This document shows positions 1 through 4,455 of a DNA stretch of 4,455 nt, in pieces. The notes beneath the pieces are model-generated. The model was not told the origin of the DNA, did not search any database, and saw only the letters and a list, made by a program, of their open reading frames with translations. The position numbers and the translations under genes were made by a program. Where the stretch lies: the IMG/VR virus record IMGVR_UViG_2657245015_000009. One strand, written 5' to 3'. The stretch is from a virus (lineage: Duplodnaviria; Heunggongvirae; Uroviricota; Caudoviricetes). The stretch's first letter is position 1; each line of letters opens with the position of its first letter.

Positions 1-2445
<2,445 letters not shown>

Positions 2446-2450
2446 TCACG

Positions 2451-2454
2451 CTCC
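2451..2454 (-). promoter_or_regulatory. Shine-Dalgarno (GGAG) for J, 8-nt spacer to ATG
   Basis: Minus strand reads GGAG-CGTGAGGA-ATG; the spacer itself contains GAGGA abutting the ATG. Confidence 0.6.
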
Positions 2455-2464
2455 ATAAACGACA

Positions 2465-2484
2465 AAACCGCCCGCAGGCGGTTT
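2465..2484 (-). terminator. Perfect 8-bp stem / 4-nt loop hairpin in the I-J intergenic gap, followed on the minus strand by a U-rich run; possible weak intrinsic terminator, attenuator or mRNA-stability element
   Basis: Forward 2465..2472 aaaccgcc pairs with 2477..2484 ggcggttt, loop cgca. On the minus-strand transcript the hairpin is followed by UUUUGUCGUUUAU and then the J SD. The GC core is only 5 bp, so termination is likely partial at best. Confidence 0.3.
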
Positions 2485-2502
2485 CACATAAAACATTTTG
2501 CA

Positions 2503-3174
2503 TCAGCGACCAATCACCACAACCTGACCACCGTCCCCTTCATCTGCCGTGCTAATCTCCTGAGAGACAACACGTGACCCCACGCGCATTTCACCGTACA
2601 GAACGGGCAGAACATTGCCCTGGGCAACCATGTTATCCAGGGAGGAGAAATAGGTGTTCTGTTTGCCGTTATCCGTTGTCTGTGTACGGGGAGTTCTGGC
2701 TTTCGGTGCCAGCATCTGCGCCACACCACCGAGCACCATACTGGCACCGAGAGAAAACAGGATGCCGGTCATACCACCGGCCCCAATGGCTGCCCCCCAT
2801 GCTGCAAGGGTGGCTCCGGCAGTAAAGAATGATCCGGCAATGGCGGCTGCCCCCAGGACAATCTGGAATACACCACCTGACTTGGCCCCGGCGACTCTGG
2901 GAACAATATGAATCACAGCGCCATCAGGCAGAGTCTCATGTAACTGCGCCGTTAACCCGGACGTGCTGACGTCCCGCCCGGCAATCCGTACCTGATACCA
3001 GCCGTCGCTCAGTTTCTGACGAAACGCCGGGAGCTGTGTGGCCAGTGCCCGGATGGCTTCAGCCCCCGTTTTCACACGAAGGTCGATGCGGCGACCAAAT
3101 CGTTGTAAATCCCCGTAAAGGCAGATGCGCGCCATGCCCGGTGACGCCAGAGGGAGTGTGTGCGTCGCTGCCAT
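2503..3174 (-). CDS. I: Tail tip assembly protein I (lambda gpI-like), 223 aa, ubiquitin-like beta-grasp N-terminal domain ending in Gly-Gly followed by a Gly/Ala-rich hydrophobic segment
   Basis: Complete ORF in track (223 aa, [29 protein letters not shown]...), recognised as lambda gpI; same length as lambda I. Start ATG 3174..3172 with a GAGG-type SD about 11 nt upstream. Sits 60 nt upstream of J, as in lambda. Confidence 0.93.
   Translation of the reverse strand: MAATHTLPLASPGMARICLYGDLQRFGRRIDLRVKTGAEAIRALATQLPAFRQKLSDGWYQVRIAGRDVSTSGLTAQLHETLPDGAVIHIVPRVAGAKSGGVFQIVLGAAAIAGSFFTAGATLAAWGAAIGAGGMTGILFSLGASMVLGGVAQMLAPKARTPRTQTTDNGKQNTYFSSLDNMVAQGNVLPVLYGEMRVGSRVVSQEISTADEGDGGQVVVIGR
2707..2871 (-). 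other. Gly/Ala-rich hydrophobic segment of I (about 55 aa) with small-xxx-small spacing; possible membrane-insertion or glycine-zipper region
   Basis: VFQIVLGAAAIAGSFFTAGATLAAWGAAIGAGGMTGILFSLGASMVLGGVAQMLAP directly follows the GG and is followed by a polar C-terminal domain. Confidence 0.5.
2872..3135 (-). other. Ubiquitin-like beta-grasp domain of I (approximate bounds), ending in Gly-Gly (codons 2872..2877)
   Basis: The segment from [14 protein letters not shown] to IHIVPRVAGAKSGG has the length and hydrophobic pattern of a ThiS/MoaD/ubiquitin-like fold and terminates in GG. Confidence 0.55.
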
Positions 3175-3815
3175 TTGTCGGTATACCTCTCTCGTTTGCT
3201 CAGTTGTTCAGGAATATGGTGCAGCAGCTCGCCGTCACCACAGTAAATGGCGGCATGATTCGGCACCGATGAACCAAAACAGCACAGCAGCACATCGCCC
3301 GGCTGCGCCTCTGTCAGTGCGACACGGTAAAAACCAGTAGCCTCCATATTGTCAAGATAGAGATTCTGACCGTGACGCCACCAGTCATCCCCGCGATGAA
3401 AATTCGGCATCTCAATCCCCGCCAGATGATAAGCATCCCGGAACAGCGTGTAACAGTCCGTCACCCCGTGCTCAAAGCGCCGCCCGGTGAGATGCGGCAC
3501 ACAGCGGAACTTATGAATCGTCCCCCGGCAGACCAGCCACCACGGCAAATCACTCTGCACCTGCAGCCGCCGGTCAGCCTCACTCAGCCAGGGCAGACCA
3601 CCGGGGTGGCTGTGGACCAGCGCCACAATCTCACCCTGCATTTCTGCCTGCAGCCAGTCCTCCGGAGCCATCCGGAAATAATCCTCCGGCTCACCGGAAA
3701 TATTCACGCAGGGAAAATATCTTTCCCCCTCCGGCGCTCTCACCACGAAGCCGCACGACTCCGCTGGCGCACATCGCCGGGCGTGCGCCAGAATCGCTGA
3801 TTCTGTCTCTGTCAT
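3072..3815 (-). CDS. K: Tail tip assembly protein K (lambda gpK-like), 247 aa from the ATG at 3815; JAMM/MPN metallopeptidase domain fused to NlpC/P60 cysteine peptidase domain. Alternative internal start at 3671 would give 199 aa
   Basis: Track ORF 3072..3857 (261 aa) begins at a TTG that overlaps L; the first ATG (3815..3813, [14 protein letters not shown]...) lies 4 nt after the L stop. JAMM motif H-x-H-x7-S-x2-D present ([14 protein letters not shown]). NlpC/P60-like Cys (DCYTLF) and His (VPNHAAIY) present. Stop TGA at 3074..3072. Overlaps the start of I by 103 nt out of frame. Confidence 0.88.
3153..3485 (-). other. NlpC/P60 papain-like cysteine peptidase domain of K (approximate bounds); candidate catalytic Cys codon 3453..3455, His codon 3255..3257
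   Basis: Cys in [17 protein letters not shown] and downstream His in [17 protein letters not shown] fit the order and spacing of an NlpC/P60 Cys-His-His triad. Assigned by recognition, not alignment. Confidence 0.6.
3186..3189 (-). promoter_or_regulatory. Candidate Shine-Dalgarno (GAGG within AGAGAGG) for I, about 11-nt spacer, embedded in K coding sequence
   Basis: Minus strand reads ACGAGAGAGG-TATACCGACAA-ATG. The spacer is rather long, so this is tentative. Confidence 0.4.
3513..3812 (-). other. JAMM/MPN (JAB) metallopeptidase domain of K (approximate bounds); signature [14 protein letters not shown] at 3573..3614
   Basis: H-x-H-x7-S-x2-D motif read directly from the translation, with Glu residues upstream; domain boundaries are approximate. 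Confidence 0.7.
3682..3687 (-). promoter_or_regulatory. Strong internal Shine-Dalgarno (GGAGGA) upstream of the in-frame ATG at 3671 inside K
   Basis: Minus strand reads GCC-GGAGGA-TTATTTCCGG-ATG-GCT (Met63 of the track [17 protein letters not shown]...). This could drive a 199-aa K isoform or simply be the historical annotation start. Confidence 0.45.
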
Positions 3816-3819
3816 GGGA

Positions 3820-4455
3820 TTACTGCGAAAGTTTGTTAATGGAAAGGAAGCCGCCAAAGTTGCCGACGTTATTGCGAAACTTACAGCCGCTCAGGCATTT
3901 GCTGCATTTATCCTTCGTGATATCGGACGTCGGCTGGTCATATTCATCCGCGACTGCCGGACCGTGATAACCGCACTCATCACCGCGATAGGTCCAGGTG
4001 CAGGTGTTGGCCAGCATGATACGCCCCGGAAAAACAGCGCCATCCGTTTCCGTCGGCGTGGACAGTACAAAGGAGGCACTCACCGCGCTCAGTTCGCTGC
4101 ACTGCTCGATGCGCCAGCGGCTGATCACCTCCTGCTCCGGATCGGCGTCTCTGTTTCCGTTGACGAAGTTCACCGCATCCAGAAAACGGGCGTAAACCTT
4201 ACGCCGGACCACCGTTCCGCCGACCAGACTCTGCATATCTTCCACCATACCGGTGACCATGCCGTACAGGTTAGAGACTGCCAGCGTGGGCCGCGTACTG
4301 GTGCCTTTGCCATTCAGTTCAAAACCGCTCCCCTGAATGGCCCTTCCCGTCATGTGAAAGTTGAAACCACCGACGGCGTGGTTCAGCTCTCCGGTACCGT
4401 CGATTCCCAGGCACAGAGCGACCGTGCTGAAAGTATCGCCAAAGCGGTAGATGGT
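3820..4455 (-). CDS. L: Tail tip protein L (lambda gpL-like), 5'-partial: the N-terminus lies beyond the window end; C-terminal Cys-rich region present
   Basis: Track ORF 3820..4353 (177 aa, ...[18 protein letters not shown]...[12 protein letters not shown]...[12 protein letters not shown]...SINKLSQ) recognised as gpL. The same frame stays open upstream from 4354 to 4455 ([34 protein letters not shown]), so the track's Met at 4353 is internal. Stop TAA at 3822..3820. Confidence 0.9.
3883..4002 (-). other. Cys cluster in the C-terminal domain of L (Cys codons at 4000..4002, 3973..3975, 3904..3906, 3895..3897, 3883..3885); candidate iron-sulfur ligands
   Basis: The pattern C-x8-C ... C-x2-C-x3-C ([10 protein letters not shown] ... 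CSKCLSGC) is read from the translation; gpL-family proteins have been reported to coordinate an Fe-S cluster through C-terminal cysteines. Confidence 0.6.

What the first reader, a model, noticed from the sequence alone, without database searches (positions are those of the whole stretch)
2503..3815. I/K pair forms a ubiquitin-like / JAMM / NlpC-P60 module inside the tail-tip operon
I encodes a beta-grasp ubiquitin-like domain that ends in Gly-Gly (codons 2872..2877) and then continues into a hydrophobic Gly/Ala-rich segment and a C-terminal domain. The adjacent gene K fuses a JAMM/MPN metallopeptidase ([14 protein letters not shown]) to an NlpC/P60 cysteine peptidase (Cys in DCYTLF, His in NHAAIY). 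JAMM enzymes are the family that cleaves after Gly-Gly in ubiquitin-like systems, so K may process I at the GG, and the NlpC/P60 domain may act as a second peptidase or transferase. This architecture has been noted in comparative-genomic work on prokaryotic ubiquitin-like systems, but as far as I know the chemistry for phage tail assembly has not been worked out. It is the most mechanistically open element in the window.
Basis: partly seen in the sequence, partly recalled or inferred. Interest (0 to 1): 0.7.

Follow-up and report, generated by a model that had tools for sequence, protein, structure and literature searches.

The report
Phage tail ubiquitin-like domain and protease
These are the well-known lambda-type tail-tip genes K and I: K carries a deubiquitinase-type protease that removes a ubiquitin-like handle from I while the tail tip is built, an idea predicted in 2006 and now being confirmed by experiment, so this is a correct reading of a known system and not a new one.

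Summary
I (2503..3174, minus strand, 223 aa) has a beta-grasp N-terminal domain, Gly100-Gly101 at 2872..2877, an uncharged Gly/Ala-rich segment and a C-terminal domain. K (3072..3815, 247 aa) is a JAMM/JAB domain fused to NlpC/P60. Pfam, structure prediction and fold search support all three assignments.

The window is phage 21/lambda DNA: I is 100% identical to phage 21 I and 222/223 to lambda gpI.

The mechanism is not new. Iyer, Burroughs and Aravind predicted it in 2006. Cryo-EM shows only the C-terminal part of gpI in virions, as a plug. [quoted passage not shown] A 2026 F-pyocin preprint shows by mass spectrometry that the homologous N-terminus is lost on maturation.

Two refinements come from this work. 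Both catalytic sets in K are invariant in 80 homologs, which leaves the NlpC/P60 role open.

In passing: lambda's classic 199-aa K comes from a missing G in the 1982 reference sequence.

The parts
3072..3815 (-). Gene K, 247 aa: tail-tip assembly protein, JAB/JAMM domain fused to NlpC/P60
   Evidence: ORF. Pfam. 98% identical to a 9,427-member E. coli cluster of 247 aa (P0126). Phage 21 and re-sequenced lambda annotate the same 744-nt gene.
3504..3806 (-). K residues 4-104: JAB/MPN+ (JAMM) metalloprotease domain. Glu19 is at 3759..3761 and H68-x-H70-x7-S78-x2-D81 at 3573..3614.
   Evidence: Prok-JAB E 3e-14. E19, H68, S69, H70, S78 and D81 are invariant in 80 homologs at 26-98% identity. Fold matches PfJAMM1, AMSH and CSN5. 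The nearest NCBIfam family is desampylase (below its cut-off).
3144..3485 (-). K residues 111-224: NlpC/P60 (C40) papain-like domain. Cys121 is at 3453..3455, His187 at 3255..3257 and His200 at 3216..3218.
   Evidence: NLPC_P60 E 2e-12. D120, C121, N186, H187, H199 and H200 are invariant in 80 homologs. Fold matches MepS/Spr, LytE and Acd autolysins.
2503..3174 (-). Gene I, 223 aa: tail-tip plug / insertion protein precursor
   Evidence: 222/223 identical to lambda gpI in PDB 8iyk, 8iyl, 8k35 and 8xcg. 100% identical to phage 21 I.
2884..3135 (-). I residues 14-97: ubiquitin-like beta-grasp domain of the ThiS/MoaD/SAMP type
   Evidence: Lambda_tail_I E 1e-28. AF2 secondary structure. Foldseek hits to SAMP1, MoaD, CysO and Urm1.
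2872..2895 (-). I residues 94-101 (V-A-G96-A-K-S-G100-G101): the tail of the ubiquitin-like domain that holds the candidate scissile bonds. G96 is at 2887..2889 and G100-G101 at 2872..2877.
   Evidence: P92 97%, G96 95%, A/S97 88%, G100 58%, G101 74% in 62 divergent homologs. Gly-Gly present in 32/60. pLDDT below 50 for residues 97-103.
2707..2871 (-). I residues 102-156: uncharged Gly/Ala-rich hydrophobic segment (helices H1/H2, predicted transmembrane)
   Evidence: 45% Gly+Ala and no charged residue. Hydropathy 1.2-1.6. The literature assigns two putative transmembrane helices that leave the tip on receptor binding.
2506..2706 (-). I residues 157-223: C-terminal plug and beta-strand domain retained in the virion tip lumen
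   Evidence: PDB 9e7m holds residues 133-222. Cryo-EM shows a trimer plugging the tip and holding the C-terminus of the tape-measure protein.
3072..3174 (-). 103-nt overlap of the 3' end of K with the 5' end of I (the I frame is -1 relative to K)
   Evidence: No X XXY YYZ slippery heptamer.
3820..4455 (-). Gene L (C-terminal about 212 codons; the start lies beyond the window): tail-tip hub protein, context
   Evidence: Phage_tail_L E 7e-81.
1..2442 (-). Gene J (N-terminal 814 codons): central tail fiber / hub, the partner of the I C-terminal domain, context
   Evidence: Phage-tail_3, FNIII-A_GpJ and Ig_J domains.

Best explanation
K and I are the lambda/phage 21 tail-tip assembly pair. I is made as a precursor with three parts: an N-terminal ubiquitin-like beta-grasp domain (about residues 14-96), a short Gly/Lys spacer, and then two hydrophobic helices plus a C-terminal plug domain. 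The ubiquitin-like domain most likely acts as a removable chaperone or steric block. It would keep the hydrophobic helices soluble and prevent premature docking while I is inserted into the J-L hub. K is a non-structural enzyme. Its JAMM zinc-protease domain binds the ubiquitin-like domain as a deubiquitinase binds ubiquitin, and cuts the linear peptide bond at the end of its flexible tail once I is in the tip complex. That releases the ubiquitin-like domain and leaves residues from about 97-101 to 223 as the trimeric plug, which holds the tape-measure C-terminus and later inserts into the host outer membrane. Shown here: the folds, the catalytic motifs and their invariance, and the conserved pairing of the two genes. 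Shown by others: only the C-terminal part of I is in virions, K is absent from virions, the N-terminus is lost on maturation in F-pyocin, and gpK-dependent cleavage occurs in lambda (reported in a talk). Inferred: the chaperone/checkpoint role and the exact bond. The NlpC/P60 domain is probably also catalytic, but its substrate is unknown.
For: Domain assignments. JAMM residues E19, H68, H70, S78 and D81 are invariant in 80 K homologs down to 26% identity (9 named phages). In 8/8 divergent phages sampled (hosts Mannheimia, Burkholderia, Synechococcus, Shigella (T1-like phage), Escherichia (phage Rtp), Moraxella, Acinetobacter, Pseudomonas), K is JAB+NlpC/P60 and I carries the Lambda_tail_I domain. 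All 120 best profile hits for K carry both domains. The tail after the last strand is disordered (pLDDT below 50 for 97-103) and carries the conserved P-x3-G-[A/S] motif. Literature: the 2006 prediction. gpI residues 134/135-223 form a plug, gpI is detected and gpK is not detected by MS in virions. The closed state is resolved from residue 101 with an unresolved N-terminal domain. T1 gp34 is modelled over residues 92-163, and residue 92 is the Gly101 equivalent. The PA0640 N-terminus is present in stalled tips and absent in mature F-pyocin, and deletion of PA0639 gives tubes without tips. [quoted passage not shown]
Against: The only direct statement that gpK is the protease is a conference summary. 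No full paper was found, and an August 2026 paper still calls the function of the gpK counterpart unclear. The F-pyocin preprint reports that PA0640 expressed alone in E. coli loses its N-terminus to unknown host proteases, so K-independent cleavage is possible. I could not model the K:I complex or inspect coordinates, so which bond lies at the zinc site is inferred from conservation and tail length only. The canonical JAMM substrate is a Gly-Gly C-terminus, which favours Gly100-Gly101 over Gly96 in this particular sequence.
Confidence: 0.85

Rival explanations
1. The papain-like NlpC/P60 domain of K, not the JAMM domain, removes the ubiquitin-like domain from I (most eukaryotic deubiquitinases are papain-fold cysteine proteases). 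The JAMM domain would serve only as the ubiquitin-like-binding module or cut something else.
For: C121, H187 and H199/H200 are invariant in 80 homologs although K is not a virion protein, so the domain needs a substrate inside the producing cell. Iyer et al. raised this possibility.
Against: The JAMM catalytic set is equally invariant. A JAB/ubiquitin-like pairing recurs in unrelated prokaryotic operons that lack NlpC/P60. The talk summary attributes the activity to the 'deubiquitinating domain'. The closest structural neighbours of the NlpC/P60 half are peptidoglycan endopeptidases, not deubiquitinases.
Confidence: 0.06
2. The N-terminal domain of I is removed non-specifically by host proteases once it becomes exposed. 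K would have a different essential role, such as scaffold or peptidoglycan or other processing.
For: PA0640 expressed alone in E. coli loses its N-terminal region to unknown host proteases. The spacer after Gly96 is disordered.
Against: This does not explain the strict co-occurrence of JAB with the ubiquitin-like domain, the invariance of the JAMM residues, or the 95% conservation of Gly96. It also contradicts the talk summary.
Confidence: 0.05
3. The ubiquitin-like domain is transferred, not discarded. The NlpC/P60 cysteine would form an acyl-enzyme with the freed C-terminus and conjugate it to a lysine of a tail protein, which would be E1-independent, sortase-like ubiquitin-like conjugation.
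For: The NlpC/P60 superfamily includes acyltransferases; a weak LRAT hit was seen for the Mannheimia phage K. Both catalytic centres are conserved in one compact protein (pTM 0.87).
Against: The operon has no E1 or E2. [quoted passage not shown] No ubiquitin-like density is reported in any lambda or T1 tail structure.
Confidence: 0.02
4. I is not cleaved at all. The ubiquitin-like domain stays attached and is simply too flexible to be seen by cryo-EM.
For: Cryo-EM papers describe the N-terminal domain only as 'unresolved'. One even speculated that it might be a cell-wall enzyme.
Against: F-pyocin MS peptide coverage distinguishes precursor from mature forms, and the talk summary reports cleavage. 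Three 10-kDa domains would have to fit in or next to a lumen already filled by the plug and the tape-measure protein.
Confidence: 0.02

Closest known systems
Bacteriophage lambda / phage 21 gpK and gpI (TAPK/TAPI of Iyer, Burroughs and Aravind 2006)
   Same: This is the same system. I is 100% identical to phage 21 I and 222/223 to lambda gpI. The DNA is 96.9% identical to phage 21. The gene order L-K-I-J, the 103-nt K/I overlap and the domain architecture are all the same.
   Different: Nothing of substance differs. The window shows the full 247-aa K, whereas the classic lambda record gives 199 aa because of a missing base.
Pseudomonas F-type pyocin PA0639 (gpK-like) / PA0640 (gpI-like plug)
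   Same: A homologous pair in a phage-tail-derived bacteriocin. Only the C-terminus of the plug is visible, and its N-terminus is lost on maturation. Deleting the gpK homolog gives tubes without tips. PA0640 is probably PDB chain 25vf_9, which matches I at E 5e-18; that assignment is my inference from the molecule name and length.
   Different: It is a tailocin, not a phage. The protease was not identified in that preprint.
Archaeal JAMM desampylases acting on SAMPs (HvJAMM1, PfJAMM1-SAMP2; PDB 5ld9/5lda)
   Same: A minimal JAMM domain acts on a ThiS/MoaD-type beta-grasp protein. These are the best structural matches for both partners and the nearest NCBIfam family. From my own knowledge, HvJAMM1 also cleaves a linear SAMP1-MoaE fusion.
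   Different: SAMPs are free modifiers conjugated by an E1. Here the ubiquitin-like domain is a cis-fused N-terminal pro-domain that is cut once, and no E1 or E2 is present. The NCBIfam score (28.5 bits) is far below the equivalog cut-off (130).
Eukaryotic ubiquitin-fusion precursors (ubiquitin-ribosomal protein fusions; SDE2 UBL cleavage)
   Same: In functional logic, an N-terminal ubiquitin-like domain acts as a transient chaperone or assembly handle and is removed by a deubiquitinase after a glycine to release the working protein. This rests on established knowledge; the SDE2 example appeared.
   Different: The protease families are unrelated (USP/UCH), the context is eukaryotic, and there is no structural assembly checkpoint.
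NlpC/P60 peptidoglycan endopeptidases (E. coli MepS/Spr, B. subtilis LytE)
   Same: The fold and the Cys-His-His catalytic triad.
   Different: Those enzymes are exported and act on the cell wall. K starts directly with the JAB domain, and by MS it is not in virions, so access to peptidoglycan is unexplained.
Bacterial ubiquitin-like conjugation systems with a JAB peptidase (CBASS Cap2/Cap3; Bil)
   Same: A prokaryotic JAB peptidase partnered with a ubiquitin-like or C-terminal-glycine substrate. Bil targets the phage central tail fiber (abstract listed).
   Different: Those are host defence systems with E1 and E2 enzymes and isopeptide conjugation. K/I is a phage assembly module with neither.

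Membership tests
Lambda gpI family (Pfam Lambda_tail_I; tail-tip plug / insertion protein) | Sequence membership above the curated threshold and identity to the solved protein | tested here: met
   PF06805, 100 bits against a cut-off of 23.8. 222/223 identical to PDB 8iyk chain I.
Lambda gpI family (Pfam Lambda_tail_I; tail-tip plug / insertion protein) | Position between a K-like gene and a J-like gene in a tail-tip operon | tested here: met
   L-K-I-J order in the window and in most of the divergent phages sampled.
Ubiquitin-like beta-grasp proteins of the ThiS/MoaD/SAMP type | beta-beta-alpha-beta-beta grasp fold | tested here: met
   AF2 model pLDDT 80-91 over residues 11-95. Foldseek probability 1.00 to SAMP1, MoaD, CysO and Urm1.
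Ubiquitin-like beta-grasp proteins of the ThiS/MoaD/SAMP type | Conserved glycine at the end of a flexible tail after the last strand | tested here: met
   G96, three residues after strand 87-93, is conserved in 95% of divergent homologs.
Ubiquitin-like beta-grasp proteins of the ThiS/MoaD/SAMP type | Conserved C-terminal Gly-Gly | tested here: inconclusive
   Present here at 100-101, but in only 32/60 divergent homologs; the spacer ends in Gly-Gly in 28/60.
Ubiquitin-like conjugation system (E1/E2-dependent modifier) | A cognate E1-like adenylating enzyme (and E2) encoded with the modifier | tested here: not met
   Only L, K, I and J are present in the window and in 8 related loci, and no ThiF/E1 or UBC domain was found. 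It is therefore a cis-cleaved pro-domain and not a conjugation system.
JAMM/MPN+ metalloproteases (Pfam Prok-JAB) | E ... H-x-H-x7-S-x2-D zinc and catalytic motif | tested here: met
   E19, H68, H70, S78 and D81 are present and invariant in 80 homologs.
JAMM/MPN+ metalloproteases (Pfam Prok-JAB) | MPN fold and profile score above threshold | tested here: met
   53.3 bits against a cut-off of 25. Foldseek hits to PfJAMM1, AMSH-LP, CSN5 and Rpn11.
JAMM/MPN+ metalloproteases (Pfam Prok-JAB) | Zinc-dependent hydrolysis after the terminal glycine of a ubiquitin-like substrate | not testable with these tools
   Reported only in a conference summary.
NlpC/P60 (MEROPS C40) papain-like enzymes | Catalytic Cys at a helix N-terminus plus His and a third polar residue | tested here: met
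   C121 starts helix 121-131. C121, H187 and H199/H200 are invariant.
NlpC/P60 (MEROPS C40) papain-like enzymes | Profile score and fold | tested here: met
   47.4 bits against a cut-off of 23. Foldseek hits to MepS/Spr, LytE and Acd33800.
NlpC/P60 (MEROPS C40) papain-like enzymes | Peptidoglycan (gamma-D-Glu-mDAP or similar) endopeptidase activity with access to the cell wall | not testable with these tools
   The N-terminus of K is the JAB domain, and K is not detected in virions. The substrate is unknown.

The most novel reading that the evidence does not exclude
The NlpC/P60 half of K has an invariant Cys-His-His centre in every homolog examined, yet K is absent from virions. It may be a second maturation enzyme of the tail tip and not a cell-wall hydrolase. 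One candidate role is as the still-unidentified protease that cuts the tape-measure protein gpH to gpH* in its Gly-rich C-terminal region. Another is trimming or transpeptidation of the new N-terminus of I. K would then be a two-headed maturation protease that times two cleavages in tail assembly.
Probability: 0.15. Interest if true: 0.6.

Novelty: already known. Interest (0 to 1): 0.3.

Why it matters
The K/I pair is one of the simplest ubiquitin-like/deubiquitinase modules known, with no E1, E2 or E3. It shows a ubiquitin-like fold used as a removable assembly handle, and it occurs in more than 1,700 sequenced phages as well as in tailocins. Knowing the exact cut site and trigger would explain how siphophage tail tips are assembled in order and how the membrane-inserting plug is kept inert, which is useful for engineering phages and F-type pyocins. 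For a genome scan, however, this window adds nothing new. It is essentially phage 21/lambda sequence, and the hypothesis is 20 years old and already under experimental test. The practical outputs of this check are a sharper prediction of the scissile bond and the point that experiments and annotations should use the 247-aa K, not the 199-aa reference form.

Tried and rejected
(1) Programmed -1 frameshifting from K into I. The I frame is -1 relative to K, and many K-I fusion proteins exist in the databases. But there is no X XXY YYZ heptamer in the 103-nt overlap. The fusions are mostly clusters of one to three sequences joined at a CACACAC tract, so they look like indel errors or mutations.

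(2) The second Gly-Gly (133-134) as the cleavage site, since two cryo-EM models start at 134/135. It is gapped in 73-87% of divergent homologs, and another structure resolves gpI from residue 101.

(3) P0287, a 2,783-aa protein with 23 matches to I, as a possible poly-ubiquitin-like array. It is a low-complexity repetitive ORF in which a short chance motif recurs.

(4) The search for related loci with I alone returned only identical lambdoid loci and was of no use for diversity. I used the representative search and annotated phage records instead.

(5) Synonymous/non-synonymous counts for the first 48 codons of K against lambda were uninterpretable (1 synonymous, 42 non-synonymous) because the lambda reference is frameshifted there. 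That led to the annotation finding. The summed counts over 59 alleles (141/162 in the extension against 971/565 in the core) come from non-independent pairs, and I do not rely on them.

(6) I searched for a full paper on the gpK-gpI cleavage and for any paper linking gpK with NlpC. None is in the library.

(7) I did not attempt a K:I complex model. The structure tool returns no coordinates, so docking geometry could not have been read.
Full report
WHAT IS THERE

The window carries, on the minus strand, the 3' part of L (3820..4455), K (3072..3815), I (2503..3174) and the first 814 codons of J (1..2442). The DNA of 2400..3900 is 96.9% identical to phage 21 and 96% identical to several lambda-family records. 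The I protein is 100% identical to phage 21 I and 222/223 identical to lambda gpI as deposited in PDB 8iyk, 8iyl, 8k35 and 8xcg. So this is the classical lambda-type tail-tip module.

CHECKING THE OBSERVATION

- Gly100-Gly101 of I is at 2872..2877.
- [14 protein letters not shown] is K residues 68-81.
- DCYTLF is K residues 120-125.
- NHAAIY is K residues 186-191.

Pfam places Lambda_tail_I on I residues 14-97, Prok-JAB on K residues 4-104 and NLPC_P60 on K residues 111-224. All three score above their gathering thresholds.

I tested the fold claims independently. An AlphaFold2 model of I residues 1-110 has strands at 13-19, 29-34, 59-64 and 87-93, with helices between them and a disordered tail from residue 97. 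Its best PDB matches are SAMP1, MoaD, CysO and Urm1, followed by SUMO and ubiquitin. The K model is very confident (pLDDT 94.5, pTM 0.87). It splits its PDB matches between MepS/Spr-type NlpC/P60 endopeptidases and the JAMM enzymes PfJAMM1 (including its SAMP2 complex), AMSH, CSN5 and Rpn11. I residues 102-156 are 45% Gly+Ala with no charged residue.

HOW GENERAL THE MODULE IS

The I family has 3,207 representative clusters at E<=1e-3 and is found in 1,733 phage records across many host genera. I sampled eight divergent phages, at 28-53% identity for K and 31-40% for I. Their hosts are Mannheimia, Burkholderia, Synechococcus, Shigella (a T1-like phage), Escherichia (phage Rtp), Moraxella, Acinetobacter and Pseudomonas. 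In all eight, K is JAB+NlpC/P60 and I carries the ubiquitin-like domain. All 120 best profile hits for K have both domains.

In an 80-sequence K alignment spanning 26-98% identity, the invariant columns include the complete JAMM set (E19, H68, S69, H70, S78, D81) and the NlpC/P60 set (D120, C121, N186, H187, H199, H200). Both halves of K therefore look catalytically competent throughout the family.

WHAT IS ALREADY KNOWN

Iyer, Burroughs and Aravind (2006, PMC1779556) described exactly this. They identified a ThiS/MoaD-like ubiquitin-like domain in tail assembly protein I, with a conserved C-terminal glycine, a Gly-rich linker and a C-terminal domain. They noted that it is flanked by K with JAB and NlpC/P60 domains. 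They predicted that the JAB releases the ubiquitin-like domain by cleaving at its C-terminal-most glycine and that NlpC/P60 'might also be involved'.

Cryo-EM of lambda places a trimer of the gpI C-terminal part (residues 134/135-223) in the tip lumen, as a plug that holds the C-terminus of the tape-measure protein. gpI was detected in virions by mass spectrometry and gpK was not. The receptor-bound structure paper describes an unresolved N-terminal domain, two hydrophobic helices resolved from residue 101 in the closed state, and release of those helices towards the outer membrane on opening.

[quoted passage not shown] Deleting the gpK homolog PA0639 gives tubes without tips. The protease was left unidentified, and PA0640 expressed alone lost its N-terminus to host proteases.

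I found no full paper on the lambda cleavage. An August 2026 paper still calls the function of the gpK counterpart unclear. The architecture and the mechanism are therefore known, and the experimental proof is only partly in print.

WHERE THE CUT IS

Three lines of evidence bear on this.

(a) Conservation. Among 62 full-length homologs at no more than 60% identity:
- Pro92 is conserved in 97% and Gly96 in 95%.
- Residue 97 is Ala or Ser in 88%.
- Gly100 is conserved in 58% and Gly101 in 74%.
- The later Gly133-Gly134 is gapped in most sequences.

A register-independent count gives Gly at P92+4 in 57/60 and a Gly-Gly anywhere in the spacer in 32/60. The spacer between Gly96 and the hydrophobic block is 3-8 residues long and usually basic. 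Several homologs read G-A-G-K with no Gly-Gly at all.

(b) Geometry. The last strand ends at Arg93. Gly96 is three residues beyond it, which by my own knowledge of those proteins matches the short C-terminal tails of MoaD, SAMP and ubiquitin. Gly101 would need an eight-residue tail.

(c) Virion models. Lambda gpI is said to be resolved 'from position 101 onward'. T1 gp34 is modelled over residues 92-163, and in the T1 sequence residue 92 is the second Gly of K-T-G-G, which is the exact equivalent of lambda Gly101. If those boundaries are accurate, Gly101 remains in the mature protein, which excludes a cut after it.

Against this, a Gly-Gly C-terminus is the canonical JAMM substrate. I therefore rank the candidates as Gly96|Ala97 (about 45%), Gly100|Gly101 (about 25%) and Gly101|Val102 (about 20%). 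Intact-mass measurement would decide between them, using the masses.

MECHANISM

The best-supported account has four steps.
1. I is made as a precursor whose ubiquitin-like domain keeps the two hydrophobic helices soluble and blocks later assembly steps.
2. Its C-terminal strands insert between the J hub domains.
3. K, a transient factor, docks on the ubiquitin-like domain through its JAMM domain and cuts the tail once the tip is assembled.
4. The ubiquitin-like domain and K leave, and the tape-measure, adaptor and tube proteins can then engage.

The folds, motifs and pairing are shown here. The cleavage and its timing are shown by others. The chaperone or steric-block role is inference.

The rivals each get a few per cent, for the reasons given in their entries. 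They are NlpC/P60 as the real protease, non-specific host proteolysis, transfer of the ubiquitin-like domain to a target, and no cleavage at all.

THE OPEN PART

The NlpC/P60 domain has an invariant catalytic centre and its closest structural relatives are cell-wall endopeptidases. Yet K begins with the JAB domain and is not found in virions or in mature pyocins.

A role as a second maturation protease is not excluded. One candidate substrate is the gpH to gpH* cleavage, whose enzyme is stated to be unknown. It is also unsupported by any data here, and I give it about 15%.

SIDE FINDINGS

(1) The classic lambda K of 199 aa (14276..14875) starts at what is Met49 in this window and lacks the JAMM glutamate. 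The cause is a single missing G in the reference sequence J02459/NC_001416: GAGGC-TAT against GAGGCGTAT, in codon 45.
- Two independently sequenced lambda genomes (PV340536 and LC730321) carry the G and encode an intact 247-aa K.
- DE3, lambda imm21 and imm434 hybrids, HK629 and HK630 also span one extra base over this stretch.
- PHROG 7305, a 76-residue family of unknown function, matches K residues 1-76, the length of the orphan ORF this frameshift creates.
- This probably explains why an HHpred analysis of the 199-aa protein saw only the peptidase.

(2) Some records start I at the GTG of Val34, giving 190 aa. That would delete the first two strands of the ubiquitin-like domain. Conservation of G21, L23 and G27, and the starts of divergent homologs at the Met14 equivalent, argue against it.

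(3) A stable hairpin followed by a T-run lies between I and J, at about 2462..2486 (-16.1 kcal/mol, z -3.6). Phage 21 annotates it as a terminator.

VERDICT

The novelty class is 'already known', and interest is low to moderate (0.3). What interest remains lies in the unresolved NlpC/P60 function and the exact scissile bond.

Noticed in passing
window 3672..3815 (K codons 1-48); lambda NC_001416 position about 14265 (L090, L089): The classic 199-aa lambda K annotation comes from a single missing G in the 1982 reference (GAGGC-TAT against GAGGCGTAT, codon 45). Independently sequenced lambda genomes (PV340536, LC730321), DE3, imm21/imm434 hybrids, HK629/630 and this window all give an intact 247-aa K that includes the JAMM Glu19. 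PHROG 7305 (76 aa, unknown function) matches K residues 1-76, the length of the orphan ORF this frameshift creates.
   Followed up: yes
window 3073..3174 (I codons 1-34): The start of I is annotated in different ways in public records: Met1 (223 aa; PDB, phage 21) or the GTG of Val34 (190 aa; PV340536, and the 190-residue protein quoted in PMC7291167). The Val34 start would remove beta-strands 1-2 of the ubiquitin-like domain, and conservation argues against it. Divergent homologs begin at the Met14 equivalent. A GAGAGG Shine-Dalgarno-like element precedes Met1 and none precedes Met14.
   Followed up: partly
window 2462..2486, minus strand (between the I stop at 2503 and the J start at 2442): A GC-rich hairpin (AAACCGCC-TGCG-GGCGGTTT) followed by a T-run, -16.1 kcal/mol, z -3.6. 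Phage 21 annotates it as a terminator, but the simple terminator scan did not report it. A terminator-like element inside the late operon just before J might tune J expression.
   Followed up: partly
window 3072..3174: K and I overlap by 103 nt with I in the -1 frame. Databases hold many K-I (and JAB-I) fusion proteins, mostly in clusters of one to three sequences (e.g. P0149, P0009, P0224; PHROGs 28576 and 35166), joined near a CACACAC tract. There is no slippery heptamer, so they look like indels and not programmed frameshifting.
   Followed up: partly
window 2773..2778 (I Gly133-Gly134): A second Gly-Gly lies exactly where two cryo-EM models of virion gpI begin (residues 134/135). It is not conserved (gapped in 73-87% of divergent homologs), and another structure resolves gpI from residue 101, so it is probably only the end of a flexible helix-helix loop.
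   Followed up: yes
window about 3823..4000, minus strand (C-terminus of L): A Cys cluster (C-x...-C-x2-C-x3-C...DECGYHG...[11 protein letters not shown]...) is present. It corresponds to the [4Fe-4S] site described for lambda gpL in the literature read here. I did not examine it further.
   Followed up: no
L084 (Pseudomonas phage AUS531phi), locus 715..2492: In this phage K and I are separated by about 1.8 kb that carries a SPOR-domain protein gene and small ORFs. The K-I adjacency is therefore not obligatory, even though both domains are kept.
   Followed up: no

What the first reader, a model, noticed from the sequence alone, without database searches (positions are those of the whole stretch)
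3072..3857. Ambiguous K start: SD-less ATG coupled to the L stop versus an internal ATG with a strong GGAGGA
There are three candidate starts in one frame. The TTG at 3857 (track start) overlaps L by 38 nt. The ATG at 3815 lies 4 nt after the L stop (TAA-TCCC-ATG) with no recognisable SD, implying translational coupling. The ATG at 3671 has a strong GGAGGA 10 nt upstream and gives a 199-aa product, which is the size I recall for the classical lambda K annotation. However, the 3671 start leaves only 19 residues upstream of the HxH of the JAMM motif, which should truncate the JAMM fold. So either the full-length 247-aa protein is the functional peptidase, or two isoforms (with and without an intact JAMM domain) are made.
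Basis: partly seen in the sequence, partly recalled or inferred. Interest (0 to 1): 0.55.

Follow-up and report, generated by a model that had tools for sequence, protein, structure and literature searches.

The report
Lambda-type tail gene K start codon
The tail-assembly gene K of this lambda-like prophage starts at the ATG right after gene L and makes a 247-residue two-peptidase protein; the textbook 199-residue lambda K comes from one base missing in the 1982 lambda reference sequence, not from a second isoform.

Summary
The evidence picks ATG 3815, giving a 247-aa protein.

- **Domain boundary.** The JAB/JAMM domain begins about 3 residues after this Met.
- **Conservation.** In 105 distant homologs, residues 1-48 are as conserved as the rest of the protein. 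They include the catalytic Glu19 (95%).
- **Internal Met.** Met49 is Met in only 13% of distant homologs. It is Ile in close Stx-phage relatives.
- **Shine-Dalgarno (SD) signal.** GGAGG followed by ATG is no more frequent here than chance, and this site sits in a stable hairpin.
- **TTG 3857.** Lambda has an extra base in the L-K spacer, which puts this TTG out of frame.

The classical 199-aa lambda K is an artefact. J02459/NC_001416 lacks a G at about 14266. Five independently sequenced lambda-lineage records and the lambda-gt10 transgene all carry it, and it restores the 247-aa frame.

K initiation lacks an SD. It probably works by reinitiation after the L stop, in an unstructured A/U-rich stretch. 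This step is inferred, not shown.

This is an ordinary member of a known family. Its value is curatorial, because the truncated 199-aa K is still used. In this window L is cut off and abuts an osmY fragment, so this copy may be silent.

The parts
3072..3815 (-). Gene K coding sequence, 247 aa plus stop, starting at ATG 3815
   Evidence: This ORF is shown. Homologs are co-linear from residue 1-8. Close relatives annotate 744 nt.
3816..3822 (-). L stop TAA (3822-3820) plus the 4-nt spacer TCCC; no Shine-Dalgarno sequence. This is the presumed site of termination-reinitiation coupling.
   Evidence: The sequence is. Spacers of 4, 5, 5, 10 and 8 nt occur in relatives, none with an SD. L-K distances are -4 to +19 nt in 10 divergent phages.
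3462..3815 (-). JAB/MPN+ (JAMM) metallopeptidase domain, residues about 1-118. Glu19 is the codon at 3761-3759, His68-Ser69-His70 at 3614-3606, Ser78 at 3584-3582 and Asp81 at 3575-3573.
   Evidence: Pfam PF14464 scores 53 bits over profile positions 4-112 of 114. The family profile matches solved JAMM proteins from position 2. The AF2 model has pLDDT 97 and Foldseek finds PfJAMM1 5lda. Conservation is E19 95%, H68 98%, H70 96%, S78 92% and D81 97%.
3102..3485 (-). NlpC/P60 (C40) papain-like peptidase domain, residues about 111-238. Cys121 is the codon at 3455-3453; His187 and His199/200 complete the triad.
   Evidence: Pfam PF00877 scores 47 bits. D120 is invariant, and C121, H187, H199 and H200 are conserved in at least 90% of sequences. 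Foldseek matches MepS/Spr.
3669..3687 (-). Internal Met49 codon (ATG 3671-3669) and the SD-like GGAGGA (3687-3682). The hexamer is the last base of the Pro43 codon, the Glu44 codon and the first two bases of the Asp45 codon. This is the classical lambda K start and is judged not to be a functional start.
   Evidence: Met49 is Met in 13% of distant homologs. The codon is ATT/ATC in Stx phages. The pairing is at chance level. The local fold is -22.5 kcal/mol with the SD-like sequence and the AUG partly paired.
3855..3857 (-). Upstream in-frame TTG inside L; not a start
   Evidence: In lambda an extra A in the spacer puts it out of frame, and an in-frame stop lies 8 codons upstream of the ATG. 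Homolog N-termini extend 0-8 residues beyond Met1 in 100 of 105.
3820..4340 (-). Gene L, C-terminal part only (from about codon 56 of 232) with its stop
   Evidence: Pfam PF05100 covers profile positions 33-206 of 206. The phage match starts at query base 116.
2503..3174 (-). Gene I (Ub-like tail assembly protein), overlapping the K 3' end by 103 nt
   Evidence: The ORF is. The same layout occurs in lambda.

Best explanation
K is translated from ATG 3815, 4 nt after the L stop, into one 247-residue protein. It has an N-terminal JAMM/MPN+ zinc isopeptidase domain and a C-terminal NlpC/P60 cysteine peptidase domain. It is the lambda-type tail tip assembly protein K. The start has no Shine-Dalgarno sequence. 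Initiation most likely relies on ribosomes that have just terminated on L and reinitiate a few bases downstream, helped by an unstructured A/U-rich region. That would fit a low-abundance, non-structural enzyme. The internal ATG 3671 with GGAGGA is an ordinary Met codon preceded by Pro-Glu-Asp codons that happen to resemble an SD. The 199-aa lambda K of the textbooks arose because the 1982 reference sequence lacks one G (about position 14266). The omission puts a TGA just upstream of ATG 14276 and hides the first 48 codons. Shown here: the reading frame, the domain limits, the conservation and the reference discrepancy. Inferred: the coupling mechanism, low expression, and enzymatic activity on gpI or gpH.
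For: Domain boundary and fold:
- Pfam Prok-JAB covers residues 18-118 of the 261-aa ORF. This is residues 4-104 of the 247-aa form, at profile positions 4-112 of 114, scoring 53 bits. The 199-aa form falls below the cut-off.
- A family profile matches solved JAMM proteins 2kks, 2kcq and 5lda from profile position 2.
- The AF2 model has pLDDT 97.2. Residues 3-36 form a helix and two strands of the fold. Foldseek finds PfJAMM1, AMSH, CSN5, Rpn11 and MepS.

Co-linearity with homologs:
- tblastn finds 1748 phage records, and 1722 of them cover at least 80% of the query. Alignments start at residues 1-8 even at 27-42% identity.
- Against 1.84 billion representatives there are 2775 hits, and distant full-length hits are co-linear from residues 2-15.

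Conservation in 105 homologs below 62% identity:
- Mean identity to the query is 0.34 for residues 1-48, against 0.38 for 49-118 and 0.37 for 119-247.
- E19 is conserved in 95%, C21 in 91%, G22 in 97% and N38 in 96%.
- Met49 is Met in only 13%.

Close relatives:
- Residue 49 is Ile in 23 of 29 clusters at 80-90% identity.
- In Stx phages, differences in codons 1-48 are mostly at third positions (14-17 of 20-27). Synonymous codon changes outnumber non-synonymous ones.
- L-K spacers differ by lengths that are not multiples of three, and lambda has no upstream in-frame start.

RNA context: the 60-nt window at ATG 3815 folds at -7.9 kcal/mol, among the least structured 6% of windows. The window at 3671 folds at -22.5 kcal/mol.

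Reference error:
- J02459/NC_001416 reads GGAGGCTATTT. KT232076, LC730321, PV340536, DE3 and lambda imm434 read GGAGGCGTATTT, which gives a 247-aa ORF.
- The lambda-gt10 transgene carries '14266 C>CG' in every copy (PMC6760142).
- In the reference, the K frame opens only at 14258.
Against: - There is no direct protein or ribosome-profiling evidence for the start; the lambda ribosome-profiling paper was not available.
- Met49 and GGAGG are kept in nearly all relatives at 90% identity or more (30 of 31 clusters). Low-level internal initiation in the lambda subgroup therefore cannot be excluded.
- Two records (OR474059, OR974322) share the reference reading. A real stock-specific frameshift is not strictly excluded.
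- Coupling to L is inferred from geometry only.
- In this window L is truncated and fused to an osmY fragment, so this copy may not be expressed at all.
Confidence: 0.9

Rival explanations
1. Two isoforms: besides the 247-aa protein, ribosomes initiate at ATG 3671 using GGAGGA. This would make a 199-aa NlpC/P60 protein with a crippled JAMM domain and a function of its own.
For: GGAGG lies 11 nt before an in-frame ATG. Met49 and the motif are retained in 30 of 31 clusters at 90% identity or more. Roughly 11,000 member sequences in four 199-aa clusters show that gene callers accept this start. NlpC/P60-only K versions exist in some phages (PMC1779556).
Against: Met49 is Ile in 63% of distant homologs and in close Stx phages, which still keep GGAGGCG as Pro-Glu-Ala codons. 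The motif frequency is at chance. The spacing is longer than the optimal range as I recall it (general knowledge, not tested here). The SD-like sequence and the AUG are partly paired in a -22.5 kcal/mol fold. The fragment would keep half a domain without Glu19 and would probably misfold.
Confidence: 0.06
2. The classical annotation is right: K is only the 199-aa product, and the 144 nt upstream are non-coding or a separate small ORF.
For: The NC_001416 and J02459 annotation says so. Some annotators keep it, with an annotated RBS, even on sequences that carry the extra G (DE3 and lambda imm434).
Against: The upstream 48 codons evolve as coding sequence in the K frame. They are conserved across phyla-wide phage homologs and include the catalytic Glu. 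They are needed for the Pfam domain and the fold. The reference frame break is not reproduced in five independently sequenced lambda-lineage records or in lambda-gt10.
Confidence: 0.02
3. K starts at TTG 3857 inside L, giving 261 aa.
For: It is in frame in the window, in phage 21 and in 2B8, and it gives the longest ORF.
Against: The lambda lineage has an extra A in the spacer that puts this TTG out of frame, with an in-frame stop 8 codons upstream of the ATG. Spacer lengths vary by non-multiples of three. The homologs' N-termini coincide with Met 3815. No SD precedes it.
Confidence: 0.01
4. In this particular window the K gene is an intact but silent relic. The prophage has lost everything upstream of L codon about 56, including the late promoter, so no start is used.
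For: The L N-terminus is replaced by an antisense osmY 3' fragment at 4339-4455. The junction is absent from 5426 complete E. coli genomes and from species representatives.
Against: K, I and the visible part of J are open and 96-97% identical to those of active phages. The identical K protein occurs in complete prophages. The junction could be an assembly chimera. This reading concerns expression, not gene structure, and is compatible with the main explanation.
Confidence: 0.35

Closest known systems
Bacteriophage lambda gpK (tail tip assembly protein K; NP_040598.1, annotated as 199 aa)
   Same: It has the same position between L and I, with the same 103-nt overlap with I. The corrected lambda protein has the same 247 codons as the window protein and differs at 14 of them, about 94% identity. 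gpK is required for tail assembly but is not found in virions by mass spectrometry or cryo-EM (PMC10721106, PMC12617516).
   Different: The reference record lacks a G at about 14266, so its K is annotated 48 residues short. The window, like five independently sequenced lambda-lineage records, has the intact frame. The window spacer is TCCC; lambda's is ATCCC.
[quoted passage not shown]
   Same: It has the same two-domain architecture and the same L-K-I-J neighbourhood, with a Ub-like TAPI downstream.
   Different: Nothing essential differs. Many distant members have a recognisable SD inside the 3' end of L, whereas the lambda subgroup has none.
Archaeal JAMM1 desampylases (Pyrococcus furiosus JAMM1, PDB 5lda with SAMP2) and eukaryotic AMSH, CSN5 and Rpn11
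   Same: They share the E...HxHx7SxxD zinc site and the MPN fold. For the N-terminal domain against 5lda_A, the TM-score normalised to the target is 0.67 and the rmsd is 2.5 A. There is a weak NCBIfam desampylase hit at residues 3-103.
   Different: Here the domain is fused to an NlpC/P60 peptidase. The substrate is unknown. It is encoded by a phage and there is no E1/E2 partner nearby.
MepS/Spr-type NlpC/P60 (C40) peptidases
   Same: The C-terminal domain has the same fold and a Cys-His-His triad.
   Different: There is no signal peptide or lipobox. The protein is cytoplasmic and acts in assembly rather than as a known cell-wall hydrolase.

Membership tests
JAMM/MPN+ metalloisopeptidase (Pfam Prok-JAB PF14464) | Catalytic motif: Glu, then HxH, 7 residues, Ser, 2 residues, Asp | tested here: met
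   The motif residues are E19, H68-S69-H70, S78 and D81. Each is conserved in 90-98% of 105 distant homologs. H68, H70 and D81 are invariant in alignment A2.
JAMM/MPN+ metalloisopeptidase (Pfam Prok-JAB PF14464) | Profile match above the curated cut-off over the whole domain | tested here: met
   The score is 53.1 bits against a cut-off of 25, over profile positions 4-112 of 114, for the form that contains residues 1-48. The 199-aa form scores 23.4 bits and fails.
JAMM/MPN+ metalloisopeptidase (Pfam Prok-JAB PF14464) | MPN fold | tested here: met
   The AF2 model has pLDDT 97.2. Foldseek finds 5lda_A, 2kks, AMSH, CSN5 and Rpn11 at E of about 1e-4.
JAMM/MPN+ metalloisopeptidase (Pfam Prok-JAB PF14464) | Zinc binding and isopeptidase activity | not testable with these tools
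   This needs biochemistry.
NlpC/P60 (C40) peptidase (PF00877) | Profile match above the cut-off, and a Cys-His-His/polar triad | tested here: met
   The score is 47.2 bits against a cut-off of 23, over profile positions 1-105 of 105. C121, H187 and H199/H200 are conserved in at least 90%.
Lambda-type tail tip assembly protein K (TAPK) | Gene order L-K-I-J with JAB + NlpC/P60 in one polypeptide | tested here: met
   PHROG 30 matches residues 1-247 at E 4e-162.
Lambda-type tail tip assembly protein K (TAPK) | Required for tail assembly, absent from virions | not testable with these tools
   This comes from the literature on lambda only.
Translationally coupled gene pair (termination-reinitiation) | Stop of the upstream gene within a few nt of the downstream start, with no SD | tested here: met
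   The junction is TAA-TCCC-ATG, with no SD core in the 25 nt upstream. Spacers are 4-10 nt in lambda-like relatives.
Translationally coupled gene pair (termination-reinitiation) | Downstream translation depends on upstream translation | not testable with these tools
   This needs L nonsense or polarity experiments.
Internal translation start producing an isoform | Start codon and SD conserved among homologs beyond what the protein sequence requires | tested here: not met
   Met49 is Met in 13% of distant homologs and is Ile in 23 of 29 clusters at 80-90% identity. The codon is ATT/ATC in Stx phages.

The most novel reading that the evidence does not exclude
In the lambda-proper subgroup, where Met49 and GGAGG co-occur in nearly all members, a minor 199-aa K isoform might be made from the internal ATG. 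It would keep the NlpC/P60 domain but have a disabled JAMM domain, and it might have a distinct role in tail tip assembly. This would be analogous to the nested products known elsewhere in lambda (C/Nu3, S105/S107; from my own knowledge).
Probability: 0.06. Interest if true: 0.45.

Novelty: already known. Interest (0 to 1): 0.3.

Why it matters
gpK is the least understood lambda tail protein. It is required for assembly and absent from virions, and its substrate is unknown.

- Two cleavage questions remain open. Nobody knows how gpH is cut to gpH* (PMC12617516). It is also unknown whether the ubiquitin-like N-domain of gpI is removed; only gpI residues about 134-223 are seen in virions.
- The JAMM domain of K is a predicted candidate for gpI processing (PMC1779556).
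- Work based on the 199-aa RefSeq sequence, as in PMC7291167, omits the catalytic Glu and a third of that domain.
- Correcting the reference (G at 14266, K = 14133..14876 in corrected numbering) would fix annotations that have been propagated from it. It would also explain why roughly 18% of the member sequences in the 247-aa and 199-aa clusters of close relatives start at the internal ATG.

For the window itself, the result is an ordinary, well-understood gene.

Tried and rejected
- **Literature.** Searches for a published statement that lambda K is 247 aa, or that position 14266 affects K, found only the MutaMouse variant table. No paper made the link.
- **Papers not held.** The lambda ribosome-profiling paper and the Casjens-Hendrix review were not held under the identifiers I tried, which I gave from memory. 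No in vivo start-site data could be used.
- **NCBIfam.** It has no specific K model, only weak hits to desampylase and to a phage NlpC family.
- **Window source.** I searched for the exact osmY/L junction. It is not in 5426 complete E. coli genomes and gave no exact match in the species-representative genomes.
- **Programmed frameshift in the lambda reference.** I considered this as an explanation of the frame break and rejected it, because five independently sequenced lambda-lineage records simply contain the extra G.
- **Hairpin at the internal site.** I asked whether it is special. Its z-score of -1.43 against shuffles is unremarkable, so I use it only as evidence of poor accessibility.
- **Terminator scan.** It listed four chance-level sites and did not list the I-J hairpin.
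Full report
**What the window is.** The minus strand carries a lambda-type tail tip module.
- It holds the 3' part of L, then K, I and the first 814 codons of J. It is 96-97% identical to phages such as 2B8, ev243 and phage 21.
- Pfam assigns Phage_tail_L, Prok-JAB plus NlpC/P60, and Lambda_tail_I to the three complete or partial products.

**Check of the observation.** Every coordinate is correct.
- TTG 3857 overlaps L by 38 nt.
- The L stop TAA is at 3822-3820, followed by TCCC and then ATG 3815.
- ATG 3671 lies 10 nt after GGAGGA (3687-3682).
- The products are 261, 247 and 199 aa.
- From Met 3671, the HSH of the JAMM motif is at residues 20-22.
- No SD core lies in the 25 nt upstream of ATG 3815.
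- The classical lambda annotation is indeed 199 aa: NC_001416 K is 14276..14875. This leaves 148 unannotated bases after L, which ends at 14127.
- The internal SD-plus-ATG pairing is not statistically remarkable. The coding strand has 8 GGAGG against about 10 in shuffles. One is followed by ATG at 4-12 nt, against 1.28 expected.

**Where the protein begins.**
- *Domain limits.* Prok-JAB matches residues 18-118 of the 261-aa ORF at profile positions 4-112 of 114, scoring 53 bits. The domain therefore starts about three residues after Met 3815. The 199-aa form retains only profile positions 63-112 and scores 23.4 bits, below the cut-off of 25.
- *Solved structures.* A profile of 87 homologs matches the solved JAMM proteins 2kks, 2kcq and 5lda from profile position 2. 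The motif P-x-E-x-C-G aligns to their catalytic-Glu motif.
- *Phage homologs.* tblastn of the 247-aa form finds 1748 phage records, 1722 of which cover at least 80% of it. Alignments begin at residues 1-8 even at 27-42% identity. Examples are T1, phi80, KP36 and phages of Ralstonia, Burkholderia, Vibrio and Rhizobium.
- *Wider homologs.* A full phmmer scan of 1.84 billion representatives gives 2775 hits. Distant full-length members of 225-275 aa are co-linear from their own residues 2-15.
- *Conservation.* I aligned 105 homologs below 62% identity.
  - Mean identity to the query is 0.34 for residues 1-48, 0.38 for residues 49-118 and 0.37 for residues 119-247.
  - Gaps in residues 1-48 are 4.5%.
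  - Conserved positions include H11 80%, A12 81%, P17 89%, E19 95%, C21 91%, G22 97%, N38 96% and F47 91%.
  - One hundred of the 105 have only 0-8 residues upstream of Met1.
- *Coding signature.* Against Stx-phage relatives, differences in codons 1-48 are mostly at third positions (14-17 of 20-27). Synonymous codon changes outnumber non-synonymous ones, as in the rest of the gene.
- *Structure.* AlphaFold2 gives pLDDT 97.2 and pTM 0.91. Residues 3-15 form a helix, and residues 21-27 and 30-36 form strands of the MPN fold. Foldseek returns PfJAMM1 (5lda, in complex with ubiquitin-like SAMP2), AMSH, CSN5 and Rpn11 for the N-terminal domain, and MepS/Spr for the C-terminal domain.

**The internal ATG.**
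- Residue 49 is Met in only 13% of distant homologs and Ile in 63%.
- Among close relatives it is Met in 30 of 31 clusters at 90% identity or more. It is Ile in 23 of 29 clusters at 80-90% identity.
- Stx phages read ATT or ATC there while keeping GGAGGCG, which simply encodes Pro-Glu-Ala.
- The 60-nt RNA window around ATG 3671 folds at -22.5 kcal/mol, among the most structured 10% of windows in this mRNA. The SD-like bases and the AUG are partly paired.
- The window around ATG 3815 folds at -7.9 kcal/mol, among the least structured 6%. The background is -16.8 +/- 5.2 kcal/mol.
- I conclude that 3671 is an ordinary internal Met codon. Low-level initiation in the lambda-proper subgroup cannot be excluded, and I give it about 6%.

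**The TTG at 3857.**
- Lambda has one more base in the spacer (TAA-ATCCC-ATG). This puts the TTG out of frame and leaves an in-frame stop 8 codons upstream of the ATG, with no alternative start.
- Relatives have spacers of 4, 5, 5, 10 and 8 nt.
- Sequence upstream of the ATG is therefore free to change frame relative to K, so it is not K coding sequence.

**Why textbooks say 199 aa.** Aligning the window with lambda showed that the reference lacks one base just upstream of ATG 14276.
- J02459/NC_001416 reads GAGCCGGAGGCTATTTCCGTATG.
- KT232076, LC730321 (48,503 bp), PV340536, DE3 and lambda imm434 read GAGCCGGAGGCGTATTTCCGTATG. In these, the ATG 5 nt after the L stop opens a continuous 247-codon frame.
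- In the reference, that upstream frame stops after 76 codons.
- In the reference, the K frame is open only from 14258, with a TGA just upstream. ATG 14276 was therefore the only start available to the original annotators.
- Whole-genome sequencing of the lambda-gt10 transgene in MutaMouse lists '14266 C>CG' as present in every copy (PMC6760142). I also recall the supplier's notes on commercial lambda DNA listing an insertion at 14266, but that is memory, not a result.
- Only OR474059 and OR974322 share the reference reading. Whether they are independent is unknown.
- The simplest reading is a sequencing error in 1982. A stock-specific mutation is a minor alternative.
- The truncated form persists in RefSeq. 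It also persists in annotations of records that do contain the G (DE3 and lambda imm434, with an annotated RBS) and in recent literature ('residues 52-182 out of 199', PMC7291167).
- In the protein collection, four 199-aa clusters hold about 11,000 member sequences. The 247-aa clusters hold about 51,000.

**How it most likely works.**
- K is a cytoplasmic, non-virion assembly enzyme with two intact peptidase centres. These are E19/H68/H70/S78/D81, and C121/H187/H199.
- Iyer et al. proposed that it processes the ubiquitin-like protein I encoded just downstream.
- Cryo-EM sees only gpI residues about 134-223 in virions, and the protease that cuts gpH to gpH* is unknown. Both facts are compatible with that proposal but do not prove it.
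- Initiation at an SD-less ATG 4 nt after the L stop, in an A/U-rich (64%) unstructured stretch, points to termination-reinitiation coupling.
- Close L-K spacing of -4 to +19 nt is conserved across 10 divergent phages. Many of these, unlike the lambda subgroup, do have an SD inside the 3' end of L.
- Coupling and low expression are inferences.

**Caveat for this copy.**
- The first 116-118 bases of the minus strand are not L. Read on the plus strand, they are the 3' part of osmY, translating as [39 protein letters not shown].
- They meet L at about its codon 56, at window position 4340-4338.
- No complete E. coli genome and no species representative has this junction.
- It is either a decayed prophage or an assembly chimera.
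- The identical K protein occurs in complete prophages, where a 232-aa L ends 4 nt upstream of it.

**Verdict.**
The isoform idea is not.
- The gene is an ordinary member of a family described in 2006 and is correctly called in the current annotations of close relatives examined here.
- The added value is the explanation of the classical mis-annotation in the lambda reference.

Noticed in passing
window 4339-4455 (+ strand) and the junction at 4338-4340: The end of the window is the 3' part of osmY, 99% identical to E. coli osmY. It runs antisense to L and is joined to L at about codon 56, so L lacks its N-terminal ~55 residues. The junction is absent from 5426 complete E. coli genomes and from species-representative genomes. 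It is either a decayed prophage or an assembly chimera.
   Followed up: partly
L001 (lambda NC_001416) locus 960-977 = lambda 14259-14276: The lambda reference lacks a G (about position 14266) that is present in five independently sequenced lambda-lineage records and in lambda-gt10. This truncates the RefSeq K protein (NP_040598.1) to 199 aa. The MutaMouse table also lists a second indel, '137 AG>A'.
   Followed up: yes
window 2503-3174 (- strand); L022-L027 at 6642-7313: The start of gene I is called three ways on essentially the same sequence: 223 aa (ATG 3174), 210 aa (ATG 3135), and 190 aa (GTG 3075, overlapping the K stop as GTGA). The Pfam Lambda_tail_I domain begins at residue 14 of the 223-aa ORF. 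The 190-aa call would therefore cut into the ubiquitin-like domain. ATG 3174 lies in an unstructured region (-7.3 kcal/mol) after GAGAGAGG.
   Followed up: partly
window 2465-2484 (- strand), between the I stop (2505-2503) and the J ATG (2442): There is a G+C-rich hairpin, AAACCGCC-TGCG-GGCGGTTT, followed by TGTCGTTT. The equivalent site is annotated as a terminator in the phage 21 record. The simple terminator scan did not list it. It would be a terminator inside the late operon.
   Followed up: no
proteins P0044, P0061, P0067, P0070 versus P0006, P0012 and others: Four 199-aa clusters hold about 11,000 member sequences, against about 51,000 in the 247-aa clusters. About 18% of public gene calls for close relatives therefore start at the internal ATG, presumably because gene callers reward the GGAGG.
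   Followed up: partly
proteins P0009, P0022, P0037, P0045, P0051 (L-K) and P0017, P0029, P0066, P0105 (K-I): Some database entries fuse L with K, or K with I, in one polypeptide (Pfam PF05100 + PF14464, or PF00877 + PF06805). With a 4-5 nt L-K spacer, a single-base indel would fuse the frames. Whether these are sequencing errors, pseudogenes or real fusions was not examined. Iyer et al. mention TAPI fusions.
   Followed up: no
L-K spacer: window 3816-3819; L006, L028-L031, L010: The spacer between the L stop and the K ATG varies among close relatives (TCCC, ATCCC, ATCCA, ATCCCGGTTT, and GACTTTTT in Providencia). None of them has a Shine-Dalgarno sequence. Distant phages (T1, phi80, mEpX1, Vibrio H8) do have one inside the 3' end of L.
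   Followed up: partly

Follow-up and report, generated by a model that had tools for sequence, protein, structure and literature searches.

The window analysed here, a stretch of 4,455 nucleotides from a tailed-phage (Caudoviricetes) record, carries two tail genes, K and I, which share nucleotides in different reading frames. The questions raised by this locus are whether so long an overlap is genuine, at which codon I begins, whether the shared nucleotides constrain both proteins, and whether the arrangement ties the translation of one gene to that of the other. The answer that we favor, with a probability of roughly 80%, is that the locus has the K/I overlap canonical for the lambda-type tail-tip module (L-K-I-J), with independent initiation of I at ATG 3174 and an origin by two extensions.

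The K/I junction and the two genes

The coordinates and frames of the junction are directly observed. According to the ORF listing and direct translation, the shared segment starts with the ATG of I at 3174..3172 and ends with the TGA of K at 3074..3072, both on the minus strand, and the coordinates of the out-of-frame K/I overlap given in an earlier, sequence-only reading are thereby all confirmed. Each I codon begins one base upstream of a K codon, such that position 3 of K is position 1 of I. The distance from the first ATG of I (ATG1) down to the K stop is 100 nt, and from Met14 it is 61 nt. Upstream of ATG1, the I frame stays open for a further 36 nt, and both frames are open over 139 nt. 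The features considered below are the following:

3072..3815, minus strand: gene K, 247 aa from MTETES, JAB/MPN and NlpC/P60 domains
2503..3174, minus strand: gene I, 223 aa, Lambda_tail_I match over residues 14-97
3072..3174, minus strand: K/I overlap, 103 nt, I in the -1 frame; also in the lambda, phage 21 and VT1-Sakai annotations
3136..3174, minus strand: part A of the overlap, 39 nt, I codons 1-13 over K residues 214-227; the K frame dominates
3075..3135, minus strand: part B of the overlap, 61 nt, I codons 14-34 over K residues 227-247; both frames constrained
3172..3174, minus strand: I start ATG (Met1), within the K codons AAA-TGG (Lys-Trp); invariant
3186..3191, minus strand: Shine-Dalgarno (SD) sequence GAGAGG for I, 11 nt upstream of the ATG
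3133..3135, minus strand: Met14 ATG, ancestral start position of the I family; kept here, not conserved in the clade
3073..3075, minus strand: GTG of Val34, overlapping the K stop (GTGTGA); start used by some gene callers, giving 190-aa products
3084..3128, minus strand: predicted C-terminal alpha-helix of K, residues 230-244 (AF2, pLDDT about 85)

In part A, the K frame encodes the end of the NlpC/P60 domain, with its final helix and final strand (H213-218 and E219-225 in the AF2 model), and the I frame encodes a clade-specific leader that lacks protein-level conservation and differs in sequence among lineages. In part B, the I frame encodes the first strands of a ubiquitin-like domain, and the K frame a clade-specific C-terminal tail.

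Both ORFs are real genes, K matching Prok-JAB and NlpC_P60 and I matching Lambda_tail_I in Pfam. The N-terminal domain of K is of the JAB/MPN deubiquitinase-like type, and the C-terminal one is an NlpC/P60 peptidase; the AF2 model has a mean pLDDT of 87.8, and its fold matches are JAMM1/SAMP2 and MepS. The K ORF is open back to TTG 3857, and the ATG at 3815 sits 4 nt past the L stop; the equivalent CDS in the phage 21 annotation is 744 nt long, and the protein is 94-98% identical to lambda-type K clusters. The I protein differs from lambda gpI (PDB 8iyk chain I) at a single residue (I164T). A 13-residue N-terminal extension is followed by the ubiquitin-like domain (residues 14-97), by a hydrophobic linker rich in Gly and Ala, and by a plug domain that forms the C-terminus (about residues 133-223). 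For I, the AF2 model has a pLDDT of 39 and is unreliable, giving nothing more than a hint.

The two products belong together functionally. An enzyme-substrate relationship between K and I was predicted by Iyer et al. 2006 (PMC1779556), and it has been reported experimentally by the Davidson group in a conference report (PMC12908700). [quoted passage not shown] The peptidase does not belong to the virion, and the plug domain of I ends up in the tail tip. Indeed, the plug is the sole part of I seen in virions, where cryo-EM resolves residues 134/135 to 222/223 and K is absent; the gpI chains in PDB 9e7m begin at residue 133. The N-terminal part of gpI is cleaved off before the virion is completed, and the lone virion mass-spectrometry data set has one gpI peptide. 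No direct protein evidence for the gpI N-terminus was found, and our literature search returned no paper on this N-terminus or on the overlap itself.

The start codon of I

We now consider which codon initiates I. The conservation of the start and of its SD sequence is a direct observation: ATG1 is invariant in 166 unique lambdoid sequences and in nine divergent lineages, and the GAGG or GGAG core of the SD is kept in 9/9 lineages, including those in which the K residue after Glu has changed. The SD is indeed embedded in K, as had been pointed out from the sequence alone, lying within the codons for Arg-Glu-Arg, and GAGAGG is annotated as the ribosome-binding site in phage 21. The K codon preceding Trp has A at its third position throughout, also in those cases where it encodes Gln (CAA) or Arg (AGA). 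ATG1 is partly fixed by the invariant Trp codon of K, and only its first base is therefore a free test. The open I frame over codons 1-13 was discarded as evidence of translation, since inspection of the K codons shows that the amino-acid sequence of K nearly forbids stops there.

The sequence-only reading had offered Met14 as an alternative start that would shorten the overlap to 64 nt. The arithmetic is correct, and there are several points in favor of an annotated start that is wrong and an upstream stretch of 13 codons that is never translated. Namely, the position is ancestral, being the start in 44 of the 63 distant full-length homologues tallied; the Pfam domain begins at residue 14; residues 2-13 have no protein-level conservation; and the largest NCBI cluster holds the 210-aa form (P0012, 5268 members, vs 1140 for the 223-aa form). 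However, four of the nine lineages have another codon 14, namely CTG (Leu) in Edwardsiella, the Stx phages and one Salmonella lineage and GTG (Val) in Yersinia, while ATG1 never changes. In 38 unique junctions, no ATG, GTG or TTG other than ATG1 occurs from the upstream stop up to 25 codons inside the I alignment. Furthermore, Met14 is not preceded by an SD, the predicted anti-SD duplex energies being −8.5 kcal mol−1 for ATG1, −2.5 kcal mol−1 for ATG14 and −2.2 kcal mol−1 for GTG34. A start at Met14 alone is thus quite improbable. The use of both ATGs, which would give two I isoforms differing by the 13-residue leader, is also unlikely. Both codons are present in lambda, Citrobacter and some Salmonella lineages, and a form lacking the unconstrained leader would probably still work, but the missing SD speaks against this option too, Met14 is dispensable in 4/9 lineages, and no data on such isoforms turned up. 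Even with a start at Met14, 64 nt of genuine dual coding would stay.

The third candidate, GTG34, corresponds to many 190-aa database entries that begin at residue 34, and a review treats gpI as having 190 residues. This start was rejected, as it would lose the first ubiquitin-like strands, distant homology runs from residue 14, and the codon has no SD. Comparative sequence evidence thus makes ATG 3174, and not Met14, the most likely start in vivo.

Distribution of the overlap and selection along it

The overlap is present in every one of 143-166 unique lambdoid junctions with intact K and I, and the few junctions that lack it are decayed, truncated or fused copies. It measures 103 nt in eight of the nine divergent lineages and 97 nt in the ninth. 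Chance need not be considered, since an overlap of 103 nt is likewise annotated in phage 21, lambda and VT1-Sakai and is kept in all intact lambdoid junctions. The first scan of viral contigs with I returned only near-identical loci, useless for divergence, and the divergent ones were obtained by re-querying with Stx-type, PhiR12_2-type, Aeromonas and HK022 I proteins. The scan of a genome collection gave mostly lambda DNA contaminating unrelated assemblies and about 12 informative loci. Two loci, L112 and L117, were dropped as decayed, frameshifted copies.

Outside the lambda-type phages, the junction has a different form. Measured from an anchor in the ubiquitin-like domain of I, K extends 64 nt past the anchor in 48 unique lambda-type junctions, 4-5 nt in 46 junctions like that of Aeromonas phage pAEv1818 (found with the I protein of that phage as query) and 14-20 nt in seven further junctions; in 31 junctions of HK022-like or Pseudomonas type, K already stops 333-790 nt upstream of it. 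The 13-residue leader of I is missing from most distant homologues. The clade restriction is seen directly in these junctions, and by comparison of the sequences the long overlap is judged to be a derived trait of the lambda-type clade, other siphophages with K and I having 4-26 nt or none. The description of the overlap as unusually long therefore holds relative to other K/I modules. It does not hold as a novelty: the same overlap can be read from the deposited records of lambda, phage 21 and VT1-Sakai, and is thus an already known, long-annotated feature of the lambda K and I tail genes, specific to lambda-type phages.

To quantify the constraint, changes per site were counted by codon-position class in the nine deep lineages. 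This is a small sample whose members are not fully independent, and parsimony counts of this kind are inflated by recombination between lambdoid phages. In part B, over I codons 14-31, the sites synonymous in I have 1.28 changes per site compared to 3.36 downstream in I (p=2.5e-5), and the sites synonymous in K have 1.44 compared to 2.73 upstream in K (p=0.001). Suppression extends to each of the three position classes here, and nt 71-80 relative to the I start are invariant in the nine lineages. Second positions of K in its tail show 1.28 changes per site vs 0.91 elsewhere in K, a difference that is not significant. In part A, the K3/I1 sites vary almost normally (2.00 vs the K3 baseline of 2.73), and the K2/I3 sites are strongly suppressed (0.58 vs the I3 baseline of 3.36, p=6e-7). 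Since the sites synonymous in K are near normal in part A, the first 13 residues of I are not conserved as protein. Where the I leader runs over the end of the K domain, the younger frame is thus less constrained than the older one, which is not seen for the K tail over the ubiquitin-like domain of I, since the second positions of K are as constrained there as in the rest of K. Pairwise comparisons agree with this pattern.

These counts were the check that the sequence-only reading had proposed for its claim that the overlap constrains both proteins. The claim stands for the 3' two-thirds, where suppression is two-sided over I codons 14-31, and it fails for the 5' third, where over I codons 2-13 only K is constrained. 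An earlier parsimony count on 143 sequences had given an I-synonymous rate of 2.10 in part B vs a baseline of 2.50, and the K tail had been read from it as almost unconstrained. That reading was abandoned, being due to a few sites with recurrent or recombinant polymorphism and to two shallow clades, and it was reversed by per-site diversity, consensus comparisons and the nine deep lineages.

We have also considered that the low variability reflects mosaic recombination, that is, a recently shared segment, instead of selection on two frames. Lambdoid phages are mosaics, the divergence between lambda and Stx types jumps from 15% to 39% directly after the K stop, and one K-only window equals the substitution density of the whole overlap (1.18 per site). 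However, synonymous-type sites are highly variable on both flanks (K3 76/79, I3 54/55), and variability dips only inside the overlap, as a codon-position-specific trough and not as a step. Recombination is accordingly an improbable explanation, and the counts show a position-specific constraint that is two-sided in part B and one-sided in part A.

The tail of K deserves a separate comment. After the 'RH' anchor it has 22 residues here and 3-12 in distant K proteins, and the segment of helix 230-244 is missing from the alignment for HK022, Aeromonas, T1-like and Webervirus K. Across 56 K homologues, S231, A232, F233, T234, G235, I236, N238, D239 and L240 are invariant or nearly so. The helix prediction is by itself no proof of function, and we infer a functional tail only tentatively. 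Helix conservation together with the double constraint permits a role in the enzyme-substrate pair, for example in docking I or the tail-tip complex, but we regard this as doubtful. If it were true, the overlap would lock an element of the protease and part of its substrate into one co-evolving unit that recombination could not split.

Expression, origin and comparison with known systems

It had also been proposed from the sequence that the overlap couples the translation of I to that of K. Translation of K would then be a precondition for the synthesis of I, which would fix the K:I ratio. The ribosome-binding site of I lies inside K, so that ribosomes translating K must cross it, and the overlaps of other clades, at 4-26 nt, are of the short type that is typical of coupling. 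The evidence at this junction points the other way. With the K stop 100 nt downstream of the I start, termination-reinitiation cannot bring ribosomes there except by long backward scanning, and ribosomes passing through would block the site and not activate it. An SD of its own precedes I, and the initiation region of I is predicted to fold less stably than 195 of 200 shuffles (z=+1.9), which means that no unmasking is needed. Neither a stop near the start nor a masked or missing ribosome-binding site is thus found, the proposal is not borne out, and coupling appears quite unlikely. Far less probable still is a programmed -1 frameshift giving a K-I fusion, as in lambda G/GT. The -1 frame of I and its opening upstream of ATG1 would allow it, and K-I fusion proteins exist in databases and are mentioned in Iyer et al. 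2006 (PMC1779556). However, the 139-nt region open in both frames contains no X XXY YYZ slippery heptamer and no homopolymer run of five or more, and I has its own conserved start and SD. The database fusions shift at many points, and nearly every one is a singleton, which is the pattern that indels or sequencing errors would give; no defined, conserved trans-frame product was found among them. An Rfam scan of the window gave nothing, and a scan for promoters and terminators gave nothing in or adjoining the overlap.

The most likely scenario is thus independent initiation of I at ATG 3174 by means of the SD GAGAGG, with neither reinitiation nor frameshifting involved. For the origin of the overlap, we infer the following order of steps. 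In the ancestral junction, K would have ended a few bases after the I start, at the Met14 position. In a first extension, K would have gained about 17-19 codons across the first ubiquitin-like strands of I, giving the tail that is predicted to be alpha-helical. In a second one, the I start would have shifted 13 codons upstream into the end of the K NlpC/P60 domain. Today, the first 39 nt are under selection for the K protein alone, the I leader drifting with the synonymous sites of K, and purifying selection on both proteins in the next 61 nt makes this segment evolve as slowly as the catalytic core of K.

The overlap itself being known, what is new here is its derived status, the choice of start, the uneven constraint and the lack of support for coupling and frameshifting. 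There is a practical value for annotation, as databases carry I as 223, 210 and 190 aa and K as 247 and 199 aa; the comparative sequence evidence favors 223 aa for I and 247 aa for K. The junction is also a clean and well-sampled case in which a gene overlap of more than 60 nt is real and not a start-site error. It illustrates how a short junction may lengthen into such an overlap when both genes are extended, and that selection may be one-sided in one part of an overlap and two-sided in another. For the engineering of lambda tail genes, it should be kept in mind that across 3075..3135 no change is silent in both frames.

Finally, the locus can be compared with known systems. Lambda itself (K 14276..14875, I 14773..15444) has the same 103-nt overlap and -1 frame, and lambda, phage 21 and Stx-converting phages share the L-K-I-J order, the domains and the ATG and SD found here. 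In the window, Phage_tail_L, Prok-JAB + NlpC_P60 and Lambda_tail_I matches follow each other on one strand, and J begins with MGKGS at 2442. The window is a phage-21-like variant with 97% nucleotide identity, and nothing essential differs from lambda; in the lambda reference, K is annotated from an internal Met (199 aa), and the longer form of 247 aa found here has the full JAB domain. HK022/HK97-like phages, T1-like Drexlerviridae, Webervirus, Aeromonas phage pAEv1818 and Pseudomonas D14P have homologous K (JAB plus NlpC/P60) and I (ubiquitin-like plus C-terminal domain) in this order, and their products are presumably enzyme and substrate as well. In these phages, however, the overlap is 4-26 nt or the genes are parted by inserted morons, the C-terminal helix is missing from K, and the start of I is at the position equivalent to Met14.

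Lambda Rz/Rz1 and further cases of overprinting on the same strand resemble K/I in using two frames of one strand and in that part of the arrangement is restricted to one clade. Rz1 lies wholly inside Rz, whereas in K/I only the gene ends overlap, and the main domains of each protein are outside the shared segment, except for the first strands of I and the NlpC/P60 end of K. Lambda G/GT resembles K/I in belonging to the same late operon and in having the downstream ORF in the -1 frame. K/I differs from it in lacking a slippery site and a consistent fusion product, and in that I is provided with a start and an SD of its own.

The tail-tip module and the K/I overlap

The minus strand of the window carries a partial lambdoid tail-tip module, with L, K (peptidase, 247 aa), I (ubiquitin-like domain and plug, 223 aa) and J.

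Features of the module
stop at 3820 (-), L, gene cut by the window end
3815..3072 (-), K, TGA stop at 3074..3072, matches Prok-JAB and NlpC/P60
3191..3186 (-), GAGAGG, Shine-Dalgarno (SD) sequence for I, within the K codons Arg-Glu-Arg
3174..2503 (-), I, ATG at 3174..3172, Lambda_tail_I match over residues 14-97
3072..3174 (-), K/I overlap, 103 nt common to both ORFs (ORF listing, direct translation)
start at 2442 (-), J

The ORFs and their translation bear out all the coordinates of the sequence-only reading, that is, the K stop, the I ATG, the 103-nt overlap and the SD within K, and also its remark that a start at Met14 (3135..3133) would give an overlap of 64 nt. I is in the -1 frame relative to K, each I codon beginning one base 5' of a K codon; K position 3 thus coincides with I position 1, and K position 2 with the I wobble position. 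At the DNA level, the window shares 96.9% identity with phage 21 and 95.7% with a lambda h434 imm21 hybrid, whose coordinates here we take to agree with the lambda reference. The I protein is the lambda gpI of PDB 8iyk, with I164T as the sole difference.

The K/I overlap is confirmed. It is an ordinary feature in being known already: the deposited records of lambda (K 14276..14875, I 14773..15444, plus an RBS for I), phage 21 (again with an RBS) and VT1-Sakai all annotate this same overlap. The JAB domain of K is predicted to free the ubiquitin-like domain of I at its C-terminal glycine (Iyer et al. 2006, PMC1779556), and the overlap therefore ties the 3' end of the enzyme gene to the 5' end of the substrate gene. 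In cryo-EM, the only visible part of gpI is a trimeric plug of residues 134/135 to 222/223, and gpK is unseen.

Further downstream, the 60-nt spacer from the I stop (2503) to the J start (2442) contains a hairpin rich in GC, AAACCGCC-TGCG-GGCGGTTT, with a T-rich tract after it (2484..2457, -). A simple terminator scan of the window did not flag it; the phage 21 record has a terminator annotated at the equivalent position.

Start codons and expression of I and K

Three start candidates for I are all represented in databases.

Annotated forms of I
223 aa, start at ATG1 (3174..3172, -), protein cluster P0006, 1140 members
210 aa, start at ATG14 (3135..3133, -), protein cluster P0012, 5268 members
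190 aa, start at GTG34 (3073..3075, -, overlapping the K stop), many entries

One review takes gpI as 190 residues; we rejected GTG34, which would delete residues matched in the alignments by all distant homologues. ATG1 shows no change across 166 unique sequences and nine lineages. The only base of this ATG that the K protein sequence leaves free is its A, and the K codon 5' of the Trp ends in A in all nine lineages, being AAA in seven and otherwise CAA for Gln or AGA for Arg, which are not the common E. coli codons for these residues. An SD core, GAGG or GGAG, is likewise present in 9/9, also where the K residue after Glu is Gly, Ile or Val. The predicted pairing with the anti-SD is strongest for ATG1 (-8.5 kcal/mol), against -2.5 at ATG14 and -2.2 at GTG34. 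In 38 unique junctions, ATG1 is the sole ATG, GTG or TTG from the upstream stop to 25 codons into the I alignment. The conservation thus favours ATG 3174 as the functional start, a modest new detail. The alternative start at Met14 is not borne out, as codon 14 varies (ATG in five lineages, CTG in three, GTG in one) and pairs weakly with the anti-SD, while ATG1 is invariant. We found no direct data on the gpI N-terminus; a virion mass-spectrometry table lists one gpI peptide.

The suggestion that I translation is coupled to K fares no better. The K stop lies 100 nt past ATG1, which makes termination-reinitiation implausible, and the site is predicted to be open: the 131 nt around the I start have a predicted fold of -28.9 kcal/mol, where shuffled versions average -35.4, and 195 of 200 shuffles fold at least as well. 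With this weak fold and an SD of its own, coupling by unmasking is unsupported as well. Neither a slippery heptamer nor a homopolymer run for -1 frameshifting was found in the 139 nt open in both frames. The K-I fusion proteins in databases switch frame at many different points, are almost all singletons, and look like indels or sequencing errors. The best reading is that I is translated by independent initiation at the internal ribosome-binding site.

Concerning K, its start is most likely ATG 3815 (MTETES), 4 nt past the L stop and without an SD (duplex +0.7 kcal/mol), which suggests reinitiation from L. The lambda-type record gives K 199 aa from Met 3671..3669, behind a strong SD-like GGAGGA (-9.5 kcal/mol); starting there would cost the JAB domain its first third. 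K entries of both lengths, 247 and 199 aa, are common in databases, and there may be an internal-start K isoform. Start annotation is in general uneven across public databases, with thousands of members per form for I (223/210/190 aa; P0006, P0012, P0023 and similar clusters) and K (247/199 aa; P0276, P0314).

Two antisense ORFs cross the overlap, 3036..3272 (+) and 3125..3340 (+), of 78 and 71 aa. They lack homology and signal evidence, and we regard them as ORFs that arose by chance in coding DNA of high GC content.

Selection along the overlap

Substitution rates were obtained by Fitch parsimony on a neighbour-joining tree of nine lineages, with the overlap divided at I codon 14.

Changes per site
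K-only baseline, 80 codons upstream: K1 1.34, K2 0.91, K3 2.73
I-only baseline, I codons 36-90: I1 1.71, I2 1.18, I3 3.36
Part A, 3136..3174 (-), measured over I codons 2-13: K3=I1 2.00, K2=I3 0.58, K1=I2 1.00
Part B, 3075..3135 (-), measured over I codons 14-31: K3=I1 1.44, K2=I3 1.28, K1=I2 0.56

In part A, the K3 sites have a rate near the K baseline (p=0.13), and the I-wobble sites match the K second-position rate, far under the I3 baseline (p=6e-7). This indicates that K is the sole selected frame here and that the I leader drifts. Its sequence varies by lineage: Stx phages have MATTNAFCLASPP, a Salmonella prophage has MATNDTFSLAAPR, and that of the window is different again. In part B, each site has the rate of its stricter role: the I-wobble sites are under the I3 baseline (p=2.5e-5), indistinguishable from K second positions elsewhere, the K-wobble sites are under the K3 baseline (p=0.001), resembling I first positions elsewhere, and the K1/I2 sites are below both baselines. 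Nucleotides 71-80 from the I start are identical in 9/9 lineages, and the nine-lineage pattern recurs when the consensus sequences of the lambda, Stx and Citrobacter types are compared. One recombination boundary does not account for the trough, since both flanks are near-saturated at synonymous-type sites (variable at 76/79 K3 sites in the K-only region and 54/55 I3 sites in the I-only region).

The expected suppression of synonymous variation in both frames thus holds over I codons 14-31 and fails over codons 2-13, where K alone is constrained. From these rates, the constraint is one-sided over the first 39 nt and two-sided over the next 61 nt, which is a modest new detail.

A count on 143 sequences had made the K tail seem free to vary, an artefact of a few recurrently polymorphic sites (Tyr/Cys237, Val/Ala241, Arg/His229) in two shallow clades. 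The AF2 model of K (56 homologues) is confident, with mean pLDDT 87.8 and pTM 0.84, and one half matches an archaeal JAMM deubiquitinase whose structure includes its ubiquitin-like substrate, the other the MepS NlpC/P60 peptidase. Residues 230-244 form a predicted helix (pLDDT about 85), also a modest new detail, and there is little or no variation at S231, A232, F233, T234, G235, I236, N238, D239 and L240. Taken with the second-position constraint, this conservation and the predicted helix suggest that the K tail is functional. The I model is poor (pLDDT 39), with residues 1-13 as coil and the first strand at 14-19.

Origin and spread of the long overlap

Among 441 loci gathered for the junction comparison, all 143-166 unique lambdoid junctions with intact K and I have an ATG at -103 from the K stop; the few without it are all decayed, truncated or fused copies. 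The 103-nt overlap also occurs in Salmonella (Gifsy-like), Edwardsiella and Yersinia prophages, where K is 69-75% identical, and one Salmonella lineage has 97 nt. Junctions were aligned on the first ubiquitin-like-domain residue of I (the anchor) and a conserved Arg-His near the K C-terminus (the RH anchor).

K end relative to the anchor in I
lambda-type, 48 unique junctions: 64 nt beyond
Aeromonas-phage pAEv1818-like, 46 unique (found with pAEv1818 I as query): 4-5 nt beyond
other, 7 unique: 14-20 nt beyond
HK022-like and Pseudomonas, 31 unique: K stop 333-790 nt upstream

In the K protein alignment, distant homologues end within a few residues of the lambda-type WRHRAW position, and the tail beyond the RH anchor has 22 residues in the lambda-type against 3-12 elsewhere. 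Among 63 distant full-length I homologues (35-53% identical, from a library search, tallied by hand), 44 start exactly at lambda Met14. The Met14 ATG of the window falls in the K GCA TGG of WRHRAW, where other clades have the end of K. The ancestral junction can thus still be seen; K has gained about 17-19 codons downstream, and I 13 codons upstream. The overlap length modulo 3 is 1 in the lambda-type and 2 in most other clades, and this clade-specific frame relation argues for a remodelled junction rather than simple stop-codon loss. The long overlap is a derived trait of the lambda-type clade, again a modest new detail.

Several loci differ individually. The variant junctions are L182, L181/L246, L112 and L117. 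One IMG/VR contig has an in-frame K-I fusion via an indel just 5' of the I start, and in one variant contig K is cut short 54 nt before the I ATG. The chromosomal copies of E. coli ECMA0423 and Shigella SFBU1023 are full of frameshifts, from decay or low-quality assembly. In the genome-contig scan, identical or near-identical I, apparently lambda DNA, lies on short, mostly low-coverage contigs (L084-L097, L107-L109, L111, L114-L116, L118, L119) labelled Collinsella, Neobacillus, Pseudoxanthomonas, Paenibacillus, Bradyrhizobium, Shewanella and others; these copies are almost certainly contamination by lambda control or cloning DNA. In some prophages (loci L098-L110), K is 91-95% identical to the window, and the first 25-50 and last 75 residues of I are identical, with only 44-76% identity in between (about residues 50-150, window about 3027..2725). 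This stretch spans the ubiquitin-like domain in its second half and the hydrophobic linker, and its divergence points to mosaic exchange or fast evolution within I.

Deposited annotations bear out the shorter overlaps of other clades, with 8 nt for Aeromonas pAEv1818, 20 nt for Salmonella slyngel and 26 nt for a Klebsiella Webervirus. In HK022, unlike the lambda-type, annotated morons separate K from I. Such inserted moron genes, 0.3-0.8 kb, open the junction in HK022/HK97-like phages (HK022 itself, L121, 868..1188; 31 HK022-like or Pseudomonas loci), which means that a tight junction is not needed for K/I function in general.

What the first reader, a model, noticed from the sequence alone, without database searches (positions are those of the whole stretch)
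2707..2871. Glycine-zipper-like hydrophobic segment immediately after the Gly-Gly of I
About 55 residues are almost entirely G/A/L/I/V/F/M/S/T with repeated small-xxx-small spacing (G127-x3-G131, G131-x-G133-G134, G137-x5-G143). This is long enough for one or two membrane-spanning or oligomerising helices. Its position right after a potential GG cleavage site suggests that processing could separate a soluble ubiquitin-like domain from a membrane- or channel-interacting C-terminal part, which may be relevant to DNA ejection or tip assembly.
Basis: inference. Interest (0 to 1): 0.45.

Follow-up and report, generated by a model that had tools for sequence, protein, structure and literature searches.

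The report
Lambda gpI hydrophobic helical hairpin
The hydrophobic stretch is real, but it is the already published pair of helices (H1 and H2) of phage lambda tail-tip protein gpI, which sits inside the closed tail tip around the end of the tape-measure protein and is released when the phage binds its receptor; it is not a conserved glycine zipper.

Summary
The window is the lambdoid L-K-I-J tail-tip block on the minus strand. Protein I matches lambda gpI at 222 of 223 residues. Coordinates 2707-2871 encode V102-A156. 52 of these 55 residues are G/A/L/I/V/F/M/S/T, inside a 59-residue run with no charged residue or His.

The segment is already described. Lambda tail cryo-EM resolves gpI from residue 101 as two helices, H1 and H2, predicted transmembrane by TMHMM. 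They lie in the tip lumen next to the gpH C-terminal coiled coil and vanish from the map after LamB binding. Outer-membrane insertion is proposed, not shown. Removal of the ubiquitin-like domain by gpK was predicted in 2006, reported at a 2025 conference, and supported by mass spectrometry on the F-pyocin homologue.

My additions:
- The uncharged character holds in 52 divergent homologues, with G108, G143 and G150 invariant.
G131, G133 and G134 lie in a lineage-specific insertion at the inter-helix turn.
- GxxxG and strict glycine-zipper motifs are at or below composition expectation.
- The MoaD-type C-terminal Gly-Gly aligns with G96-A97, not G100-G101.

Verdict: already known, low interest.

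The parts
2503..3174 (-). Gene I (gpI, tail tip assembly / insertion / plug protein), 223 aa plus stop
   Evidence: ORF. Matches lambda gpI PDB chains 8iyk/8iyl/8k35/8xcg at 222 of 223 residues, with T165 here for I165. PF06805 E=1.1e-28. PHROG 32 'tail assembly protein'.
2884..3135 (-). Ubiquitin-like (MoaD/SAMP-type beta-grasp) domain, residues 14-97, ending in the conserved P92...G96-A97
   Evidence: Pfam PF06805 covers residues 14-97 and reaches the end of the model. AF2 pLDDT is 92-97. Foldseek matches SAMP1 3po0 (E=2e-4) and MoaD 3rpf_C (TMt 0.76). P92 is 100%, G96 96%, and residue 97 is A/S/G in 98% of 52 homologues. MoaD 3rpf_C residue 73 of 74 aligns with G96.
2872..2883 (-).
   Evidence: G100 is 44% and G101 85% conserved, and the length varies among homologues. 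The AF2 helix starts at residue 100. The published closed-state model starts at residue 101.
2782..2871 (-). Hydrophobic helix H1, residues 102-131, with invariant G108 and a semi-conserved G119-G120
   Evidence: AF2 helix 100-131 at pLDDT about 67-70 through residue 120, falling to about 53 by 121-130. G108 is present in 52 of 52 homologues. H1 is described in the closed lambda tip. It is not modelled in two other maps, which start at 134 or 135.
2767..2781 (-). Inter-helix turn, residues 132-136, with the lambda-lineage insertion A129-G134 just upstream
   Evidence: AF2 pLDDT is below 50 at 132-135, between the two helices. Columns 129-134 are gaps in 30-41 of 52 homologues (37-41 for columns 129-133). 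In homologues, charges, Pro and indels occur only here or in the first 3 residues.
2707..2766 (-). Hydrophobic helix H2, residues 137-156, with the conserved core G143-A-S-M-x-L-G-G-V-A-Q-M-L
   Evidence: AF2 helix 137-155. G143 and G150 are 52 of 52, G149 is 75% and small in 96%. H2 is modelled in all lambda maps. These papers report trimeric gpI associated with gpH 818-849; in the F-pyocin homologue the N-terminal helices encircle the tape-measure C-terminus.
2506..2706 (-). C-terminal part of gpI, residues 157-223: the plug (159-175) and beta-strands that augment gpJ sheets
   Evidence: Published structures. Disordered in the AF2 monomer, as expected for strands that fold only in the complex. 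F176, N181, G186, P190, G194, G199 and S204 are conserved.
3072..3815 (-). Gene K (gpK), 247 aa from the ATG at 3815: a JAB/JAMM metalloprotease domain plus an NlpC/P60 domain. It is the reported processing enzyme for gpI
   Evidence: Pfam PF14464 (E=3.5e-14) and PF00877 (E=2.4e-12). The JAMM motif [14 protein letters not shown] is intact at residues 68-81, window 3573-3614. A conference report states that gpK cleaves the gpI Ubl domain.
3820..4455 (-). Gene L (gpL hub protein), truncated at the window edge
   Evidence: PF05100 E=6.6e-81. Same gene order as lambda.
1..2442 (-). Gene J (central tail fibre), N-terminal 814 codons
   Evidence: Pfam FNIII-A_GpJ, Phage-tail_3, Ig_J and Ig_J_second.

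Best explanation
Residues 102-156 are the H1-turn-H2 hydrophobic helical hairpin of lambda tail-tip protein gpI. gpI is made as a precursor with three parts: an N-terminal MoaD/ubiquitin-like domain (14-97), this hairpin, and a C-terminal plug and beta-strand region. During tip assembly the JAB domain of the upstream gene product gpK removes the ubiquitin-like domain. This acts as an assembly checkpoint. In the finished virion three processed gpI copies sit inside the tip cone. Their C-terminal strands are woven into gpJ and their plug loops close the channel. [quoted passage not shown] When gpJ binds LamB the hub domains move apart, the plug opens and the hairpin leaves its ordered position. 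It is then proposed to insert into the outer membrane at the tube mouth, ahead of gpH and the DNA.

Shown by published cryo-EM and reproduced here at the level of sequence and prediction: identity, helicity, trimeric location in the lumen, and loss of order on opening. Reported but not yet published in full: cleavage by gpK. Inferred only: insertion into the outer membrane and any pore-forming role.

The invariant G108, G143 and G150 most likely permit close helix-helix packing or the conformational switch. They do not form a periodic glycine zipper.
For: Identity: 222 of 223 residues match lambda gpI. The gene order is L-K-I-J with the expected Pfam domains.

Hydrophobic hairpin: a 59-residue run without charged residues or His, with KD19 up to 1.78. 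All 53 family members reach KD19 of at least 1.6. Charged residues occur only in the first 3 positions or mid-loop. AF2 predicts helices 100-131 and 137-155 with a low-confidence break at 132-135.

Published structures: gpI is resolved from residue 101 as H1, H2, a plug (159-175) and beta-strands. H1 and H2 are predicted transmembrane by TMHMM and are absent from the open state, where only residues 167 onward are seen. gpI 135-223 forms a tripod under the gpH coiled coil, and 137-152 is noted as hydrophobic. gpI 134-222 is bound to gpH 818-849 and described as having 'strongly predicted transmembrane domains'. In F-pyocin the helices of the homologue encircle the tape-measure C-terminus.

Processing: the JAMM motif in K is intact. 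The cleavage was predicted in 2006. A conference report states that gpK cleaves the gpI Ubl only after gpI joins the tip complex. The N-terminal region of PA0640 is absent from mature F-pyocin but present in assembly-stalled tips. The single gpI peptide in virion mass spectrometry covers 9.87%, which fits only the tryptic peptide 202-223.
Against: No experiment in the accessible literature shows gpI in a membrane. In the open state the helices are simply not seen, and the in situ tomograms lack the resolution to see them. A simple sum of Hessa apparent free energies over 19-residue windows is +1.5 to +2.7 kcal/mol. By that scale the helices are only marginal membrane spanners, because they are rich in Gly, Ala, Ser and Thr. 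H1 is ordered in only one of three independent lambda reconstructions. AF2 confidence for the hairpin is modest, pLDDT 52-70. The gpK cleavage rests on a meeting summary, and the exact bond is not given.
Confidence: 0.8

Rival explanations
1. The hairpin is purely an internal packing and tethering element. It forms a greasy bundle with the tape-measure C-terminus that recruits gpH to the tip initiator and holds it until triggering. After release it does nothing in a membrane.
For: The only states actually observed are the lumenal bundle with gpH or the F-pyocin tape measure and disorder after opening. The whole stretch 143-155 is conserved on every helical face, as expected for a fully buried helix rather than a lipid-facing one. 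The simple Hessa sums are positive. The F-pyocin authors assign the plug the roles of recruiting the tape measure and locking the tip.
Against: In the open state the residues following H1 and H2 point toward the outer membrane at the tube mouth. The complete absence of charge over about 50 residues in every divergent homologue exceeds what a protein-protein interface needs. Published TM predictors call both helices. This rival does not exclude the best explanation; it denies only the last step.
Confidence: 0.3
2. The segment is a canonical transmembrane glycine zipper. Its GxxxG-type stripe drives homo-oligomeric channel formation, as in VacA or MscS-type zippers.
For: Lambda gpI does contain strict motif matches A129xxxG133xxxG137 and G133xxxG137xxxS141, continuing through S145 and G149. 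The segment is 20% Gly and 51% Gly/Ala/Ser.
Against: The motif counts equal composition expectation: GxxxG 2 against 1.9, and strict zipper 2 against 1.36. The motif lies on the 129-134 insertion, which most homologues lack, and at the predicted turn. G137 is only 19% conserved. Across 53 family members the GxxxG z-score averages -0.63, and strict motifs total 21 against 46 expected. No Pfam Gly-zipper family matches even at E up to 10. The invariant glycines 108, 143 and 150 are spaced 35 and 7 residues apart, not 4.
Confidence: 0.05
3. The segment is a flexible glycine-rich low-complexity linker between the ubiquitin-like domain and a globular C-terminal domain. This was the 2006 sequence-based description.
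For: Iyer et al. described it this way. The central part, 112-136, varies in length and sequence even among close relatives.
Against: Three glycines are invariant and the motifs GGxFQxVLGA and GASMxLGGVAQML are strongly conserved. The helices are predicted and observed. The composition is hydrophobic, not polar low-complexity.
Confidence: 0.03
4. The hairpin acts mainly in the producing cell. It would insert into the host inner membrane or aggregate, and the ubiquitin-like domain acts as a removable solubility tag or steric shield until the hairpin is buried in the tip.
For: Full-length PA0640 expressed alone is unstable. Cleavage is reported to occur only after gpI engages the tip complex. 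The F-pyocin authors propose a steric-shield role for the N-terminal domain.
Against: There is no evidence for membrane association of the precursor. This reading explains the Ubl domain better than it explains the hairpin's own conservation. It is compatible with the best explanation.
Confidence: 0.15

Closest known systems
Bacteriophage lambda gpI (tail tip assembly / insertion / plug protein I; PDB 8IYK, 8IYL, 8K35, 8XCG, 9E7M)
   Same: 222 of 223 residues match, in the same L-K-I-J context, with the same Ubl domain, H1/H2 hairpin, plug and beta-strands.
   Different: One substitution, T165 for I165, in the plug loop and outside the segment. The DNA is about 96-97% identical to lambdoid phages such as 2B8 and ev243, so the window comes from a lambda relative or prophage rather than lambda itself.
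F-type pyocin tip plug protein PA0640 (PDB entry 25vf chain 9, probably this protein) and the 199-aa homologue in PDB 9L9P
   Same: Same family (E=5e-18 and 1.2e-20). Same N-terminal Ubl ending in IVP-x-x-GS-K. In PA0640 the hydrophobic helices encircle the tape-measure C-terminus, and the N-terminal domain is removed proteolytically in mature particles.
   Different: Only residues 127-200 of PA0640 are ordered. An H1 equivalent is not seen. It belongs to a tailocin that kills cells rather than delivering DNA.
Plug domain of phage T5 baseplate hub protein pb3
   Same: A trimeric tripod closes the tube at the same position. It is proposed to interact with the outer membrane after opening.
   Different: In T5 the plug is an insertion within the hub protein, not a separate gene product. 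No Ubl domain or JAB processing is described. The similarity is positional and functional, and I did not test it here.
MoaD / ThiS / SAMP ubiquitin-like proteins with JAB (JAMM) peptidases
   Same: The N-terminal domain has the same beta-grasp fold (Foldseek TMt 0.70-0.76). The tail is equivalent: P-x-V-x-G-(A/S/G) aligns with P-P-V-x-G-G. A JAB gene is adjacent.
   Different: Here the Ubl is fused upstream of a structural protein and is removed, not conjugated or thiocarboxylated. No E1-like gene is in the block.
Transmembrane glycine zippers (motif (G/A/S)xxxGxxxG or GxxxGxxx(G/S/T))
   Same: Hydrophobic helices rich in small residues, with one local motif match in lambda.
   Different: The motif is neither above chance nor conserved, and strict motifs are depleted across the family. 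There is no Pfam Gly-zipper hit.

Membership tests
Lambda gpI / Lambda_tail_I family (PF06805, PHROG 32) | N-terminal ubiquitin-like domain matching the family HMM above the curated cut-off | tested here: met
   PF06805: 100 bits against a cut-off of 23.8, E=1.1e-28, residues 14-97. PHROG 32 E=1.4e-83.
Lambda gpI / Lambda_tail_I family (PF06805, PHROG 32) | Full-length near-identity to lambda gpI | tested here: met
   222 of 223 residues match PDB chain 8iyk_I, E=2.6e-141.
Lambda gpI / Lambda_tail_I family (PF06805, PHROG 32) | Position between a JAB+NlpC/P60 gene (K) and the central fibre gene (J), downstream of L | tested here: met
   ORFs and Pfam domains. Same order as NC_001416. The K/I overlap is 103 nt, as in lambda.
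Lambda gpI / Lambda_tail_I family (PF06805, PHROG 32) | Uncharged hydrophobic two-helix segment between the Ubl and the C-terminal beta-strand region | tested here: met
   Composition and hydropathy. Conserved in 52 divergent homologues. AF2 helices 100-131 and 137-155.
Lambda gpI / Lambda_tail_I family (PF06805, PHROG 32) | Trimer in the tip lumen contacting the gpH C-terminus and gpJ | not testable with these tools
   Known only from published cryo-EM.
Ubl-JAB processing pair (as for ubiquitin/Rpn11 or SAMP/JAMM) | Beta-grasp fold of the Ubl | tested here: met
   AF2 pLDDT above 92. Foldseek matches SAMP1 and MoaD with probability 1.00 and TMt up to 0.76.
Ubl-JAB processing pair (as for ubiquitin/Rpn11 or SAMP/JAMM) | Conserved small-residue pair at the Ubl C-terminus that serves as the scissile site | tested here: inconclusive
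   G96 (96%) and A/S/G97 (98%) align with the C-terminal pair of MoaD (the sequence hit alone has E=0.77). G100 is 44% and G101 85% conserved. The actual bond cut is not reported in accessible sources.
Ubl-JAB processing pair (as for ubiquitin/Rpn11 or SAMP/JAMM) | Catalytically intact JAMM motif, E...H(S/T)H-x7-S-xx-D, in the neighbouring protease | tested here: met
   [14 protein letters not shown] at K residues 68-81, with upstream Glu candidates including E19. PF14464 E=3.5e-14.
Ubl-JAB processing pair (as for ubiquitin/Rpn11 or SAMP/JAMM) | Demonstrated cleavage of gpI by gpK | not testable with these tools
   Reported in a meeting summary. Supported by mass spectrometry for PA0640 and by the single C-terminal peptide in lambda virion mass spectrometry.
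Transmembrane glycine zipper | GxxxG-type motifs in excess of what composition gives | tested here: not met
   GxxxG 2 against 1.9 expected (P=0.61). Strict motif 2 against 1.36 expected.
Transmembrane glycine zipper | Conservation of the zipper glycines across homologues | tested here: not met
   G131, G133 and G134 lie in an insertion absent from 37-41 of 52 homologues. G137 is 19% and G127 50% conserved. 17 of 53 members have any strict motif against 44% expected, and the total is 21 against 46 expected.
Transmembrane glycine zipper | Match to a Pfam Gly-zipper family | tested here: not met
   No family matched the isolated segment at E up to 10.
Alpha-helical membrane-inserting segment | Hydrophobic stretches of about 16-20 uncharged residues above the Kyte-Doolittle threshold | tested here: met
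   KD19 maxima of 1.78 at 105-123 and at 138-156. All 53 family members reach at least 1.6. Simple Hessa sums are marginal, +1.5 to +2.7.
Alpha-helical membrane-inserting segment | Experimental membrane association | not testable with these tools
   Only hypothesised in the literature.

The most novel reading that the evidence does not exclude
The evidence does not exclude two related readings. First, the scissile bond may lie at the MoaD-equivalent G96-A97 pair, leaving K98-S-G-G as the N-cap of H1, rather than after G100-G101. Second, the family-invariant glycine triad G108/G143/G150 may mark a conserved metastable hairpin that switches from clamping the tape-measure protein to forming a trimeric six-helix alpha-helical opening in the outer membrane. 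That would be an unusual alpha-helical outer-membrane conduit, shared by lambda-like phages, T1-like phages and F-type tailocins.
Probability: 0.25. Interest if true: 0.45.

Novelty: already known. Interest (0 to 1): 0.12.

Why it matters
How a siphophage such as lambda crosses the outer membrane is still not settled, and the gpI hairpin is the leading candidate for the first element to touch or enter that membrane. The segment, its two helices, its predicted transmembrane character, its disappearance on receptor binding and the removal of the ubiquitin-like domain are all already in the literature (2006, 2023-2026). This finding therefore adds no new object. The small useful additions are the family-wide map of what is conserved (G108, G143, G150 and the GASMxLGGVAQML core), what is not conserved (the apparent glycine zipper), and the pointer that the ubiquitin-type C-terminus is G96-A97 rather than G100-G101. 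These can guide mutagenesis and mass-spectrometric mapping of the cleavage site.

Tried and rejected
1. Glycine-zipper reading. Tested by shuffles of the segment, by family-wide z-scores, by strict motif counts and by a Pfam scan of the isolated segment at E up to 10. Rejected.

2. The Gx5G periodicity I noticed in lambda: 6 pairs against 1.8 expected, P=0.001. It is not conserved. The family mean z is 0.63 and G114 is only 8% Gly. I treat it as a lineage quirk.

3. DNA-level repeats that might explain the indel-prone centre. Only short two-copy matches were found. Nothing usable.

4. Promoter and terminator scan of 2300-3300. One terminator-like site lies inside the coding region, at the chance level of 0.9 expected. 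Ignored.

5. Search for a full paper on gpK cleavage of gpI. Only a conference summary was found. I did not find the 2024 Structure paper that first described the closed tail in the searches I ran (an exact-title search failed on a term-length limit). Its content is cited through.

6. The T1 paper and the Adv Sci F-pyocin paper do not mention the plug or its hydrophobicity.

7. P0169, a 2783-aa hit with 23 stretches, is a repetitive junk ORF and not a poly-Ubl protein.

8. The Foldseek search of the whole AF2 model against the PDB returned only Ubl matches. It did not retrieve the gpI chains, because the C-terminal part is disordered in the monomer model. I could therefore not read the first modelled residue from coordinates.
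Full report
WHAT THE WINDOW IS. All long, domain-bearing ORFs lie on the minus strand.
- L is truncated at the window edge (3820-4455; PF05100).
- K runs 3072-3815 and carries Prok-JAB (PF14464) plus NlpC/P60 (PF00877).
- I runs 2503-3174 (PF06805, Lambda_tail_I).
- The first 814 codons of J occupy 1-2442, with the gpJ FNIII and Ig domains.

The DNA is 96-97% identical to lambdoid coliphages such as 2B8 and ev243. The gene order matches lambda NC_001416. Protein I matches lambda gpI, as deposited in PDB 8IYK, 8IYL, 8K35 and 8XCG, at 222 of 223 residues; the difference is T165 for I165. The exact sequence heads a cluster of 1140 E. coli sequences (P0006).

CHECK OF THE OBSERVATION. Coordinates 2707-2871 on the minus strand encode V102-A156. 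They follow G100-G101 directly.
- 52 of the 55 residues are G/A/L/I/V/F/M/S/T. The exceptions are Q104, W126 and Q153.
- K98 to K158 encloses 59 residues with no D, E, K, R or H. The rest of the protein is 22.6% charged or His, so the chance is about 3e-7 per start position.
- Kyte-Doolittle 19-residue means peak at 1.78, at 105-123 and at 138-156.

The hydrophobic stretch is therefore real and far from chance, and the quoted glycine positions are correct. The quoted spacing is not special. GxxxG occurs 2 times against 1.9 expected in shuffles of the same residues (P=0.61). Small-xxx-small occurs 16 times against 13.0 expected (P=0.09).

WHAT IT IS. The segment has already been seen directly.
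- Ge and Wang 2024 (PMC11101478) state that in the closed lambda tip gpI is resolved from residue 101 onward. It consists of two helices H1 and H2, a plug (159-175) and beta-strands. After LamB binding only residues 167 onward remain visible. H1 and H2 are predicted transmembrane by TMHMM, and the authors propose that they insert into the outer membrane.
- Xiao et al. 2023 (PMC10721106) modelled 135-223 as a tripod under the gpH coiled coil. They pointed out the hydrophobic stretch 137-152 as a possible outer-membrane contact.
- The Ur-lambda study (PMC12617516) modelled 134-222 bound to gpH 818-849. It speaks of gpI's 'strongly predicted transmembrane domains'.
- In the F-type pyocin, the helices of the homologue PA0640 encircle the last 33 residues of the tape-measure protein.

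My own AlphaFold2 run used a 61-sequence alignment. It gives a confident ubiquitin-like domain (pLDDT 92-97). It predicts helices 100-131 and 137-155 at modest confidence (52-70) with a break at 132-135. The C-terminal part is disordered in the monomer.

FAMILY-WIDE ANATOMY. An exhaustive HMMER search finds 3207 representative clusters at E up to 1e-3. I aligned 52 divergent members, 32-60% identical to lambda gpI.
- Charge. 41 of 53 sequences have no charged residue in the segment. In the other 12 the charges sit in the first three residues or in the middle loop. All 53 reach KD19 of at least 1.6.
- Invariant glycines. G108, G143 and G150 are present in 52 of 52. G149 is 75% Gly and 96% small. 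G119 and G120 are about 72% Gly, and P159 is 88% conserved.
- Conserved blocks. These are GG-x-FQ-x-VLGA at the start of H1 and GASM-x-LGGVAQML in H2.
- Variable centre. Residues 112-136 vary in sequence and length even among relatives at least 69% identical. Variants include WWNP and WMPG turns.
- Insertion. Residues 129-134 (AIGAGG) are an insertion, absent from 37-41 of the 52 for residues 129-133 and from 30 for G134.

G127 is 50% conserved and G137 19%. Only G143 is conserved.

Lambda does carry a strict zipper match, A129xxxG133xxxG137xxxS141, but 1.36 matches are expected from composition. Across the family strict motifs are depleted: 21 observed against 46 expected, with 17 of 53 members having any against 44% expected. 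The GxxxG z-score averages -0.63. No Pfam Gly-zipper model matches the isolated segment. The name 'glycine zipper' should be dropped in favour of 'hydrophobic helical hairpin with three invariant glycines'.

THE GLY-GLY AND THE PROCESSING. Iyer, Burroughs and Aravind predicted in 2006 that the JAB domain of K releases the Ubl domain of I at its C-terminal conserved glycine.
- K in this window has an intact JAMM motif, [14 protein letters not shown].
- A report of the 2025 bacteriophage conference states that the Davidson laboratory showed gpK cleaves the Ubl from the structural part of gpI, and only after gpI has engaged the tip complex.
- For the F-pyocin homologue, mass spectrometry shows the N-terminal region absent from mature particles but present in assembly-stalled tips.
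- In the lambda virion mass spectrometry of Xiao et al., gpI gave one peptide covering 9.87%. Among tryptic peptides only 202-223 (22 residues) fits that figure. This is consistent with loss of the Ubl, but it is weak evidence.

- The Pfam Ubl model ends at residue 97.
- P92, G96 (96%) and residue 97 (A/S/G in 98%) are the conserved tail. G100 is 44% and G101 85% conserved, and the linker varies in length.
- A profile of the Ubl region aligns G96 with residue 73 of the 74-residue H. pylori MoaD chain 3rpf_C. The MoaD C-terminal Gly-Gly would then correspond to G96-A97. That MoaD proteins end in Gly-Gly is established knowledge and was not read from the chain here. The sequence hit alone has E=0.77, but the same chain is a significant structural match, Foldseek E=4e-4 and TMt 0.76.
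- The published closed-state model includes residue 101. That would be impossible if the mature chain began at V102.

The true bond remains to be determined.

HOW IT MOST LIKELY WORKS. The precursor gpI joins gpL and gpJ in the tip initiator. gpK's JAB domain then removes the Ubl, which acts as a checkpoint or steric shield. The freed hairpin, mainly H2, lies next to the C-terminal coiled coil of gpH and is buried in the lumen. LamB binding moves the gpJ hub domains, opens the plug and frees the hairpin. The hairpin is then proposed to enter the outer membrane ahead of gpH and the DNA.
- Shown in the literature: location, helicity, trimer, and loss of order on opening.
- Reported but unpublished in full: cleavage by gpK.
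- Inferred: membrane insertion.

The main rival is that the hairpin is only a greasy clamp for the tape measure. The evidence for it is that conservation of 143-155 on all helical faces fits a fully buried helix, and that simple Hessa sums (+1.5 to +2.7 kcal/mol) are marginal for membrane spanning. The two readings are compatible except for the last step.

COMPARISON AND NOVELTY. This is lambda gpI itself, so membership is met on every testable criterion. It works like the T5 pb3 plug, as the authors state, and like F-pyocin PA0640. The Ubl-JAB pair resembles MoaD or SAMP with JAMM peptidases, but the Ubl is discarded rather than conjugated. The glycine-zipper family was tested and its criteria were not met. 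The novelty class is 'already known' and the interest is low.

LIMITS. No coordinates, multimer prediction or dedicated TM predictor were available. I did not find the paper that first described the closed tail structure in my searches. The gpK cleavage rests on a meeting summary.

Noticed in passing
window 3669-3815 (minus strand); L001 829-976: RefSeq lambda annotates K as 14276..14875 (199 aa), leaving 148 nt unannotated after L. In this window the K reading frame opens at an ATG 4 nt after the L stop and gives 247 aa. The Pfam JAB match spans residues 4-104 of that longer protein. The classical start, M49, therefore cuts off the first part of the JAB domain, including the upstream Glu candidates.
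   Followed up: partly
window 3072-3174: Genes K and I overlap by 103 nt in different frames, as in lambda. The protein database also holds K-I fused ORFs of 335-389 aa with PF00877 plus PF06805 (for example P0009, P0013, P0014, P0017). These are either frameshifted copies or gene-calling artefacts.
   Followed up: no
window about 2459-2490 (minus strand), between the I stop and the J start: A GC-rich hairpin, AAACCGCC-TGCG-GGCGGTTT, followed by TTGTCGTTT lies in the 60-nt I-J spacer. The 67-nt region folds at -21.6 kcal/mol. It looks like an intrinsic terminator inside the late operon, but the consensus scan did not call it.
   Followed up: partly
proteins P0004, P0005, P0007, P0011 (homologues of window 2707-2900): Single-member database entries carry tandem duplications inside the hydrophobic segment. 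One example is a repeated GGMTGILFSLGASMVL. Close relatives differ by 4-14-residue indels in residues 112-136. The centre of the hairpin is an indel hot spot, while both ends are fixed.
   Followed up: partly
window 2680-2682 (codon 165 of I): The only difference from lambda gpI is T165 for I165. It lies in the published plug loop (159-175) that seals the tip channel.
   Followed up: no
window 2707-2871: In lambda gpI the glycines fall every sixth residue (G108, 114, 120 and G131, 137, 143, 149). That gives 6 Gx5G pairs against 1.8 expected (P=0.001). The pattern is not conserved in divergent homologues.
   Followed up: yes
protein P0169 (hit of the representative search): A 2783-aa protein matched residues 10-63 of gpI in 23 stretches. 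On inspection it is a translation of a repetitive element, not a poly-ubiquitin-like protein, and is a spurious hit.
   Followed up: yes

Follow-up and report, generated by a model that had tools for sequence, protein, structure and literature searches.

The known [4Fe-4S] domain of lambda-family tail tip protein L, encoded in a probable lambdoid prophage remnant next to osmY

Does a group of five cysteines in a phage tail gene mark an iron-sulfur site, and does the gene that carries it still make a tail protein? Both questions are raised by a stretch of 4,455 nucleotides (here called the window) from the tailed-phage record IMGVR_UViG_2657245015_000009. An earlier note, made from the letters alone, had placed the five cysteines in the C-terminal domain of an L protein and had read them as an iron-sulfur site in a tail tip protein. 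In this study, we argue that the window encodes the known [4Fe-4S] domain of a lambda-family L, and that it does so within a lambdoid prophage remnant which was left by a deletion and is most likely non-functional. We give this reading as a whole a probability of roughly 0.88.

On the minus strand, positions 3883-4002 read as 40 codons with five cysteines, ending in ...CSKCLSGC, which is the density that had been noted. The ends of this segment are exactly the codons of lambda Cys212 (3883-3885) and Cys173 (4000-4002); between them lie, on the same strand, the codons of Cys182 (3973-3975), Cys205 (3904-3906) and Cys208 (3895-3897). The description of the protein as otherwise poor in cysteine holds, as the L-derived part of 173 amino acids has a single further one, lambda Cys140 (4099-4101, minus strand), outside the cluster. 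When this part was shuffled 200,000 times, at least five of the six cysteines fell within 40 residues in 8658 shuffles (4.3%). Because chance reaches the same density that often, the clustering is weak as evidence and on composition alone exceeds expectation only weakly. As far as sequence can tell, it is conservation and not clustering that decides the significance of these cysteines.

The identity of the protein is clear. The Pfam family PF05100 (Phage_tail_L) matches with 270.7 bits (cut-off 25, E 7.9e-81) over profile positions 33-206 of 206, and the L part shares 97% identity with residues 61-232 of lambda gpL (PDB 8IYK, 8IYL, 8K35, 8XCG, 9E7M). This places the cysteines in the C-terminal domain of L, as proposed. 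The iron-binding domain, lambda residues 154-232 by the limits given in PMC10721106, is complete at 3823-4059 on the minus strand. In the 2023 cryo-EM study of the lambda tail, the authors built an iron-sulfur cluster into extra density amid Cys173, Cys182, Cys205 and Cys212 (PMC10721106). The same paper describes the iron-binding domain as surface-exposed, against the earlier supposition that it is buried, and, in its citation of Tam et al. 2013 (J Mol Biol 425:2450, PMID 23542343), refers to biochemistry on gpL homologues, whose [4Fe-4S]2+ cluster proved sensitive to oxygen. An equivalent domain has been reported in F-type pyocin BHP1, in T1 gp36 and in RcGTA gp13 (for RcGTA gp13: PMC10721106). 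The iron-sulfur site of gpL is therefore already known, since 2013, and offers no new lead. The 2013 work of Tam and colleagues is also said to have found that cysteine substitutions abolish gpL activity, and to have characterised the N15 homologue of gpL, whose metal content was reportedly analysed. For the copy in the window, cluster binding would follow from its 97% identity to lambda gpL.

Conservation separates the five cysteines into two kinds. A HMMER search of 1.84 billion cluster representatives yielded 1682 relatives. The 200 retrieved sequences which span the C-terminal domain were aligned and binned by identity to the query: 49 below 45%, 21 between 45 and 70% and 130 above 70%. 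Cys205 and Cys212 are kept in every sequence of all three bins (49/49, 21/21 and 130/130). Cys182 is kept in 49/49, 21/21 and 128/130, and Cys173 in 49/49, in 20 of the 21 intermediate relatives (with a gap in the remaining one) and in 123/130. The distant homologues have eight invariant columns, and these four cysteines make up half of them. Cys208 behaves otherwise: it is present in 130/130 close and 18/21 intermediate relatives and in 2 of the 49 distant ones, 28 of which have arginine instead. Cys140 is kept in 84/130, 2/21 and 0/49, from the close to the distant bin. The distant homologues of solved structure agree, as 25vf_7, 23gd_C and 9l9p_J all retain the four ligand cysteines by alignment and carry at position 208 arginine, cysteine and threonine, respectively. 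The alignment of gpL homologues which the earlier note had proposed, in order to learn which four cysteines are invariant, thus gives Cys173, Cys182, Cys205 and Cys212, each in 49/49, and these are the residues named in the cryo-EM model (PMC10721106).

Taken together, the assignment of an iron-sulfur site through C-terminal cysteines of the gpL family is borne out by the 97% identity, by the presence and invariance of the ligand cysteines and by the cryo-EM density. The five-cysteine form of the proposal needs amending: four of the cysteines are ligands and Cys208 is conserved in the lambda clade only. The site consists of four ligands plus one lambda-clade extra cysteine, in agreement with the published structure; the quantified status of Cys208 as such an extra is mildly new. 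For annotation this means that four of the five cysteines, and no more, should be counted as ligands and that Cys208 should be given as clade-specific. Cys208 yields a C-x2-C-x3-C loop, at a position which is mostly arginine in distant relatives.

By the published work, which carries over through the 97% identity, Cys173, Cys182, Cys205 and Cys212 hold one cubane [4Fe-4S] cluster, with Cys208 as a non-ligand. HDI, the N-terminal beta-sandwich of L, is part of the tube ring, and the small iron-binding domain on the outer surface of L completes the HDII-insertion domain of J. The cluster would most likely be a structural cross-brace required for the folding and assembly of L and not a catalytic redox centre. 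The earlier remark that its function is not well understood matches the literature, where the cryo-EM authors state that such functions "remain to be characterized" (PMC10721106).

We turn to the gene that encodes this domain. The recognisable genes of the module, namely the 3' two thirds of L, then K, I and the start of J, all lie on the minus strand. That K, I and J follow L on the same strand is seen from Pfam matches, from the open J frame and from synteny with phage 21 and E. coli prophages. Gene K (3072-3815, minus strand) is intact and directly downstream of L; it encodes 247 amino acids with matches to PF14464 (JAB/MPN) and PF00877 (NlpC/P60). Gene I (2503-3174, minus strand; PF06805 Lambda_tail_I, from the list of open reading frames) is intact with 223 amino acids. 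Of gene J the first 814 codons are present, open in translation and running off the window (1-2442, minus strand), with the name taken from phage annotations. By megablast, positions 1-4340 match about a hundred lambda-like phages at 96-97%, including phage 21, whose annotation under the match names L, K and I as tail tip complex proteins and J as central tail fiber.

L itself is incomplete. What is present, at 3820-4340 on the minus strand, corresponds to lambda gpL codons 61-232 followed by the stop codon (3820-3822), as judged from PF05100 and from the alignment with 8iyk_L. All L matches, in the 270 phage records as well as in every matching E. coli genome, end at position 4340, and the breakpoint in L is visible on alignment with an intact L. 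The sequence beyond it belongs to osmY: positions 4338-4455 match osmY with 99.2% identity in 5424 of the 5426 complete E. coli genomes. A base-by-base comparison shows that osmY identity starts at 4341 and that 4340 is an L base, so that 115 bases of osmY remain. This fragment (4341-4455, plus strand) was identified from E. coli genome matches and the annotated osmY locus; it holds nucleotides 456-570 of the 606 of osmY and lacks the 5' three quarters of the gene. A three-way alignment places the two genes head to head at 4340/4341 with zero shared bases. This osmY junction is a mildly new item.

Missing from L are codons 1-60 with the start codon and ribosome-binding site, together with the upstream tail genes (M, H etc.). 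A full-length L would include a complete HDI (lambda residues 1-166), of which more than a third is absent here, and it would follow M and a tape-measure gene with a start of its own; here the sequence upstream of codon 61 is osmY on the opposite strand. Hence the description of this frame as an L protein stands for the family and for the completeness of the C-terminal domain, and fails for the gene, which is incomplete. Because the first 60 codons and the upstream tail genes are missing, the present copy is unlikely to yield a working tail tip protein. The iron-binding domain would be encoded intact at this locus but not expressed as part of a functional tail protein. In annotation this copy of L should be entered as a 5'-truncated remnant abutting osmY and should not be called a functional tail protein.

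At the DNA level the truncated L shows 100% identity to intact L genes in many strains, with none of the decay that an old pseudogene would be expected to have; it must then have been truncated recently, unless the truncation is an artefact. We regard a real prophage remnant left by a deletion as the probable origin. The other view is that L is intact in the organism, that its join to osmY is a chimeric artefact, whether from misassembly, from a chimeric read or from sequence splicing, and that the iron-sulfur domain sits in a working prophage gene. This we consider unlikely, though it deserves serious weight. The L/osmY junction was absent from the 5426 complete E. coli genomes searched by megablast, its 32-mer and its 22-mer had no match in GTDB species genomes and the 22-mer had none in JGI metagenome contigs; for the 177-amino-acid open reading frame which spans the junction, no exact record was found. 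These absences are what an artefact would leave. The same is true of the osmY part being only 115 bases long and at the extreme end of the window, of the 100% identity to intact L genes and of the surroundings of K elsewhere. The 247-amino-acid K protein is present, in identical form, in 388 blocks of the searched collection and occurs in hundreds of assemblies, and in the ten contigs read after exact look-up of K it always adjoins an intact L of 232 amino acids, never the truncated one. Against an artefact stands the join itself. It has zero shared bases, which speaks against misassembly through a shared repeat, a reading we reject, and makes a graph-based misassembly unlikely, as this would require a shared k-mer. 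Furthermore, the searched collections are far from covering all draft genomes of E. coli and Shigella, and deletion fusions which end in L are common among deposited E. coli genomes, so a real deletion is plausible.

Fusions of this sort merit a description of their own. Proteins named "minor tail protein L" in public E. coli assemblies include many chimeras (among them P0121-P0124 and P0042) with in-frame N-termini of other proteins, the partners being portal, large terminase, major capsid, tape measure and a PF20691 protein. The PF20691-L fusion (P0042) occurs on 51 contigs. In decaying prophages, the L-K-I-J end seems often to be what survives. As prfC serves lambdoid prophages as an integration site, a closest whole-window match beside osmY would have favoured origin by simple deletion from a prophage at prfC/osmY. 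That match, in strain EFF60, is instead at the Qin/rspB site.

Even in a remnant left by deletion, the truncated L might be expressed, with the ATG at 4353 as its start or in a longer osmY-antisense product, and serve alone as an iron-sulfur protein or supply other lambdoid phages with a spare part. On the minus strand the L frame, which passes antisense through osmY, has no stop between the window end and 3823, 212 codons in all, and it would reach 249 codons if the E. coli osmY downstream region is taken as proxy. Some fusion product might be translated from this open frame, and the iron-sulfur domain, K, I and the N-terminus of J are undamaged. The listed open reading frame of 177 amino acids starts at the ATG at 4353, the sole ATG of this frame in the window, which is itself inside antisense osmY. 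However, no promoter-like site of the sigma-70 type was seen in 4341-4455, and neither the ATG at 4353 nor the GTG of the proxy region has a convincing Shine-Dalgarno sequence before it. With more than a third of HDI gone, folding and assembly into the tail ring are unlikely, and antisense open frames are common in GC-rich coding DNA. We therefore judge such expression very improbable. The frame carries a risk for annotation, since gene callers could wrongly report an "L fusion protein" over 3820-4455; the osmY-antisense frame should not be called a fusion gene.

A more far-reaching view sets beside such expression, as a stand-alone iron-sulfur domain, a separate role for the fifth cysteine: Cys208 would be no passenger but a spare or switchable cluster ligand. 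Through ligand exchange or the sensing of oxidative damage, it could let the surface-exposed cluster alter its state during assembly or infection. Both parts draw their support from conservation inside the close clade, and we hold this view to be highly unlikely. Weakest of all, and hardly credible, is a structural Cys4 zinc site in place of the cluster: cysteines with similar spacing often bind zinc and the metals are indistinguishable from sequence alone, but zinc, like disulfides, is rejected as the role of these cysteines on the strength of the published lambda density between the four cysteines, modelled as a cluster, with similar density in T1 gp36, and of the oxygen-sensitive [4Fe-4S]2+ published for gpL homologues as cited there (PMC10721106).

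Within the reading of a known [4Fe-4S] domain in a prophage remnant, the window can be set beside characterised systems. Lambda is the closest. It shares the gene order L-K-I-J from L downstream and all five cysteines (Cys173, Cys182, Cys205, Cys208 and Cys212) within the 97% identical region, and it differs in that residues 1-60 and the upstream genes are here replaced by osmY, and in substitutions such as His185 for Ser and Arg-Asp for Ser-Tyr at 123-124. The gpL homologues of Tam et al. 2013, known to us through citing papers, belong to the same family, with four C-terminal cysteines that hold the oxygen-sensitive cluster. LSH1 gp25, a relative of gpL, is unlike all of these in having neither the cysteines nor the cluster. 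The F2-type pyocin BHP1 (25vf chain 7, E 2.3e-29) likewise has HDI followed by a 4Fe-4S domain with the four ligand cysteines aligned; it is a tailocin and not a phage, has arginine at position 208 and carries an extra cysteine after its Cys173. The 260-amino-acid chain J of 9l9p, a "putative minor tail protein", is distant (E 1.3e-08) and has threonine at 208, yet keeps a C-terminal iron-binding domain with the four cysteines. From its length, this chain is probably phage T1 gp36. T1 gp36 and, by description, RcGTA gp13 are hub proteins that carry their iron-binding domain C-terminally, at the same position of the tip.

Some further features of the module were noted. K combines two domains, one metalloprotease-like (JAB/MPN) and one NlpC/P60 peptidase. 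As listed, its open reading frame (3072-3857, minus strand) starts at a TTG at 3857 and overlaps L; the true start is likely the ATG at 3815, four bases past the L stop, which gives the protein of 247 amino acids. Genes I and K overlap by 103 bases (3072-3174). The start of I is called differently in otherwise identical contexts (loci L002-L011), giving 223, 210 or 190 amino acids. Over positions 3800-4340, prophages of many strains (ATCC 11775, O104:H4, NU14) show 100% identity, whereas the best complete genome reaches no more than 97.4% over all 4340 bases. The segment is a mosaic, and the difference between the two values points to a different lineage as the source of the J or I part. Antisense to J, at 94-1350 on the plus strand, lies an arginine-rich open reading frame of 418 amino acids which looks spurious, being opposite a GC-rich gene.
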